64,000 bases of DNA from Longimicrobiales bacterium. Lineage in GTDB: Bacteria; Gemmatimonadota; Gemmatimonadetes; Longimicrobiales; Gaopeijiaceae. Below are positions 1 to 64,000 of this stretch, in pieces (the first letter of the stretch is position 1; every line of letters begins with the position of its first letter). Under the pieces are notes generated by a model. It made no database searches. It was not told the DNA's origin and saw only the letters and a list, made by a program, of their open reading frames with translations. The stretch lies in NCBI GenBank assembly GCA_965198065.1, contig CBDAON010000004.1, forward strand, positions 704,001 through 768,000, given 5' to 3'. The translations under genes were made by a program, and so were the position numbers.

Positions 1-398
1 ATGCGAAGGGTCGGACCAAACGCCATGAGGGTCCCTCCGACGATCGCGAGCTCGTCCCCCGTGACCTCTCCGCTCACGACGGTGAGGTCGCCCGTCACCT
101 CCGCGCTCTCGGCCAACTCTGCGTTCCCCTCCACAACGATCACTTCACCGTCGATTCGCCCAGCCAGGTGAAGCGAGCCCATCACGACGACGTCGGCCCG
201 AATTACGCTGTCTGCCGGGATAGCGACCTCCCCCGAGAGCCTCACGGTCATGGGATCGTTGGCGATGCCGATCAGCCGGTCGGCCAGGTCGCGCGGAACC
301 GACGACATCTCGATCTGGCGCTCCTGAGCGAGGAGCTCATCCGCCGCCGGCACCACCAAGAGCAGAGAGATCAGGGCCAGGAAGAGGGGCCTCATCAT
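1..398 (-). CDS. Secreted protein with bactofilin/polymer-forming-like beta repeats; 5' part only, runs off the window edge
   Basis: Hand translation from ATG 398 (GGAGG upstream): MMRPLFLALISLLLVVPAADELLAQ...VVVMGSLHLAGRIDGEVIVVEGNAELAESAEVTGDLTVVSGEVTGD; signal peptide plus V-x-G-D/E-V repeats. Confidence 0.6.
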   Translation of the reverse strand, partial: MMRPLFLALISLLLVVPAADELLAQERQIEMSSVPRDLADRLIGIANDPMTVRLSGEVAIPADSVIRADVVVMGSLHLAGRIDGEVIVVEGNAELAESAEVTGDLTVVSGEVTGDELAIVGGTLMAFGPTLR

Positions 399-652
399 GG
401 GTCCTCCGGTAGCGGGCGCGGGAACGCCCTTCCCCCTCGAAGGGAGGTAGGGTTCGGGTTCACAAAGGTAGAGTACGGGAGCCGCCAGCGGCGGGTTTCA
501 GGGGGCCCGATGGCGCCGACCCGCTCCTATTCGTCCCTCGATGCGTCGCCCGATCCCGGGGTCGGCTCCACGCGAGCGAGGTAGTCCTCCAGAGCGGCCA
601 GCCAGAGCTCCGCCTCGGCCGGGGGTCGGTCGGATGGGAGCCCCCCCTGTGG

Positions 653-1909
653 TCACTTCCGAGGCCGCTCGGCGTCGTTCCCTCGAAGCCGCTCGGCGTC
701 GGCGACCCGGTCCAGGCCGATCATGTACGCCGCCGTCCGCCACGGCACCTTCCGCGCTTCGACCAGCTCGCGCACCGCCCGGTACGCCCGGAGCATCCGC
801 CCGTGCAACTCGCGATTCACCTGATCGAGCGACCAGGGGTGTTGCTGGAGGTTCTGGACCCACTCGAAATAGCTCACCACGACGCCGCCCGCGTTCGCCA
901 GGAAGTCCGGCAGGACCGGAATGCCCCGCTCCCCGAGGATGAGGTCGCCGATGGGGGTGACGGGAGCGTTTGCGGCCTCCACGACGACCTTGCACTCGAC
1001 GGTCGAGGCCACCGTCTCTTTGGCGATCACCCCGCCCAGCGCCGCGGGAACGAGCCAGTCGCACGGGATCGTCCAGAGCTCTTGGTTCGTGATGGGGTCG
1101 CCGCCGGGGAAGGTGCTGACCGGCTTGTGTTCCACGCAGCCGTGCTGGAACAGGGCCGGGACATCGAGGCCCTTCGGGTTGTGGAGCCCCCCGTCCCGGT
1201 CGCTCACCGCCACCACCTTGGCCCCGACCTCGTGGAGTAGTCGCGCGAGGTTGGCACCCACGTTCCCGAACCCCTGGATCACGATCGTCCCCCCCTCGAG
1301 GGGGAGCTTCACGTCCATCGCGTACTCCTGCATCACGTACATCACCCCCCGGGCGGTCGCCTCCTCGCGCCCGAGCGAGCCCCCGAACGCAACGGGCTTC
1401 CCGGTCACGGCCGCCGGCGTGTACCCAACCTTCTTGGAGTACTCGTCCACCATCCAGGCCATGACCTGGGCGTCCGTCCCCATATCGGGCGCGGGAATGT
1501 CGCGGTAGGGTCCCAGCACGATCGCAATCCGGCTGGTGAAGCTCCGCGTGAGCGCCTGCAGCTCGCGCTTCGACAGCTGGCGCGGGCCCACCTGCACGCC
1601 GCCCTTCGCGCCGCCGTACGGGATGTCTAGGAGCGCGGTCTTCCACGTCATCGTGGTGGCGAGCCCGACGACCTCCTCCTCGTCCGCCCCCGGATGGTAG
1701 CGAACGCCCCCTTTGCAGGGGCCGCGAGCCCCCGAGTGCTGCACCCGGTAGCCGCGGAAGCACTCGATACGCCCGTCGTCCATGCGGACGGGCACCTCGA
1801 CGGAGACCTTGCGGAAGGGCGACAAGATGAGCCGCCGCATGTATTCGGGAAGGCCGACGAGGTCGGCCGCCCCGTCGAACTGGTTCTGGATGATGGCTCC
1901 GGTCTTCAT
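653..1909 (-). CDS. gdhA: Glu/Leu/Phe/Val dehydrogenase (glutamate dehydrogenase-like)
   Basis: Motifs GPCKGGVRYHP, GGAKGG, DIPAPDMGT, TGKP, IQGFGNVG, EAANAP, PDFLANAGGVVVSYFEWVQN. Confidence 0.92.
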   Translation of the reverse strand: MKTGAIIQNQFDGAADLVGLPEYMRRLILSPFRKVSVEVPVRMDDGRIECFRGYRVQHSGARGPCKGGVRYHPGADEEEVVGLATTMTWKTALLDIPYGGAKGGVQVGPRQLSKRELQALTRSFTSRIAIVLGPYRDIPAPDMGTDAQVMAWMVDEYSKKVGYTPAAVTGKPVAFGGSLGREEATARGVMYVMQEYAMDVKLPLEGGTIVIQGFGNVGANLARLLHEVGAKVVAVSDRDGGLHNPKGLDVPALFQHGCVEHKPVSTFPGGDPITNQELWTIPCDWLVPAALGGVIAKETVASTVECKVVVEAANAPVTPIGDLILGERGIPVLPDFLANAGGVVVSYFEWVQNLQQHPWSLDQVNRELHGRMLRAYRAVRELVEARKVPWRTAAYMIGLDRVADAERLRGNDAERPRK

Positions 1910-2068
1910 GGAGCCGCGTTCGGCGGGTTCGCTCCATCGAAGCTCCCGGCGGTGGGACCGGCAGCCGAAATGTGAGCGGCCGCTGACGACCGAGCAAGAA
2001 ACAGGACGGCCTCATCCCCTTTGATCGACGACCTTCCGGGTCGCCGTTCCCCTCCGATCAGCGACCCG

Positions 2069-2127
2069 CTAGGGGGCAGGACTCGAACCTGCGCGGGAAT
2101 TGCCCCGACCTCGGCTTTCAAGGCCGA
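2069..2127 (-). repeat. Displaced tRNA-Ser(TGA) 3' half; outermost att site
   Basis: Minus strand TCGGC-CTTGAAA-GCCGA, variable arm, GCAGG-TTCGAGT-CCTGC, CCCCT; no D arm or 5' acceptor strand. Confidence 0.85.
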
Positions 2128-2285
2128 ACAGGGCTTTCCGGCTAGATCCGTCTGGGTCTGAAGAGCCCTGTCCTGTCTTGGTCTTCCTGGATCACCTGTC
2201 CCGCAGAGTTCGCCTGAATCCCTCGGAGTTCACATGCGTGGGTAGCAAAATGGGTAACACACTCCGACCCATCAAAAGTCCTACC

Positions 2286-2706
2286 TCACTCCGAATCCAA
2301 CCCTTGGCGCATCGAGAGGAGGAAGGGCTCTCCAGCTCCCAGCCTGGCTTGGGCATCGGCGATCGTCCTCGCCGCAGGCAGATCGAGCGCTGCCTGGCCA
2401 GAGGCGCAGGTTACCGTGATGTGCATGGGCGTGTAGATGCCGCTTGTGATGAGAGCGGCCACCCCGTTCACGAACGAGTGCTCAGTCACCACCTGCGCCA
2501 CTCCCGAGGGGCATCGCGCCGCCGCCTCCACGACGTTCGGAGAAACGAGTCCACCGAGGAAGCTGTGAGCCCAAGGAATGTCGATCGTCTGAGCACTCGG
2601 GGTCCTCCCGGTTTCGATCACCGTTCGATAGCAGCCCGCCGTCACGGAGAGCAGGAGGATGCTCATGGAGAGAACTATTCATGAATGCAAACGATGAGCG
2701 TCTCAT
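2286..2706 (-). CDS. Bor/Iss-family lipoprotein, copy 1 (apparent +1 frameshift in the signal peptide near 2681)
   Basis: Lipobox-like TAGC; SFVNGVAALITSGIYTPMHITVTC resembles the lambda Bor FVNGLLGFITLGIYTP motif; GGAGGG RBS precedes ATG 2706 and removing one A gives MRRSSFAFMIVLSMSILLLSVTAGC. Confidence 0.8.
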
Positions 2707-2929
2707 GGTGGTCCCTCCGCGGGCAACAGGTAGGCTTTTCAGAAACCCCCGAACCTGAGCGTCACGATGCTCTCCCACCCATAACGTAGAGCGTCCGGTC
2801 CGCGTCACATTTGGGAGGCCGTGAAGACGGAGCGCGCCGCGTGGCCCGGCAAGAACCGGCAGCACTCGGCGGAGCCGGCCCGGCGATGGTCGCGCGCTCC
2901 GAGGTCGTCTCCACTACCAGGACGTGAGC

Positions 2930-3636
2930 ATGAGGGGATTCGCAGCGGTTTCGTGGGCCTCGGCCGTTACGGTCTGGGCCTCGACAGCCCTCGGACAGCA
3001 GCCTCCCCGGGGTCCAGGGAACCCACCGCCACCCCCATCCGCCAGGCAGCTACAGGACGAGCGTGGAGTCGACGTCTCCGTCTTCGGTCTCCTCTATACC
3101 GGCTTCGGCCGGGTCACCGACGGAGCGTCGCAGTCGAATTGGCTTCTCGCGGACGCCGCGTTCGGCGGCGGTCTGGGAGCGTCGCTCAATGCGTGGGACA
3201 ATTCAGGGTGGGCGTGGAGCTGTCCGTCGCCCGAACGCCCTACGAGCGTCGCGCCCGGGCGGGCAACGCGATCTCGGGTGCGGGAGATGCCACCGTCGGC
3301 ACGGTGCTCTTCACGGCTCGCCTGTCCCAGAGCGGCTTTCGGATCCCGGGGATCCCAGGCATCGGGGGCGTCGGATTCGGGAGCATTCCGGGGTTTGCCA
3401 CCTACCTTTCGGGAGGCCTCGGCGCGGTCTCGTACTGGCTGGAGGACCTCGATGGTGGCAACGCGGATTTCGCGTTCGCGGTCGGAGGCGGCCTCGAGTA
3501 CACCTGGTCGGGCGGAACCGTGGGCTTCCTGGAGGTGAGGCAACTCTGGGCCCTCCACGAGCGCGAGGGCGTGGAGACCTCGATGGCACGCCACTCGCGG
3601 ATCGAGCTGGGCTTGCGGCGTCCCGTGCGGAGGTGA
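2930..3636 (+). pseudogene. Outer-membrane beta-barrel-like protein, frameshifted near 3190
   Basis: Signal peptide and N half in ORF 2924-3538; C half (FRVGVELS, YLSGGLG, AVGGGLEY, IELGLR) in the frame of ORF 2821-3636. Confidence 0.65.
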
Positions 3637-3715
3637 GGGGGGCGGCGCTCCGCCGGAGGTGACGGGGTCGCCCGGCTACCCGGCGGAACGACGGGGTCGG
3701 GAGCGCGAGTGGCTC

Positions 3716-4758
3716 CTACCAGTCCTCCAAAGCGGGTTCGTCCGGGTCCGAGGAGAGGAACCGGATCAGCTCTGCGTTCACGATCTCGGGCACCTCTTCG
3801 TGCGGGTTGTGACCCACGTTCGGGATGAGCACGAGCTCGGCGTTCGGGAGCGACTCAGCCGCCCTCCGGGCATTCTCCGGGAAGTTCGGCCCATCTTCCG
3901 CCCCACCGAGCACCATGGCCTTCGTCTGGATGTGGGGGCCAGTCGTTCACCACGCTGTCGATCGAGCGGAGGTTGCCTCCCAGAGAGCGAACGTACCGGA
4001 GCCGTGGCCACTCGCCACTCAAGGCCTGTCCATAGCGAATGCGGAGGTGTTCCATGAACTGCGGTCTCCAATTCACATAGCGGTTCAGATCGGTTCGCAC
4101 GCCTGATTCGTAGACCTCCTGAGGATCCGCATCCACCTCGATCTCCCCGCTCATCGGGCGGAAGCCACGGCCCGCTCGGTTGTCGGTGAGACCGACGGCA
4201 TTGACCAGGACGAGGTGCGTCGTCATCTCCGGGTAGAGAAAGGCGAAACGGGTGGCCATCTGCCCCCCGATCGAATGACCCACGACCGCCGCCTTCGGAG
4301 ATCCTCAGGTGCTCGAGGACCCGTGCCGTGTTCGAGGCGTGCAGGCTGATGCTGTAGGGAAGGATTGGCTTGGAGGACTTGCCCCACCCGAGCCGATCCT
4401 TCACGACGACACGGAAGCCCTCGTTACGGAGGGCCTCGATCTGTTCTTTCCAATACCAGCCGTAGTAGCTCCCACCGTGAAGGAACACCACGGTCCGGCC
4501 GTTGGGCGGCCCGACCGGCGGCACATCCATATACGCGATCCGGACGTCCTGCCCATACAGATTGAGGTTCAGGAGGTGCACGGGATGGGGATACTCGATC
4601 TCCTCCATGTTGATGGAGATCGGCCCCCAGTCGGCCGGCGGTTCGGCCGGTGGTTGATCCCCCTGCGCCCGCAGCTCGACGCTTGCGAAGCAAAGCACGA
4701 GCAAGCAGATCGGCGGGACGGCAAAGAAGTCGCGAAATGACGTGCGTGGAAGCGTCAT
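3716..4758 (-). pseudogene. Secreted alpha/beta hydrolase split by two +1 frameshifts (~4290 and ~3937)
   Basis: VVFLHGG, DRLGWGKS, nucleophile elbow GHSIGG and C-terminal VGHNPHEE lie in three successive frames. Confidence 0.85.
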
Positions 4759-5088
4759 CGGTTTCCCCTGGCGTGAATTCGAACTCGGAGTGTGAACGGC
4801 CGCCACCACGGCCATCAGAACCCATTCCTACGGATGATACCGGAGGACCGACGACCCATGCAACCGAGTGAGGGCGGCCGGGTCGCGGCCGGAAGAGCGA
4901 ATGTTTGCCGCTGCCTTCGGGCAGCCCGATTCGGCGATAGTCGTTGTGGGAGAACGGAGGGGGCAGGTACGTGCCGTTACGAAGACGAATCACGGAACTG
5001 CGCCCAACTGAGAAGACACGGGAAAAGAATGCTGGGCGTTCCGGGGGGCAGCCGTAGGGAGGATTCGCTACCCTACGGGACCGCGCGG

Positions 5089-6414
5089 TCACAGCGTAAG
5101 CTGGAAATCCTCCACAAGTAGGCCGGGCAACGCCATCACTCGAGTTGAGCGCTCCCGATAGGTACGCGGGTCGACGAGGAGCTCCGGCTTCGTGGTCAGT
5201 CCGAGCAATCCCTCGCCCAGCATCCGGTACAGGCTGTCGTCAAAGCGCATCACGTTTAACGGGGCTTTGATCTTCCCTTCCTCGACCCAGAAGGAGGCGA
5301 AGCGGGTCATGCCGGTCATGCGGCAGTCATTGCGGTCCGAGTAGTTGCAGTACCAGGCGTCGCTGATGTAGACCCCGGTGCCCAAACGCTCGAGTACCTC
5401 GCTCTCGGGTAGATGGCCGGGCGCCATGAACAGGGACGTGGGGAGCTCGGAGTCGGCGTTGACGGGCTCCCCGAACTCCTTCGCCGAGCGCGACCCAGCC
5501 AGAGCGCCTCGGCAAGCCCCCTCCTCGATGAGCACTACCTTCTCGGGTTTGATGAACCCCTCCATTGTAAAGGGTGGGGCCATCCCGCCCCCGTGGTTCT
5601 CAGTGATGGTAATGGAGGGGTCGAAGCGTTCGTCACCCTTCACCATCTTCACCAGGGACGTATTCCCGGTTCGGTGGCCCTTGAGACCGAAGCCCTCCCA
5701 GCCCAACACCTGCATGAGCTCGGCCCCTGCCCGGGGGGCCAGGTAGGCTCGGTAGGCGCCGCGAGGCACCGTGCGCGGCGGGCGGGTCATCATCTCCAAC
5801 TCCTCCCGCGCTCGGTCCAGGCGGTCCCCCAGAGCGTCCTCATCCCAATTGAACCCGGCGTACCCGCCCTTCACGGCCTTGTCGCCGAGGTGGTGGCAGC
5901 TGAAGTCGAAGTTGAACGTGCTTGTCTCGAACCAGTTGCGTTGTCCAAAAGCGTTGGCGAAGCCTCGATCCAGCGTCCCGCTCGCCCAGATGCCGACCAT
6001 GTCCAGGTCATCAGCGGTGCGAGTGATGATGTCGATTGCCTCTCGGGGGTCCGATAGCGCCGATGGACGCACGTCCTCCGTATCCTGAACCGTTTCCGCG
6101 TAATGCAGATGCGGGTCCTCCCCGAGGTGCGCACGCTGGGAGCGCAGCTCCTCCAGCAAGCGCTCCACACCGATTCGGTCCCGCGTCAGGTCGCCGCTCA
6201 GGGGAACGGTGCCCACCGCGTGGCGGGCGCCCTCGATCAGGTCGATGGACACGAACCTCTGCGTCACATGGCCCGCCTGACGCACCCGGTTGTGGTTGAA
6301 CCGGGCGAAGTCCGAATCCTCACCCGCGTAGTAGGAGGTGAAGAGTTCCCCCGGCCGCAGCGCTGACGCGACGATGCCGGCCACCTCGAAAAAGAGCGTT
6401 CGTGGCTCCATCAC
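5089..6414 (-). CDS. tldE: TldE/PmbA-family protein
   Basis: ARFNHNRVRQ N-terminus, TGMTRFASFWVEEG and MRFDDSLY motifs; overlaps the tldD stop. Confidence 0.85.
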   Translation of the reverse strand: MMEPRTLFFEVAGIVASALRPGELFTSYYAGEDSDFARFNHNRVRQAGHVTQRFVSIDLIEGARHAVGTVPLSGDLTRDRIGVERLLEELRSQRAHLGEDPHLHYAETVQDTEDVRPSALSDPREAIDIITRTADDLDMVGIWASGTLDRGFANAFGQRNWFETSTFNFDFSCHHLGDKAVKGGYAGFNWDEDALGDRLDRAREELEMMTRPPRTVPRGAYRAYLAPRAGAELMQVLGWEGFGLKGHRTGNTSLVKMVKGDERFDPSITITENHGGGMAPPFTMEGFIKPEKVVLIEEGACRGALAGSRSAKEFGEPVNADSELPTSLFMAPGHLPESEVLERLGTGVYISDAWYCNYSDRNDCRMTGMTRFASFWVEEGKIKAPLNVMRFDDSLYRMLGEGLLGLTTKPELLVDPRTYRERSTRVMALPGLLVEDFQLTL

Positions 6415-7841
6415 TCCTCCCCGAACACCTCGACGTCCCGAAATCGGCAGGTTGGCGCGGCATGACCGGCGGAGATCCCCTGGTTGGGCTCGCCCTTGCC
6501 GCAGCTCGGCGTCCCCATCACCTCGAAGGTATCCCGATTCCCAACGCCATCGAGGCTCCGCCAGAAGACTGCCGAGACGCCCCGATATCGCGGGTCCCGC
6601 ACCATGCCCTTCACCTCCCCGTCCTCAATCAGCCATCCTACCTCGCAGCCGAACTGGAACTTGTTGCGGGAGTCGTCGATGGACCACGAGCGGTTGGTAT
6701 CCATCAGGACGCCACGTTCCACCCCACCGACGAGGTCCGCCATGCTATCGGTTCCCGGCTCCAGGTTCACGTTCGACATCCTGTCGATGGGAGGACGATT
6801 CCAGCTCGTGGCGCGGGAGTTCGCGACACCGGGCAGCCCGGATCGGGCCTGGGAGATGGCGCCCCCGAGGGGGCGTTCGAGAATACCCCTACGGATCAGG
6901 TAGGCCCGCTCGGCTGGGGTGCCATCATCGTCGAACGCGTAGCTGGCCGCTTCCCCCGGGATGTCCGGCGCAAAGGTCACGTTGAGGAGGGACGAGCCGT
7001 ACCGGTAGCGGCCGAACATGTCCAGCGTAACGAAGCTGGTGCCCGCGTAATTCCGCTCGTCGCCCAGGATTCGATCGAGCTCCAGCGGGTGACCGATGCT
7101 CTCGTGAACCTGCAACACCATCTGGCTCGGCATCAGCACCAGGCTGGTGGTCCCGCTGGGGCAGGTCGGGGCATCCAGTAGCTGGAGCGCTTCGGCGGCG
7201 ACACGGGCACTCTGAGACACGTAGCCGATCCGCTCCAGCTCCTCCAGGCCGCCTTGACGGTAGGAGGAGTGACCCAGCGTACGAGACTGAGAGCGTTCCC
7301 CTCGGTTGGCCACTGCTCCGAGCACCGGGTGGAGGGTCGCCGTGGACTGCTCCATCCAAGCCCCGTCGCCGGAGACCAAGAGAGATTCCCGGCTCGTATG
7401 AGCGATTTGAGCGTACCAATCGACGATGGCGTCCCCGGCCTTGAGCCCCCTCGAAGCCATCCGGAGCAGGTCGAGCTTCTCGCTGAGGCTCCACCGGTCC
7501 CATGGGATCCTACCGGGACGGTGGTCGTTTCCCTGCCCGGTCAGGCGCGGATAGTCCTTCGGCGCAATGAGCGCGTACGCGCCGGCGGCCCGAGCCCAGC
7601 TACGCGCCACCTCGAAGGCTCGCGTGAGCCCCCGGGGGGTCAGGTCGCAGGTGGCCCCGTAGCCGATGCCCCCACCGTCCAGCACGGTGACCATGGCGCC
7701 CGCATCGTGGTACGTGTAGGGGGGCTCCACGACACCCCGGCGCACCGTCAGCACGTGGGCGCTGTCCTCCACGAGACGCAGGGTCCAGTAGTCCGCACTC
7801 GGAGCGGAATGCGCAAACTCGCGCGCGATCTGGTCTAGCAC
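6411..7841 (-). CDS. tldD: TldD-family metalloprotease
   Basis: HESIGH zinc motif, PPIDRMSN, C-terminal CGKGEPNQ. Confidence 0.9.
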   Translation of the reverse strand: MLDQIAREFAHSAPSADYWTLRLVEDSAHVLTVRRGVVEPPYTYHDAGAMVTVLDGGGIGYGATCDLTPRGLTRAFEVARSWARAAGAYALIAPKDYPRLTGQGNDHRPGRIPWDRWSLSEKLDLLRMASRGLKAGDAIVDWYAQIAHTSRESLLVSGDGAWMEQSTATLHPVLGAVANRGERSQSRTLGHSSYRQGGLEELERIGYVSQSARVAAEALQLLDAPTCPSGTTSLVLMPSQMVLQVHESIGHPLELDRILGDERNYAGTSFVTLDMFGRYRYGSSLLNVTFAPDIPGEAASYAFDDDGTPAERAYLIRRGILERPLGGAISQARSGLPGVANSRATSWNRPPIDRMSNVNLEPGTDSMADLVGGVERGVLMDTNRSWSIDDSRNKFQFGCEVGWLIEDGEVKGMVRDPRYRGVSAVFWRSLDGVGNRDTFEVMGTPSCGKGEPNQGISAGHAAPTCRFRDVEVFGEE

Positions 7842-8153
7842 GGGGATGCGTCGGCCCTCGCTGCGTCGTCTTTCGGGGCGATGTCCGCGCGGACTCCTGC
7901 GGGGGCAGGGAGGAGGATCGGGAAGGTGTGGTGGACGAGCAACATGTGAGGCCGGTCTCGCGTTGGCAAATCCGGACTCTCATCCTGCGGTAAACTGAAA
8001 GTCCTCTGTCCCCGGTTCGAGCCGAGCGGGCGACTAACTCCCCCCTCTTTCAGCACGTTCCCAGCAGGAGGGCCCGGACACACACCAGAGCCCGATCTGC
8101 GGAGAGGGGGGCTTAGATCGTGACCGGCCGATTCTGTAAGTCGTTGTGCCGCA

Positions 8154-8210
8154 CGGAGGGGGTGGGACTCGAACCCACGTGGGGAGTTACCCCCAACCTC
8201 GGTTTTCAAG
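8154..8210 (-). repeat. Displaced tRNA-Ser(TGA) 3' half; att junction between elements A and B
   Basis: 53/57 identical to 14023-14079; identity stops at the anticodon loop (CTTGAAA). Confidence 0.92.
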
Positions 8211-8375
8211 GCGGGATAGGGCTTTCCGGCTAGATCCGTCTCGGTCCGAAAGGCTCTGTCCCGTCTGGATTCTTTGGAATCTGCTTTCCGGCGGAGTCCG
8301 TCGTGATCCCTCCAAAGTCGGATGCCCGGGTAACAAACCGGGTAACACTCCCTCAACCGGGCTGACGGCTTTTCG

Positions 8376-8780
8376 TCACTCCGAATTCGGCCCCCGTCCC
8401 ATTGGGAGAAGAAAGTCCTCCCCGGCGTCCACCCTGGCTCTCGCTTCCGCCAGGCTCCGCACTGTCGGCACATCGAGCGCCGCCGTGCCTGCAGCGCACG
8501 TGACGGTGATGTGCATGGGAGTGTAAATCCCTCCAGTAATGAACGCGGCCACGCCGTTCACAAACGAGTGCTCGGTAACGACGCGTGCCACTCCCGACGG
8601 ACACCGAGCTGCCGATTCTACTAGGTTCGGGGGAACGAGACCCCCGAGGAAGCTGTGCGCCCACGGGATGTCGATAGTTTGCGTGCCCACGGGCGTCGCG
8701 GTTTCGATGACAGCTCGGTAGCAGCCCGAGGAGACCGAGAGCAGCAGAATGGTCGTGGTAAGAATGAGGGGTCTGATCAC
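8376..8780 (-). CDS. Bor/Iss-family lipoprotein, copy 2
   Basis: Lipobox-like SSGC; SFVNGVAAFITGGIYTPMHITVTC; clear paralogue of 2286-2706. Confidence 0.85.
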   Translation of the reverse strand: MIRPLILTTTILLLSVSSGCYRAVIETATPVGTQTIDIPWAHSFLGGLVPPNLVESAARCPSGVARVVTEHSFVNGVAAFITGGIYTPMHITVTCAAGTAALDVPTVRSLAEARARVDAGEDFLLPMGRGPNSE

Positions 8781-8887
8781 GGCACAACTCCTGACAATAG
8801 GGTGAACCGCAACTCGTGACTACAGGCGAAGATGCGGGCGTGAAGAACCACTTGCAAGAGAAGCGGCCCGAGTCCCCTACCCCACCG

Positions 8888-9178
8888 CTAGTCTTCTCCC
8901 CGCAAAGAGGCCCACCCTGCATCGGTTCTCATAACCGACATGAGCGTCTGTAGGACAACAGTTCCCGGGAGGGTGTTACCCGAATTGTACCTTTGCCCCC
9001 CCCTCTCTACGGTGGTGTGAAGAGCGGGAATCAGCTCACCGACACCCCCCAGGGAGCCCCTGTCTGGGTCCCATCCTGGAGACTCCTTCACCTGTAGCTC
9101 CGCAAGATTCAGAAACCGTTCGTGCCCCTCGATGCCGTTCGACGCCTTCACGAACCTGTATAGGTACTTGGTGTTCAT
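8888..9178 (-). CDS. Hypothetical protein, possibly only the 5' part is real
   Basis: AAGGA RBS, follows the SPFH gene; 3' half overlaps non-coding-looking repeated motifs. Confidence 0.3.
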   Translation of the reverse strand: MNTKYLYRFVKASNGIEGHERFLNLAELQVKESPGWDPDRGSLGGVGELIPALHTTVERGGQRYNSGNTLPGTVVLQTLMSVMRTDAGWASLRGED

Positions 9179-9209
9179 CGAGGGGTCCTTTCGTACATGA
9201 GGAGTGCCA

Positions 9210-10004
9210 TCACGGAGCGACGTTCACCAGCGCACCCTGCGGAACGAATACGCAGCGGCTAGTTTCGCTCGCGCAGACCTCGCGCTGCATCTCGATCTCC
9301 TGGAGCGCCACAAATTGCGCCGGGCTCAGACCGAGCGAGTTCCGGTAGGCGTTGTCCGCCAAGGCGCGGGACTGTTCCGCCGCTAGGCGTGCGTCCTCGG
9401 CTAGCCTACGCTCGTTCTCGGTGAGCTGTCGTTGCTGCTGGGTTGCAGTTTCGACGCGCTGACTCTCAACGGCGTCCGGTGGATTCGCCCGACCCACGGT
9501 AACCTGTATGAGCCGAAGCGGTAGCTCCGCATCCAGGAGGTAGATCTCCATCTCTGCCGTGACTTCGGCGTCGATATCGTCGATTGCCTCCGTGGAGATC
9601 GCCGTCTCATTCATTCCGTGTTGCCGGACTGCCTGTCTCACTCGATTTTGGAACTCGATGGCTACGTTCTGATCGAACCATTGTACTCCGAACCCCTCGA
9701 TCAGCCGTACGCTGTTCGTGACCTGTAGGCGAATCACGGCGTTGAAGTCGAGCGGAACACCATCCGACGACATGATGTCCTCGAACGCCATTGAGAACTG
9801 CTGGGGCCGGATGTCCACGTAGGTCGGTGTGGTCGTGATCCACACCCAATTACGTCCGGTTGGCGTCGCGGAGTCTACGACCCCGCCACTCCCGAAGACG
9901 ATCGGGTATCGAGTCAGGACCGCTTCCTCGCCGGGGCCAGGAGTCACAGCTCGACAGCTTGCCAGAGACCCTGCCGCTAGAAGCAGAAGGACCGAACGTC
10001 TCAT
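9210..10004 (-). CDS. SPFH/band-7 domain lipoprotein
   Basis: AAGGAGGT RBS before ATG 10004; lipobox LASC; SSDGVPLDFNAVIRLQV motif and C-terminal coiled-coil segment. Confidence 0.8.
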   Translation of the reverse strand: MRRSVLLLLAAGSLASCRAVTPGPGEEAVLTRYPIVFGSGGVVDSATPTGRNWVWITTTPTYVDIRPQQFSMAFEDIMSSDGVPLDFNAVIRLQVTNSVRLIEGFGVQWFDQNVAIEFQNRVRQAVRQHGMNETAISTEAIDDIDAEVTAEMEIYLLDAELPLRLIQVTVGRANPPDAVESQRVETATQQQRQLTENERRLAEDARLAAEQSRALADNAYRNSLGLSPAQFVALQEIEMQREVCASETSRCVFVPQGALVNVAP

Positions 10005-10542
10005 TTGATGTACCTCCTTGGTGTTCACGTGCTCCTCATCCTCCATCAGAAGACCGCCTAGTCAGGAGGGCACACTAATGGCCCTCTTTCCGTCGTGGTC
10101 GGCGGCTAATTCACGAAGGGCACTCCCACGAGGATACCCCCGCTTATTATGCCCTCTGACTGACTAGGCCACAAAGCGAGCTAGGGAATCGAACGCTAGA
10201 GGACGCCTGTCTCGCCGCTCATCGTTCTTCCTTCCTCGCCGCAGCGGTCCGGCTCGACCAGTACCCGGAGGTCGTCGCCGCCTTCCTCCTCACTGGCGGT
10301 CGGCGCAGTCTTCGGGCTTCCCCTTTCGGCGCTCCATGTAGGGCCCGAGGATTGACCTGCCCCCAAAAGCGGTACCACCTAGAGTGTTAGTCCAAGCACC
10401 TCCTTTTGGCTGGGGGGTGGTCCAAGAAGCAGAGGTAGGTTGAGCAGCTTTGGGTCTGGCCGGATCGCTTCGGGGGCCGGGGGTCGATAACCCAGAGAGC
10501 TGTGCGGTCGATGCGTGTTGTATTCGCGCCGCCACTGCTCGA

Positions 10543-11235
10543 TCAGCACCTTCGCCTTTCGCGCTTCAGCAGCTCGTTTCGGAGCGTGCCGTTAAAGCTC
10601 TCATTGTAGCCGTTCTCCCACGGGCTGCCCGGCTCGATGAACAGCGTCTTCACGCCTAGCTCACCGAGCCACTGCCGAACCACTCGGGCCGTGAACTCCG
10701 GACCGTTGTCGGAGCGAAGATTCGCCGGTGGACCGTGCTCGGCAAACAGCTCGCTCAGCGTCTGCAGAACATCGTCCGCCTGAAGCCTGCGAGTCACCAC
10801 GATCGCCAGGCACTCCCGGCTGTACTCATCCAGCACCGTCAGCATCTTGAGCGGCCGTCCATCATGCGTCCGGTCCGCCACGAAGTCATACGCCCATACA
10901 TGGTGTCGGTACAGGGGCCGCAGTCGGATACAAGAACCGTCGGTCAGCCACAGCCTTCCTCGTTTCGGCTGCTTACTTGGCACCTTGAGCCCCTCCTGTC
11001 TCCAGATCCGCTCCACCCGCTTGTGGTTCACGGCCCAGCCCTCCGTCCTCAGCATCCCCGTCACCATCCGGTACCCGTAGCGTCCAAACCGTCGGGCCAC
11101 CTTCACCACGTCCTCTCTCAGCGCCTCCTCATCTTCGCTTCGCTTCGGTATCCGACGCTGCGTCGAGCGTGCCTGGCCCAACACCCGGCACGCCTTCCTT
11201 TCGCTCACCCCAAGCCGCTGCCGCACGTGCACCAC
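10543..11235 (-). CDS. IS3 OrfB DDE transposase; C-terminus frameshifted by a short deletion near 10555
   Basis: WAYDF, LRSDNGPEF, PGSPWENGYNESFNG; expected tail IEQWRREYNTHRPHSSLGYRPP continues in another frame. Confidence 0.9.
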   Translation of the reverse strand: MVHVRQRLGVSERKACRVLGQARSTQRRIPKRSEDEEALREDVVKVARRFGRYGYRMVTGMLRTEGWAVNHKRVERIWRQEGLKVPSKQPKRGRLWLTDGSCIRLRPLYRHHVWAYDFVADRTHDGRPLKMLTVLDEYSRECLAIVVTRRLQADDVLQTLSELFAEHGPPANLRSDNGPEFTARVVRQWLGELGVKTLFIEPGSPWENGYNESFNGTLRNELLKRERRRC

Positions 11236-11258
11236 GCACCGCCTGCGCCACTCGGGGC

Positions 11259-11540
11259 TCAGTAGTTTCCCTTGGAGGCTTCCTTCAAAATCAGGTTGTC
11301 GACCGTCAGATCCGCCACCGCCTGCTTCAGGCGTTGGTTTTGCTTCTCGAGCTCCTTCAGACGCTTCGCCTGGCCCACCTTCATTCCCCCGTACTCCTTA
11401 CGCCACCGGTAGTATGTCTGCTCGCTCACCCCCAGCTCACGGCACACTTGCTTGACCCTCTTCCCGTTCGCCAGGGCCACCTCCGCCTTGCGTAGCTGGT
11501 TGATGATCTGTGCCGGACTCAGCCTCTTTGGTGCGGCCAT
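11259..11540 (-). CDS. IS3 OrfA HTH protein
   Basis: VCRELGVSEQTYYRWRKEYGG, RLKELEKQNQRLK; ends at the GGGAAAC -1 slippery heptamer. Confidence 0.92.
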   Translation of the reverse strand: MAAPKRLSPAQIINQLRKAEVALANGKRVKQVCRELGVSEQTYYRWRKEYGGMKVGQAKRLKELEKQNQRLKQAVADLTVDNLILKEASKGNY

Positions 11541-11760
11541 TGTGCCCTCCCCTTTCGTGTCTTGACCCCGTCCAGATTCTAAAACTGGACTCGGTCTCGT
11601 TTTAGGGGGTCAGATCAACCGGGCTAGGAAGGGTCGGACGCCTAGACGGCTAGTGAAACAAGCTTCTCCGGGAGGCAAGCGTCGCCCTTGCGGTTTAGAG
11701 CTTCCACCCGAATGATTCGGTCGGGCTCTATCCCGAGGTCCTTCCCATCTGGAGGTCTCC

Positions 11761-12991
11761 ATGGACCGCACACGCGCTGGGCGCTTTGCCCCTCTGTCTT
11801 TGATCGTATTCGTCGTTACCGCGTGGTTTGCGGTGCCATCCGGCGCGACGGCGCAGCAAGATGATCGCCTCGCCGAGCCCTTCTACGGGATCACTACGGA
11901 TGGCGATCTGGTCGCTGACCTCTTCCCGATACGTGCGACGGGGGTCTCGACCGCCCCGATCGTGGAGGCAGCCAGGCACTACTTAAGCACATTGTCGCCC
12001 GGGCAGATCGCACGAACGAGCTTCGATCTGGATGACAGTGAGTGGCGACACTGGAGTAATGTCCCCGTTGGCAACACTCCTCGGGCCGGCCTGTCCTTCA
12101 GAGATATGAACGACGCTCAAATGGAGGCGGCGTTCGCGATGGTGCGTGCGGGGATGAGCGCTCGCGGATTCAACCTGGCGCGGAATATCATGCGCATCGA
12201 CGGCTACCTGGCCGACGTTCTCGACAACCTAGAGGGATAACGGAGAGTTCCTCTATTTCATCGACATCTTCGGGGAGCCGCATGAAACCGAGCCTTGGGG
12301 ATGGCAACTCGATGGGCATCACCTGGTCGTCAACTTCTTCATCATGGGAGATCAGGTCGTGATGTCGCCCAACTTCTGGGGATCCGAGCCAACCCGGATC
12401 GAGACGGGCAGGTTCGCGGGAGTGGAAGCCCTGCAGGAGGAGCAGGATGTCGGCTTAGCCTTCATGGAGTCCCTGCGGCCCGATCAGGTTCGGACAGCAA
12501 CCGTCGAGACGGACAAGACCTCCAACAACCAGTTGGCCGCCGCCTTCAGAGATAATGTGATCATTGAGGAAGCCGGCATCCGGGGAGACCAACTGGACGC
12601 GGCGCAGCGCGAGCTCCTCATGGACGTCGTCGGCATCTGGGTCGGCCACATTCGGGAAGAGCACGCCGGCATCAAAATGGCCGAGGTTCGGGCCCATCTG
12701 GACGAAACCCGGTTTGCCTGGGTCGGCGACGTGGGTGACGATGCCCTGTACTACTACCGGGTCCACAGCCCCGTCATGATCATTGAGTTCGATCACTCGA
12801 TCCCGGTCAGCTTCCCCGTAGAGCCTCGGATGCCTTCGCGAACCCACATTCACGCGGGCGTTCGGACTCCGAACGGAAATGACTACGGAAAGGATCTGCT
12901 CCGGCAGCACTACGAGCAGCACGCCAACGACCCGAACCACGTGCACGATCATCCGTACCCAGCGGGGTCGGCGACAGCCGGCGGTCCATGA
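11761..12991 (+). pseudogene. Secreted DUF3500-like protein with a +1 frameshift near 12239
   Basis: WRHWSNVP, WGWQLDGHHL, YYRVHSPVMIIEFDH, HIHAGVRTPNGNDYG; deleting one A in GGATAACGGA restores ...LEGYGEFLYF. Confidence 0.8.
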
Positions 12992-13381
12992 TCTCCTGCG
13001 GTCCGGTCATCCGGTGGCCTGAGCGTCGGGTATCGGGTCGGTCCATCAGGTAGCGAACGCGGCGGGCGTCGGTGAACGGCGCCCGCCGCGAGCGTTCTGT
13101 AACCCCGGGGCTACCCTAGCCTACGGCACGCCGACTCCCCTTCCTGGAGAGTCGTCTTGGTATCCGCACCGCTGAAGGGACGTACGACCCTCCGAATGGC
13201 ACTCTTGAGGTGAGCGCCCACGTAAGCTCGACATCGGCCGAAAGTGCAGTCAAAGGCGACACTTACAGTGCGCCCCATCTAGAGCAGAATGTGACTCGCC
13301 GAAGCCCCCCAGGGAGGGGGTGTAAATGGGTCCCCATAGAGAGGTACGATCTACGAGTGCGCCTTCTTGACTCGGGCCTTC

Positions 13382-13522
13382 TTAATGGTGTTGGGCGGCG
13401 GTGTAGACGAGGAAGCTCACGACACCGAGGAAGCTCACGATACCTACGTAGGCCGCGATCACGCCGACCCACTGGAACGTCCACCATCCCCGCTCGATCA
13501 GATTCGCCTGGTGCGCGTTCAT
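13382..13522 (-). CDS. 46-aa small membrane protein (below the ORF-track cutoff)
   Basis: GGAGG RBS; MNAHQANLIERGWWTFQWVGVIAAYVGIVSFLGVVSFLVYTAAQHH*. Confidence 0.55.
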   Translation of the reverse strand: MNAHQANLIERGWWTFQWVGVIAAYVGIVSFLGVVSFLVYTAAQHH

Positions 13523-13719
13523 GATGCCCTCCCGTGTTCATCGGACGAAGCCGAGGATTTCGCGGCCCGGAGCTCGTCCCCGGGTCTGCCCGCCGACTTA
13601 GACGTACCTACGCGAAATAGGGGTTGGGGGATTCAGGGCACCATCAGCCTGACCCTCGGTCAGTTGGTCCCATCTAGAGCAGGACTTGACTTACCGACAC
13701 CCCCCAGGAGGGTTACACG

Positions 13720-13997
13720 CTCCACGACCATCGCCACACGGCCGCGCCGTCCACCTCGCGCGGGCCGGCATGCCCCTGAACCTGCTCCAGGGCCAGCTCG
13801 GGCATACAACGATCTCAATGACAATGCGCTACGCCCGGCTCCACCCGGACTACTCGGACGTCCGCGAATACTTCGACCGTGTGGGTGAGCGGTTCGGGCT
13901 GGCCGCTCCGGAAAAGGTTTCCGCTTCTCCGGGTAACAAAACGGGTAACACTCCCTCCGAAGAGCCCCTCGAAGCGGCTCCGCGCGAGCACGTCTGA
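13720..13997 (+). pseudogene. C-terminal remnant of a tyrosine integrase
   Basis: HD-x-RHTA (frameshifted), then AVHLARAGMPLNLLQGQLGHTTISMTMRYA (box II LGH...Y); N-terminal and core domains absent. Confidence 0.85.
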
Positions 13998-14022
13998 TGC
14001 GGCGTAAGTTGTTGCGGGAGAA

Positions 14023-14110
14023 CGGAGGGGGTGGGACTCGAACCCACGTGGGCTGTTAGGCCCAACCTCGGTTTTCAAGACCGGTACCTTAGCCGCTCGG
14101 TCACCCCTCC
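14023..14110 (-). tRNA. tRNA-Ser(TGA), CCA not encoded
   Basis: GGAGGGG/CCCCTCC acceptor stem, discriminator G, anticodon loop CTTGAAA, long variable arm, GTGGG-TTCGAGT-CCCAC T arm. Confidence 0.95.
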
Positions 14111-14198
14111 TGGATGGAAGATACCACGGTGGGAACGGCACGGAGAGTCGCCCACGGGACCGGGATCGGCTGCCGTCCCGTCCCGTTCATCGTCCCCC

Positions 14199-15887
14199 TC
14201 AATGACGGAACAGCCTTCGCCCCGTGAACACCATGGCGATCCCGAGGTCGTCCGCCGCGGCGATGACCTCTTCGTCCCGCACCGACCCCCCGGGCTGAAC
14301 GATAGCCCCGACTCCCGCGGACAAGGCTTCATCCACCGCGTCCCGGAAGGGGAAGAACGCGTCCGAGGCGAGCACGGAGCCCTGGAGATCGAGGTCCTGG
14401 TCCCGTGCCTTCTGAACGGCGAGCCGGGATGAATCGACCCGGGACATCTGACCCGCACCGATCCCGAGGGTCACCCCACCTCGCGCGAGGACGATGGCGT
14501 TCGACTTCACACCATAGACGGCCGCCCAGGCGAACCGCAGATCTTCCAGCTCCTCCGGGGTCGGCTCCCGCTTCGTCACTGTCTTCCAGCCTGGATCGGG
14601 CCCGCCGAGCAGGGGCGGAACGGGCGGCGACTGCGCGAGGAACCCGCCGTAGATCCCCCGCACCGCCACCGGCGCGGGGTCCCGCCCGTGCGCGGCGAGG
14701 AAGCGGGCGGCCCTCCGGGCGTCCTCCTCCGTCCGCTCCCGCCCCTCGAAACTCGCGAGCGCAGCGGCCACTGCGGCAGGGAGGGCGGCCGCCCCTTCGG
14801 GCTCGGGAAGGGTCAAGATCCTCACGTTCTTCTTTCGCGTGAGCACCTCCATTGCATCCGGGGACACGGCCGGCGCCACCAGACACTCCGTGAAGAGCTC
14901 CCTGATCGCTTCCGCAGCCGGGCGGTCGATCGTGCGGTTCACCGCGATCACCGATCCGAACGCGCTCACGGGATCGGTCGCGAGCGCGCGCTCGAAGGCC
15001 TCCGCGACGGTGTCCCCGACCGCGATCCCGCACGGGGTCGTGTGCTTCACGATCACAACCGCCGGACGGGGTGAGACGGCGAACGGAGAGAGGCAGAGGA
15101 GCGCGCCATCCAGGTCCAGCAGGTTGTTGTAGGAGAGTTCCTTTCCGTGGTGCTGCTCTAGCGAGGCGATCCCCCGTCGGCCCGCCCCGTCCGGCGCGTA
15201 CAGGGCCGCCGTCTGGTCGGGGTTCTCCCCATACCGGAGGTCGGACACCTTCCGGTGCCGGAGGGTCAGCTCCCCGGGAAGCTCCGTCTCTCCCTCTCCG
15301 GCCGTCGCTCCCAGGAACGCGGACACGGCAGCGTCGTAAGTCGAGACGTGGCGGAAGACCTTCGCCGCGAGCTCCCGCCTGATCGCTCCGCCGTCCTCGG
15401 CTGCCCCGAGCGCGGAGAGCACACGCGCGTAGTCCGCCGGATCCACGACAACCCATACGTGCGCGTGGTTCTTCGCCGCGGCCCGGATCATCGCGGGCCC
15501 GCCGATGTCCACCTTCTCCATCCCGGCCTCCACGGGGACCCCCCCGGCCGCCACGGTCTCGCGGAACGGATAGAGGTTCACAGCGACCACGTCGATCGGC
15601 CGATACCCCTGGGTCTCCAGGGCCTCCATGTCGCCCACGACGTCCCGGCGCGCGAGGATCGGTCCGTGCACGGCCGGGTGGAGCGTCTTCACCCGCCCGT
15701 CCATCATCTCGGGGAACTGCGTGACGGAGGCCACGTCCGTAACGGGAGCGCCGGCGGAACGGAGCGCACGAGCGGTTCCGCCCGTCGAGAGGATCTCGAA
15801 GCCGAGGCCGGCGAGGCCCCGCGCGAAGTCCTCGATCCCGGTCTTGTCCGAAACGGAGAGTAGCGCGCGTCTGGCCGGAGAAGTCAT
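14199..15887 (-). CDS. purH: Bifunctional AICAR transformylase/IMP cyclohydrolase
   Basis: RALLSVSDK, GRVKTLHP, LRYGENP, GAGQMSRVDS, SDAFFPF. Confidence 0.97.
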   Translation of the reverse strand: MTSPARRALLSVSDKTGIEDFARGLAGLGFEILSTGGTARALRSAGAPVTDVASVTQFPEMMDGRVKTLHPAVHGPILARRDVVGDMEALETQGYRPIDVVAVNLYPFRETVAAGGVPVEAGMEKVDIGGPAMIRAAAKNHAHVWVVVDPADYARVLSALGAAEDGGAIRRELAAKVFRHVSTYDAAVSAFLGATAGEGETELPGELTLRHRKVSDLRYGENPDQTAALYAPDGAGRRGIASLEQHHGKELSYNNLLDLDGALLCLSPFAVSPRPAVVIVKHTTPCGIAVGDTVAEAFERALATDPVSAFGSVIAVNRTIDRPAAEAIRELFTECLVAPAVSPDAMEVLTRKKNVRILTLPEPEGAAALPAAVAAALASFEGRERTEEDARRAARFLAAHGRDPAPVAVRGIYGGFLAQSPPVPPLLGGPDPGWKTVTKREPTPEELEDLRFAWAAVYGVKSNAIVLARGGVTLGIGAGQMSRVDSSRLAVQKARDQDLDLQGSVLASDAFFPFRDAVDEALSAGVGAIVQPGGSVRDEEVIAAADDLGIAMVFTGRRLFRH

Positions 15888-16540
15888 GGGAACCGTGGAA
15901 GCTCGGAGGAGAGGACGAAGTGGCGGCCCCTGCCAGGGATCGAATCGGCCGAACTGCCCTCTTCGAGGGCGCGCACGAGCACGTCCACGGCCGCTGGATA
16001 GAGCAGGTGCTCCACCTCCTGAACCCGACTGGCCAGCGTCTCGGGCGTGTCGTCCGGGAGCACGGGAACCGGCCACTGAGCCAGGATGGCTCCGCGATCG
16101 TATTCCTCGTCCGCGAAGTGGACCGTAGCGCCGGAAATGCGCGTCCCGGACTCGAGCACCGCCTCGTGGACGCGAGCCCCGTACATGCCTCTCCCCCCAA
16201 AGCCGGGAAGGAGCGCCGGATGGATGTTCAGGATCCGGTTCCGAAAAGCCTTCACCACCTCGACCGGAACCAGCCGGAGATACCCCGCGAGGAGGATGAA
16301 GTCCACGGACTCGTCGGTGAGGCGGGCGAGGAGCCGGCTCGCGAACGTGCCCGGGTCGTCGTCCGGAGGGATGACGGCGGACGGGATTCCCCTCGCCTTC
16401 GCGCGCTCCACCGCTCTGGCCTGCGCCCGGTCCGTGACGAGAAGCACGACCTCCCACGAGTGCGACCCGGCTCCGCCATCGGCGAGCACCTCGAAGTTTG
16501 TCCCTCGCCCTGACGCGAACACCGCGGCCCGAAGGCTCAC
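15884..16540 (-). CDS. purN: Phosphoribosylglycinamide formyltransferase
   Basis: ASGRGTN, LAGYLR, NIHPALLP, SGATVHFADEEYDRG. Confidence 0.95.
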   Translation of the reverse strand: MSLRAAVFASGRGTNFEVLADGGAGSHSWEVVLLVTDRAQARAVERAKARGIPSAVIPPDDDPGTFASRLLARLTDESVDFILLAGYLRLVPVEVVKAFRNRILNIHPALLPGFGGRGMYGARVHEAVLESGTRISGATVHFADEEYDRGAILAQWPVPVLPDDTPETLASRVQEVEHLLYPAAVDVLVRALEEGSSADSIPGRGRHFVLSSELPRFP

Positions 16541-17223
16541 GCGAACCCTCCCCCCATCTGGGGGATGAGGAACGGGTTTCCCCTCCGCTCGTTGGCCACG
16601 CTCGTCTCCGGGCCGTGGCCCGAGAGGAGGCGGGTCGCATCGGGGAGGGAGAGGATCTCCCCTCGGATCGAATCGATGAGCTGGCGAAAGTCCCCGCCCG
16701 GAAGGTCGGTGCGGCCAATCGAGGCCTGGAAGATCACGTCCCCGACGAGCGCGAATCCACCCTCGGCCGAGTACAGGATCACGTGCCCCGGGGCGTGTCC
16801 CGGCGCGAAGCGCACCTCGAGCGAGAGGCCGCCCACCGGAACCGATTGTCCCGGAACGAGCTCCCCGTCCGGAACGGGGAGCGGGCGGGGGAGCCGGACC
16901 CCGACGGCGGTCCCCTGGGCACTCGCCAGGTCGTACAGGGGTCGATCAGCGGGGTGGAGGAACACGGGCACCTCGGCGTACTCCCTGACGACCGGGATCC
17001 CCTCCACGTGATCGAAGTGGGCATGCGTGAGATAGATGGCCTCGAGCGTTCCCCCGCCCTGCCCGAGCGCTCGAACCATTTCCGGGGCGGCCGCGCCCGG
17101 ATCTACGGCGACCAGCCGATTGGTGGCCGGATGGCGAACGAGGTAGCCGTTCTCAGCGAACGCGCCGCCGGAAAAGCAGGTGGCCTCGAGGGTGTCTGGA
17201 GAGGAGGTGGTTCGGGGTGGCAT
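16537..17223 (-). CDS. MBL-fold metallohydrolase (YcbL/glyoxalase II-like)
   Basis: THAHFDH, PGHAPGH, GDVIF, GRTDLPGG, SGHGPET. Confidence 0.9.
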   Translation of the reverse strand: MPPRTTSSPDTLEATCFSGGAFAENGYLVRHPATNRLVAVDPGAAAPEMVRALGQGGGTLEAIYLTHAHFDHVEGIPVVREYAEVPVFLHPADRPLYDLASAQGTAVGVRLPRPLPVPDGELVPGQSVPVGGLSLEVRFAPGHAPGHVILYSAEGGFALVGDVIFQASIGRTDLPGGDFRQLIDSIRGEILSLPDATRLLSGHGPETSVANERRGNPFLIPQMGGGFA

Positions 17224-17274
17224 CGGCGGGTCAGAGATCGGCCGCCACGACGACCTGGCCCCGGTGGGCCCAAC

Positions 17275-17604
17275 TCAGACCGTGAACGAGCTTCCGCACC
17301 CGCAGCCGCCGGTGGCGACCGGATTGTTGAACGCGAAGCCCGATCCCATCATGGACGAGACGTAGTCGATCTGCACCCCCTCCAGGTACTGGGCGCTGAA
17401 CGGATCCACGAACACCCGGATCCCGGACAGATCCAGGATCTCGTCGTCCTCTTCTGGGGAATCCTCGATGTTGAGGCCGTACTGGAAGCCGGAGCAGCCG
17501 CCCGGAAGGACGGCGACCCGGAGCCCAGCGCCCTCCGCCGCACCATGATCCTGAATTAAGGACTGCACCTTGGAGACCGCGGTCTCCGACAAGACGATGG
17601 TCAT
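17275..17604 (-). CDS. A-type Fe-S carrier (IscA/ErpA/HesB)
   Basis: GGCSGFQY and CGCGSSF motifs. Confidence 0.93.
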   Translation of the reverse strand: MTIVLSETAVSKVQSLIQDHGAAEGAGLRVAVLPGGCSGFQYGLNIEDSPEEDDEILDLSGIRVFVDPFSAQYLEGVQIDYVSSMMGSGFAFNNPVATGGCGCGSSFTV

Positions 17605-17688
17605 GCCTTCCCTACCCCCCGAACCGCGGGGTGTTCGAGCCGGCGGCCCCCCGCCCGGCATGGGCCGAAGGGCCTCGGGGCCTGGAAG

Positions 17689-18828
17689 TTATTCCGGCGG
17701 CAGGACCGGGGTCAACCCGCCCTCCGGGCCCTCGAACTCCGCCTGCCCCCCCCCACCCGGGACGTCGTTCAGGTTGATCACCCCTTCGATCTCGACCCGG
17801 TACTGAGCCCCCGCGATGAGAGGCCGCGAGAGCTCGAGGACGAGATCCCGCGTGGGAAGGACGGGGGCGGCGGGTGTGGCCTGGGCGCCGGGTGCCGCCG
17901 CTGCCTGCCGTTCGTCCCACTCCCAGCGGAAGAGGATGCTTACGACCTCCGGCGCGGCCGCCCCTTCCCGAATGAGGCGGGCCACTACGGTGCCGAGGTC
18001 CCCCTCGGCATCGAGGTAATCGTCGAAGGTGATCCCGAGCGTGAGCGAGTCGAGGACCGACGCTCGCTCGAGCTCCGCGGCAATCGTGTCGGGGAGGAGG
18101 AGCGGGAGATCCGTCACGACGATCGTGTCCCCGACGTTCACCCCGACGTCCACGGACGCCTGGCGCTCGGCGAAGTCGGCCTCTCCACTCCGGTTCCGGT
18201 CCTCGTACGCGACCAGCGCGTACCGACCCGACGGCATGTAGGGAAAGGTGAAGACGCCCGTCTCGTCGGAGACCGTGGACCGGCGGCTCCCTCCGTCCAG
18301 CGGTACGGCGTCGACCCGTGCCCCCCCGAGAGCGCGAAGGGTGAGGCGGTCCTGGGTCATTCCGGCGAGAAGCGTGGGCTCGAGCTCCGGGCCAGTCGAG
18401 AACACCACGTCGAGCGGGCCGGCCATCCCGTTCTGGTAGCGGTCCCGGAACCGGGGCAGGAGCGTCACCCGGTACACGGTCGCGTCCCGAAAGCCCCCCT
18501 CCATCGAAATCTCGATCCGATCTCCGCTCACACGCACCGTCAGGAGCCCGGTCTGGGGAGAGACGATCACCGCGTCGGAGAGCGATCCCTCGGTGGGGCG
18601 TTCGCTCAGGGTTCGCTCGAATCGGAGCTCGACGGGCCCCGCGAAGGGATCGATCCGTCCCAGGTGCGGCGGCGTCGTCTCAAGCACGCGAAGCGGGGTC
18701 TCGGGCACGGGGCCCCCCACCGGGGCCCCGGGGCGAGCGCACGCGGAAAGGGCGAGCGCGGCGAACGCGAGGAAGGCCGTCGTGAGGCGTCGACTCGCGG
18801 CCGCCCCGGTCACGGCCACTCCAGTCAC
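17689..18828 (-). CDS. Lipoprotein with Ig-like and carboxypeptidase-regulatory-like domains
   Basis: GTG start overlapping the valS stop; lipobox LSAC followed by PGAPVGGP. Confidence 0.7.
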   Translation of the reverse strand: MTGVAVTGAAASRRLTTAFLAFAALALSACARPGAPVGGPVPETPLRVLETTPPHLGRIDPFAGPVELRFERTLSERPTEGSLSDAVIVSPQTGLLTVRVSGDRIEISMEGGFRDATVYRVTLLPRFRDRYQNGMAGPLDVVFSTGPELEPTLLAGMTQDRLTLRALGGARVDAVPLDGGSRRSTVSDETGVFTFPYMPSGRYALVAYEDRNRSGEADFAERQASVDVGVNVGDTIVVTDLPLLLPDTIAAELERASVLDSLTLGITFDDYLDAEGDLGTVVARLIREGAAAPEVVSILFRWEWDERQAAAAPGAQATPAAPVLPTRDLVLELSRPLIAGAQYRVEIEGVINLNDVPGGGGQAEFEGPEGGLTPVLPPE

Positions 18829-21590
18829 GCCCGCTCCAGCGTGCCGAGCTTCTCCACCAGCTTGTCCCGCTGATCCCGGAACGACGACGCCTTCCCCCGC
18901 TCTTTCGCCACTACCTCGTCGGGAGCCTTGGACACGAAGGCCTCGTTCTGCAGCTTCCGCACTGTGCCCTGGAGCTGGTGCTCGAGCTTCTCGATCTTCC
19001 CCCGCAGACGGGCCCGCTCCCGCTCCAGGTCGACGAGTCCCTCGAGCGGCAGGAAGAGCTCGGTGCCGTCCTGGAGCACGGCCGTCGCGCCCACGCCGTG
19101 CTCGGAGGGGTCGCCGTACACGACCTCGGTGACCTTCGCGAGCTGCTCGAGGCTCCTCTGCTGCCCTTCCACCGCCTGCCTCCGGGCAGGCGGGATCCCG
19201 CTCAACACCACGGTCACGGCGGCCCCCTCGCCCACCCCGTACTCCTTTCGGAGCCGTCGGACGGCTGTCACGATTTCCTGGAAGCCGACCAAGGTGGCCT
19301 CGGCCTCGCCGTCCTCCCACTCGGAGCGAGGCTCGGGCCAGGGGGCCACGAGCAGGCTCTCCGGACGCGTCTGCCCCTCCGGCCAGGGAATGCGATCCCA
19401 GAGGTGTTCGGTGACGAATGGGATCACGGGGTGGAGGAGGCGGAGCACCCCGTCGAAGACGTGAACGAGGACGGAGCGCGCCGCCTGGCGACTCGCTTCG
19501 CCCTCCTCGCCCCGGAGACGACCCTTCACGAACTCCAGATACCAGTCCGCAAGGTCGCCCCAGAAGAAGTGGTGACTCCGCTCGATGGCCTCGTGCAAGC
19601 GGAAGCGCTCGAGGCCGGCCGTCACCGCGCGGGTCGTGTGGGACAGGCGGGAGAGCATCCAGCGGTCCGTGACCTCGAGGTCCCCCCAAGCCTGGTCCAG
19701 GGCGAGGACCGGGCCGTCGCCGACCGACATCAGCGTGAAGCGGCCCGCGTTCCACAGCTTGTTCGAGAAGTTCCGCCCGGGGGCAAACGTCGTCTCCAGG
19801 TCCTCGTGATCGAGGTGGATGTCCGTCCCCACTCCGCACATGGCCAGCACCGTGTAACGGAGGGCGTCGGCCCCGAAGCGGTCCACGACGTCGAGCGGAT
19901 CAATCCCGTTCCCGAGCGACTTGGACATCTTGCGTCCCCTGACATCGCGCACCGTGCCGTGGAGGAAGACGTCCCGGAACGGCGCTTCCCCCAGGAAGTG
20001 GTAGCCGGCCATGATCATCCGTGCCACCCAGAAGAAGAGGATCTCCGGCGCCGTCACCATCGCGTGTCCGGGATAGAACGCTCGGAGGTCGTCCGTCTCC
20101 TCCGGCCACCCGAGTGTCGAGAACGGCCAGAGCCACGAGCTGAACCAGGTATCGAGCACGTCCGGGTCCTGCTCGATCTCCTTCGATCCGCAGGCGGTGC
20201 ACTCCGTCGGATCCTCCCGGAGCGCCATCACCCCGCCGCATCCCTCCGCACGGCAGTACCACACAGGGATCCGGTGGCCCCACCAGAGCTGTCTGGATAT
20301 ACACCAGTCCCGGATATTCTCTAGCCAGTCCTCGTACACCTTCGTCCTGTGCGCCGGATAGAACGTGATCGTCCCGTCCCTCGACGCCTGGAGGGCCGGC
20401 TCCGCGAGCGGCTTCATCCTCACGAACCACTGCATGGAGAGGCGCGGCTCCACGACGGTCCCACACCGGTAGCACTCGGGAATCGAGTGCCGGTGAGGCT
20501 CGCCGTCACCGTAGAGCCCAGCGTCGTCGAGCGCGCGCACGACCGCCTTCCTGGCCTCGAAGCGGTCCAGCCCCCGGAAAGCCTCGGGAACCGCTTCGTT
20601 CATGTGCGCGTCCGGAGTCATCACGTCGAGGGGCTCGAGCCCGGTGCGTCGGGCCACCTCGAAGTCGTTCGGGTCGTGGGCCGGGGTGACCTTCACGATC
20701 CCGGTCCCGAACTCGGGGTCCACCCACTCGTCCGCCACCACAGGGATCTCCCGCCCCGTGAGGGGGAGCACGACGCGCCCGCCGATCAGAGCGGCATAGC
20801 GCGTGTCCTTCGGATGCACGGCCACCCCCGTGTCCCCAAGCATCGTCTCGGGTCGGGTCGTGGAAACCGTGAGGTACCAGCTCCCGTCGTCGCGGCGGCC
20901 GAACGCCTTCGCGCCCGCGGCGCTCGCGGTCCGGGCCGCGTCTGAGAGCTCGGCGGAAAGCGGGTAACGGAGGTGGTGGAGCGTCCCCTCCGACTCCGTT
21001 CCCTCCGCCTCCTCGTTCGAGAGGGCGGTCAGGCACCGTGGACACCAGTTGATGATGTATTCACCCCGGTAGATCAGCCCCTCGTCGTACAGGCTCACGA
21101 AGACCTCGCGCACCGCTCGCGAGAGCCCTTCGTCCAGCGTGAAGCGGGTCCGATCCCAGTCGCAGCTCGCCCCGATTGCTCCCAGCTGCTCAAGGATCCT
21201 TCCCCCGGTCTCGTTTACGAACGCCCACACCCGCTCCACGAACGCCTTCCGGCCCAGGTCGAAGCGGGTCTTCCCCTCCTCGGCCAGCATGCGCTCGACG
21301 ACGTTCTGCGTGGCGATCCCGGCGTGGTCGGTGCCCGGCACCCACAGGGCACCCCTGCCCTGCATCCGCCGCCACCGGATGAGGACGTCCTGCACCGCGT
21401 TGTTAAGCCCGTGCCCCATGTGGAGCACCGCGGTCACGTTCGGGGGAGGAATGACGATGACATAGGGATCGAGCCCGTCCTCGAGCACGGCGGAGGCGGG
21501 AAGGTGAAACGTCCCGCGCTCCCGGGCTCGACGATACAACGACGCCTCGATCGCGCGTGGGTCGAGGCGGGTCGGAAGGGCTTCAGACAC
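18825..21590 (-). CDS. valS: Valine--tRNA ligase
   Basis: HMGH, DWCISRQLWWGHRIP, KMSKS, C-terminal coiled coil. Confidence 0.98.
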   Translation of the reverse strand: MSEALPTRLDPRAIEASLYRRARERGTFHLPASAVLEDGLDPYVIVIPPPNVTAVLHMGHGLNNAVQDVLIRWRRMQGRGALWVPGTDHAGIATQNVVERMLAEEGKTRFDLGRKAFVERVWAFVNETGGRILEQLGAIGASCDWDRTRFTLDEGLSRAVREVFVSLYDEGLIYRGEYIINWCPRCLTALSNEEAEGTESEGTLHHLRYPLSAELSDAARTASAAGAKAFGRRDDGSWYLTVSTTRPETMLGDTGVAVHPKDTRYAALIGGRVVLPLTGREIPVVADEWVDPEFGTGIVKVTPAHDPNDFEVARRTGLEPLDVMTPDAHMNEAVPEAFRGLDRFEARKAVVRALDDAGLYGDGEPHRHSIPECYRCGTVVEPRLSMQWFVRMKPLAEPALQASRDGTITFYPAHRTKVYEDWLENIRDWCISRQLWWGHRIPVWYCRAEGCGGVMALREDPTECTACGSKEIEQDPDVLDTWFSSWLWPFSTLGWPEETDDLRAFYPGHAMVTAPEILFFWVARMIMAGYHFLGEAPFRDVFLHGTVRDVRGRKMSKSLGNGIDPLDVVDRFGADALRYTVLAMCGVGTDIHLDHEDLETTFAPGRNFSNKLWNAGRFTLMSVGDGPVLALDQAWGDLEVTDRWMLSRLSHTTRAVTAGLERFRLHEAIERSHHFFWGDLADWYLEFVKGRLRGEEGEASRQAARSVLVHVFDGVLRLLHPVIPFVTEHLWDRIPWPEGQTRPESLLVAPWPEPRSEWEDGEAEATLVGFQEIVTAVRRLRKEYGVGEGAAVTVVLSGIPPARRQAVEGQQRSLEQLAKVTEVVYGDPSEHGVGATAVLQDGTELFLPLEGLVDLERERARLRGKIEKLEHQLQGTVRKLQNEAFVSKAPDEVVAKERGKASSFRDQRDKLVEKLGTLERA

Positions 21591-21647
21591 GACGCAAACG
21601 GAACCGGGGTCGCCGGGGAGGGCGCGGCGCACGGGAGGGACCTCGCC

Positions 21648-22982
21648 TCAGGCTCTAGGAGATCGGGACTGGCCCACCACGGATCGTCGAACGCCCTTGG
21701 GGGCCGGAGTCAGGGGGGATGTGACGGCTCCCGCGCGTGGCCACAGGGCGTTGAAGACCTCCACGGGGAGCGACAGGAAGACCTCCGCTTCCCGGGGAGA
21801 GAACTGAGTGCCGGTGCCGTCCCGGAGCTCCGCAAGCGCCTGCGGCCGGGCGAGCGCCGGGCGGTAGGCGCGGGCCGACGTCATGGCGTCGAATGCGTCG
21901 CACACGCCCAGCACCCGGGCCACGAACGGGATCCTCTCCCCGGAGAGCTCTTCCGGGTATCCGCTTCCGTCCCAGCGCTCGTGGTGATGGCGGCAGCCGG
22001 GAGCGAGTCCGCGCAGGGCCGGGATCTCCTCGAGCAGGAGCGCGCCGTACCTCGCGTGCTGCCGCACCTGCTCGCGCTCCTCCAGGGCAAGCCCACCCGG
22101 CTTACGGAGGATCCTGGACGGGACCGACAGCTTCCCCAAATCGTGCAGGTACCCGGCGGCCTGGATGTGCACCTCCATCTCCGGACCAAAGCCCAGCTCG
22201 CGAGTCACCGACGCCGCCAGATGCGCGACCCGCCGTGAATGGCCTCCCGTGTACGGGTCCTTCGCATCGATCAGACCGGAGAACAGCTCGAGCAGGATCC
22301 CCGCCGAGGGCGACGGCACCTGCTGGGGCACAACCGTGTCGATAGCCTGGGAGCGGAAGTCCCGGTAGAGGCCGCTCTGGAACTTGGGAATCCCTCCCAG
22401 TCGCTCGATGTCCAGCCACAACTCGGCGACGGCCGGATCGAACTCGGCGCCCGCCCCCCGGGCGACGATCTCGCGGATCTCGTCCGGCGTCCTCCCACCG
22501 CGGTGGGGTCGGCTCTCGCCCAGCGCCGTGACCGTGTCCGCCAACCGGAGGATGCGGGCTCCCAGGGGGATAGCGTCACCGGACAGGTGGTCCGGGTAGC
22601 CGCCCCCGTCCCACCACTCATGGTGATGCCGGATAAGGGCTTCCGATCGATCCAGGAACGGGATCGTCCGCACCCAGGCGGCGCTTCGAAGCGGGTGGGA
22701 CTCCACCTCGGCACGGGCGAGGGCCGGGAGCACCGGGACCGGGTCTTCCCACGCCTCCTCCACGAGGCCGATCATCCCCAGGTCCGCCAGGACCGCGGCA
22801 AAGAAGAGGTCCGCGAGGTCTTCTTCCGTGAGACCGAAGCGTTTCCCGAGCGAGATGGTGAGGACTGCGGTGCGCGGACCGTGCTCGAAGAGGTATCCCT
22901 TCGCCGTGCCCATGCCCTGGGCCAGCGCCTCGAGCAGGCCCTTGTAGAAGGCCCCTCCTTCCATGGAGCCGGAAGAATCCAC
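21648..22982 (-). CDS. Tandem HD-GYP domain protein
   Basis: Two HHExWDGxGYP motifs; second domain has LHDLGK, first has LADLG. Confidence 0.88.
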   Translation of the reverse strand: MDSSGSMEGGAFYKGLLEALAQGMGTAKGYLFEHGPRTAVLTISLGKRFGLTEEDLADLFFAAVLADLGMIGLVEEAWEDPVPVLPALARAEVESHPLRSAAWVRTIPFLDRSEALIRHHHEWWDGGGYPDHLSGDAIPLGARILRLADTVTALGESRPHRGGRTPDEIREIVARGAGAEFDPAVAELWLDIERLGGIPKFQSGLYRDFRSQAIDTVVPQQVPSPSAGILLELFSGLIDAKDPYTGGHSRRVAHLAASVTRELGFGPEMEVHIQAAGYLHDLGKLSVPSRILRKPGGLALEEREQVRQHARYGALLLEEIPALRGLAPGCRHHHERWDGSGYPEELSGERIPFVARVLGVCDAFDAMTSARAYRPALARPQALAELRDGTGTQFSPREAEVFLSLPVEVFNALWPRAGAVTSPLTPAPKGVRRSVVGQSRSPRA

Positions 22983-23158
22983 GCTCCCCCCAAGAGTCCG
23001 AGGCCCGAGGGCAAAAAAATGCCCGCTACTGACCGGGAACGGAGGAAACATCTGAGGGCCAGAAGAAAAGCGCAAGCGGATGAGAGGACGCGATCGGGGG
23101 CCGCGACAGGGCGTGACCGGGCACGACGACAGGGCACTACAGGACGCTGACGAGCGGC

Positions 23159-24016
23159 CTATCGCCCGTTTCCCCGGTCGCTCGTAACGTCACGGGCCGC
23201 GGCGCGATCCGCCTCCAGGCGCTCGCGGATCGCACGAGCACGATCGGCCCACGTCTCCCGGATCTGGGCCACGACGGCACCCTGCGCGAGGTCCTGCGCG
23301 AGCCACTGCCGCCCCGCCCACTCCCGGCGCTGATCGGGTGGGACCTCGAACGAGAAGGGCAGCGGGATCGAGAAGTCACCGAGGTAGAGCCGCCCGGAGG
23401 CGAGCCCCCAGCGCCGCCCGTCCGAGTCCGTGTACGTCCAGTCTCGAGCTCGATTCGCGAGCGCCTCGGCCACAGCTACCGAATCGTTCCACGTGCGAAT
23501 CATCCCCCGCAGAAGAAGGTCGGCCCGCTCGAAGTCCGTGAGCTCCGAGAAGTGCCGATCCACCCCCGCCCAGAGGCGAGGGTCCCCCATTCGGGGCTGG
23601 AGGCGCTCCGCCACGGTGAGGTCTCGCACGACCACGACCCGTTCCTCCTCCTCCTCGGTCTCCTGCGTGGCGTCCACGACAACGGAGGCGGGAGTCAGAG
23701 GCGGCTCGTCGGGTGCCGGCTCGGGCGGCTCCTGCGGCGCGGGGGGGGGAGGCTCCGCCGCCTGGGGCTCCTCGATCACCGGAGGATCCGGCAGGGTCAC
23801 GAGCTCGACCCCGAGCGGCTGTCGCCTGGGGGGAGTCGGCTCCCGCGGCGTGTCGGGAAGAGGGAGCGTGCCCACGGCGGACGCGTAGAGCCCGATTGCG
23901 AGCACGTGCAAGGCTAGCGAGATGGTGAAGCCGACACCCAGCGCGCGCCGCTCTTCGACCCGTCGAGGAGCACCTTCCGAGGGTGAGGAAGGCTGTCTCT
24001 TGCCAGAAGGGCTCAT
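23159..24016 (-). CDS. Hypothetical membrane-anchored Pro-rich protein
   Basis: N-terminal TM (ISLALHVLA), Pro-rich linker, C-terminal DWTYTDSDGRRWG domain. Confidence 0.7.
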   Translation of the reverse strand: MSPSGKRQPSSPSEGAPRRVEERRALGVGFTISLALHVLAIGLYASAVGTLPLPDTPREPTPPRRQPLGVELVTLPDPPVIEEPQAAEPPPPAPQEPPEPAPDEPPLTPASVVVDATQETEEEEERVVVVRDLTVAERLQPRMGDPRLWAGVDRHFSELTDFERADLLLRGMIRTWNDSVAVAEALANRARDWTYTDSDGRRWGLASGRLYLGDFSIPLPFSFEVPPDQRREWAGRQWLAQDLAQGAVVAQIRETWADRARAIRERLEADRAAARDVTSDRGNGR

Positions 24017-24062
24017 GGCCCTTGGTAACCCCTGTGGGAGGGGCAGTTCCTGCGGAGCGCGC

Positions 24063-24737
24063 TCACCCGCCCGACGGGCCGACCGCGTACGACCAGGGCT
24101 CGCCCGAGCCGGACCGAACGGGATTCTTCACATCTCCGACGCCCGGAATGCTCACCTCGACCTCGTCCCACGGAACGATGGGACCGATTCCGGATGGCGT
24201 GCCTGTGGCAATGAGGTCCCCCGGCTCGAGCGTCATGACGCGGGAGATGAACGAGAGGAGGGCGGGGATCTGGAAGACGGCGTCGGCGAACGCTCCATCC
24301 TGCTTCAGCTCCCCGTTCACCCACGTCTGAACCCGGAGCGTGGAGAGGTCTACTCCCTCCAGCGGGACCGGTTGGCCCACGGGGCAGAACGTGTCGAATC
24401 CCTTGGCCCGGGTCCACTGTCCGTCCACTCGCTGGAGGTCACGCGCAGTCACGTCGTTCAGCGCTAGAATCGCGGACACGTGCTCCAGCGCGTCCTTCTC
24501 GCGGACCCTGCGCGCCTGCTTCCCGACCTGGAAGGCAATCTCGCCCTCGAAATCGATGCGTCCCGCGCCGGGGGGGACCAAGATCTCCTCGCCCGACTCG
24601 ATCAGGCTCGAGAGCGGCTTCAGAAAGATGAGCGGCTCCGCGGGAACGTCTCCGCCGAGCTCCCTCACGTGGTCCCGGTAGTTCTTTCCGACGCAGACGA
24701 TCTTCGTCGGATACGGATCCAGGCCGGGAGCCAACAC
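24063..24737 (-). CDS. Fumarylacetoacetate hydrolase family protein
   Basis: KIVCVGKNY, FEGE, NDVTARD, AKGFDTFCP, TGTPSG. Confidence 0.92.
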   Translation of the reverse strand: MLAPGLDPYPTKIVCVGKNYRDHVRELGGDVPAEPLIFLKPLSSLIESGEEILVPPGAGRIDFEGEIAFQVGKQARRVREKDALEHVSAILALNDVTARDLQRVDGQWTRAKGFDTFCPVGQPVPLEGVDLSTLRVQTWVNGELKQDGAFADAVFQIPALLSFISRVMTLEPGDLIATGTPSGIGPIVPWDEVEVSIPGVGDVKNPVRSGSGEPWSYAVGPSGG

Positions 24738-24742
24738 CCCCC

Positions 24743-24982
24743 TTACTTCGCCGGCCCCTGGCGCCGATGGCGCGCCGTACCCACGAAGGCCACGGCCGAA
24801 GCAATCGCGAGCAACGCGGCGATGACGGCCCACCAGAACCCGAGGTCCGAATACCCAGCCGACCATCCCGCGGCCGAGTTCCGGAAGGCAAGGAGGGTGA
24901 AGAGGAGCCAGATCGCTCCCACGGCAAAACCGAAGATCCTGGACATAGGCTGGTTCGTGCCTGGGGGTTGGACGGTCGGCAC
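24743..24982 (-). CDS. Small two-TM membrane protein
   Basis: Two hydrophobic segments; fits the operon spacing. Confidence 0.6.
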   Translation of the reverse strand: MPTVQPPGTNQPMSRIFGFAVGAIWLLFTLLAFRNSAAGWSAGYSDLGFWWAVIAALLAIASAVAFVGTARHRRQGPAK

Positions 24983-25031
24983 CCCGGAAGACGAGGTAAT
25001 CTACCGCGGGCAACCCTCGGGGCAACTGCGG

Positions 25032-27671
25032 TTATCCCCCCCGGCGCTCGTAGAACTCCTCGAGGCGGGCCCTGACCTCTCCCCACGGGCCTTTCACGAG
25101 GGGAGCATCGGGAAGTGCGGCTCGAAGTGCGTGGCCATACGTCCGGGTTAGGATCCGGGAGTCGAGGAGGACGATGCCCCCCCGATCGTCCCGCGAGCGA
25201 ATGAGCCGGCCGAACCCCTGTTTCAGGCGAAGCGCGGCGAGGGGGACCAGGTAGGTGTGGAACGCGCTCCGCCCCTTCGCCTCGATCGCCTCCATCCGCG
25301 CCTGGGTTACCGGCTCCGTGGGCACCCGGAAGGGGAGCTTCTGGAGCACGAGTCCGCGGAGCGGACGCCCGGGAACGTCCACGCCCTCCCAAAAGGACGC
25401 TGTGCCGAGAAGGACTCCGTCGCCGGAACGCCTGAAGTCCTCGATGAGCTTGGTGCGGGGTCGCTCGCCGTGCACCAGGAGCGGCCATCGCCGATCCACG
25501 GCGGCGGCGCGGAGTAGCGCGGCGACCGAGCGGAGCGCGCCGTGGGAGGTGAAGAGCGCGAAGATCCCGCCCCCGGTGATCTCGGCGAGGTCACGGACGA
25601 CCCGAGCTGTAGCCTCCTGGAAGGGCCCGCCCGCACCTGGGCCGGGCTGGTCGGTGGGGACGCAGAACAGGGTCTGGGTCCGATACTCGAACGAGGAGGT
25701 GAGGAGGGTCTCGGTCACGGGAACGACCCCCGCCGCCTCACCCTCAGGATCGGCCACGTCCACGTCGGTGAGCACCGAGACCCGACCATCGCCGGGCCAC
25801 CCGCCGACGTCGTTACCCTCGCCGCCGGGCTCGCCCCTTCGTTCCTTCCCCCCGGGGCCCCCGAGCCCGAGCCGCTCCCTCATGAAGCGGAAGCCGCCCT
25901 CCGCGGTGGCGAGCGTGGCCGACGTGATCACGGCGGACTCGACCCGCTCGAAGAGCCCGCTCCGGAGAACGCTCCCCGGCTCGATCGGCGCGGCCGCCAG
26001 GACGACGTCTCCGAGCACACCCCCCGGCCGCCACCGCCCCTCGATCCACCGAACGAACGCCCCCGCCGCGCCCTCCGGACCGAGCACGATAGAGAGGCCC
26101 TGGCGCGCCTCGGCGAGCCGGCGTTCGACCGCGCGCAGATCGAGGCGGCGGCCGGCCATGCGGTCCGAGAGGGCTGGGTTCTCCTCGAGCGCCACCCGGA
26201 GCTTCTCGAGCTCGGAGACGAGGCGGCCGAGCTCGGCGGTCACCCGGTCGAGCAGCTCGGCCACGCCCACATCGGCCGAAGGGTCTCGAGGGTCGCCGCG
26301 GCCCAGCCGGAGCGGCTCCTCCGTCCCCGAGGGAACGGACGGATCGATAGCATCGAACAGGGCGCCGAGGGCCTCCCGGGCCGCGAGCACTGCGGGGCGA
26401 ATCGTGCGGCTCAGACCGTCCCGGAGCGAGGCCGCCCCCCAGTCGGCGGCCGCTCCGGCGAGCACCGCCTCGACGGCGTTCAGGAGCCCCTTCCCGTTGC
26501 GGTCCAGGCGGTCGAGCGATCGGTAGAGCCCGGTGCGCGTGATCTCTACACCTAGGTGCCGGGTGGCCGCATCCTCCGCGTTGTGCGCCTCGTCCAGGAC
26601 CACGTGCCGGTAGGGCGGGAGCACGGCGGCCTCGGTCCAGTTCTCGGTGGCCATCCGGACGGAGAGGTCCACGAAGAGGAGCGCATGGTTCGTGACGAGG
26701 AGCCCGGCCGCGGCCACCTCCCTTCGGGCCTTCTGGTAGTAGCACGCCTGAAAGTGCGGGCAGCGGGCTCCCATGCAGATGTCGCCGTCCGAGCGCACCT
26801 CCTCCCAGACCTCGTCCGAGGGGGCGCTCGCGAGATCCGAGAGCGAGCCGTCCTCGGTGGTCTGGATCCATTCGACCAGCGCCGAGAGCTCCGAGCCCCG
26901 ATCGTCCTCGAAGAGCGCCGGGGCGGTCTCGGCCGCCAGCAGGAGCCGCCGGATCGAGACGTAGTTCCCCCGACCCTTGGCGAGCGCCCACCGGAGGTCC
27001 TCTCCGGCGAGTTCCCGCACAATGGGGAGGTCCTTCCGCACGAGCTGCTCCTGGAGGTTGATCGTGTTCGTGGAGATCACGGTGCGCCCGCCGCCAGCGA
27101 GCGCCCATCGCGCGGCCGGGACCAGGTACGCGAGCGACTTGCCCGTTCCCGTCCCCGCCTCGACCATCGCGACGCCTCCGTCGTTGTAGCGGGCGACGAC
27201 CTCGCGAAGCATCGCGCGCTGCGACGGCCGGTCTTCGAAGCCGGCATGAATGCGGGCGAGAGCCCCACCGGGAGCGAGGAGCGTCTCCTCCTCGTCCGGA
27301 TCGAGCCGTGGTCGAGCCCTCGGCGCGGGAGGCTCCACGACCACGTAAAGCGAGCGCGCCTCGCTGTCTACGATTCCGGTGCCGAGCCCCTCCTCGTAGA
27401 CGCGGGCGGCGAGCGCCAGATCGGCATCGGAGGGCTCGAGACGTCCGGACGGGTGGTTGTGGAGGAGGATCTCACCGGGCGCGGCGTCCCGCGCAGCGGC
27501 GAGGACGGCCTCGCGGTTTCCCCGAGCGACGGCGCGGGGCTCCACGATGCGGCAGTCGGCCACGACGCGCGCCAAAAAGCAGACCTCTCGTCCCCCGGCA
27601 CGTTCGATCTCCCGGCGGATTACCTCGGCCGCGGCGGCGTCCAGCGTGAGCGGAAGAGGAGCGTCCGTCAG
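25032..27671 (-). CDS. DinG/YoaA-family helicase with N-terminal JAB/RadC-like domain (start uncertain)
   Basis: HNHPSGxxxPSDAD; EAGTGTGKS, DEAH, TSATL, FWEGVDVPG, LKQGFGRLIR. Confidence 0.9.
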   Translation of the reverse strand: MTDAPLPLTLDAAAAEVIRREIERAGGREVCFLARVVADCRIVEPRAVARGNREAVLAAARDAAPGEILLHNHPSGRLEPSDADLALAARVYEEGLGTGIVDSEARSLYVVVEPPAPRARPRLDPDEEETLLAPGGALARIHAGFEDRPSQRAMLREVVARYNDGGVAMVEAGTGTGKSLAYLVPAARWALAGGGRTVISTNTINLQEQLVRKDLPIVRELAGEDLRWALAKGRGNYVSIRRLLLAAETAPALFEDDRGSELSALVEWIQTTEDGSLSDLASAPSDEVWEEVRSDGDICMGARCPHFQACYYQKARREVAAAGLLVTNHALLFVDLSVRMATENWTEAAVLPPYRHVVLDEAHNAEDAATRHLGVEITRTGLYRSLDRLDRNGKGLLNAVEAVLAGAAADWGAASLRDGLSRTIRPAVLAAREALGALFDAIDPSVPSGTEEPLRLGRGDPRDPSADVGVAELLDRVTAELGRLVSELEKLRVALEENPALSDRMAGRRLDLRAVERRLAEARQGLSIVLGPEGAAGAFVRWIEGRWRPGGVLGDVVLAAAPIEPGSVLRSGLFERVESAVITSATLATAEGGFRFMRERLGLGGPGGKERRGEPGGEGNDVGGWPGDGRVSVLTDVDVADPEGEAAGVVPVTETLLTSSFEYRTQTLFCVPTDQPGPGAGGPFQEATARVVRDLAEITGGGIFALFTSHGALRSVAALLRAAAVDRRWPLLVHGERPRTKLIEDFRRSGDGVLLGTASFWEGVDVPGRPLRGLVLQKLPFRVPTEPVTQARMEAIEAKGRSAFHTYLVPLAALRLKQGFGRLIRSRDDRGGIVLLDSRILTRTYGHALRAALPDAPLVKGPWGEVRARLEEFYERRGG

Positions 27672-28933
27672 GTCTCGAGGGGCCTGGGCTTGGCGGCTGG
27701 GAAGAGGACGTTGTTCAGGATCAGGCGGTACCCCGGAGACCCCGTGTGGAGGTCCAGGTTGGTGGGGGGATCTCCGATCTGGTGCTCGGCGTCCTCCGGG
27801 TCGTGCCCCCCGTAAAACGTCCACGTTCCCTCCCCGAGGGCCCCGTGGATGTACTTGGCGAAGTCTCCGCCGCTTCCGAGCACCGTCACGCCCGAGCGCA
27901 TGCGCTGGCTCCGGAACGAGGTCGTCAGGCCGTAGAAGTCGGGGATCACGGCCTCATGGTTCTGGACCAACATGGAGGGCACGGGGTCGATCTTCGCGGC
28001 GAACTCGAAGAGCGTGAAGTACCCCAGCGGCTGTCGCCCGTTCGTGTTCACCTGGTGAAAGTCGATGTCCGAGAACGCGTTCACGGTCGGGGACAGCTCG
28101 ACCCTGGCATCCGAGAACGCGAAGGCCCGCGTCCAGTCCATGAGCTCGTTCGCGTTCTCCTCAGGGGGGCGTCCGTTCGCGTAGGTCGCGCTGATGTCCG
28201 TGCTCCAGCTGGCGAGCGCGAGGTCGAGCGTCTCCGTGGCCGAGCACATGGCGAACAGGAATCCGCCCTCCTCCACGTAGGCTCGGATCTCCTCCGCGAC
28301 GGCTCGCTTCAGCGTCGGAACGTCTGCGACGCTGAACCGGTCCGCCAACTCCTGGTTACGGGTCACCTCTTCCTGGAGCCAATCTGTCCCGGTGTACGTG
28401 AGGTAGAACTTCGAGTACTGCCCCGTGAAGTCCTCGTGGTGCAGGTGCAGCCAGTCAAAGTCAGCGAGCTGTCCCTGGAGCACCTCCGCATCCCAGAGCA
28501 TCTCGTACGGGATCTCGGCGTAACTGAGCGCGAGGGTCACCGCGTCGTCCCACGGCTGCGCCGTGGGAGGCGTGTAGATGGCGATTCTCGGCGCCGTCTC
28601 CAGCGGAATGATCTCCATGTTTTCCCGCTGGATTACTGCCCGGATGTCCGCCTCGGCTCCACCGTCCAGAGCCTGGACCAGCACGCCACGGAGCGCCGCC
28701 TCACGGCGCACGTCCTCCAAGTCCGGAATGAGAAAGGAGCCGCCCCGATAGTTCAGGAGCCACTCCGCGGCCTCTCCCCGTTCGAGGAGCCAGTACGTAA
28801 GCCCGTAAGCCCGTAAGTGGTTGGTCTGCTCGAGGTCCATGGGGACCAGGAGGCGCTGGGCCGACACCCCCCCAGCCTGCCCGATTCCCGCGGCCAGGAT
28901 TGCGGCGACGAAGAGCGCGCGGCGGTCTATCAC
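27668..28933 (-). CDS. Conserved secreted protein, probable glutamine-amidotransferase-like fold
   Basis: Signal peptide; WLLNYRGGSF, DWLHLHHEDFTGQY, GGFLFAMCSAT, YGGHDPED. Confidence 0.7.
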   Translation of the reverse strand: MIDRRALFVAAILAAGIGQAGGVSAQRLLVPMDLEQTNHLRAYGLTYWLLERGEAAEWLLNYRGGSFLIPDLEDVRREAALRGVLVQALDGGAEADIRAVIQRENMEIIPLETAPRIAIYTPPTAQPWDDAVTLALSYAEIPYEMLWDAEVLQGQLADFDWLHLHHEDFTGQYSKFYLTYTGTDWLQEEVTRNQELADRFSVADVPTLKRAVAEEIRAYVEEGGFLFAMCSATETLDLALASWSTDISATYANGRPPEENANELMDWTRAFAFSDARVELSPTVNAFSDIDFHQVNTNGRQPLGYFTLFEFAAKIDPVPSMLVQNHEAVIPDFYGLTTSFRSQRMRSGVTVLGSGGDFAKYIHGALGEGTWTFYGGHDPEDAEHQIGDPPTNLDLHTGSPGYRLILNNVLFPAAKPRPLET

Positions 28934-28946
28934 GATACCCCCGAGT

Positions 28947-29588
28947 TCAGTCCAGGCCCGCTCGGTACATCTGATACACCCGGCGAGCCTCCGGAGCGAG
29001 TGGATGGTTCGGGACCTCGACGATCAGGTCCTCTAGTAGCCGGACTCCCTCGGCCCTCCGGGCATCGATGCTCACGAGCCAGCGCGCGTGGCGGAGCGCG
29101 ATCTCGGGCCTCTGAGGCGCGTCCGGATGCTCCTGCAGGAAGCGCTCCCGAAGCTCGGCCGCCCGGAGAGGCTCCTCCGCCTCCGCCAGAACGGCCGCAA
29201 ACGCGAGGAACACCGGCCAGTCCTCGGCGGAGAGCTCCGGAAGCGCCTGGACGATCATCTCCGCGCCGGCGGAGCCACTGCCCACCGCGGCGAGCGCCGC
29301 AGCGCGGACCGCGAGCGCCCCGGCGTCGCGCTCCACCCGCTCCATGATCACGAGGACCTGGACCCAGAGCGTGGCCTCGTCCGCTTCCGCCGCCTCGGCG
29401 AGCGACAGGATCCCCTGGGTGGCAGCCGCGGGATCCCCACCCGGACCCAGCGCCTGGGCGATCTGCTCGGGCGAGAGCGCCGGCGTGTCCCCGCCCGACT
29501 GGGCCGAGGCGACGGCCGGCGAGGTGGTCGCGACCACGGCCGCTGCGAACACAGCGGCGGCGGCCCGGAGCGCGCTCGATGAGCTCAC
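28947..29588 (-). CDS. Secreted TPR-like helical protein
   Basis: Signal peptide; FLQEHPDA and EVPNHPLAPEARR repeats. Confidence 0.65.
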   Translation of the reverse strand: MSSSSALRAAAAVFAAAVVATTSPAVASAQSGGDTPALSPEQIAQALGPGGDPAAATQGILSLAEAAEADEATLWVQVLVIMERVERDAGALAVRAAALAAVGSGSAGAEMIVQALPELSAEDWPVFLAFAAVLAEAEEPLRAAELRERFLQEHPDAPQRPEIALRHARWLVSIDARRAEGVRLLEDLIVEVPNHPLAPEARRVYQMYRAGLD

Positions 29589-32500
29589 GGCCGTCCGTCC
29601 CCCCGTGCCCTGCGGCTGTTCACGCGCTCGAAATATTCGAGCACCAGGCGCCGCTGCGCCGGGGTCAGGGCCTCGAGCTCCTGGGCGGTGGGCAGCTGGA
29701 TCGCGCGTGCCTCGAGCAGGTACTCGGGAATCGGAGATACGAGCTGTCGTTCGAACACGCCCAAGCCGCGGGCCTCACGCTCCTCGGTGGGCTCGTCCCG
29801 CTCGAGGGTCCGGCCCGCGGAGAGCAGGAGCTCCAGGAATCGTCCCTGCCGCTCGAACGTCGTCCCGTCCAGCCTCTGGTTCCTGAGCTCTTCGGCGATC
29901 TGACGCGCCTCCTCGGAGAGGGCCTCGAAGTTCCCGGGAGCCCGCCCGGCCCCAGGCCGCCGTGCGAGCTCGCCCAGCCGACCTGCGATGATCTCCTGCG
30001 CATTCGCGAGCTGCTCCATCCGGGCCGTAGCACCGTCCTGCCCGGGATCCTGGCCGAGGGAGCTGGACCCACGGTTCACCGACTCCTGCGCGGCCGCGAG
30101 GTTCTCGAGCTCAGATCGGATCTGGTTCTCGGTGGCACCGGCCTGCCCCGCTTGGGCGCTCTGGGAGAGAGCCGCCAGCGCGCGGAGCGCGATCTCGTTC
30201 ATGGCGCGCTCGGCGCTCGCCACGGCTTGCTCGGACTGGGCAACCGCCGCGCGGCCGCTCCCGCGGAGCGTCTCGAGGGCCTGTTCCGTCTCCGCGATCG
30301 CCCGCCCGACGGCGTCCGAGAGGTCCCGACCGATGTCGGGCGCCTGGACGGTCGCCTGGGCGAGCTGGTTCGCGAGGTTCCGGAGCCCGTCCCGGAGCGC
30401 GGTCTCCTCTCCCTGGAACTCCGCCCTTCGGGCGGGCCCAGCGCTCGGAAGCTCGTTACCGAGATCCTCCTGCCTGCGCGCGAGGGTGAGTGCGTCCTGG
30501 GCGCCCCGACGGAGGCCCTCCTGGAGCTCTAGGTTCCACTCCTCCGTCATCCCGGTGCGCGCCTCCTCCATCATGTCGAGCGCGCCCGCCAACGCCTCGG
30601 CGGCTTCGGCCGCCCGGTCGCCCGCGGCCTGGGTGTCGCCCTGTGCAGTCTCCTCGATCCCCTGCTGCATCGCGTCCCGCGCCTGGCCGATGTCCTGACT
30701 GGCCTGGTCGGTCTGCTCGGCCACCTCGGGCTCCGCCTGGTCGCGGAGATCGTCTGCAATCTGGTCCAACTGCTGCTCCAACTCCTCCGCGCGACGGGCC
30801 AAATCCTGCTGCTGCTCGATTCCCTGCCCCATGCTCAGGCTGTCCACGAGCGCATCCTGCGTGTCCGAGAGGGTTCGGAGCTCCTCCTCGGCTCCCCGCA
30901 TTGCCTCCTCGAGGACGCTCCGTCGGAGACGATCGACCATCTGCTCGAGCCTCGACCGCATCTCCTGCTGACGCGCGCTCAGGTCTCCCGCCGCTTGGGC
31001 AAGCTCATCGGAGAGCTCCTCGCTCTGGAGCGCGTCGAGGAGCTCCTCGAGCTGCTCCACCGCTCCCGCACCGAGCACCTCCTCGAGCATCCTCGCCAGC
31101 TCCTCGATCCGTTCGGCGAGCTCGAGGTCGGTCTCGTCCTGGTCCCCAAGGCTTCGGACGGCCTCCGTGAGCTGCCCCTGGAGGGCCTGGATGTCGCGGG
31201 CGACCTCGACCTGCCGCTCGACCGCCTGTTGTACATCCTGCACCTCCTCGACCGGGGCGCCGGCCACGTCGGCCCCGCCCGGCTGGTCCTGGCCCAGGCG
31301 GGTCCTCCGCTCAAGGTCGCGGAGCTCCTGCTCCTCTTGCCGGGTCCGGTCGAGGAGCTCCTGCGCTCGGGCCGCGACCTCCTCCAGGCGGCCCCTGGCG
31401 ATGTCCCGGAGCTCGGACTCCTGTGGCATGCGGAGAACGTACGTCGCGCTCTCCGCCATATGAGGGCTCGGAGCGTTGTCCGCGACGCGCGCGCGCACGA
31501 CCACCTGCTCGCCCGGACGGATGGCCCACTGGGTGAAGTCGAGGGTGGGGTGGAGGATCACGCTCTGACGATCGGCCGTGGGAATGCGGTCCACGCTCCC
31601 CCCTTCGACCTCCACCCCCTCCACGTCCCGGAGCCGGGTCTCGATCTCGATCCACGAGACCCCGTAGTCGTCCACCGCCTCGAACTCGAGCGGGAGCCGG
31701 AGCGAGAGCGGGAGCTCTCCCCCCGTGCCGGGCTCGGGGAACGTGAGCGTGGGCGCCTCGTCCGGGATCACCTCCAGGTCGAGAGGCGGCGGGAGGAGGC
31801 CTCCCTCGACACCGCCTTCGACTACCCACTCCAGGAGCGCGGATCGACTGGCCGTAAGGTCACCCGCAAAGCGCCCGTCCTCGATGGGGAGGAGCACAGT
31901 CACGTCGGCTTGCTCATCCCGGAGAGACACGGTGACCGCGGCCCCACCCTGCATACCGCCCGTGAAGCGAAGGATCGTCCCCTCCGGGACGGCCAGGGCC
32001 TCCGGGGCCCCCCGAATCGACGCGGGGGGAAGACGCGTGTGCCCCGGATAGGTCAGCTCGACCAGGAGATCGGCGAGGAGAGACGGATCCGACGGCGTGA
32101 GCGTACGGGTCTCTGTACGGGCTCCGTCCGGGCTCGACGCCCAGTACGAGACGTCGGTCTCGAGCGGCGGGAGCGTGAGCGACGCGACGCTCCGCGACAC
32201 GCCGAGCGTACGGGCTTCCTCGACCTCTCCGATCGCCCGCCAGTGGACGGTCACCGAGTCGCGGCCCTCGGCCACGACCTCGACCAGCGGCTCCTCTCCC
32301 CGGGGCAGTCGGGCATCTCCGGGACGGAGCTCGAGAGGCGGAAGGGGCGGCCGAGCGAGGAGCTCGCGCGGGTGCGCGATACCGGCCCAGGCGGCGCGGG
32401 CACGATCTGGAGCCGCCAGGAAGAGCAGGAAGACGATCCCCAGACCGAGGGCGAGCCCCACGCCCGACGCTCGAACGAACCTCGATGCCCTCCGTCCGGG

Positions 32501-32926
32501 TTCGCCCACCAGACCCCCCGTCTCCACGCCAATCTGGCCTACAAGCGCGGATTCCCCTGCGCGCGCGAGCGACTCCGAAACCCCGGGGGGGAGCGCCCGG
32601 CTGAGCTCCGCCTGCGCCAGCACCGCTCCCTCCGGGAGTCGGGTAGTGCGCTCGATCTCGCTGGCGAGGCTCTCCTCGGCGGTCCAGCGATCCAGGGTCC
32701 AGGCCGTCCACGCCCCCAGCCCGAGCAACCCGGCCACGCCCCCCAAGAGGAGGATGAGGGGAAGGGTCGTGCCCGGCCGCCAGCCCTCCGGACCGGCCAG
32801 GATCCACGCGAAGACGAGCACCACCTGGGCCAGCGTGCACGAGGCCAGGGCCAGCGTGAGCACCAGCCGGATCCGCAGGTGCCGGCGGACGGCGTCGAGC
32901 AGAGCGTGCAGGGACACGGGGGTCAT
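29585..32926 (-). CDS. DUF4175-like membrane protein with long coiled-coil C-terminus
   Basis: Three TM segments, AVDDYGVS and RVADN motifs, Q/E-rich helical region. Confidence 0.75.
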   Translation of the reverse strand: MTPVSLHALLDAVRRHLRIRLVLTLALASCTLAQVVLVFAWILAGPEGWRPGTTLPLILLLGGVAGLLGLGAWTAWTLDRWTAEESLASEIERTTRLPEGAVLAQAELSRALPPGVSESLARAGESALVGQIGVETGGLVGEPGRRASRFVRASGVGLALGLGIVFLLFLAAPDRARAAWAGIAHPRELLARPPLPPLELRPGDARLPRGEEPLVEVVAEGRDSVTVHWRAIGEVEEARTLGVSRSVASLTLPPLETDVSYWASSPDGARTETRTLTPSDPSLLADLLVELTYPGHTRLPPASIRGAPEALAVPEGTILRFTGGMQGGAAVTVSLRDEQADVTVLLPIEDGRFAGDLTASRSALLEWVVEGGVEGGLLPPPLDLEVIPDEAPTLTFPEPGTGGELPLSLRLPLEFEAVDDYGVSWIEIETRLRDVEGVEVEGGSVDRIPTADRQSVILHPTLDFTQWAIRPGEQVVVRARVADNAPSPHMAESATYVLRMPQESELRDIARGRLEEVAARAQELLDRTRQEEQELRDLERRTRLGQDQPGGADVAGAPVEEVQDVQQAVERQVEVARDIQALQGQLTEAVRSLGDQDETDLELAERIEELARMLEEVLGAGAVEQLEELLDALQSEELSDELAQAAGDLSARQQEMRSRLEQMVDRLRRSVLEEAMRGAEEELRTLSDTQDALVDSLSMGQGIEQQQDLARRAEELEQQLDQIADDLRDQAEPEVAEQTDQASQDIGQARDAMQQGIEETAQGDTQAAGDRAAEAAEALAGALDMMEEARTGMTEEWNLELQEGLRRGAQDALTLARRQEDLGNELPSAGPARRAEFQGEETALRDGLRNLANQLAQATVQAPDIGRDLSDAVGRAIAETEQALETLRGSGRAAVAQSEQAVASAERAMNEIALRALAALSQSAQAGQAGATENQIRSELENLAAAQESVNRGSSSLGQDPGQDGATARMEQLANAQEIIAGRLGELARRPGAGRAPGNFEALSEEARQIAEELRNQRLDGTTFERQGRFLELLLSAGRTLERDEPTEEREARGLGVFERQLVSPIPEYLLEARAIQLPTAQELEALTPAQRRLVLEYFERVNSRRARGDGRP

Positions 32927-33624
32927 CGCGCGTTCCGGCTGATCGCGTACACGAAGAGGTTCACACCCATGCGAAGGGCCGCCTCACGGACGGACGGCGG
33001 ATCCCCATGAACCTCGGGGTCCTCCCACCCGTCCCCCAGGTCGCTTTCGAAGCTGTAGAACACGACGAGCCGCCCCTCATGAAAGATGCCGTACGCCTGC
33101 GGCGCTTCCCCGTCGTGCTCGTGGACCTTCGGGAGCCCCTCCGGAAGATCGTAGAACACGTGGAAGATCGGGTGATCCGGGGGGAGCTGGACCAGGGGCC
33201 GGTCGGGGAAGAGGAGTGCGACCTCACGCCGAAACGAGTCGTCCAGCCCGTAGTTGTCGTCCGCATGCAGAAACCCCCCGGCCTCGAGGTAGCTCCGGAG
33301 CGCGGCCCGCTCCTCCGACGAGAACGCCACGCTGCCGTGCCCCGTCATATAGAGGAACGGATAGTCCCTCACCGACGGGTCGAGCAGGGTGACCACGGCC
33401 TCGACTTCCGACACTGGGATCCCGGTCCGCTCCCTAATCGCGAAGAGGAGGTTCGGGATCGAGGAGGAGTTCGCGTACCAGTCGCCTCCCCCTCCGTACT
33501 GGAGCCGCGCGATCGTGAGCTCGACCTGCACGCTCGGACCTCGGTCGGAGAGGCCGCTCGCGGAGGCCACCATCCCACCGGTCGCGAACGCCAGGGCGCT
33601 CACGGCAACAGTCAGAGAGGGCAA
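32923..33624 (-). CDS. DUF4159 family protein
   Basis: ARLQYGGGGDWY, YPFLYMTGHG, GGFLHADDNYG, DLGDGWED. Confidence 0.85.
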   Translation of the reverse strand: MPSLTVAVSALAFATGGMVASASGLSDRGPSVQVELTIARLQYGGGGDWYANSSSIPNLLFAIRERTGIPVSEVEAVVTLLDPSVRDYPFLYMTGHGSVAFSSEERAALRSYLEAGGFLHADDNYGLDDSFRREVALLFPDRPLVQLPPDHPIFHVFYDLPEGLPKVHEHDGEAPQAYGIFHEGRLVVFYSFESDLGDGWEDPEVHGDPPSVREAALRMGVNLFVYAISRNAR

Positions 33625-33633
33625 CGGACGGGT

Positions 33634-34503
33634 CTACTCCGGCTCGGGGAGGCCTCGAGAGAGCTCCAAGAGCCAATCATACGCAACGTTCCTCGGGATT
33701 TCCAGCACGGAAGCGACCTCCCGGGCCGCCCGGCTGGGTGAGAGTCCACGCTCGAGGAGGGATCGGGCCAGCGCCTCCCCTTCTGCCCTAAGGCCGGCCG
33801 CATCGGACAGGCCCACTGCCGCGGGCGCGACGACCACCGTCACCTCGCCCCTGGGGGGCTCGTCCCCGTAGTAGCGAGCCAGCTCCGAGAGGGTTCCGCG
33901 CTGGAACTCCTCGTGGAGCTTGGTGAGCTCCCGAGCGACGGCCGCCCGCCGTTCGGCTCCGCACCGGGCCGCAAGATCCCGAAGGAGGGCGGGCGTCCGC
34001 CCCGGAGCCTCGAAGAGGACGACCGTCTCTCTCGACGATTGGACGCGGTCGAGGAACGTCTTCCGGTCGGAGCCCTTCCTGGGAACGAAGCCGAGGAACG
34101 AAAAGGGGGTGGTGGGAAGGCCCGATCCCACCAGGGCGTGGAGCACTGCGGACGGTCCGGGAATCGGGACGACCGCGTGCCCACCGTCGATCGCCTTTCG
34201 TACGAGGCGCTCTCCCGGATCCGACACGAGGGGTGTGCCGGCATCGGAGACGAGCGCCAGGGCCTTCCCCTCGCGGAGCCGTGAGAGCACCTCCTCTGTT
34301 CTGGCCTCCTCGTTGTGGGCGTAGAGGGAGAGCAGGGGAGTCGTAAGCTCGAAATGGTGGAGCAACTTTCGAGTGCGCCGAGTGTCCTCGGCGAGAATCG
34401 TGTCCACCTCGCCGAGGACCCGGCTCGCCCGCGGGGAGAGGTCCTCCAGATTCCCGACGGGCGTGCTGACCATATAGAGGGTTCCCAACTCCGCGCCCTT
34501 CAC
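33634..34503 (-). CDS. rsmI: 16S rRNA C1402 2'-O-methyltransferase
   Basis: TPVGNLED, AEDTR, SDAGTPLVSDPG, RELTKLHEE. Confidence 0.95.
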   Translation of the reverse strand: MKGAELGTLYMVSTPVGNLEDLSPRASRVLGEVDTILAEDTRRTRKLLHHFELTTPLLSLYAHNEEARTEEVLSRLREGKALALVSDAGTPLVSDPGERLVRKAIDGGHAVVPIPGPSAVLHALVGSGLPTTPFSFLGFVPRKGSDRKTFLDRVQSSRETVVLFEAPGRTPALLRDLAARCGAERRAAVARELTKLHEEFQRGTLSELARYYGDEPPRGEVTVVVAPAAVGLSDAAGLRAEGEALARSLLERGLSPSRAAREVASVLEIPRNVAYDWLLELSRGLPEPE

Positions 34504-34522
34504 TAGCCCGGAGCGGGCAGCG

Positions 34523-34858
34523 TCACAAGTGCTCCAAGAGCTTCTTCTCGAGGTACGGCTTCGGGACCGCACCTACGACGGTGTCCACATGCTCCCCGTT
34601 CTTGAAGAAGAGAATGGAGGGGATGGAACGGATTCCGAACCGGCTCGCCGTGCCCGGATTCTGATCCACGTCCACCTTCGCGACCACAACAGCGTGGTCC
34701 GCGTACTCCTGGGCCAGCTCCTCCACGAAGGGCCCCACGATCCGGCAGGGACCGCACCAGGCGGCCCAAAAATCAACGATCGCCACGCCGCTGGAGCCCT
34801 CGATCGTCGTCGTGAACGTATCGTCCGTTACCGTCAGGGTGCTCCCGCTCTGTGCCAT
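34523..34858 (-). CDS. trxA: Thioredoxin
   Basis: DFWAAWCGPC. Confidence 0.97.
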   Translation of the reverse strand: MAQSGSTLTVTDDTFTTTIEGSSGVAIVDFWAAWCGPCRIVGPFVEELAQEYADHAVVVAKVDVDQNPGTASRFGIRSIPSILFFKNGEHVDTVVGAVPKPYLEKKLLEHL

Positions 34859-34950
34859 GCTACCGCTCTCCTCGCTCTACATGATTCCCGGCTCTACCCG
34901 GCGGTGTGAAAGGAACTCCTGAGCTCGCCCCAGAGTTCCCGGAACGCTCC

Positions 34951-35457
34951 TCAGGCTGTGATCCGATCGAGCCCGACGCTCTCGACGAGCCACCGGCCGT
35001 CAGGGGTCTGCACGACCTCGAAGGGGACGTCCGCGTACCGGCTCGCGCCCCGGACCAGGTCCACCCCGATTCGCGTCGTCCGATTCGAGCGGCCCGGGAC
35101 GGGCGCCTCGGACCGCACGCGGTAATCGTCGTGGAGAAGGACCTCCGCGATGAGGCTCATTCGGATCTCGATCTCCGCCCGTGAGACGCACGGCCGCCCC
35201 CCACCGAACCAGGACCCGAGGCGCCGGAAGGGGCAGGACAGGAAGTTGCCCGTCTCGTCCGCGATCGGACCGTCGGCCGTGCCGAAGATGCGGGCCATGG
35301 CCTCCAGGTCGCCCGTGTTAGCCGCCTGGAGGAAGCGCTCGACCGAGAGTGTGGGCTGAACTCCCGCCATGCGGTCCAGCGCCGGCAGGGCGGTCTGGAC
35401 GCAGGCGGAGAGAGCGACCCCAAAGACTAGCGACGAAGCGAGAACCCGCACGGTCAT
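34951..35457 (-). CDS. Hypothetical lipoprotein
   Basis: Lipobox LSAC; VERFLQAA...GRWLVE, NTF2-like pattern. Confidence 0.65.
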   Translation of the reverse strand: MTVRVLASSLVFGVALSACVQTALPALDRMAGVQPTLSVERFLQAANTGDLEAMARIFGTADGPIADETGNFLSCPFRRLGSWFGGGRPCVSRAEIEIRMSLIAEVLLHDDYRVRSEAPVPGRSNRTTRIGVDLVRGASRYADVPFEVVQTPDGRWLVESVGLDRITA

Positions 35458-35564
35458 TCGGACCTCTGGGAAGCCGTCCACGCGAGCGATGAAGCGTCCA
35501 GCCCTCCAGAGGCGCCTCCGACCCGCCCGCACGCCCGGAAGTTTCGAGCCGCTTCCTCGACGCG

Positions 35565-37779
35565 TCAACCCACGGGCGCCGCGGAAAGCACCTGGAGCTC
35601 GAAGGGCCCCTCTCCATCCGCCGCGGGAGCTCCGACGACCCGCACGCGCGCCCCCTCACCGACGTCCTCCTCGAGCAGCCGGAGGGCCAGCGGGTTCTGG
35701 ATACGCTGCTGAATCACGCGCTTAAGGGGACGTGCCCCGAACATGGGGTCGTAGCCCTCCTCGGCGAGCGCGATCTTCACGTCGTCCTCCACCTCGAGCA
35801 CGACGCCGAGCTCCTCGGCAAGGCGGCGGACCCGCTCGAGCTGGAGGTTCACGATCTGACGGAGGTCGTCCCGGTCCAACGGGCGGAAGACCACCACGTC
35901 GTCCACCCGGTTCAGGAACTCGGGCCGGAAGTGCCGGCGCATCTCGCCCATCACCCGTTCCTCTACCTCCGACCACTCGGCCCGGGGACCCTGCTCCAGG
36001 ATGTACTGGCTCCCTATGTTCGAGGTCATGATGACAACGACGTTCCGGAAGTCGACCGTCCGTCCCTGGGAATCCGTGAGCCGGCCGTCGTCCAGGATCT
36101 GGAGGAGGAGGTTGAACACCTCCGGGTACGCCTTCTCGATCTCGTCGAAGAGCACCACGGAGTGCGGCCTCCGCCTCACCGCCTCGGTGAGCTGTCCCCC
36201 CTCCTCGTATCCGATGTAGCCGGGCGGGGCACCGATGAGCCGCGCCACCGCGTGCTTTTCCATGTACTCGGACATGTCGATCCTGACCATCGCGCGCTCG
36301 TCGTCGAACAGGAACTCGGAGAGCGCCCTCGCGGTCTCCGTCTTCCCCACTCCTGTGGGCCCGAGAAAGATGAACGACCCGACGGGGCGCGCCGGATCCT
36401 GGAGGCCGGCCCGCGCCCTCCGCACCGCGTTCGCCACGGCAGCCAGCGCCTCGGCCTGGCCCACGACGCGCTCCCCCAAGAGCCCCTCCAGGTGCGTGAG
36501 CCGCTGGCGCTCAGACTCCATCAGGCGCGAGACCGGAATGCCTGTCCACTCCGCCACCACCTCCGCAATGTCGTCCGCCGAGACCTCCTCTCTCAGGAAC
36601 TTCCCGTCGGCCTGGAGCTCCTCCAGACGCGCTTCGGACTGGGCGACCTCCGACTGCGCGCGGGGGATCTGCAGCGGACGTAACCATTACGGTGTCCTGA
36701 ATGGCGACCTCCGACTGCGCGCGGGGGATCTCCCCGTACTGGAGCTGCGCGGCTCGCTCGAGATCGCCCACCCGTGTGGCCCGCTCGGCCTCCGACTTAA
36801 GCTCGTCGATCCGTTCCTTCGAGGCCTGGATGCGGGAGATGACGTCCTTCTCGGCCTGCCACTTCGCCTTCATGCCCGAGCTCTTCTCGCGCAGCCCGGC
36901 GAGCTCCTCCTCGATGGCCTCCCGGCGCTCCAGTGCGGAGCGGTCCTCCTCTCGGGCGAGCGCCTGGCGCTCGATCTCGAGCTGTGTGATCCGGCGCTCG
37001 AACTCGTCGATCTCCTCCGGAAGCGATTCGATCTCGATCCGGAGCCGGCTCGCCGCCTCGTCCATGAGGTCGATCGCCTTGTCCGGGAGGAAGCGTCCCC
37101 CGATATAGCGGTCGGACAGCTTGGCCGCCGCGATGAGCGCCTCGTCCCGGATCCGCACCCCGTGGTGAACCTCGTAGCGCTCCTTGAGCCCGCGGAGGAT
37201 CGCGATCGCGTCCTCTACGGAGGAAGGAGCCACGAAGACCGGCTGAAATCGGCGCTCGAGGGCGGGGTCCTTCTCGACGTGCTTCCGGTACTCGTCGAGG
37301 GTGGTGGCGCCCACGAGGCGCAGCTCGCCCCGGGCCAGCATCGGCTTCAGCATGTTCCCGGCATCCACCGCGCCCTCGGCAGCCCCCGCGCCCACGATCG
37401 TGTGCATCTCGTCAATGAATACGACGAAACGACCCTCGGACTCGGTGATCTCCTTCAGGACCGCCTTCATGCGGTCCTCGAACTCGCCCCGGTATTTGGC
37501 TCCCGCCAGCATAGCGGAGATGTCGAGCTGGACGAGCCGCTTGTCCACGAGAGACGTCGGGATGTCGCGGGCCAGCGCGTCGGCGACCCTCCCCTGGAGG
37601 AGCGAGACCCGGAGCCCCGCCTTCTCCAGCACCGGGCCGACGATCCCTCCCTCCTGCTCGAGCAGGGCCTGGAGAAGATGCGCCCCCGACACCTCGGGGT
37701 GTCCGGCGTCCCCCGCGGACCGCGACGCGGCCTCGAGGGCTTGTCCCGCCTTGACGGTTAGACGATCGAGTGCAGCCAT
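35565..37779 (-). pseudogene. clpB: Chaperone ClpB, disrupted by a 61-bp insertion and an in-frame deletion in NBD1
   Basis: [28 protein letters not shown]-domain, [25 protein letters not shown]1 Walker A absent; frame breaks at ~36700. Confidence 0.92.
36642..36731. repeat. Perfect 29-bp direct repeat flanking a 32-bp unique insert (single repeat-spacer-repeat unit)
   Basis: GGCGACCTCCGACTGCGCGCGGGGGATCT at 36642-36670 and 36703-36731; insert GCAGCGGACGTAACCATTACGGTGTCCTGAAT. Confidence 0.95.
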
Positions 37780-37971
37780 CGGCGTGGGCGGCTCCTAATC
37801 GTGTGTTGCTATGCTGTGTTGCTCTCGCGTGTGTCTGGCGTGCTCCAGGCATTCAGGCACGGTGAACCCCGCTGGCCTGTCAATCCGGCAGGATCGCCAC
37901 GCCGAACCCACGGTCGTCCCAGATAGAAACACAAGAACCGTACCAGCCCCGCCGAGCCCCTCATCGAACGT

Positions 37972-39363
37972 TCACCTGCCGACAGTGACCCGCTTCAGCA
38001 GGGTACCCGCCGGAATCGTGTCGCCCGGCCGGAGCTGGTTGATCGTCTCCACCTGCTCGACCGGGATGGTGGAAGGGTAGCGCTCGTGGAACTCCTCGAG
38101 CGTCATGGCCTCGGGGGTCCGGACGAGCGTGATCCGGTCGGGCTGAATGTCCAGGATGGCCCGAACCGTGATGGGGCGAAACGACCCGAGCGCGGCGCGA
38201 AGGGCGGCCGCCCGGACCGTCCACCGCGCTCGCACTGCGAGCCCGAGGATCCGGTAGATCCGGCCTCGGTGCGCGAGGAAGACGGCCGTGCCATCCAGCG
38301 TTCCCTCCTCGGTCTGCGCGGAGAACTCGGTCCACGCAGCCGTGAGCCCGTTCACGGGCGTATCCCGGGAGCTGAGCCCGGTCACGCCGCCCCCGGCGAG
38401 GAAGCGCTCCCGGGCTTCCCGGGGGGAGGCGGCCTCCACGATCGCGAGCGCCAGGATCGCGTCCCTTTCGGGGCTCGCGGCCTGAACCGCGGAGGCCTCG
38501 TTCGTCCCGCCCCATCCCTCGGGGAAGTCCACCTGGAAGGCGAGCTCCGGGTGGATGAACGAGGCGCCCTCGAAGTATCCGTTCCGGGGGTTCGGGCCGA
38601 ACGGCATCCCCTCGAGGCGGCGGAGATAGCTCTCGCGCTCCACCGTCCCGCCCGGCTCGAAGGCCTCGGCCTGCTCGAGGATCCGGTCCCGTCTGGAGAG
38701 GGGGTCCGGGTGAGTGGACAGGAACCCAGGGAGCCGATCTCCGTCGCAGGCGCCGGAAGCCGCAGCGAGCATCTCGAAGGTGGCCGCCATTGCCCGGGAC
38801 TCGTACCCGAGCGCCGTCATGTACCTAAGACCCAGGTCGTCGGCCTGGCGCTCAGCGTCGCGGCCGTAGGAGAGGAAGAGGATCTGGAGCCCCGCCCCCG
38901 CGAGGTCCGCGTAGGGGGCCAGGTCGGGAGCCAGGATCGATCCCACGCCCAGCCCGATCTGGGCGAGCTGCGCCCGGCTCATCTGGGCGGCGCCGTGCCG
39001 CGCCGTGACGTGTCCGATCTCGTGGCCCACCACGCCCGCAAGCTCCGCCTCGGAGGAGAAGTGGGTGAGGATCCCGCGGGTCACGTAAACGAATCCGCCG
39101 GGAAGCGCGAACGCGTTCACGACGGGGTCGTCCACGACCCGGAAGGTCCACGGGAGGCCGGGACGCTCGGAGGCCCGGGCCATCCGGTTCCCCAGGTCCT
39201 GCACGTATTCCTGAAGCGCTGGGTCGTCCACGAGCCCCAGCGCGGGGACAATGTCCTCGTCCGCCTCCCGCCCCATCTGGATTTCCTGCGATTCGCTGAC
39301 GAGGATGAGCTGGCGGGAGCCCGTAGCCGGGTTCACCGCGCACCCGGTCGCCACCCCGATCAC
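37972..39363 (-). CDS. M48-family metalloprotease lipoprotein with C-terminal LysM-like segment (start uncertain, probably further upstream)
   Basis: GCAVNPATG, NAFALPGG, HEIGH, ERQAD, FLSTHP. Confidence 0.88.
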   Translation of the reverse strand: MIGVATGCAVNPATGSRQLILVSESQEIQMGREADEDIVPALGLVDDPALQEYVQDLGNRMARASERPGLPWTFRVVDDPVVNAFALPGGFVYVTRGILTHFSSEAELAGVVGHEIGHVTARHGAAQMSRAQLAQIGLGVGSILAPDLAPYADLAGAGLQILFLSYGRDAERQADDLGLRYMTALGYESRAMAATFEMLAAASGACDGDRLPGFLSTHPDPLSRRDRILEQAEAFEPGGTVERESYLRRLEGMPFGPNPRNGYFEGASFIHPELAFQVDFPEGWGGTNEASAVQAASPERDAILALAIVEAASPREARERFLAGGGVTGLSSRDTPVNGLTAAWTEFSAQTEEGTLDGTAVFLAHRGRIYRILGLAVRARWTVRAAALRAALGSFRPITVRAILDIQPDRITLVRTPEAMTLEEFHERYPSTIPVEQVETINQLRPGDTIPAGTLLKRVTVGR

Positions 39364-39472
39364 AAAGCCACACGCGAGGGCGCGGGAGCCGAGCCCGCGG
39401 ACGCGAGCGATACCGAGCCGGGGCGCGGGGGCGGGGTTGACCCTCCCTGGCGGTGCCGGCAGCTTCTGCCCG

Positions 39473-39877
39473 ATGCGCCCGACCCCTTCTGGACGCCTTC
39501 GTCTCGCCGGTGCGCGCGCCCGAACGCGCGGCATCGCGCCCTGGGCGCTCCTCCTCTCCCTGGCGCTCCTGCCCCTCGGGGGCTGCACGGACCCGATGCC
39601 GCCGGCGACCCCGGGCGAGGCGATCCCTCGGGAGCTCTTCATCGACTCGTACGTGGACCTCAGAGTCGAGGCGCTCCAGCGGCCCTCCGGCGTGCTGACG
39701 GCGGAGGAGAGCGAGCCGGTGCTCCGGAGACACGGGGTGACCGACCAGGACCTGAGGACCTTCATCGAGGTGCACGCTCGGGACATGCCCTACATGAGCG
39801 AGTTATGGTTCGAGATCGAGCGCCGTATTCGAGAGCGGATCGGGAGCAGCATCGTGACGCCTGAGCTGGCTCCATAG
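39473..39877 (+). CDS. Hypothetical helical lipoprotein
   Basis: Lipobox LGGC; VLRRHGVTDQDLRTF pattern; only plus-strand gene I find in the core run. Confidence 0.6.
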   Translation: MRPTPSGRLRLAGARARTRGIAPWALLLSLALLPLGGCTDPMPPATPGEAIPRELFIDSYVDLRVEALQRPSGVLTAEESEPVLRRHGVTDQDLRTFIEVHARDMPYMSELWFEIERRIRERIGSSIVTPELAP

Positions 39878-39907
39878 GCGATCCCCGACCGACCTAGTTG
39901 CGGACCA

Positions 39908-40513
39908 CTAGAGCACCAGGAAGGTGAACCCGATCGAAAGGGCCTTGCGCTCCCCCACGCTCCCGGCGATGCGAACGGCCCATCCCGGATCGAACGAGAG
40001 ATCGAGGCCCAGGTCCACTGCAAGACCGAGGGCCAGGTCCTCCGCCTCGGGGTCATCACTCCCCATCAGTGCGTCCAGGATCACGCGCGGGGTGGCGTAC
40101 GGGTTCACCCGCACGCCCTCTCCCTCCATCTCGCGGCCGACCGAGAGGCCGAGCGGTACGCTCAGGAGCACGGAGTCGCCGACACCGAACCCCGCTCCCG
40201 TCACCCACTGGACGTCCACCGGTAGATCGTCCGTCGCTGCGATGAGCCCGCCCGACACATCGACGCCCCCGAACACAGCGACCTCCTCGACCCGATCCTC
40301 GGCCAGCCCGATGCGGAAGCCGAACGGCCCACCACTCCGCCACGTGCTCATGATCCCGATCCCATTCCCGGGAGTGGGGTCGGTCAGATAAACGCCCCAG
40401 CCGAGGGGCGTGGACGGCGAGACCATGAGGGGGCCCTCCCAGGGAACCTGCCCCGAAAGCGGGACCGCCCAGAGAGCCAGACCCAGCGTTACCGGCAGGA
40501 ACGCGTGTCGCAT
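39908..40513 (-). CDS. Hypothetical outer-membrane beta-barrel protein
   Basis: Signal peptide, alternating amphipathic strands, LSIGFTF near the C-terminus. Confidence 0.7.
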   Translation of the reverse strand: MRHAFLPVTLGLALWAVPLSGQVPWEGPLMVSPSTPLGWGVYLTDPTPGNGIGIMSTWRSGGPFGFRIGLAEDRVEEVAVFGGVDVSGGLIAATDDLPVDVQWVTGAGFGVGDSVLLSVPLGLSVGREMEGEGVRVNPYATPRVILDALMGSDDPEAEDLALGLAVDLGLDLSFDPGWAVRIAGSVGERKALSIGFTFLVL

Positions 40514-40652
40514 TCTCGGGCCACTCCTTGACTGGGCCACGCACGGAAGGACGCCGCCACCCGCCCCCTGACGGGCCGAGGGAGCACGATGCGGTAAAGT
40601 TGCACGAAGGGCCGCGCGGGGAGAAGGGGACGCCGAGCCCCGGTTGCAAAGC

Positions 40653-41543
40653 TCAAGCCCTCCCGGCCGGGTCTCCTGCGTGGCGGGGGGGCGATTTCAA
40701 GCGTCCCACCCACCATATCCGGAGGAGGGTGGCGCCAAGGATCACGGCGCCACCCACCGCTCCCCAGACTGAAGGCCGCTCTCCGTGAACGAGCCACGCC
40801 CAGACCGGGTTCAGCGCCGGCTCCAGGAGGAGGAGGAGGCTCGCCTCGAGCGCGCCGACGCTCTGGAACGCACTGGATAGAAGAACGTACGCGAGCCCGA
40901 TCTGCACGGCACCGAGGTAGAGGATCACGAGCCAGTCCGTGCCGCTCGCGTTCTCGATGGGGAGGGCCACGGGAAGGCACGCCACAAAAGCGATCGCGTT
41001 CCCCATTGCGACGGCCGCCAGCGTAGCGTCGGAGCCCCCGGGCTCCCGACCGAGCCAGCGGAGCCCGGTGACCGTGAGCGCCCACGAGACCCCGCTCAGG
41101 ACCCCGAGCACGTTCCCACGGACTGGGTCGGGCGCCGTCGCGACGGGCACCTCGCTCCCCACGAAGAAGGCGGCGAGCCCGAGGCCCACGGCTGCCATGA
41201 ACGGGAGATCCGAGCGCCGGATCGGCTCTCGGAGCACGAACGGTCCCAGAAGGAGCAGGTAGAGCGGAGCCGTGGACTGGAGGAAGATCGCGTTCGCCGA
41301 CGTCGTGAGGCGGTTCGCCAAGACGAAGAGCACCAGAGTGGACGCATAGGCCACCGCCACGGGGACCAGACGCCACCGCCATCCGCGGCGAGCCGCGGGA
41401 AGGATCAGGAGGAGGGTGACGGCTGCCACCCCGGACCGGAGCCCGGCGATCGGCCAGCCTCCGAGGGAGGCGGCCTTGATGGCGGCGCCCCCGGTCGAGA
41501 ACAACGCCGCCGCCGCGAGGATCTGGAGGCGGCCTACTCCCAC
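40653..41543 (-). CDS. EamA/DMT family transporter
   Basis: About 10 TM segments; LQSTAPLY and [10 protein letters not shown] motifs. Confidence 0.88.
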
Positions 41544-43084
41544 TCGATCGTGGCCGGAGGCTTCGAGCTCACGTCGTAGGCGACCCGGTTCACGCCGCGG
41601 ACCTCGTTGATGATCTGGGTGGAGACGCGAGCGAGGACGTCCGGGGGGAACGGGTACCAGTCCGCTGTCATCCCATCCCTCGAGGTGACGGCGCGCAGGG
41701 CCACCACGTTCTCGTACGTGCGACCGTCCCCCATGACCCCGACAGAGCGGACCGGAAGGAGAACAGCGAACGCCTGCCAGATCTCGTCGTAGAGGCCGGC
41801 CGTCCGGATCCCGTCGAGGAAGATCTCGTCGGCCTCGCGGAGAATCTCGAGCCGCTCCTCGGAGACCTCACCCAACACCCGAACCGCGAGGCCAGGCCCC
41901 GGGAAGGGGTGTCTTCCCACGAACTCCTCGGAGAGCCCCAGCTCGCGCCCGACGTTTCGCACCTCGTCCTTGAAGAGCTCCCGGAGCGGCTCGATCAACT
42001 CGAACGGCATGTCCGTCGGGAGACCCCCCACATTGTGGTGTGTCTTGATCGTAGCTGACGGGCCCCCCGTCGATACGGACTCGATGACGTCGGGATAGAG
42101 CGTCCCCTGGACGAGAAACCGTGCGGCCGCCCCCTCCTCTTCAGCGGCCCGCTGGAAGACGCGGATGAACGTCCGCCCGATGATGCGTCGCTTCTCCTCG
42201 GGATCCGCTACGCCCCGGAGCTCGCGGAGAAACCGCTCCCGAGCGTCCATCGTCACGAGCCGGATTCCCATGTGGCGGCGGAAGGTCCGCTCGACGGATT
42301 CCCGCTCGCCTTTCCGGAGGAGACCGTTGTCCACGAAGATGCAGGTGAGGCGGTCTCCGACCGCACGGTGGACGAGCGCAGCGGCGACGGACGAGTCCAC
42401 CCCCCCTGAGAGGGCGCAAAGGACCCGCCCGCCCCTCGCCCGCTCCCGAATGCGCGCGACGGATTCCTCCACGAACGCTCCGGGCGTCCACGTCGGCTCG
42501 AGCGCCGCCGTCTGGAAGAGGAAGTTCGAGAGGATCTCCTCCCCTCTCGTCGTGTGCGCCACCTCAGGGTGGAACTGGACCCCGAAGATCTTCCGGTCGG
42601 CCTCACGGAAGGCCGCCACCGACAGGGTCGAAGTGGACGCGAGGGCCTCGTATCCCGGAGGCGGCTCGTCCACGTGATCCCCGTGGGAACACCAGACCTG
42701 CGTGGGCGTCTCCGGATCGAAGCCCTCGAAGAGCGAGTCCCGGACGAGCACGCGCAGGTCCGCGCGTCCGTACTCCCGTCGGCCGTGCTGGACGTGAGCC
42801 CCCTCCAACTGGGCGATGAGCTGCATCCCGTAGCAGATCCCGAGGATCGGGATCCCCTCCTCGAGGAGGCACCGGTCGAGGGTCGGCGCGCCTTCGCCGT
42901 ACACGGAGGCGGGCCCTCCGGAGAGGACGATCGCTCCCGGAGCCCACTCCCGGATCCACTCGAGCGACCGGGTCGGAGGATGGATCTCGCAGAAGACGCG
43001 TTCCGCCCGGATCTTGCGGGCGATCAGCTGAGTGTACTGGGACCCGTAGTCGAGGATGAGGACCCGGTTACGATCCGAGCTCAT
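41534..43084 (-). CDS. guaA: GMP synthase (glutamine-hydrolysing)
   Basis: [37 protein letters not shown]. Confidence 0.98.
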
Positions 43085-44415
43085 GGAGGGACGCCTCGAT
43101 TCGGCAGAGACCCGCTCGACGACGAAGGCAGCCTCTTAGGGATCACCTCTCCTTCCGTGAGAGATTCGACCGTTTCACGCCGGCGCACTAGGAGGCCCCG
43201 CCCACCCTCGACGATGACTTCCGCGGGCCGGAGGCGTGAGTTGTAGTTGGACGACATCGCGAACCCGTACGCGCCGGCCGTCCCCACGGCCAGGAGGTCA
43301 CCCGGCTCCGGGAGTGGGAGGTCGCGGGCGAGCCCGAGGAAGTCGCCGGTCTCGCAGACCGGCCCGACCACATCCACGACGACCCGTGGAGCGCCTTCTC
43401 TCGGGCGCACCGGCACGATGCGGTGGAACCCCTGGTAGAGGGAGGGCCGGATGAGGTCCGTCATCCCACCGTCCGTGACGACGAACGTTTTTCCGGCCGA
43501 TCGCTTCACGTAGAGGACCCGTACGAGGAGAACGCCCGCCTCGCCCACGATCGCGCGGCCCGGCTCGAGCACGAGCTCGAGGCCGCGAGGCTTCAGGCGC
43601 CCTATCACCTCCCGCGCGAACGCATCCAGATCCAGGCCGGCCTCGCCGTCATAGCCGATGCCGAACCCGCCTCCGAGGTCCACGTACTCGAGGCCGATCC
43701 CCCCTGCCACGAGCCGGTCGACCAGCGCCGTCACGCTCTCCAGAGTCCGGAGATAGGGCGCGGTGTCCAGGATCTGGGAGCCGATGTGCACGTCCAGGCC
43801 TCGGGCCTCGAGGTGGGCGTCCTCGCTCATCGACCGGTAGAGGTCCTCGGCTTCGGCGGCCGGGATCCCGAACTTGCTCTCCGCGTGCCCCGTCCTCGTA
43901 TACGCGTGCGGCGTCTCGGTGTCTACGCCGGGGTTAACGCGGAGCCCCACGGACGCCACGAGCCCCTTCCGCGCCGATATCCTGCTCAGGAGGGCCAGCT
44001 CCCCAGCGCTCTCGACGTGGAAGGCGAAGATCCCCGCGTCGAGCCCGGCCTCGAGCTCCCGCTCGGTCTTCCCCGCCCCCGCGAAGACGATCAGCTCCGG
44101 GGGGAAGCCGGCGACGAGCGCGCGGTGGAGCTCGCCGAGCGACACGATGTCCGCCCCGGCTCCGAGCGCCGCGATTCGGTTCAGGAGCGCGAGGGAACTG
44201 TTCGCCTTCACCGAGTACGCCAGGAGGAATTCTACCCCCCCGAACGTCTCCTGGAAGCGGCGCACCCGGGCCTCGACCCCCTCGACGTCGTAAACGTACA
44301 GGGGAGTTCCGTGCTCCGCGGCCAGCTCCTCGAGCGGCACGCCCCGACAGGTGAGGACCCCGTCCACCCGCGGGAAGCCCGGAGGCACGCCTTCGCCCGC
44401 GCTCGCCTTCGTCAG
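43081..44415 (-). CDS. lysA: Diaminopimelate decarboxylase (start 44415 CTG or 44388 GTG)
   Basis: [34 protein letters not shown]. Confidence 0.95.
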
Positions 44416-45872
44416 TATGCCTTCGCCCAGAGGACCTCCGTGAGCGCCTCTCCGCCTCCGACACACCGTGCCGGGGGCACGTCCGACCGGAACTCGGCGT
44501 CGGGAAGGCAGCGGAGAGTCGCTTTCGTTTCGGCTTTCACCCGCTCCTCTACCTCCGCCTTCCCACTCCAGCCCGTGTAGACGAAGCCCCCCGGACCCTC
44601 CAGGATCTCCTTCAGCTCCTCGAAGGTTCCTACGCCCCGGTGCGTGTTCACCTCCCGGAGCTCTCGGGCGCGCTCGAGGAGCTCACCTTGGAAGGCCTCG
44701 AGGCGAGACGGCACTTCCTCCACGGCCTGGTCCTCGGCGAGGAAGAGCTTTCGCTCCTCGCCCTCGGAGGTAACGCGCTTCACGAGTACGACCTGGCCCT
44801 TCTTCAGGTCCCGCGGGCCGATCTCCATCCGGAGCGGCACGCCCTTTCGCTCCCACTCGTAGAACTTGGCCCCCGGGCTCAGGGAATCCCGATCGTCCAC
44901 GCGCACCCGGACGCCCGCCTGTCCCAGGCGGCGGCCGAGCTCGTGGGCCTTCTCGACCACCGCCGTCCTCTCCTCGTCCGACCTCGAGATAGGGAGAATC
45001 ACAATCTGGATCGGGGCCAGCCTCGGCGGAACGACGACCCCCTGGTCGTCCCCGTGCGTCATGACCAGGGCGCCGACGAGGCGCGTCGAGACACCCCAGG
45101 ACGTGTTCCAGGCGTGCTCCTCCTCGCCCGTCTCGGTCTGGAAGGTGAGATCGAACTGCTTCGAGAAGTTCTGCCCGAGGTCGTGTGAGGTGCCCGCCTG
45201 GAGGGCTCGTCGGTCCTGCATCATCGCCTCCAAGCTGTACGTCCGGACCGCCCCCGCGAACCTCTCGCTCTCCGACTTGACACCGGTAACGACCGGCATC
45301 GCCATCCAATCCTCCATGAACGTGCGGTATACGCCGAGCATGCGGAGCGCCTCCTCGTTCGCCTCCACCTCGGTCGCGTGCGCCGTGTGCCCCTCCTGCC
45401 AGAGGAACTCCGTAGTGCGGAGGAAGAGCCTCGTCCGTAGCTCCCACCGCATCACGTTCGCCCACTGATTCAACAGCACCGGCAGGTCCCGGTACGACTG
45501 CACCCACTTCGCGAACATCGAGTAGATGATCGTCTCGGAGGTGGGCCGTACGACGAGCGGCTCCTCCAGCTCCTTCCCTCCCGCGTGGGTGACCACCGCG
45601 AGCTCCGGCCTGAATCCGGCGACGTGCTCCTTCTCCTTCTCGATGAAGCTCATGGGGATGAGGAGCGGGAAGTAGGCGTTCTCGTGCCCCGTCTCTTTGA
45701 ACATGTCATCGAGCGCGCGCTGCATGTTCTCCCAGATCGTGTAACCCCACGGCCGGATGACCATGCTGCCGCGCACGGGGGAGTAGTCCGCAAGCTCCGC
45801 GCGGAGCACGACCTCGGTGTACCAGGCGCTGAAGTCCTGCCCCCTCGGGGGCAGGGCCTTGTCGTCCGACAT
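44412..45872 (-). CDS. proS: Proline--tRNA ligase, archaeal/eukaryotic type
   Basis: RPTSET, FLRTTEFLWQEGHT, QAGTSH, SWGVSTR, C-terminal KAY; no INS editing domain. Confidence 0.97.
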   Translation of the reverse strand: MSDDKALPPRGQDFSAWYTEVVLRAELADYSPVRGSMVIRPWGYTIWENMQRALDDMFKETGHENAYFPLLIPMSFIEKEKEHVAGFRPELAVVTHAGGKELEEPLVVRPTSETIIYSMFAKWVQSYRDLPVLLNQWANVMRWELRTRLFLRTTEFLWQEGHTAHATEVEANEEALRMLGVYRTFMEDWMAMPVVTGVKSESERFAGAVRTYSLEAMMQDRRALQAGTSHDLGQNFSKQFDLTFQTETGEEEHAWNTSWGVSTRLVGALVMTHGDDQGVVVPPRLAPIQIVILPISRSDEERTAVVEKAHELGRRLGQAGVRVRVDDRDSLSPGAKFYEWERKGVPLRMEIGPRDLKKGQVVLVKRVTSEGEERKLFLAEDQAVEEVPSRLEAFQGELLERARELREVNTHRGVGTFEELKEILEGPGGFVYTGWSGKAEVEERVKAETKATLRCLPDAEFRSDVPPARCVGGGEALTEVLWAKAY

Positions 45873-45909
45873 GTCGCCCCTCTCGAGCTTCCTCTCTTAC
45901 GCGTCCGAC

Positions 45910-47244
45910 CTACGCGTCCGCTCCCCCGGAGACCCCGCCCGACGTTAGGGCGGTCACGCCGCCCCAGTGCTCGAGGGGAGTCTCCCGCTCCTCTCCCGTG
46001 GCCATGTCCCGCACCTTGGCCACGCCCCTGGACACCTCCTCGGGCCCGAGGATCATCACCTCCCGGGCCCCGGCCGCCGCCGCCGCCGAGAACTGCTTCT
46101 TCAGGCTCTGGTGTCGGAGCGGATAAACGACGCTCCGACCTCGCTCCCGCATGGCCCGTCCCAGGCGGCGGGCAATCGGCACCTCCGTCTCGGATACCGT
46201 GACGACGAACACGTCCACTTCCCGACGGTGCCTGGGAACGAGCCCCCGTTCCACGAGGAGCTCGCTCAGCACGACGTCTCCCATCCCGAACCCCACCGCC
46301 GGGAGGGCCTCCCCACCCGCCCACTCGAGGAGCTGGTCGTAGCGACCCCCGCCACAGATGGCACGGAGCTCGCCCCCCTGATCGAAGATCTCGAAGACGA
46401 GGCCCGTGTAGTACGCGAGCCCCCGCACGATCGAGAGGTCGAACTCGACGAACTCCTGGAGCCCCAGGTCGGCCATCGCGTCCATGAACGCCCGGATCCG
46501 CTCGAGCCTCTTCGAGACGCCCTCGGCCTCCCCTACCGCCGCCTCCACCGCATCCACGCCCCGGCTCCGGAAGAGGTCGAGGATGGACTCCGCGCGCTCG
46601 GGCGAGAGCCCCACCTCCGGGCCGGAGAGCCGCTCGATCAGGGTCTCGGTCCTCTCCCGCTCGATCTTGTCAATGATCGCGAAGGCAGATCCGAGCTTCC
46701 CTTCCGCCACCCCCCGGGCGAGGAGAATCTCCGAGAGCAGGACCCGGTCCGAGACCCGAGCCCGGACGTCCCCGGGCCCCAAGCCGAGCTCCCGGAGGCC
46801 ATCCAAGGCCACGGCCAGGACCTCCGCGTCCGCCTCCACCCCCTCCTCCCCCACGAGGTCCACATTCCACTGGAAGTGCTCGCGGAGCCGGCCCCGCTGC
46901 TGCCGCTCGTAGCGGAACAGATGTGGGATCGAAAACCAGCGCACGGGCTTCGCCATGGACCGGCTGTGCTCGCCCAGGATCCTCGCGAGAGACGGGGTCA
47001 TCTCCGGCCTCAGCGCCACGCGCCGGTCACCCTTGTCCACGAACTCGTAGAGCTGCGCGACGATTTCCGGTCCGCTCTTCTCAGTGTAGAGCTCGAGGGG
47101 CTCCAAAGGCGGGCCGTCGTACTCCAGGAAGCCGTAGCGCCGGGAGACCCGGCGCCACGCATCGAACAGGTGATTTCGGAGGGCCAGCTGCTCCGGAAGG
47201 AAATCGCGAAACCCCGGGAGTTTCGCCTTCCTGGATTTCGACAT
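45910..47244 (-). CDS. hisS: Histidine--tRNA ligase
   Basis: LRPEMT, RYERQQRGRLREH, RGLAYYTG, GGGRYD. Confidence 0.96.
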   Translation of the reverse strand: MSKSRKAKLPGFRDFLPEQLALRNHLFDAWRRVSRRYGFLEYDGPPLEPLELYTEKSGPEIVAQLYEFVDKGDRRVALRPEMTPSLARILGEHSRSMAKPVRWFSIPHLFRYERQQRGRLREHFQWNVDLVGEEGVEADAEVLAVALDGLRELGLGPGDVRARVSDRVLLSEILLARGVAEGKLGSAFAIIDKIERERTETLIERLSGPEVGLSPERAESILDLFRSRGVDAVEAAVGEAEGVSKRLERIRAFMDAMADLGLQEFVEFDLSIVRGLAYYTGLVFEIFDQGGELRAICGGGRYDQLLEWAGGEALPAVGFGMGDVVLSELLVERGLVPRHRREVDVFVVTVSETEVPIARRLGRAMRERGRSVVYPLRHQSLKKQFSAAAAAGAREVMILGPEEVSRGVAKVRDMATGEERETPLEHWGGVTALTSGGVSGGADA

Positions 47245-47252
47245 GCGCGAAT

Positions 47253-48605
47253 CTACCCGGGATCCGCCGCCAGGGGCAAGGCTTCCAGGGGGGTCTTCCC
47301 GAGCCGGGCGAGGGCGTCTCCAACCGTGTGGAGAGAGCCCATCACGACGACCGTTCCGGAGGCGCCCGCGAGTTGTCCCGCGACGTCCAGCGCGGCGTCG
47401 AAGTCCACCGCTAAGCGTCCCCTAGGGGCGGGGAGCGAAGCCAGCGCCGCCTCGGGATCCCAGCGTCGGTCCGCGGGAGCCGACGGCGGGGTGGTGAGGA
47501 CGAGCACGTCGATCGCCTCGAGAAGCTCGTCCAGCATCTCGAGCCAGGCCTTGTCCTGGAGGATCCCGACCACGCCCACCCGCGGCCCGCCCAAGTCCAG
47601 CTCCCCCAGCGTAGCGGTGAGCGCCCGCACGCCGTCCGGATTGTGCGCGACGTCCAGGACCCAGCGCCGCCCCTCCACGAGCTCCACCTGGAAGCGTCCG
47701 GGCATGCGCATCCGGAGCACCCCTTCCCGCACCGCTCCCGAGGTGACCGGGAGGCGGAGGGGCAGAGCCTCCAGCGAGCGGACCGCGAGCGCGACGTTCC
47801 TCATCTGGTGGCGGCCGCACAGGCTCGAGGCCAGCTCGAGGGAACCCCAGCGCTGGGTGCCCACGCTCAGCCGCGAGCCATCGAGGGAGATCTTCCCCTC
47901 CGGCTGCCCGATGCGCCGGAGGGGCACGCCGCGGGCCGCCGCCTCCTCCCGGAGGATCGCCATGGCGACGGGATCGTCGGCGGCCGTGAACGCGGGCACG
48001 CCGCGCTTCAGGATCCCGCCCTTCTCGCGGGCAATCTCCGCCACCGTCCCACCCAGGAGGTCGCGGTGCTCCACTCCCACGTTGGTGATCGCCGTGAGCA
48101 CAGGGGACACCACGTTCGTGGCGTCGAGGCGGCCGCCGAGCCCCACCTCGACCACGGCCACGTCCACCTCGGCCAAGGCGAGGGCGTGGAAGGCGAGCGC
48201 GGTCGCCGCCTCGAAGAAGGAGGGGTCGTCCCTCAGGAAGAGCGGGCGGAGGTCCTGGGACCACTCCTCCAGGAGCTCGTCCGGGAGCGGGCGCCCGTCC
48301 ACAAGGATCCGTTCCCGGAACGAGACGAGGTGCGGCGACGTGTAGAGGCCCGTGCGAAACCCGGCTGCGGACAGGATCCCGGCCCAGAGCCGAGCCACGG
48401 ACCCCTTTCCGTTCGTCCCACCTACATGGAGGATCGGGTAGGAGCGATGGGGGTGACCGAGCGCCGCGAGCATCCGCTCGGTCCTCTCGAGCCCCCACTT
48501 TACGACCCCGGGGAGGGGCGGAAAGAGGCGGGCGGCCAGCGGATCGTCCGACGGAAGCCCGGAGGGATACGCTCCCGAGGTACGCTCGAGGGCTTCCCGG
48601 GTCAC
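47253..48605 (-). CDS. folC: Folylpolyglutamate synthase/dihydrofolate synthase
   Basis: GTNGKGS, TSPHL, EVGLGGRLDATN, DVAHNPDG. Confidence 0.95.
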   Translation of the reverse strand: MTREALERTSGAYPSGLPSDDPLAARLFPPLPGVVKWGLERTERMLAALGHPHRSYPILHVGGTNGKGSVARLWAGILSAAGFRTGLYTSPHLVSFRERILVDGRPLPDELLEEWSQDLRPLFLRDDPSFFEAATALAFHALALAEVDVAVVEVGLGGRLDATNVVSPVLTAITNVGVEHRDLLGGTVAEIAREKGGILKRGVPAFTAADDPVAMAILREEAAARGVPLRRIGQPEGKISLDGSRLSVGTQRWGSLELASSLCGRHQMRNVALAVRSLEALPLRLPVTSGAVREGVLRMRMPGRFQVELVEGRRWVLDVAHNPDGVRALTATLGELDLGGPRVGVVGILQDKAWLEMLDELLEAIDVLVLTTPPSAPADRRWDPEAALASLPAPRGRLAVDFDAALDVAGQLAGASGTVVVMGSLHTVGDALARLGKTPLEALPLAADPG

Positions 48606-49459
48606 CCACCCCCCGGAGCCGCCGCGAACATGAGGCGCAGAAGACGTATCGTCGTCTCGCGCAGCTCGCGACGGTCCACGACCAGGTCCACCATCCCGTG
48701 CTCGAGGAGGAACTCCGAGCGCTGGAACCCCTCGGGAAGCTCCTGCTTGATCGTCTCCTCGATCACGCGCGGCCCGGCGAACCCGACGAGAGCGCCCGGC
48801 TCCGCCAGGTTCACGTCCCCAAGCATCGAGAACGACGCGGTCACGCCCCCCGTGGTGGGATCCGCGAGCACGCTGACGTACGGGATCCCCGCCTCGTGGA
48901 GCCGCGCCAGGACGGCGGCCGTCTTGGCCATCTGCATGAGGGAGTAAATCCCCTCCATCATTCGGGCTCCGCCCGAGGCGGAGACGAGAATCAGGGGCCG
49001 TTCCTCAGCGAGTGAGCGGAGGCCGAGGCGCGCGATCTTCTCGCCGACGACCGATCCCATCGAGCCGCCGATGAACTCGAAGTCCATCACCCCCACAGCG
49101 ATCGGCATCCTGTCGAGTGTGGCCACGCCAGTCACGACCGCGTCCCAGCGACCCGTCTTCTTCTGCGCCGCGCTCAGCCGAGCTCCGTATGGCTTCAGAT
49201 CCACAAAGCCGAGGGGGTCCGCGCTCTGCACCTGGCGATCGACCTCCTGGAAGGTGCCAGGATCCGAGAAGATCTCGAGGTAGGTCTCGGCCGAGACCCG
49301 AAGGTGGTACCCGCACTTCGGACACACCCTCAGGTTCTGGACGAGCTTCTCCCGGTAAAGGATCTCGCCACAGCCCCCGCACTTCTCGAACACGTCGGAA
49401 GGGAGATCCCGACGATCGTCCGCCCGCAGGGGGGTTTTCTCCTTCCGGAACCAGGCCAT
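48602..49459 (-). CDS. accD: Acetyl-CoA carboxylase carboxyltransferase beta subunit
   Basis: C4 zinc finger, GGSMGSVVGE, SGGARMMEG, PTTGGV. Confidence 0.97.
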   Translation of the reverse strand: MAWFRKEKTPLRADDRRDLPSDVFEKCGGCGEILYREKLVQNLRVCPKCGYHLRVSAETYLEIFSDPGTFQEVDRQVQSADPLGFVDLKPYGARLSAAQKKTGRWDAVVTGVATLDRMPIAVGVMDFEFIGGSMGSVVGEKIARLGLRSLAEERPLILVSASGGARMMEGIYSLMQMAKTAAVLARLHEAGIPYVSVLADPTTGGVTASFSMLGDVNLAEPGALVGFAGPRVIEETIKQELPEGFQRSEFLLEHGMVDLVVDRRELRETTIRLLRLMFAAAPGGG

Positions 49460-49481
49460 CGTCCCGCTCCCGGCCGGCCGC

Positions 49482-50729
49482 CTATTCCTCTCCTGCCAGA
49501 CGGGCAGCCAGCGCCGTCATGGTCCAGCACGTGAGGAGGAAGGTGCCGCCGTAGCTCAGGAAGGGAAGAGGGATTCCCGTGATCGGCACGATGCCGATCG
49601 TCATCCCGAGGTTCACGAAAATGTGGACCAGCCAGGTTCCGAAGATACCGACGAGAACCAGGCCGGCAAAGGGATCGGGGCTCCGCTCGGCGAGCCTGAG
49701 CACGCGCCCGAGGAAGAGCGAGAAGAGGCCGATCGCGGCCAGGACCCCGAGGAAGCCGAGCTCCTCTCCAACCACGCTGAAGATGAAGTCCGTGTGCTGC
49801 TCGGGCAGGAAGTCGAGCCGCTTCTGGGTGCCCTCCGTGAACCCCTTTCCGAAGAGCCCCCCGCTCCCGATCGCCACCTTGGACTGGATGAGGTTCCATC
49901 CGGCGCCCCGCGGATCGAGCGAGGGGTCGAGGAAGACGAGCAGGCGATTTCTTTGGTACTGGGCGAGCGAGTTCCAGAGCGGGAGCGCTACGGTCCCCGC
50001 GGCCAGGTTCGCCAGCACGACCGAGAAGGACTCGGCCAAATACAGTCGATACCGGAACGCGTAGAGGACCGCGACCAGACCCACGAAGTATGCGGACCAG
50101 ACCCGCGCGTCGAAGGAGAGGATCAGGGCCAGGCCCGGGCTCGCGAGAAGGAGCATGTAGAGCCAGGGGGTTCCGGCCCAGAAGAGCGCCGCGAAGAGAA
50201 TCCCCACGAACGCGAGGGCGGTGCCGAGGTCTCCCTGGAGGACCACGAGCCCGAGCGGCGCGCCGATGAGCGCGCACGGACCGAGCAGGTCCCTCAGGTT
50301 CCGGGGGGGCTCCTCCCTAGCCGAGAGGAGGCGGGCGAGCCCTAAGACCGCGGCGATCTTCGCAAACTCGGACGGCTGGAATTGGAGAGCACCCAGTTCG
50401 ATCCAGGGTCCGGCCCCCTCGGCCGCGGTCGCGCCGGTACCGACCGCGAACGTCGCCGCGAGGAGGACGAGCGAGAAGAGGTACGCGGGGATCGCAAGCC
50501 ACTCAAACCACGCCGGACGCACCCGCGTCACTACCGTGAACACGGCAAGAGAGATGCCGAGCCAGGCGAGCTGCCGGAGCCACGCGTTCTCAGTGACCTC
50601 GCTCGGCACATTCAGCACCCCGGCCGAGAAGATCATCGCGAGCCCGAAGGCCGTGAGCGCAAGCGCGAGGGTAACGAGCGCGGGGTCCCGCGCCCACCTC
50701 CGGTACCAGTGCATGGGGTCCGTGCGCAC
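49482..50729 (-). CDS. rodA: Rod shape-determining SEDS protein
   Basis: FQPSEFAK, LPEQHTDFIF, GIPLPFLSYGG; follows mrdA. Confidence 0.95.
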   Translation of the reverse strand: MRTDPMHWYRRWARDPALVTLALALTAFGLAMIFSAGVLNVPSEVTENAWLRQLAWLGISLAVFTVVTRVRPAWFEWLAIPAYLFSLVLLAATFAVGTGATAAEGAGPWIELGALQFQPSEFAKIAAVLGLARLLSAREEPPRNLRDLLGPCALIGAPLGLVVLQGDLGTALAFVGILFAALFWAGTPWLYMLLLASPGLALILSFDARVWSAYFVGLVAVLYAFRYRLYLAESFSVVLANLAAGTVALPLWNSLAQYQRNRLLVFLDPSLDPRGAGWNLIQSKVAIGSGGLFGKGFTEGTQKRLDFLPEQHTDFIFSVVGEELGFLGVLAAIGLFSLFLGRVLRLAERSPDPFAGLVLVGIFGTWLVHIFVNLGMTIGIVPITGIPLPFLSYGGTFLLTCWTMTALAARLAGEE

Positions 50730-50741
50730 GGTGACCGCGGG

Positions 50742-52592
50742 CTAGGGCACTCGAACCCGGCCCTCCCATCGGACGCCCCCGAGGAGGTGCTCTCGGTAAG
50801 TCTGGATCGTGTCCACGGGCACCCCGTACTTGCGCCGCAGATAGAAGTCAGCGGCCTTTGCGCCAATGGGGGCCGCGGCGGCGGATCCCGAGGCCCCCTC
50901 CTCCACGAGGACCACCATCGCCACCTCGGGGGGCCGGTCCCAGGGCCCGGCGAGCCCGATGAACCAGGCGTGGGGCGCTGCCTGCTGGGGTCCCCGCTGC
51001 GCCGTGCCCGTCTTCCCGATCAGGTCCCAGTGCTCCAACGTGGACATGTACGCGGTCCCGCCCGGCTGGGTCACCTGCCGGAGCCCCTCCATGAGCGCGG
51101 CGAGGTTCTCCTCGCTCAGATCCAGGCTCCACTCGGCTTCGACTTCCTCCCCTTCACCGAGTCGCCTGAGGCGGGGGGCCGGGGCGGTCCCGTCCCGAGC
51201 AAGGGCCATGTAGAACTGCGCCATCTTGAGCGGCGTCTGATCGTTTGGCCCCTGCCCGATCGCCATCGCCATCACCTCGTTCTCGTACGGCAGGTAGCCG
51301 AACTGCTCCTGCCAGAACGCGAAGCTCTCGGGGAAGACGCCCCGCGACTCGAAGGGCAGGTCCACGCCGCAGCGCTCGCCGAAGCCGAGCCCGCTCGCCT
51401 CCTGGACCAGACGCTCAAGCCCGACCCGGAGGCCCAATTGGTAGAAGTAGACGTTGCACGAGTTGGCGATCGCACCGGCCAGGTCGAGGTAGCCGTGCCC
51501 GGTGGGGTTCCAGCACCGCCGCACGACGTTCTGGAACTGATAAGCGCCGGTACATGGCACCGACATGAACTCGTGCGGATCCACGACGCCGAGCTCGAGT
51601 GCGATCGCTCCGGACGCCAGCTTGAACGTGGACGCGGGGGGGTACCTGCCTAGGACCGCACGGTTGAACAGGGGGCGTCTCGGATCCCGGTTCAGCTCCT
51701 CCCAGAGCGCGCGATCGATGCCGCCCACGAACGCGTTTGGGTCGAAGGAGCGGGCCGAATAGAGCGCGAGGACCCCCCCGTCGTCCACGTTTAGGAGCAC
51801 GACGGCCCCGTTCATCGAGTCCGGGAAGATCCTGTGGATGAACTCCATTAGCTCGAGATCCACGTTCAGATGGATGTCCTCGCCCGGGACGGCCGGCTGC
51901 GCGGCCTGCGCGTCGAAGGACCCCACGAGCCGCCCCACCGCGTCCACCTCCACGTATCGGACCCCATGGACGCCCTGGAGCTCGGCCTCGTACTGGCGCT
52001 CGAGCCCGTCCTTTCCGACGACCATGCCGGCCTCGTAGCGCTCGAATCGGGGCATCTCGAGCTCGGCCTCCGACACCTCGCCCACGTAGCCCATCACGTG
52101 ACCCACGACCGCGCCTCCGACGTACCGCCGCTTGGGGCGCATCTCGACCGCGACTCCGTGGAAGTCCGCCCTCACTTCCTCCAGGGCGGCAACCGCGTCG
52201 TACTGAGCGTTGCGGAGCACCACGAGGGGCTGCCGACGGTCCTCGCGCGCCCGTTCCATGAGCGACTCGACGGTGGCCTCATCGAGCCCGAGGATCGGCC
52301 CCAGCCGGTCGAGGCTGCTCCGCATGGAATCGAGCGTCGCCGGAAACAGGGACACGGTGAACGACGGGATATTCTCTGCGATTACGCGCCCGTAACGATC
52401 GAAGATGGTGCCACGGGGAGCGGGCACCTGGACGACGCGGAGCCGGTTCGACTCGGACTGGAGCGCCCATGCCGAGCCGCGAACCACTTGGATGCGGAAG
52501 AACGCCACGCCCAGGACCGCCATCGCGGCCAGGAGGCCCACCAGGGCCGCGCGCGCCCGGCGCCGCCGGACCTCGGGGTGGACGGCCTTCAT
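50742..52592 (-). CDS. mrdA: Penicillin-binding protein 2
   Basis: PRGTIFDR, STFK, SCN, KTG motifs; in the mre operon. Confidence 0.95.
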   Translation of the reverse strand: MKAVHPEVRRRRARAALVGLLAAMAVLGVAFFRIQVVRGSAWALQSESNRLRVVQVPAPRGTIFDRYGRVIAENIPSFTVSLFPATLDSMRSSLDRLGPILGLDEATVESLMERAREDRRQPLVVLRNAQYDAVAALEEVRADFHGVAVEMRPKRRYVGGAVVGHVMGYVGEVSEAELEMPRFERYEAGMVVGKDGLERQYEAELQGVHGVRYVEVDAVGRLVGSFDAQAAQPAVPGEDIHLNVDLELMEFIHRIFPDSMNGAVVLLNVDDGGVLALYSARSFDPNAFVGGIDRALWEELNRDPRRPLFNRAVLGRYPPASTFKLASGAIALELGVVDPHEFMSVPCTGAYQFQNVVRRCWNPTGHGYLDLAGAIANSCNVYFYQLGLRVGLERLVQEASGLGFGERCGVDLPFESRGVFPESFAFWQEQFGYLPYENEVMAMAIGQGPNDQTPLKMAQFYMALARDGTAPAPRLRRLGEGEEVEAEWSLDLSEENLAALMEGLRQVTQPGGTAYMSTLEHWDLIGKTGTAQRGPQQAAPHAWFIGLAGPWDRPPEVAMVVLVEEGASGSAAAAPIGAKAADFYLRRKYGVPVDTIQTYREHLLGGVRWEGRVRVP

Positions 52593-53074
52593 CCGACGAC
52601 GTCCCGTGACCACGCGCCCGTGGCCAGGAGCACGAACGTCCCCGCGGCCGCGGCGTACACGGCCGCCACGGGGCCCTGGACGACGAGCGCGTTCCACGGG
52701 TCCGTGCGCGCCCCCTCCCCGGAGAAGAGCCAGTGGAGCGCCACCCTCGACCAGCTCCCCAGCGCGAGATACGAAATCAGGAAGACGAGCGAGTCGCCGA
52801 GGAAGAGGTCGCGCGAGCGCGCCCCGAGGATCCCCAGGATCGTGAGAGCCATCGCGTTGGCCCCGAAGGAAAGGACGGAAAAGGCGTCTTCCAGGAGCCC
52901 CAGGCCGAACCCGAGCCCCGCGGCCGGACCGGGCCGAACCTCGCGGGCAACCAGGAGCAATCCGACCGACAGCAGGTCGGGAGCCCAGGCGCCCAGCCCG
53001 AGTCCCACACGTAGAAGGAAATGCAAGATCGGCAGGAGGAGCGCAACTGTCCAGAAGAGGCGCGGTCGCCTCAC
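52589..53074 (-). CDS. mreD: Rod shape-determining protein MreD
   Basis: PDLL and GFGLGLLED motifs; hydrophobic; position. Confidence 0.85.
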   Translation of the reverse strand: MRRPRLFWTVALLLPILHFLLRVGLGLGAWAPDLLSVGLLLVAREVRPGPAAGLGFGLGLLEDAFSVLSFGANAMALTILGILGARSRDLFLGDSLVFLISYLALGSWSRVALHWLFSGEGARTDPWNALVVQGPVAAVYAAAAGTFVLLATGAWSRDVVG

Positions 53075-53994
53075 GGCGCCGCTTGCAACGGGGCCCCCGA
53101 AGGGACGCCCTCGGGTACGAGGTCCGACGGAAGGACGGGCGCTTCGCGGAGCCAGAGGGAGTCGAGGGGCCGGTCCGTCCCCGGGCCCGACGCGATCAGC
53201 ACCAGCACGTGGGTCGCGGTTCCCGGGCGGGCCGCAGGCTCGACCCAGAAGCTCTTTCTCCACCCGGCCTCAGCTTCGGCGAGGGCCGACACCGTGCCCA
53301 CCGGAATCCCCCGCGGGTAAACGCTTCCCCGTCCACTCGTCACCAGCCGCTCCCCCTCCTCGACGGGCGTGTAGAAGGGGACTCCGTTCAGGATCAGCCG
53401 ATCCTCTTCGCGGAAGGCACCCTGGCGCGACTCAATGAAGCCGAACGCCTCGCCGTCCTCCGTCATCACGCTCACCCCGAACTCGGGGTGCGTCCAGTCC
53501 ATGACCACGGCGGACCCCGCAAACACCTCACGGACCACTCCGATCAGGCCGTCCGCGACGATGACCGGGTCGTAGAGGAAGACGCCGTCGGCCGTCCCCA
53601 CATCGAGGAGGAACATGCTCTCCGAGCCCAGCGTCCCCGGACGGATCGCGCTGGCCGCGAGCGCGCCCGCCCCGGCCCGAGTGCGAAGACCGAGAAGCGC
53701 GCGGAGCCGCTCGTTCTCCTCCACGAGCGTCGTCTGGGAGAGGAGCGCGGTCACCACCGAGTCGAGGCGGTCACGAAGCTCGGACGCCTCCTCGGCTCGC
53801 ACCCGGCCGCTCGACAGCTCCTCCTGGGTGAGAATGAACGGAGCCAGGATCGAGGCCCGCAGGCCCGAGGAAATCCGCTGCTGCAGGGGGGGGGGGAGGA
53901 CCAGGAGGATGGCGGAAAGAGCGACGAACAAGAGCGGGAGGATCCACTCCCGTCGGTCCCGGGCGTCGCTCTTTTCGGCCTCGAAGGGAAGCAT
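53071..53994 (-). CDS. mreC: Rod shape-determining protein MreC
   Basis: ENERLRALL, GLIG, LVTSGRGSVYPRGIPVG. Confidence 0.92.
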   Translation of the reverse strand: MLPFEAEKSDARDRREWILPLLFVALSAILLVLPPPLQQRISSGLRASILAPFILTQEELSSGRVRAEEASELRDRLDSVVTALLSQTTLVEENERLRALLGLRTRAGAGALAASAIRPGTLGSESMFLLDVGTADGVFLYDPVIVADGLIGVVREVFAGSAVVMDWTHPEFGVSVMTEDGEAFGFIESRQGAFREEDRLILNGVPFYTPVEEGERLVTSGRGSVYPRGIPVGTVSALAEAEAGWRKSFWVEPAARPGTATHVLVLIASGPGTDRPLDSLWLREAPVLPSDLVPEGVPSGAPLQAAP

Positions 53995-54008
53995 CGTCCC
54001 CAGGTCCG

Positions 54009-55052
54009 TCAGTTCACGAGCACGTTCCGGTACTTCTGAAGGTCGTCCAGGATCCTTCCGGCCCCCCGGACCACGCACGTGAGGGGCTCCTCGTCCACGT
54101 GGATCGGGAGGTTCGTCTCGGCGGTGAGGAGCCGGTCGAGTCCCCGTATCATAGCCCCGCCCCCCGTCATCACGATCCCCCGATCCACGATGTCGGACGC
54201 GAGCTCGGGCGGGGTGATCTCGAGCGCGCGCCGCACCGCTTCCACGATCTGCTGGATCGGCTCCTGCGTGCACTCCCGGACCTCGTCCGAGTGGACGGAG
54301 ACCGTCTTCGGGATGCCGCTCACCAGGTCGCGCCCCTTGACGTCCATCGTCCTCTCTTCGCCGAAATCGAACGCCGACCCGATCTGAATCTTCACGGCCT
54401 CCGAGGTCGGCTCCCCGATCAGGAGATTGTAGTTCTTCCGGAGGAACGTGACGATCGACGCGTCCAGCTCGTCCCCCCCGACCCGGATGGACGTGTTGGA
54501 CACGATCCCCGACAGGGCGATCACCGCGATCTCGGTCGTTCCCCCGCCGATGTCGATGATCATGTTCCCCGTGGGCGTCTCGATCGGGAGCCCCACGCCG
54601 ATCGCGGCCGCGGTCGGCTCGGCCACCATGTAGACGGCCTTGGCCCCGGCGGCCATGGCGGAGGAGCGCACGGCGCGCCGCTCGAGCTCGGTGATCCCGG
54701 ACGGGACCCCGACCACCACACGGGGCTTGATGCGGAAGATGTGCTTCGAGGTGACCTGCTTAAGGAAGTGGCGGAGCATCATCTCCGTCACGTCCACGTC
54801 CGCGATGACCCCATCCTTCATGGGCCGGACGGCCTCGATGTTCTCGGGCGTGCGCCCGAGCATTCTCTTCGCCTCGAGCCCGATCCCCAGGACCCGCATC
54901 GAGCCCTTCTCGACCGCCACGACGGACGGCTCGTTCAGGGCGATCCCCTCGCCCTTGACGTATACCAGCGTGTTGGCCGTCCCCAGATCGACGGCGATGT
55001 CATTCACGGGAACGAGGGAGCCGGAATTAAACCACTTAGAGAACGAAGCCAA
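54009..55052 (-). CDS. mreB: Rod shape-determining protein MreB
   Basis: DLGTANT, DIGGGTTE, PPELASDI, TGGGA. Confidence 0.97.
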   Translation of the reverse strand: MASFSKWFNSGSLVPVNDIAVDLGTANTLVYVKGEGIALNEPSVVAVEKGSMRVLGIGLEAKRMLGRTPENIEAVRPMKDGVIADVDVTEMMLRHFLKQVTSKHIFRIKPRVVVGVPSGITELERRAVRSSAMAAGAKAVYMVAEPTAAAIGVGLPIETPTGNMIIDIGGGTTEIAVIALSGIVSNTSIRVGGDELDASIVTFLRKNYNLLIGEPTSEAVKIQIGSAFDFGEERTMDVKGRDLVSGIPKTVSVHSDEVRECTQEPIQQIVEAVRRALEITPPELASDIVDRGIVMTGGGAMIRGLDRLLTAETNLPIHVDEEPLTCVVRGAGRILDDLQKYRNVLVN

Positions 55053-55090
55053 GACTTGAGCCGAACGGGATCTGAGGCCGAGCGGGCCAG

Positions 55091-55125
55091 AAATAAAAAG
55101 CTCCAGCGCGCCGCAACGCCGGAGC
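55091..55125 (-). terminator. Rho-independent terminator after dut
   Basis: GCTCCGGCG/CGCTGGAGC stem followed by TTTTTATTT. Confidence 0.65.
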
Positions 55126-55186
55126 GTGCTCGATTGTACGATTCCGAGGCAACCCGGGCAAGCCTCGGGACCGACCCGCGGCGCGC

Positions 55187-55270
55187 CCCGTCCAGGGCCC
55201 TCGGTTCATCCCCGTCCAGGGGCCTCGGCTCATCGCCCTCCAGGCCCCTCAGCCCCTCCCCGTCGAGCCG
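55187..55270. repeat. Degenerate 24-bp tandem repeat at the dut 3' end
   Basis: About 3.5 copies of a unit like CCCGTCCAGGGCCCTCGGTTCATC. Confidence 0.7.
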
Positions 55271-55734
55271 AACCCGCCTTTTCCACGCGCGCTTTCCTCC
55301 ACGCGCTCCGATTCGGCCGTCTCCGGAGTCTCGAACCGCGCGAAGACGAGCTGGGCGATCCGTTCGCCTCTGGAGATCGTCACGGGCCGGTTCCCCAGGT
55401 TCATGAGGATCACCTTGAGCTCTCCCCGGAAGTCGGGATCGATCGTGCCGGGGGCGTTCGGAACCGTGATCCCGTGCCGGAGAGCGAGCCCTGACCGGGG
55501 CCGGACTTGGCACTCGAGCCCGTCGGGCATCTCCATCACGAGCCCGGTGGCTACGGCCTTCCGCCGGCCCGGCGCCAGCTCGAAGTCCGGCTCCGCCGAG
55601 CGGACGTCGTACCCGGCCGCCTGGGCCGATGCACGCTCCGGGAGGGGGAGGTCGGGGTTCGATGGAAGCCTGAGGAAGCGGACGCCGGCCACCGGATTAG
55701 GACGCCCGCTCGGGCCGGGGCTCTCCGCCCACAC
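55249..55734 (-). CDS. dut: dUTP diphosphatase
   Basis: AAGYD, RPRSG, GTIDPDFRG, RIAQL, RGKGGFGSTG. Confidence 0.95.
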   Translation of the reverse strand: MWAESPGPSGRPNPVAGVRFLRLPSNPDLPLPERASAQAAGYDVRSAEPDFELAPGRRKAVATGLVMEMPDGLECQVRPRSGLALRHGITVPNAPGTIDPDFRGELKVILMNLGNRPVTISRGERIAQLVFARFETPETAESERVEESARGKGGFGSTGRG

Positions 55735-57010
55735 CCGGTCCCAGGTGCAGGATCACCTGGCGATCCGGCCGGAAGTAGCGGGCCGCCACGTCCGCAACCT
55801 GCTCCGCCGTGACGGCTTCGATCGTGGCGAGCAACTCGTCCAGGGTCAGCCTCGGCTCGTCGTAAAGGGCAAAGCTGGCCAGCCGGTAGAGCCGTGAGCC
55901 AGTGGACTCGAGGGAGAGCATCAGCTGTCCTTTGACTTGGTCCTTCACTTCCCGGAGCTCGGTGTCCCCGAGCCCGTCACGGGCCAGCTTCGCGTACTCC
56001 TCCTGAACCGCCTCGGCCGCCCGCTCCCGCCACTCGGGACGGGTTCCGAGGTACACCCCGGCCACGCCGGCCCTGGAGTAGAGGGACTGGAACGAGTACA
56101 CCGTGTACGCCAGGCCGAGCTCCTCCCGGATCCGCTGGAAGAGCCTGGACCCCATCCCTCCGCCGAAGCAGGCCGAGATTAGGACCAGGGGGAACCGGGC
56201 CTGGTCGGCCCTGGGGGGGGTACGCGTCCCGAACACGAGGTGTGCTTGGGTTCCGTCCCTGGAGACCCGGTGCTCCCGCCCTGCCACGTCCTCCGCCACC
56301 TCGGGGATCCTGGACGGCTCGCCGCCCCGGACCCCGGAGAACAGGGCCTCGGCCGAATCCACGAACCGATCGTGGTCGAGGAAGCCCGCCGCGCCCACGA
56401 TGAGCTGTCCTCCCAAGTAGCGCTCCTCGTGGAGCGCCCGAAGCGTCGCCGCCGTCATGCTCCCGACCGTCTCGCGCGTCCCGAGGATCGAGCGCCCGTA
56501 AGGGTGTCCCTCCCAGAGGGCTTCCCCGTGCAGCTCGAACACCAGGTCGTCCGGGGTGTCCTCCATGGCCGCAATCTCCTCGAGCACCACCTCGCGCTCG
56601 AGGTCCAGGTCTTCGGGCCGGAGGAGCGGATCCAGCACGAGATCGGCCAACACCTCTAGGGCGAGAGGAAGGTGCTCCGAGAGGACTCTGGCCTGGAAGG
56701 ACGTGTGCTCGCGCGACGTGAAGGCGTCGAGCGAGCCGCCGAGGCGCTCTAGCGAGAGCGCAATCTCCTTCGCCGTCCGGTTCCCCGTCCCCTTGAAGAC
56801 CATGTGCTCGAGCATGTGACTCGAGCCGGCCACCTCGGGCGATTCGTGCGCGGCGCCGCGACGGACCCACACCCCGGCCGTGACGGATCGCACGCCGGGA
56901 ATCGCCTCCGTGAGGACCCGGATTCCGTTCGAGAGGACCGTCTCCCGGATCTCCCCTTGGATCGCCTCCGGCGTAGCTAGGACGGGGGCCGTGCGCCCGC
57001 GTGAGATCAC
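55697..57010 (-). CDS. M16 (pitrilysin) family zinc peptidase
   Basis: HMLEHMVFKGT, GGGMGSRLFQRIRE. Confidence 0.93.
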   Translation of the reverse strand: MISRGRTAPVLATPEAIQGEIRETVLSNGIRVLTEAIPGVRSVTAGVWVRRGAAHESPEVAGSSHMLEHMVFKGTGNRTAKEIALSLERLGGSLDAFTSREHTSFQARVLSEHLPLALEVLADLVLDPLLRPEDLDLEREVVLEEIAAMEDTPDDLVFELHGEALWEGHPYGRSILGTRETVGSMTAATLRALHEERYLGGQLIVGAAGFLDHDRFVDSAEALFSGVRGGEPSRIPEVAEDVAGREHRVSRDGTQAHLVFGTRTPPRADQARFPLVLISACFGGGMGSRLFQRIREELGLAYTVYSFQSLYSRAGVAGVYLGTRPEWRERAAEAVQEEYAKLARDGLGDTELREVKDQVKGQLMLSLESTGSRLYRLASFALYDEPRLTLDELLATIEAVTAEQVADVAARYFRPDRQVILHLGPGVGGEPRPERAS

Positions 57011-57052
57011 TCGAGCTTGCTCATCGAGGAGAGTGCTCGTAGTTGCAGCTCA

Positions 57053-59191
57053 CTAGGCGCGGCTCGCGGCCTCGACCTCTTCTACCTTCGAGCCCTCTTC
57101 CTCGAGGGCTGCCTTGCGAGAAAGGCGGAGGCGTCCCTTCTCGTCGATCGAGAGGAGCTTCACGCGGGTGACGACGCCCCTCTTCAGGATGTCCTCCGTC
57201 TTCTCGACGCGCTTCCCCGCGAGCTCCGAGATGTGGACCAGACCCTCCACCCCGGGCAGGATCTCCACGAAGGCCCCGAAGGTGGTCGTGTTCTTCACGG
57301 GGCCCTGGTAGATCCGACCCACCTCGGGCTCCTGGACGATCGCCTCGATCATCTCCCGGGCGCGGGCTGCCGCCTCGCCTGAGACGGCGGCGACCTTCAC
57401 GATTCCCGAGTCCTCGATGTCGATCTTCGTTCCGGTCTCCTCCTGGATCGCGCGAATCGTCTTCCCCTTGGGGCCGATGATCTCCCCGATCTTCTCCGGG
57501 TTCACTTGGATCGAGGTGATGCGAGGCGCGTGCGGCGAGAGCTCCTCCCTGGGCCGGGCGATCGTCTGATCCATGATGTCCAGGATGTGGAGGCGCGCCT
57601 GGTGGGCCCGCTCGAGCGCTTCCCCAAGGATCTCGGCCGTGAGCCCCTCGATCTTGATATCCATCTGAATCGAGGTCACCCCGGCCCGGGTCCCCGCCAC
57701 CTTGAAGTCCATGTCTCCGAGCGCGTCTTCGAGCCCGAGGATGTCCGTGAGGACCGCCATCCGCTCGCCCTCCTTGATGAGCCCCATCGCTACGCCCGCG
57801 CACGCGGCCTTGATCGGCACCCCGCCCGTCATGAGCGCGAGTGAGGTCCCGCACACCGTCGCCATCGAGGAGGAGCCGTTCGACTCCAGGATGTCTGAGA
57901 CCACTCGGATCGTGTATGGGAAGTCGTCGTACGGAGGGAGGAGGGGCTGCATGGCGCGCTCGGCGAGCGCTCCGTGTCCGATATCTCTCCTTGACGTCCC
58001 TCGGATCGGTCGCGCCTCGCCCACCGAGAACGGCGGGAAGTTGTAGTGGAGCATGAACGACTTCGAGACCTCCTCCGGAACGTCGATCGAGTCGATTCGC
58101 TGCTCATCCCTGGAGGTCCCGAGCGTGGCCACGCAGAGCGCCTGGGTCTGCCCCCGGGTGAAGAGCGCAGACCCGTGCGTCCGGGGAAGGAGCCCCACCT
58201 CGCACGAGATGTCCCGCACGTCGTTCAGCCCGCGCCCGTCCGCGCGGATCCCCTCGTCCAGGATCCGAGTCCGCATGCTTGCCTTCTCGATGGAGCGGAG
58301 GATCTCCCCGACCTGATCCTGCGACTGCTCGAACTCCGCTTCGGAGAGCTCCTTCTGGAGGCGGTCTACCACGTCTTCCTTCACGACCGCGAGGGCCTGG
58401 CTCCGCTGCTGCTTCTCGGCGAGCGCCATAGCTTCGGCTACGCGGGGCTTTGCCATGTCCTCCACGCGGGATTTGAGGTCCGCGTTCGGGACCTGGGGCG
58501 TCCACTCCATCTCGGGTTGACGCAGGTTGGCAATGAGCTCCTCCTGCATGTCGATCAGCTGCCGGATCCCGCCGTGCGCGACCTCGAGCCCCTCGAGGAC
58601 GTCGGCTTCGGGTACCTCGACCGCCCCTCCCTCCACCATGATGATCGCGTCCCGGGAGCCGGCCACGACCACGTCCACGTCCGAGTACGCAAGCTGCTGG
58701 AAGGTGGGGTTCAGGATCCAGTTTCCGCGGATGCGCCCGATCCGGACCCCAGCCACCGGGGTGCGAAAGGGGATCTTGGACAGGTTCAGCGCCGTGGACG
58801 CCCCGAGGATCGCCAGCACGTCCGCGTCGTTCTCCTGGTCGGCGGAGAGAATCGAGCAGACGACCTGCGTCTCGTTCATGAACCCGTCAGGAAAGAGCGG
58901 GCGGAGCGGTCGGTCGACCTGCCTCGCGGACAGGATCTCCTTCTCCTGGGGACGCCCCTCCCTCTTGAAGAACCCGCCCGGGATCTTCCCCGCCGCGTAG
59001 GACTTCTCGCGGTACTCGATCGTGAGCGGAAAGAAGGGAAGGTGCGTGGGGCGGTCCTGGACGGTCGCCGCGCAGAGGACCACGGTCTCGCCGAACTGCA
59101 CCAGGCAGGCCCCGTGGGACAGCTTGGCGAGGCGGCCCGTCTCGAGCGTCAGCGTTCGTCCCGCGAACTCTCGTTCGATTCGATGCATCAT
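57053..59191 (-). CDS. pnp: Polyribonucleotide nucleotidyltransferase
   Basis: [36 protein letters not shown] and S1 domains. Confidence 0.98.
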
Positions 59192-59231
59192 GTGGCTTCC
59201 GCTTTACAGGGTGTTTAGTCGGACGTGTCGT

Positions 59232-59262
59232 CAACAAAAGACGGCGACCGGGGCCCGGTCGG
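59232..59262 (-). terminator. Hairpin/terminator between rpsO and pnp
   Basis: CGACCGG/CCGGTCG stem followed by TCTTTTGTT. Confidence 0.45.
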
Positions 59263-59296
59263 GGTCCCCAGCGCGCCGCTGGTATTCTAGAGCCAC

Positions 59297-59569
59297 CTAC
59301 TTCCGGAGCCCAAGATCCTCGATGAGCTGCCGATAGCGTTCCAGATTGGTCCGCTTCAGATACTCCAGCAGCCGGCGGCGGCGCCCCACCATCTTGAGGA
59401 GCCCCTGGCGGCTGTGGTGATCGGCCTTGTGGGCTTCGAAGTGATCCCTGAGATGATCGATTCGTTGGGTGAGGAGCGCGATCTGGACGGGGGCGCTGCC
59501 CCCGTCCCGGTCGTGAAGCTGATATTTCTGGACGACTTCCTGCCTCTCGGTCCTGGTCAAACCAGCCAT
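59297..59569 (-). CDS. rpsO: 30S ribosomal protein S15
   Basis: [32 protein letters not shown]. Confidence 0.98.
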
Positions 59570-59888
59570 TTCGCGGTCCCTCGCGCTGCCGATCAGCGCG
59601 TCCGTTTCTCTCTAACGTTGAGGATTTAGCCCTGTAAGCTATTGGCGGGCGGGTCAGGGGACAACCCGGTGGGAGGCGGTAGCGGGTCAGTCCGTCAGAC
59701 CCTCGAGCAGCGTCTGCTCGAGCACCGTTTGGGCAGCCTGAGCCCGAGAAGATGCAGGAGGTCTGCCGAGCGCTGGCGATCGCCATCGGATGCCAGAGCT
59801 GACTCGGACGATAGAGACACCCCGCCGCACCGATCCCCCGGAATGCGTCAGTGCCGAGTCCGTCAGCTCGTCGCTACCTGCGACGGGC

Positions 59889-60596
59889 TCATGGGCTTGC
59901 GCCGCCCCCTCCAGGCCCCCCTTCCGTCCAGGAGATAGGCACGACGTACCACCGTGAAACGGCGGTGCCCACACTGTCGCTTCCCGTCCCAGGAGTGTCC
60001 AGCATCGCCGCAGTGAGCGCGGCCTGGTCCAGAGTTCGGCGTCCCGAGCTACTGAGAATCCGGGAGATTACCGGTCGACCGGTGGAATCAACCATGACTA
60101 AGAGATCGGTTCTCCCGCGGCCGATGTCGCCAGCCGCCCGCTCACCGAACGAAGTGATGAGCCCGCGTGCCACTTCACCGAGTTGGAGGCTCGATCCGTC
60201 GGCGTAGGCGCCCGGACGCGGCCGATCCTCCAGCGAGAGCGATCGAGCCGTCAAGTTAACCACGGAAAGCTCGGCCTCCTGAGGGGCCAGCAGCCAGTTC
60301 ACTGCCAGCGAATCGCCGCGACTCGTCCAGAGGGCGGCGACCCTGCACCATGCCGTAGCAGATGCAATCGATCTCTCGGTCGGTGCTCCCAGGACCGTTC
60401 CTCGCTCGGCCCCACTGTCCCCCAGAACGACCGTGAACTCGCGATCGCCTCGGATCGATAGAGTGTCGAGTCCAAGCCCAGGGACATCTAAAGCATTCGC
60501 CAGATCTGCGTACGTCGGAGCGGCGCCCGGTCCGCACACCTGAGCCAGGACCGGCGCGGGAAGAAGAACCAGAGCCGCCAGACGCCACATCAACAT
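59889..60596 (-). CDS. Secreted protein with TonB C-terminal-like domain
   Basis: Signal peptide; LLVMVDSTG, ILSSSGRRTLDQAAL, WYVVPISW. Confidence 0.65.
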   Translation of the reverse strand: MLMWRLAALVLLPAPVLAQVCGPGAAPTYADLANALDVPGLGLDTLSIRGDREFTVVLGDSGAERGTVLGAPTERSIASATAWCRVAALWTSRGDSLAVNWLLAPQEAELSVVNLTARSLSLEDRPRPGAYADGSSLQLGEVARGLITSFGERAAGDIGRGRTDLLVMVDSTGRPVISRILSSSGRRTLDQAALTAAMLDTPGTGSDSVGTAVSRWYVVPISWTEGGPGGGGASP

Positions 60597-60744
60597 GGAT
60601 CCGCGTAACATCGGGGGAGGCAAGTCAGCCTGTCTCAACCGACCTCGAAAGAGAAGCGCGACCATCGCGAGCCAACCGGGTGTCAGGACACCACGTACAC
60701 CGACCACGTTCGGAAGGTGGCACGGCCCGCGGCCGCCCTCTCCA

Positions 60745-62316
60745 TCAGTGAGGCGCGTCCGTTGCCCGTCCCGCCCCGCTCTCGCCATCCGGCAACGGAA
60801 CGCTCCGTGAATCCCCAAGGATCCACGCCAGCCCCGCAGCCACACCCATCACGACCGCGGCCGCGATAAACACCTCCCGGAACGTCTCGACCTGGGCCTC
60901 CTGTACGAGCTGGAGGAACTCGGGGGACCTGAAGTCGAGCGTGCTGGCCCTCGCGTAAAAGCGGCCGAACCCATGCGACGTGAGGATGGCGGCCCCGAGG
61001 AGCATCCCGGTCATGCGAGCGAGGGTGAGCCAGGCAGCGGCAGTCGCTCGCCGGTCCTCACCCACCTGATCCAGGACCGCCGCGCTTAGGGGCGCGAGCA
61101 CGAGGCCGAAGCCGAGCCCGCCCGCGATCTGGGGAGCCGTTCGCATGAGCTGGGTCAGGTCGCGGTCCCAGGCCTGGAGGCCGAGGAACCCCACAGCCAC
61201 CAGGAGACAACCGACGACCGCCGGTCCGCGGAGCCCGATGCGTCCGCCGAGCCAGCCACCGAGGAGCGCCCCGATCGGCACGGCGGCCGTGAGGCGCATG
61301 AGCGTGAGCCCCCCGGAAAGCGCTCCCTCGGCCAGGACGAGGTTCACGAACAGGGGCACACCCATGAGGGCCGTTATGAGGCCCACGCCCACGAGGAGCA
61401 TAGTCAGGTTCGACGCGAGGACCCGACGCCCGACGAGCTCCGCGAGGCGCACCATCGGCTCCCGCCCCTCCCGCTCGACCCGACGCTCGTGGAGCACGAA
61501 TACGACGGCGAAGACCGCGGCCACGAGGAGGATCCCGCCGGTTGCGGCGAGCGGCCTTGGATTCACGGGGTCCGTCACGAGCCCGTAGGTGAGGACAGCG
61601 AGAGTAGCACCCAGGAGACCGGCCCCGCGCCAGTCGATCCTCCCGCTGCTTCGGGAGCCCCCCGCGAGCCACCAGGCCCCCAACAGGGTCGGGGCGACGA
61701 CGCCCAGGTTGATCCAGAACACCCACCGCCAGCTGAGCCAATCCGTGATGATCCCGCCCCACGCGGGACCGATCAGGGCCCCGGCCTCGGTCGCGGCCGC
61801 GATAGCGCCGAGCCCCATGAGCCGGCGCTCCGGCGGGAGTTGCTCGACCACGATCGCCATGGCGACCGGGACTACGCCTCCCCCGCCCAGCGCCTGGAGG
61901 GCGCGCGCCGCGACGATCCAGTCGAAGGTCGGCATGAGGGCCACGGACGCGCTTCCGAGCATGAAGACGACGAGCGTCGAGGCCAGAACGCGGGCCAGAC
62001 CGTAGACGTCCGCAATCCGTCCTACGATCGGGAGCGCGACGAGGTAGCCCAGGAGGTAGCCGTTCACGACCCAGGACGAGCGATAGAACTCGCTGATCGG
62101 AAGCCCCACATCCTGAATGAGGGCGGGGAGCACGACCACGATGGACGTCTGATCGCTCGCCGTGATGAAGACGCCCACGCCCACGATGAAGAGGAGGAGC
62201 CGCCCCCTGGCGGCGTCGACCCCCCCCCTCGAGAGCCATCCCGCCTGGAGCCACGGGGGGACCCGGGGCCGCGGACCGGCCGCCGCCCCCAGCCCGTCCC
62301 CTTCCCGGAGAGACAC
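60745..62316 (-). CDS. 14-TM MFS transporter, P55 (Rv1410c)-like
   Basis: DQTSIVVVLPALIQDVGLPI, YLLGYLVALPIVGRIAD, WRWVFWIN, ARMTGMLLG. Confidence 0.88.
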   Translation of the reverse strand: MSLREGDGLGAAAGPRPRVPPWLQAGWLSRGGVDAARGRLLLFIVGVGVFITASDQTSIVVVLPALIQDVGLPISEFYRSSWVVNGYLLGYLVALPIVGRIADVYGLARVLASTLVVFMLGSASVALMPTFDWIVAARALQALGGGGVVPVAMAIVVEQLPPERRLMGLGAIAAATEAGALIGPAWGGIITDWLSWRWVFWINLGVVAPTLLGAWWLAGGSRSSGRIDWRGAGLLGATLAVLTYGLVTDPVNPRPLAATGGILLVAAVFAVVFVLHERRVEREGREPMVRLAELVGRRVLASNLTMLLVGVGLITALMGVPLFVNLVLAEGALSGGLTLMRLTAAVPIGALLGGWLGGRIGLRGPAVVGCLLVAVGFLGLQAWDRDLTQLMRTAPQIAGGLGFGLVLAPLSAAVLDQVGEDRRATAAAWLTLARMTGMLLGAAILTSHGFGRFYARASTLDFRSPEFLQLVQEAQVETFREVFIAAAVVMGVAAGLAWILGDSRSVPLPDGESGAGRATDAPH

Positions 62317-62346
62317 GAATTAGCTCGGGGCGCGGGGGGACACGAA

Positions 62347-63093
62347 TCAGCTCGGAGGATCGATAGTGAAGCTCGATCCGAATTCGGAGAACGTGAGGCG
62401 TCGCACCAGGGTCTCGAGTTCCCCCTCCTGGACTCCACCCACGATCTCGAGCTGGTAAAGCACGGGGTCGGCCTCTCCGATCCAGGCGCGGACGTGGACC
62501 GCTCGGCCCGGGGCCGCCTGGGGCACCAGCCCGGCCAGCGCCTCGGACGCAACGCTCGCCTCGATCCGATGGGCCGACGTCCCATCGATCACCTCCGAGC
62601 CCACGAGCGTGGCCTCTTGGATCCCCCTCATGAGCGCAGGAACCCCGGTGGCGGGATCGAAGAACTGGGAGACTCTTATGGCCTCGGGGACCCACTGCCC
62701 CGTAAGCGGATTGGTCATCCACGACCCCTCCGGAAGCACGATGACGCCCACCTCCAGGGCCACCGGCCCCACCATGGCCTGGAGCTGGGCTTCCATGCGG
62801 TCACGGCCCACCAAACGCCCCTCCGCCCGCACCATCTGGAGACCCCGTGTGATCGTGGTCGCCCCGTTCTCGTGCTCGAGCAGGAAGGCGAAGCTCCCGA
62901 CGCTCTCCATCCGACCCGCGGCCTGCCCCAGGAGCACCACCGGATCGGGCGGCCCGGGGGGTCCCTCGGCCCCTCCGCAGGACGCGATCGCGAGCGTCGT
63001 GAGGACGAGGACGCCCGGCCGGATCCGACCCGTCGGTCGTGCCTCGGCCATTCTCGGTTGCGGTTCCGCCATGCTGGGTCGCGGCTCGGCCAT
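62347..63093 (-). CDS. LppX/LprAFG-family (LprG-like) lipoprotein
   Basis: Lipobox IASC; WMTNPLTGQW, FFDPATGV, GSEVIDG, VRAWIG, FSEFG...IDPP. Confidence 0.75.
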   Translation of the reverse strand: MAEPRPSMAEPQPRMAEARPTGRIRPGVLVLTTLAIASCGGAEGPPGPPDPVVLLGQAAGRMESVGSFAFLLEHENGATTITRGLQMVRAEGRLVGRDRMEAQLQAMVGPVALEVGVIVLPEGSWMTNPLTGQWVPEAIRVSQFFDPATGVPALMRGIQEATLVGSEVIDGTSAHRIEASVASEALAGLVPQAAPGRAVHVRAWIGEADPVLYQLEIVGGVQEGELETLVRRLTFSEFGSSFTIDPPS

Positions 63094-63100
63094 GCTCCGA

Positions 63101-64000
63101 TCACCCTCCCTCTTCCAAGACGTCTCGGGCCCGCCCGACGTCGAGCTGCATTTGACGCACGAGCGCCTCCGCAGACTCGAACGGAACCACCGGACGAAGG
63201 AACTTCACGATGTCCACACGGACCTCCTCGCCGTAGACGTCCCGATCGAAGTCCATCAGGTGGAGCTCGATTGAGGGTGCCGAGCCCTGGAAGGTGGGGC
63301 GCGGCCCGATGTGGAGCGCCCCCGGGAAGGAGCCCGACCAGAGCGCGCCCCGGACCGCGTAGATCCCGGGCGGCGGGAGGAGCTTCTCGGGGCTCCCCAC
63401 CTGGAGATTCGCCGTCGGAAAGCCGAGCGTCCGCCCCCTCCCCTCGCCCCGCACGACGATCCCCCGGATCGAGTACGGCCGACCAAGGCCGGCGCGCGCC
63501 GTCTCCATGTCCCCAGCGGAAACGGCGTTCCGGATCCGGGTGGACGAGACGGGACCGTCACCCATGTCGACAGGGCCCACGACCTCGACCCTAAACCCCA
63601 GATCCGATCCGATCTCTACTAAGGCGTTCACGTCCCCCGACCTCCCTCTCCCGAACCCATGATCGTAGCCGATCACCAGTTCCTCAACCCCCAGAAGCCC
63701 GACCAGGATCTCCTCCACGAACCGGCGCGGCGTGTAGCGGGCGAGGGCCTGCGTGAAGCGGAGGAAGACCGCAAAGTCGAGCCCGCTCTCGACCAGGATC
63801 TCCTTTTTTTCCGTGGGTGTCGTGAGGAGCTGGGGCGCCGTCTCCGGCCGCACGATCCGGAGTGGGTGGGGATGGAAGGTGACGAGGACTGTCCGGCTCC
63901 CGGTGTCTTCGGCTCGTTCACGGATGCGCTCGAGTACCGCCCAGTGGCCACGGTGTACGCCGTCGAAGGTGCCCACGGTCACGACGGTGCCCCGTCCGTC
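63101..64000 (-). CDS. ribF: Bifunctional riboflavin kinase/FAD synthetase (5' end beyond the window)
   Basis: GTFDGVHRGH, VSSTRIR, GRTLGFPTAN, GPRPTF. Confidence 0.97.
   Translation of the reverse strand, partial: DGRGTVVTVGTFDGVHRGHWAVLERIRERAEDTGSRTVLVTFHPHPLRIVRPETAPQLLTTPTEKKEILVESGLDFAVFLRFTQALARYTPRRFVEEILVGLLGVEELVIGYDHGFGRGRSGDVNALVEIGSDLGFRVEVVGPVDMGDGPVSSTRIRNAVSAGDMETARAGLGRPYSIRGIVVRGEGRGRTLGFPTANLQVGSPEKLLPPPGIYAVRGALWSGSFPGALHIGPRPTFQGSAPSIELHLMDFDRDVYGEEVRVDIVKFLRPVVPFESAEALVRQMQLDVGRARDVLEEGG

Follow-up and report, generated by a model that had tools for sequence, protein, structure and literature searches.

The window, the 64,000-nt stretch of a Longimicrobiales genome analysed here, carries a stack of three units (A, B and C) behind a tRNA-Ser(TGA) gene, with host genes on both sides. 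The features are as follows, with window positions and strands; codes such as G222 denote related genomes.

653..1909, (−): host flank, Glu/Leu/Phe/Val dehydrogenase
2071..2126, (−): att1, the outermost displaced tRNA-Ser 3′ half; a separate allele, final 3 nt missing
2127..2260, (+): arm 1, attR arm for unit C as well as for the stack as a whole; direct repeat at 2240-2260
2286..2706, (−): bor1; Bor domain ORF at 2286-2666
2924..3636, (+): unit C cargo, gene in two frames for a predicted outer-membrane beta-barrel protein
3645..4920, (−): alpha/beta hydrolase gene, cargo of unit C; two extra bases shift the frame
4928..4967, (−): att4, the terminal 13 nt of a tRNA-Ser 3′ half with a trailer; remnant of the attL of unit C
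4968..5052, strand (.): 85-bp multi-copy segment with 4 other copies; abuts att4
5089..7841, (−): unit B cargo, TldD (6411-7841, HESIGH motif) and PmbA (5089-6414)
8130..8153, (−): trailer on the attL side of unit B, not followed by an arm-type repeat
8154..8210, (−): att2, displaced tRNA-Ser 3′ half; serves unit A as attR and unit B as attL core
8215..8348, (+): arm 2, attR (P-side) arm of unit A; direct repeat at 8328-8348
8376..8780, (−): bor2, lipoprotein gene of the Bor family, intact
9210..10046, (−): unit A cargo, SPFH/Band 7 protein; N-terminus lipobox-like as read from the sequence
10342..11628, (−): IS3-family insertion sequence, one of dozens of such copies in this genome
11761..12991, (+): DUF3500 gene running over two frames, cargo of unit A
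13661..13713, (+): copy of a dispersed repeat (55-78 bp, 10 genome copies), at which the integrase is truncated
13714..13997, (+): tyrosine-integrase C-terminal stub, residues ~309-390 of the 390-aa G222 integrase
13931..13951, (+): direct repeat GGGTAACA-N4-GGGTAACAC within the C-terminal part of the integrase, predicted to be the arm-type site of attL
13996..14022, (−): attL-side trailer with conserved CAAC(A/G)ACTTA motif; a similar trailer lies 3′ of the tRNA in integrase-bearing relatives
14023..14110, (−): tRNA-Ser(TGA), the integration target; forms attL for both unit A and the complete stack
14199..16540, (−): host flank, purH (ORF ending at 14199) and purN (15884-16540)

The displaced 3′ halves lie downstream of the tRNA-Ser(TGA) gene and in its orientation. 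att2 is 93% identical to the gene and has another variable arm, and att1 is 76% identical and has a paired T-stem (GCAGG/CCTGC). In att1, att2 and the relatives the homology boundary is the anticodon loop; identity starts at CTTGAAA, which supports the first-pass proposal that a tyrosine integrase crosses over in this loop and builds a tandem array. That annotation had also placed three copies of the tRNA 3′ half, and our coordinates agree with it; a fourth piece, att4, had been overlooked. The att4 match is 36 bp at 86% (E 0.005 alone) and contains the att1-type T-stem CCTGC, with neither the anticodon core nor an arm-type repeat. A tRNA end followed by the CAAC(A/G)ACT trailer occurs at exactly three places in the 3.05-Mb assembly, namely the tRNA, att2 and att4. 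Given att4, the lower of the two ~6-kb units originally described is in fact two units (2128-4951 and 4968-8153). Because the att4 match is so short, units B and C could also be a single element carrying a relic. The conserved trailer of the family opens every unit, and its motif is a putative accessory-factor site. Arm and bor lie at the far (attR) end of a unit relative to the tRNA. In G001, G118, G168 and G204, purH also precedes tRNA-Ser. A tRNA array at C4:1710874-1713237 was considered and set aside as unrelated and family-wide.

Unit A (8211-14022), the youngest, keeps the integrase stub with its direct repeat and a full attR arm. The stub converges on the tRNA 3′ end, is 62-91% identical to the corresponding stretch of the G222 integrase, has a frameshift near 13740 and passes the PF00589 cut-off at 13737-13841. 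The GGGTAACA direct repeat occupies the same integrase position in G222, G204, G118, G010 and G137. Further copies of the dispersed repeat were found at 13266-13343 and 9018-9083, and the DUF3500 gene shows 0 differences from a contig of run X1. The earlier statement that no intact integrase, replication, conjugation or capsid gene is present agrees with our scans (23 ORFs against Pfam, 8 against PHROGs), except that the stub had been missed. No integrase was detected in units B and C by Pfam and profile scans. The genome (assembly 88% complete) has 34 PF00589 matches, and intact members of the cognate integrase clade number 0/34. The doubled depth of the X1 contig over unit A (7.2 vs 2.9-5.2) was considered as a sign of excision; this reading was dropped since it was not repeated in other runs and gives no copy number.

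Unit B (4968-8153) retains an att core and trailer and nothing else of its att sites, and it has neither bor nor arm. The 85-bp segment at its outer end was rejected as an IS end and is a multi-copy gene leader: the copy at C4:1210255 precedes an ‘IHRRSLWQV’-type gene, and no such gene follows 4968-5052. Unit C (2128-4951), the oldest, kept its attR arm, and its attL is reduced to 13 nt. The hydrolase of unit C is 98.5% identical to an intact copy at C4:2079743-2081028; its frameshifts may be assembly errors, but reads from that second copy could also account for the run evidence. The beta-barrel gene at 2924-3636 has no Pfam match; an ESM Atlas feature match of its product to OMP_b-brl/OmpW clusters (0.95-0.97) serves as a lead only. 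The cargo had been described as mostly envelope or secreted, which does not hold, as it includes 2.75 kb of TldD/PmbA and the 1.3-kb IS3 element.

Our Pfam analysis confirmed both Bor genes (Lambda_Bor, 65.1 and 62.3 bits, cut-off 25), and they are the only PF06291 matches genome-wide. A lipoprotein signal peptide is present in bor2; bor1 is frame-broken there, near 2681, between an RBS-linked ATG (2706) and the Bor domain, and the break is identical in sequence in runs X1 and X8. The two genes are sisters (support 99/97) in a tree of 33 homologues, with dS 1.14 and dN/dS 0.14, and the gap between arm and bor is 25-27 bp in both units. This shows that the link between arm and bor was stable in a sub-lineage over dS ~1.1, and this part of the first-pass idea stands. 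The bor gene is likely a passenger beside the arm. A close subfamily comprises 15 further metagenome proteins, 55-71% identical (P0002, P0004-P0015, P0017, P0018), which the bor-context counts below leave out. The named homologues are mostly from Gemmatimonadota. Scans of IMG/VR with bor, a bor alignment and the G222 integrase returned no relatives. The Bor/Iss proteins of E. coli confer serum resistance, which is not implied for the window genes.

The arms were reported as homologous and gap-free, and we found the same: 2121-2260 and 8209-8348 are 72.9% identical, and the arm+bor block aligns over 610 nt at 73% (E 1.7e-91). The arms are identical at 97/134 positions vs 24/58 at the four-fold sites of bor (Fisher P 8e-5), a test that presumes a common history of arm and bor. 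The window arms align almost gap-free with the attR arms of G118, G081, G083 and G222, and a profile built from those four bor-less arms returned the window arms as its top genome matches (E 2e-6 and 4e-3). A six-arm model gave 18 matches in 11/149 family genomes, 3 of them training sequences. With G222 included, 19 arms were found in 12 related genomes, and 15/19 abut a tRNA-Ser fragment. Outside this genome no Bor match lies beside an arm (0/17 arms with inner flanking sequence). The 140-base arm is a generic attR arm of an integrase family that targets tRNA-Ser. BLASTN searches (arm+bor against 40 relatives, arm against 200 family genomes) gave short pieces only and no full arm; BLASTN was too insensitive here, and the profile searches later found the arm. 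The arm repeat alone occurs in 43 viral stretches of IMG/VR, 6 with some integrase; none matches the rest of the arm and none has a tRNA-Ser, so the repeat alone is not specific.

The reverse search started from bor. No arm or integrase match was found at bor loci in genomes (0/80), metagenomes (0/19) or relatives (0/26), nor at 29 family bor loci apart from one weak, non-adjacent arm score (E 0.075); these sets overlap in part. That score belongs to locus L321, where it and a 26-bp tRNA-end match (E 0.006) lie on opposite sides of bor. At locus L229, bor lies 200 bp from tRNA-Ser(TGA), on the tRNA 5′ side, outside a 1.5-kb island and without an arm. Both loci are weak signals against reading the stack as decayed elements.

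Homologues of the integrase stub were found in 16/300 family genomes. An intact tRNA lies beside the gene at 13/16 of these loci (9 Ser(TGA), 3 Ser(CGA), 1 Gln), and integration is in mirror orientation in three genomes. Near-full-length copies occur in G222, G010, G204 and G163. Intact relatives carry integrase, Xis-like and replication genes; G204 has an integrase, an AlpA/Xis regulator and, next to the integrase, a small replication module (phrog_270, HTH_17, HTH_36). Small att-bounded islands with unrelated cargo also occur in G067, G146, G127, G118, G137, G152 and G168; their integrases are cut at about residues 132, 152, 180, 316 or 334, or are absent. Tandem island copies were found in G083, G109 and G137, and no Bor match was present in 32 such island regions. 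No intact parent turned up for which both att ends are mapped (the G204 contig ends at 9 kb), and no attR was found for G010; G001 has a duplicated tRNA 3′ half at contig ends and no full arm. In G024, of another genus, an apparent empty site shows the succession ispG-like gene, gdh-like gene, tRNA-Ser, purH, and 20 kb of sequence there holds no att copy; the gdh-like gene is only 67-70% alike and reversed. A search for a gdh orthologue beside tRNA-Ser gave only homologues of 49-61% identity, in 11/150 genomes.

Among assembled contigs of conspecific runs, att1 is bridged by those of X1, X2, X5 and X8, att2 by contigs of X2, X5 and X9, and att4 by contigs of X5 and X9. The contigs across internal junctions come from four other studies; the source sample may be X1. 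At 14022, the tRNA junction is bridged by no contig among those listed for the 8 runs. Since contigs bridge the internal junctions and the bor genes differ at dS ~1.1, the arrangement is neither an artefact nor a recent duplication. In conspecific strains from three studies the 5′ half of bor2 is lost by a 446-bp deletion (8610-9055): X9 has the joint 8609>9056, X5 has the same gap, and X2 leaves the reference at 8609. The fusion protein produced by this deletion, P0016, is encoded in another assembly, on a contig of 3.03 Mb. Contigs of X2, X5 and X9 pass into foreign sequence where bor1 starts (2680-2682). No attB or attP joint was found among the joints covered (15/67 and 4/4) in the 8 conspecific runs, whose contigs drop rare forms, and no empty site or excised circle of the same species was seen in assembled contigs.

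We consider it probable, at about 75%, that the stack consists of three decayed integrative elements, likely successive integrations by one integrase family, two of which likely inherited a bor gene beside the arm. Each incoming circle would cross over in the anticodon loop CTTGAAA, give the tRNA its own 3′ half and push the previous 3′ half outward. Integration in the order C, B, A with this displacement would account for the four 3′ ends being different alleles. The parent was probably compact, with an integrase, an Xis-like protein, an HTH protein and a replication initiator (compare G204 and, in part, G222); its mobility genes may later have been removed by deletions and IS insertions. One sub-lineage probably captured bor beside attP while still mobile, and two islands would descend from it. 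Because both arm and bor are constrained, the arm+bor blocks likely diverged in elements that still worked. Since unit A and the whole stack retain both att ends, the arrival of a cognate integrase would in formal terms make them excisable. The first-pass annotation had offered the reduced remains of related larger elements as an alternative to its own preference, and this alternative is the one supported, as is the claim that the units are non-autonomous, integration and transfer genes having been lost.

It is unlikely that this bacterial family hosts an undescribed pool of compact 3-7 kb tRNA-Ser cargo cassettes that have lost the integrase and retained both attachment arms, are excised and stacked by integrases acting in trans and form an integron-like array for gene capture at the tRNA, with bor as a fixed passenger beside attP in one genus-level lineage. 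If att-only cassettes do move in trans, they would form a new cargo-shuttling system.

We regard as improbable a second history, in which one arm+bor island was duplicated in place long ago, by double integration of one circle or by unequal recombination between att copies, with later replacement or loss of the central parts. It would agree with bor1 and bor2 being mutual closest sampled relatives, with an arm+bor link in this genome only, and with the known tandem copies of one element in SGI1 (according to part of PMC5704250) and in tycheposons. However, dead copies would be expected to drift neutrally, yet the gap-free arms are 72% identical vs 41% at four-fold sites; att1 and att2 represent distinct tRNA alleles, both with a paired T-stem, and an unrelated third unit lies between the two.

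The preference of the first-pass annotation was a family of small non-autonomous satellites with a fixed core of att arm and bor, mobilised in trans. The constant spacing of bor, its purifying selection, the two att ends of unit A, the 34 PF00589 matches in the genome and the close metagenome subfamily of bor all fit this idea; nevertheless we consider it very unlikely, and already largely refuted. Arms elsewhere have no bor nearby (0/17), the bor loci examined (80+19+26+29) have no adjacent arm or integrase, and the middle unit is bor-less. In G001, of the same genus, a bor fragment lies at tRNA-Ala(TGC) and adjoins repeats of another integrase family. Unit A holds an integrase stub, and the attL core of unit C is gone. 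Some strains carry damaged forms of both bor genes, and such loss also speaks against a fixed core. No cognate-clade integrase is intact in the assembly, and no bor relative was found in IMG/VR. Finally, an origin of the arm+bor pair by misassembly or by recent local duplication can practically be dismissed: several cargo frameshifts occur in the assembly, two of them absent from all runs compared, but the pair is only 73% identical (dS 1.14) and att1, att2 and att4 are all bridged by run contigs.

The locus shows accretion and decay clearly in a little-studied lineage. As a by-product, it defines an integrase family with a predicted arm-type repeat, trailer and crossover point that targets tRNA-Ser(TGA) and tRNA-Ser(CGA); the family can serve as a marker when flexible DNA is mapped in these genomes and is a candidate tool for site-specific integration.

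The literature listings searched, which leave out most subscription journals, gave no paper on these elements. Compared with phage satellites and PICIs, the window units lack an integrase, an AlpA/Xis regulator and a primase or replication module; packaging and capsid-interference genes (terS, capsid) were absent from the scanned window ORFs and, as far as the intact parents were read, from the ORFs beside their integrases. The bor genes resemble lambda Bor and E. coli Iss (PF06291, phrog_260) in a domain above cut-off, a lipobox and a role as passengers of mobile DNA, but here there are no nearby phage genes, a C-terminal extension of ~40 aa is present and the host is not an enterobacterium.

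The remaining comparisons rest on parts of the cited sources. Prochlorococcus tycheposons share an inward-facing tyrosine integrase at tRNAs including Ser-TGA, compact size, ecological cargo and a small replication module, which here is found in the relative G204 (10.1101/2020.12.28.424599). According to that source, a tycheposon is recognised by its integrase lineage together with hallmark genes; the window units are without integrase or replication module. At the Dehalococcoides ssrA locus, several att-bounded islands with cargo likewise follow a single RNA gene in tandem; part of them lack mobility genes, and some are considered fixed by now (PMC3146451); they use a serine recombinase and a tmRNA target, in contrast to the tyrosine integrase and tRNA-Ser here. 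Islander class A (PMC4383910) shares the anticodon-loop crossover, the 3′ halves in one orientation and the tandem array, and 3′-end damage of the 3-nt type seen in att1 is described there; however, it wants an integrase gene for each array member, and here one stub serves three units.

The closest likeness is to CIMEs (cis-mobilizable elements), for which Pavlovic 2004 and Bellanger 2011 are reportedly the references, also on tandem accretion. In section 2.3 of PMC5704250 the accretion model is set out for the ICESt1 family and the tRNA-Lys composites of Streptococcus agalactiae. As in that account, the window units are decayed, lack integration and transfer genes and lie in tandem at one target via chimeric att sites, and unit A and the whole stack have both attL and attR (core, trailer and both arm repeats). 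In contrast, units B and C each lack one att end, the stack has no functional partner, and the parent is without conjugation genes in the stretches read, with cis-mobilisation putative. The locus is thus a new example of known island accretion and decay.

The islands at the tRNA-Ser(TGA) locus of the window are real and form a tandem, non-autonomous stack of a familiar type. The source assembly (G000) comprises 3.05 Mb in 4 contigs, of which C4 carries the window at 704001-768000, and is 87.6% complete. The first-pass annotation had described two units of about 6 kb with no intact integrase. Our analysis recovered the displaced copies of the tRNA 3' half and upheld the tandem arrangement, but two features had been overlooked, namely a fourth tRNA-end piece and an integrase stub.

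14023-14110, minus strand: tRNA-Ser(TGA) gene
8154-8210, same orientation as the tRNA: att2, copy of the tRNA 3' half, 93% identity
2071-2126, same orientation as the tRNA: att1, copy of the tRNA 3' half, 76% identity
4928-4967: att4, fourth tRNA-end piece
13714-13997, directed at the tRNA 3' end: C-terminal stub of a tyrosine integrase
8211-14022: unit A, with the integrase stub, DUF3500, IS3, Band 7, bor2 and arm 2
4968-8153: unit B, with TldD and PmbA, without bor or arm
2128-4951: unit C, with a hydrolase, a predicted beta-barrel, bor1 and arm 1

The assembly contains exactly three instances of the pattern CCCCCTCCG-N5-12-CAAC(A/G)ACT: behind the tRNA, behind att2 and at 4928-4967. On the basis of the integrase stub, the fourth tRNA-end piece and this pattern, the stack therefore consists of three units. 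The stub is the only integrase sequence found in it. GC content is 0.62-0.65 in the island region versus 0.69-0.70 in the flanks, where host genes lie: gdh at one end, purH with purN at the other. Homology of att1 and att2 to the tRNA has its boundary at CTTGAAA in the anticodon loop. The direct repeat GGGTAACA-N4-GGGTAACAC has three occurrences in the genome (arm 1, arm 2 and within the stub). Over the initial 250 nt of units B and C it is absent, every site differing at 7 or more of 16 positions. From their position and by analogy to lambda-type integrases, the GGGTAACA pairs would presumably act as arm-type integrase sites.

Blocks 2071-2674 and 8157-8764 share 73% identity across 610 nt. 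They include the gap-free 140-bp arms (72.9% identity) reported at first pass, and the ORF behind each arm is indeed of the Bor family. In a tree of 33 homologues, bor1 and bor2 were sisters (support 99/97). Their proteins are 73% identical, with a dS of 1.14. Both arm and bor are under constraint: identity was 97/134 in the arms versus 24/58 at bor four-fold sites (P 8e-5), and dN/dS was 0.14. The att halves are distinct alleles whose T-stems are paired and whose variable arms differ. In addition, att1 is without its last 3 nt, and such damage to displaced tRNA fragments is described in the Islander survey (PMC4383910). We infer from the sequences that bor was captured once beside attP, and that two working arm+bor elements then diverged and integrated separately at tRNA-Ser.

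We then compared arm and bor across genomes. The window arm aligns almost gap-free with the attR arms of four relatives (G118, G081, G083 and G222), and a profile from those four arms alone returned both window arms as top matches (E 2e-6 and 4e-3). A six-arm model matched 18 times across 11 of 149 family genomes, and three of those matches were training sequences; a tRNA-Ser fragment adjoins 15 of 19 arms (the 18 matches plus that of G222). Because two of the 19 lie at contig ends, 17 were testable, and none of these arms in other genomes had a Bor profile match within 1.5 kb, while both window arm loci matched in the same test. Conversely, bor loci were screened for arm and integrase. The best 80 of 143 in GTDB genomes, 19 from metagenomes and 26 from relatives gave no match to either, and the 29 family loci gave no more than one weak score, which was not adjacent; these sets overlap in part, and the surveys leave out 15 close bor homologues from metagenomes. 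Eight of the best 80 loci lie within 1.5 kb of a tRNA (Arg, three Ala, two Leu, Gln and Ser). The same-genus genome G001 has a bor fragment that adjoins tRNA-Ala(TGC) and repeats of a different integrase family. Of 313 family genomes, 29 had bor at E 1e-22. Thus, bor is a patchy accessory gene, often near tRNAs, and the arm, as judged from these alignments, is generic to the integrase family and not bor-specific. The 'Bor-tagged' family with a fixed core of arm and bor, as initially proposed, is not supported outside this genome, although the core describes one sub-lineage, that of the bor1/bor2 sisters. A bor-like fragment of 31 residues (48%, E 5e-4) was also seen in an IS-rich region at C4:531415-531507.

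Homologues of the stub were found in 16 of 300 family genomes, with an intact tRNA beside the gene at 13 of the 16 loci (nine Ser(TGA), three Ser(CGA), one Gln(TTG)). Their C-termini encode the GGGTAACA-N4-GGGTAACAC repeat as G-N-x-x-G-N-T-P, followed by a trailer resembling that behind the window tRNA, a putative accessory-protein site; stub, arm and trailer belong to this family. Near-full-length genes occur in G222, G010, G204 and G163. Behind the G204 integrase come an HTH_17 (Xis-like) gene, a small HTH-like gene shared with G222, and a replication initiator (phrog_270). The readable part of this island, up to the contig end at 9 kb, showed no capsid, terminase or relaxase. Four query integrases, run against the window's assembly, matched only the window stub, another stub at tRNA-Gln and a single weak site. 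The portions of the literature that we searched yielded no paper on this integrase family.

The same integrase family and arm were observed in mirror orientation in G067:C90, G146:C3 and G168:C19, and also in G163, G197 and G154; here the island sits on the tRNA 5' side, a 5' half has been displaced and purH lies beyond it. A single integrase family appears to use the symmetric anticodon site in both directions. Another target of this family, tRNA-Ser(CGA), is the last gene of an array of 17 tRNA genes on one strand plus a divergent tRNA-Pro (C4:1710874-1713237), which holds the sole copies of several isoacceptors and is conserved across the order.

Small islands (2-7 kb) whose cargo is unrelated, and whose integrase is cut at differing residues or absent, occur in G118, G067, G146, G127, G137, G152 and G168, and tandem tRNA-Ser halves occur in G083, G109 and G137. 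None of 32 such island regions carried bor. Such variation in cut point is a better match to random decay than to a fixed minimal core, although the searches favoured sequences retaining a stub or arm. In G109:C27 and G137:C51, an insertion of about 85-135 nt interrupts the T-loop of several tRNA-Ser 3' halves, three times within 3 kb in G109. In G001, tRNA-Ser and a 3'-half copy lie at the ends of C27 and C5, each followed by an identical flank of 100+ bp, which suggests another island or a rearrangement at this site.

Twenty sequencing runs contain part of the window; eight, from five studies, were compared as assembled contigs, of which X1 may be the source sample. Contigs bridged att1 in X1, X2, X5 and X8, att2 in X2, X5 and X9, and att4 in X5 and X9; among the pieces listed, none bridged the tRNA junction. 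Loss is visible at strain level. In X9 and X5 contigs, position 8609 is joined directly to 9056, so that bor2 loses its 5' half as far as a dispersed-repeat copy, and an X2 contig departs from the reference at 8609. This deletion yields a fusion protein (P0016), which another assembly encodes on a contig of 3.03 Mb. Contigs of X2, X5 and X9 pass into foreign sequence at 2680-2682, in the bor1 signal-peptide region, where the window's own bor1 frame is also broken, and X9 is without 2804-3016. The checks suggested at first pass, for an empty attB and an excised attP, found neither joint among those listed (15 of 67; 4 of 4) for assembled contigs, which drop rare forms; an empty site was seen only in another genus (G024), with its gdh-like gene reversed and 67-70% alike.

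The dispersed repeat (55-78 bp), possibly a MITE or IS end, has ten genome copies: three in unit A (13661-13713, 13266-13343, 9018-9083), one at C4:920756-920817 and six more. The integrase stub is truncated at one copy; another lies about 430 bp from the tRNA-Gln stub, and another at the bor2 deletion end. The 3.05-Mb genome is heavily laden with mobile elements, having 34 matches to PF00589 and IS3 in dozens of copies. The alpha/beta hydrolase cargo (3645-4920) has an intact second copy, 98.5% identical, among IS3 elements at C4:2079743-2081028, so this cargo, by sequence identity, has probably moved recently within the genome. A predicted small membrane-peptide ORF (MNAHQANLIERGWWTF...; 13390-13590, minus strand) lies in a segment with four other genome copies.

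The stack would have been built by three integrations in the anticodon loop, unit C first, then B, then A, and the parent may have been a compact integrase-Xis-replication element. In layout, the intact parent is similar to tycheposons (bioRxiv 2020.12.28.424599) or PICI-like elements; packaging genes were not found in the stretches of it that were read. The stack itself fits the CIME and tandem-accretion model (PMC5704250, section 2.3) and the anticodon-class arrays of Islander, which counted 125 tandems among 3919 islands (PMC4383910), and it resembles the integrase-less ssrA islands of Dehalococcoides (PMC3146451).

Follow-up and report, generated by a model that had tools for sequence, protein, structure and literature searches.

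A candidate type I-E spacer integration outside the CRISPR arrays, in the clpB gene of a Longimicrobiales bacterium

The clpB gene of a wild Longimicrobiales bacterium is interrupted by a 61-bp insertion that very probably arose when a type I-E Cas1-Cas2 complex made a full-site, off-target integration of a spacer. The insertion lies in a stretch of 64,000 nucleotides ("the window", numbered from its first letter) on contig C4 of a 3.05-Mb genome (G000: four contigs, 87.6% complete) from a lineage whose phylum we take to be Gemmatimonadota-like. The reading rests on several features: a duplication of 28 bp around an insert of 33 nt, empty sites in sister strains, recurrence of the same footprint, a motif held in one register of the target, arrays of period 61 in the host, and the lack of a local template. 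An ectopic type I-E integration captured in a wild genome had been proposed from the sequence alone; the geometry, the empty sister sites, further scars and the register motif now support this proposal.

The insertion in clpB and its empty alleles

The gene is encoded on the minus strand and is identified as clpB by profile TIGR03346 (Table 1). Two identical 29-mers (36642-36670 and 36703-36731) are separated by 32 nt, and the insert has 53% G+C against 67% for the contig: both the perfect duplication and the AT-richer insert are as the sequence-only reading described them. However, the last base of the insert (36703) equals the base preceding the first copy (36642), and it is this single coincidental match, the 29th, that gives the apparent 29+32 form. 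The better description of the unit is a target duplication of 28 bp plus a 33-nt insert, the arrangement that had already been named as the mechanistic one and that fits all three isolated units of the genome. With the insertion in place the clpB frame continues through ∼62 foreign codons to a stop at 36511; the 5′ part thus consists of one Clp_N repeat, a truncated first AAA domain, the middle domain and a frameshifted tail. When one 61-bp unit is excised in silico, 717 codons and a stop are read in one uninterrupted frame, in line with the restored frame that the sequence-only reading had noted.

Table 1. Position of the clpB insertion and gene parts (window coordinates) and of four further scars
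Feature	Location	Strand	Remarks
First copy, 28-bp target	36643..36670	+	Native clpB coding sequence, type I-E repeat-like; exact repeat; single copy in sister-strain contigs
33-nt spacer-like insert, first base G	36671..36703	+	Unique in genome; present in X2, absent from X1, X3 and X7
Second copy, 28-bp target	36704..36731	+	Exact repeat
clpB 5′ part, 422 aa	36511..37779	-	TIGR03346 positions 1-65, then about 220-513; Pfam; translation
clpB 3′ part, second AAA domain	35565..36641	-	TIGR03346 positions 516-843; out of frame via the 61-bp insertion
Junction of second clpB lesion	37560..37575	-	In-frame deletion of ∼465 bp (155 codons); part of N-domain and first Walker A gone
Second scar, 28+33	G000:C4:1619241-1619329 (L003:5242-5330)		Breaks mutY (TIGR01084)
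Third scar, 28+33	G000:C4:1860216-1860305 (L004:5217-5306)		Just past DUF4159 gene, apparently intergenic
G068 scar, perfect 28+33	G068:C1:3584604-3584692 (L135:1005-1093)		Apparently intergenic, convergent genes
G057 scar, perfect 28+33	G057:C2 about 541700-541800 (L069)		Apparently intergenic, convergent genes

The insert occurs once in the genome, where the next-best match has 10 mismatches in 32. The longest words that the inserts of this genome have in common with their flanks are 8-9 nt, the same as at random loci, and no template for the fillers was found elsewhere in the genome; none of the three inserts is among the spacers of its three arrays. In one plus-strand frame the clpB insert consists of nine codons closed by a stop, with an ATG directly after it, which may, speculatively, resemble a tightly packed phage or island gene junction.

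The alleles of other populations were compared in Logan contigs (not raw reads) from four of the 23 runs listed: X1, X2, X3 and X7. An X2 contig with a depth of 4.7 covers 36290-37095 with no differences and no gaps and so carries the insertion; X2 may be the source sample and does not count as an independent population. In contigs from X1, X3 and X7, which come from three other studies and are about 99% identical, position 36641 is joined to 36703: exactly 61 bp are absent. The empty sites mean that the single-copy state is ancestral, that the target is native clpB sequence and that the event is recent. The clpB insertion is real, recent DNA.

Recurrence of the footprint and the target motif

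The host genome was scanned for exact direct repeats at periods 30-119 and, with mismatches allowed (at least 22/28), at periods 45-85. Outside the arrays there are three isolated units of period 61: in clpB (C4:740642), in mutY (C4:1619241) and in an apparently intergenic region (C4:1860216). The latter two are the other duplication-insertions of 61 bp for which a search had been advised. All three windows that reach 22/28 at this period are perfect and all are 28+33. Among control periods, 59 and 62 gave none and 60 gave three, consisting of one tandem duplication and two low-complexity tracts; the period-61 duplications are accordingly beyond chance. No older, decayed scar of period 61 was found in G000 at this threshold. 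At the periods expected of type I-G (70-74) there was no perfect unit outside arrays, only repeat-protein tracts and one window of 23/28. The three inserts are all different; each occurs once, measures exactly 33 nt and is without terminal repeats. In G001, the sister species, the position of the third scar is occupied by another DUF4159 gene, its second.

The comparison with runs covered the clpB and mutY sites, while the third site is known from the assembly. At mutY the site is empty in X1, X2, X3 and G001, X7 having no coverage there. Thus the mutY insertion is present in none of the three covering runs. One of these is X2, whose sequence agrees with the assembly at every other position over 2.4 kb; the insertion is known from the assembly alone. 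Either it arose after X2 had split off, or it is segregating, or it is unsupported.

The three targets resemble type I-E repeats to different degrees. On the plus strand the clpB 28-mer matches the repeat of array 1 (described below) at 18/28, a level reached by ∼4e-4 of contig positions (both strands, two registers); against the host repeats the mutY target matches at 16/28 (∼3e-3 of positions) and the third at 14-15/28 (∼2-5e-2 of positions). The sequence-only reading had placed the repeat on the minus strand, where the clpB 28-mer matches array 1 at 13/28 and array 2 at 15/28 and the insert begins with C. In the register of these best matches all three inserts start with G, as do all 23 spacers of array 1. 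The plus-strand orientation of the clpB unit is therefore favoured over the earlier register, though not proven. In this register the motif CCG-N4-CGCG occupies repeat positions 8-18 in all three targets and in both I-E-like array repeats. It stands in register at ∼1.2e-3 of contig positions; since the motif was partly picked after the sites had been seen, a joint figure overstates the case.

An imperfect palindrome in the target had also been offered as an argument. The palindrome, however, does not exceed chance (z = -1.07 and 0.06, compared with -3.15 for the array repeat), none of the four G000 target strands folded beat its shuffles, and the hairpin was rejected as a recognition feature. 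Since the array repeat does fold beyond chance and the targets do not, sequence rather than a hairpin is the likely cue. Elsewhere in the genome are matches of 20-22/28 to the array repeats that have no insertions; similarity to the repeat alone thus does not choose targets.

The motif, doubled at period 61, was then used as a pattern in 314 genomes of the family (G000 and 313 others). It matched three times in G000 and once in each of three of the 313 others, and a reversed control pattern matched once. In G057, from another genus, the match is an exact 29-bp run that begins at motif position 1 and surrounds a 33-nt insert. The match in G455 is ambiguous (25/28), and that in G008 was dismissed as chance (14/28). 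A looser pattern applied to five chosen genomes gave 20 matches in G068, of which three were inspected in full (one scar, two not) and 17 were dismissed on the matched string. The G068 scar is an exact 28+33 unit and starts again at motif position 1. The pattern fixes inner bases only, and the correct ends in two new genera are consequently an independent check.

The two genomes differ in their cas genes. A type I-E cas1 above the cut-off was found in one of 61 family genomes, and this is G068, which has a whole I-E operon and an array. The only cas1 found in G057 (assembly 70% complete) is a non-I-E one that adjoins an array with 32-bp repeats. No further scar was present in the 717 kb of G057 that were scanned, out of 4.8 Mb.

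G057 also has small I-E-like arrays of period 61. A 2.4-kb segment is present there in two copies that are 96% identical (G057:C6:44709-44900 and C12:185612-185750; L136, L137), and each copy opens with a small period-61 array of diverged I-E-like repeats; the terminal spacer is common to both and the others differ. These paired arrays could be grown neo-arrays or decayed arrays.

The origin of the inserts was sought in several collections. One 20-mer of the clpB insert had no match in viral contigs, none in metagenome contigs and one in genome contigs, which extends to 24/33; BLAST of the whole 33-mer returned five records each from phages and plasmids, all with E of at least 1. One 20-mer of the mutY insert had no viral match and three metagenome matches at 22-24/33. 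The third insert had no match in viral contigs, the one collection used for it. As a control, array 1 itself yielded two weak phage records (67-68% identity) and no spacer match. The search for a source and a PAM, which had been put forward as a check, thus gave neither a protospacer nor a PAM for the three inserts in the collections used for each.

Arrays, cas genes and the state of the struck genes

The check on I-E arrays and on cas1 and cas2 had a divided outcome. G000 contains two type I-E-like arrays of period 61, array 1 at C4:1501851 (23 spacers) and array 2 at C4:1749917, as well as an array with a 37-nt repeat on contig C1. The assembly, 87.6% complete, contains no cas1 or cas2 of any type (profiles PF01867, TIGR03638 and PF09707), and tblastn with the G068 operon found no I-E cas genes, Cascade and Cas6 included. 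Contig C4 closes on an internal repeat, so that the absence of cas genes may be real despite the incompleteness; the assembly also contains alternative paths. The repeat of array 1 was found in two of 401 genomes of the phylum, the second being a one-spacer remnant, and had no viral matches.

Neither I-E array has an AT-rich leader: one abuts a truncated IS1595, and next to the other lies a truncated gene that belongs to a repeated family. Both are rearranged. Array 2 (G000:C4:1749917-1750710, L002) contains two duplicated spacers and an inversion with a breakpoint in the middle of the palindrome of a repeat; its neighbours are a truncated gene and the remnant of an IS. A type I-G operon is split (G000:C4:1487600-1491195 and C1:1-3300): C1 branches from C4 inside a Cas7-like gene, its first 96 bp being the same as C4, and continues with the remainder of that gene, the next cas gene and the array of 37-bp repeats that is missing from C4. 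The C1 segment is probably an alternative haplotype. Cas4-Cas1 was not found. Together the leaderless arrays and the split operon suggest a defence island that is being lost, and a mixed population.

Loss of IHF or HU was considered as a cause of off-target integration and is not supported: one HU-like and one IHF-like gene look intact, and the third DNABII gene is a broken fragment. This fragment, IHF-like, frameshifted and truncated, lies ∼28 kb from array 2 (G000:C4:1778301-1778432, L039). A likely defence protein of 1117 codons, SIR2-like with a STAND NTPase, is encoded ∼4 kb from array 1 (G000:C4:1507466-1510819; L001:15467-18820).

The clpB gene has a second lesion. Compared with the relative L011 there is an offset near 37567 that corresponds to an in-frame loss of ∼465 bp, or ∼155 codons; the profile alignment passes from position 65 to about 220, and only the second Walker A is left. 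An X2 contig covers the deletion junction with no differences, and X2 therefore has both lesions. The X1 and X3 contigs, which are without the insertion, stop aligning at the deletion point and leave ∼400 bases unaligned there, as would be expected if their gene were intact. It had been claimed that the insertion knocked out clpB. That the spacer insertion caused the loss of the gene is unproven, given that the deletion also removes the first Walker A and that the order of the two lesions is unreadable. G000 also has an intact second Clp ATPase, seemingly ClpC-like, whose middle domain is short; no other such gene was found in G001 of the same genus. The latter genome (1.6 Mb, 92% complete; no clpB and no I-E repeat found) and G000 form an apparent genome-reduction series within one genus.

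The mutY gene had also been damaged by other means. In both G000 and X2 a compensated pair of one-base indels (L003 about 5888 and 6060) scrambles ∼57 C-terminal codons; the pair is absent from X1 and X3, and G001 keeps those codons in frame. As the indels are present in G000 and X2 and the insertion in G000 alone, the insertion in mutY came second. It seems that the scars endure at sites on which selection was weak beforehand.

A heavy load of pseudogenes is not apparent: most core genes of the window look whole by eye, and coding-like sequence covers ∼84% of C4 according to a rough model. The organism-derived runs, the repeat proteins and the small sister genome suggest that the lineage may be host-associated. 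Rfam identifies one tRNA in the window. A variable island at about 2300-14100 ends at a tRNA-Ser; judged by eye from the translations, it holds an IS3-like element, the remnant of what resembles an integrase, and a hydrolase gene with an apparent frameshift. Elsewhere on C4, 18 tRNA genes are clustered within 2.4 kb (G000:C4:1710874-1713237).

Explanations and comparison with known systems

Off-target integration could have proceeded as follows. A prespacer of 33 bp, its first base a PAM-derived G, would be captured by the complex, which would recognise an inner repeat motif, CCG-N4-CGCG-N-G at positions 8-20, and neither a hairpin nor a leader. The two ends would then be joined one to each strand, at a distance of 28 bp, and filling of the gaps by the host would copy the target, yielding one repeat-spacer-repeat unit and a frameshifted clpB; the scars in mutY and in intergenic DNA would be products of the same process. 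Their persistence is probably owed to weak selection: clpB is internally deleted and was not found in the reduced sister, and the C-terminus of mutY was scrambled earlier. For the cas genes the probable alternatives are loss from this haplotype once the events had taken place, residence in unassembled or minority DNA, and supply by a mobile element.

The most probable rivals concern the agent that made the duplication. Another integrase, whether of a mobile element or a Cas1-like enzyme, could in principle make 28-bp target duplications around short captured fragments, and G000, with no cas1 but many IS copies, and G057, with no I-E cas1, leave room for one. Such an enzyme is nonetheless an unlikely author of inserts that differ, measure exactly 33 nt, lack terminal repeats and sit within targets that hold the I-E inner motif in register, and the scar in G068 accompanies a full I-E operon. 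The target duplications of casposons and IS elements are much shorter than 28 bp. A repair accident independent of CRISPR, in which slipped-strand or microhomology-mediated duplication incorporates a templated or captured filler, would suit a genome with other short tandem duplications (periods 47-64 and 87) and a damaged mutY. We consider it quite improbable, for such repair would not settle on the lengths 28+33 five times over, nor hold a single motif in the same register, and the fillers have no local or genome-wide template. The sequence-only reading had allowed that a lineage without an I-E adaptation module, together with local template switching, would undo its proposal: cas1 and cas2 were indeed not found in the assembly, but template switching does not explain the insert.

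A sequencing or assembly artefact (adapter, barcode or chimera) is a very remote explanation. The mutY insertion is missing from the otherwise identical X2 and the assembly has alternative paths, both of which an artefact would accommodate; against this stand the X2 contig that reproduces the clpB insertion, the three differing single-copy inserts and the same footprint in assemblies of two other genera. That recombination moved a repeat-spacer unit from an existing array into clpB is barely credible: the target does match the array-1 repeat at 18/28 and both arrays are rearranged, yet both copies are pure clpB, match the single copy of the sister strains and include no array-repeat bases, and no insert is among the spacers of the three arrays. 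Off-target integration by type I-E Cas1-Cas2 thus remains the preferred reading.

The clpB unit had further been proposed as the seed of an array. Each of the three sites has one spacer, the hairpin is not significant and the assembly holds no I-E cas genes; with Cascade and Cas6 missing from the assembly, we predict that the unit is inert, a scar and not a working array. A broader proposition can be put forward only tentatively, and we regard it as possible but doubtful: that type I-E adaptation is a recurrent and still-active insertional mutagen across the family, which selects its targets by a simple rule and contributes to the loss of genes from a host-associated genome that is shrinking. 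The leaderless arrays would leave an integrase that had survived in a subpopulation, or come in on a mobile element, without its proper target and divert it to housekeeping genes, and the mutY event would still be segregating.

The scars matter for several reasons. In clpB, filled and empty alleles are both seen in wild populations; the mutY site differs between near-identical populations, and the ends of the scars in two further genera fell where the motif had placed them. Two questions become computable, namely the frequency with which adaptation mutates its own host, as a cost of immunity, and the possible origin of new arrays by this route. The scars also represent a dated trace of a CRISPR system whose cas genes can no longer be seen in the genome. 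The destruction of a working clpB being unproven, the implications for phenotype are limited.

Natural cases of off-target integration in two other species, Yersinia pestis and Sulfolobus islandicus, were reportedly proposed by Nivala, Shipman and Church. Off-target integration in E. coli is stated to be able to spawn new arrays and the evidence in the two other species is called circumstantial (10.1101/148544, on Nivala, Shipman and Church 2018), a description with which the paired clpB alleles can be compared. Other sources report off-target events detected by deep sequencing (PMC7054753) and non-array integrations upon overexpression of Cas1-Cas2 in E. coli (PMC11788318), and general or in vitro off-target activity is also covered in PMC11394691. 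A full-text search for a survey of natural scars found none; its coverage excludes most subscription papers, and such a survey may be in print.

A review (PMC10011333) gives the E. coli I-E protospacer as 33 bp and the apparent last base of the repeat as a PAM-derived G. The scars agree with this canonical adaptation in the 33-bp length, in a G that would be the PAM-derived 29th repeat base, and in the 61-bp unit; they differ in that no leader was recognised upstream, the clpB target is coding DNA and the unit is single. Studies of two other subtypes describe off-target integration in vitro, probably half-site in type II-A (PMC6895254) and suppressed by HU in type III-A (PMC13769266). There, too, the integrase recognises repeat- or junction-like sequence outside arrays and architectural proteins of the host set its fidelity, whereas the G000 events are fully repaired in the chromosome.

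The closest parallel is with the neo-CRISPR loci reported for E. coli type I-E (Nivala, Shipman and Church 2018, PMID 29379209): in both cases a host duplication of repeat length surrounds an insert of spacer length at a repeat-like, non-CRISPR site. Here the setting is wild, uncultured populations rather than overexpression, sister strains retain the empty sites and one site differs between near-identical populations; moreover, two housekeeping genes have been struck in an assembly without cas1 or cas2. In the way it works the clpB unit resembles the off-target integration that these authors described in E. coli, and it is most likely an instance of it.
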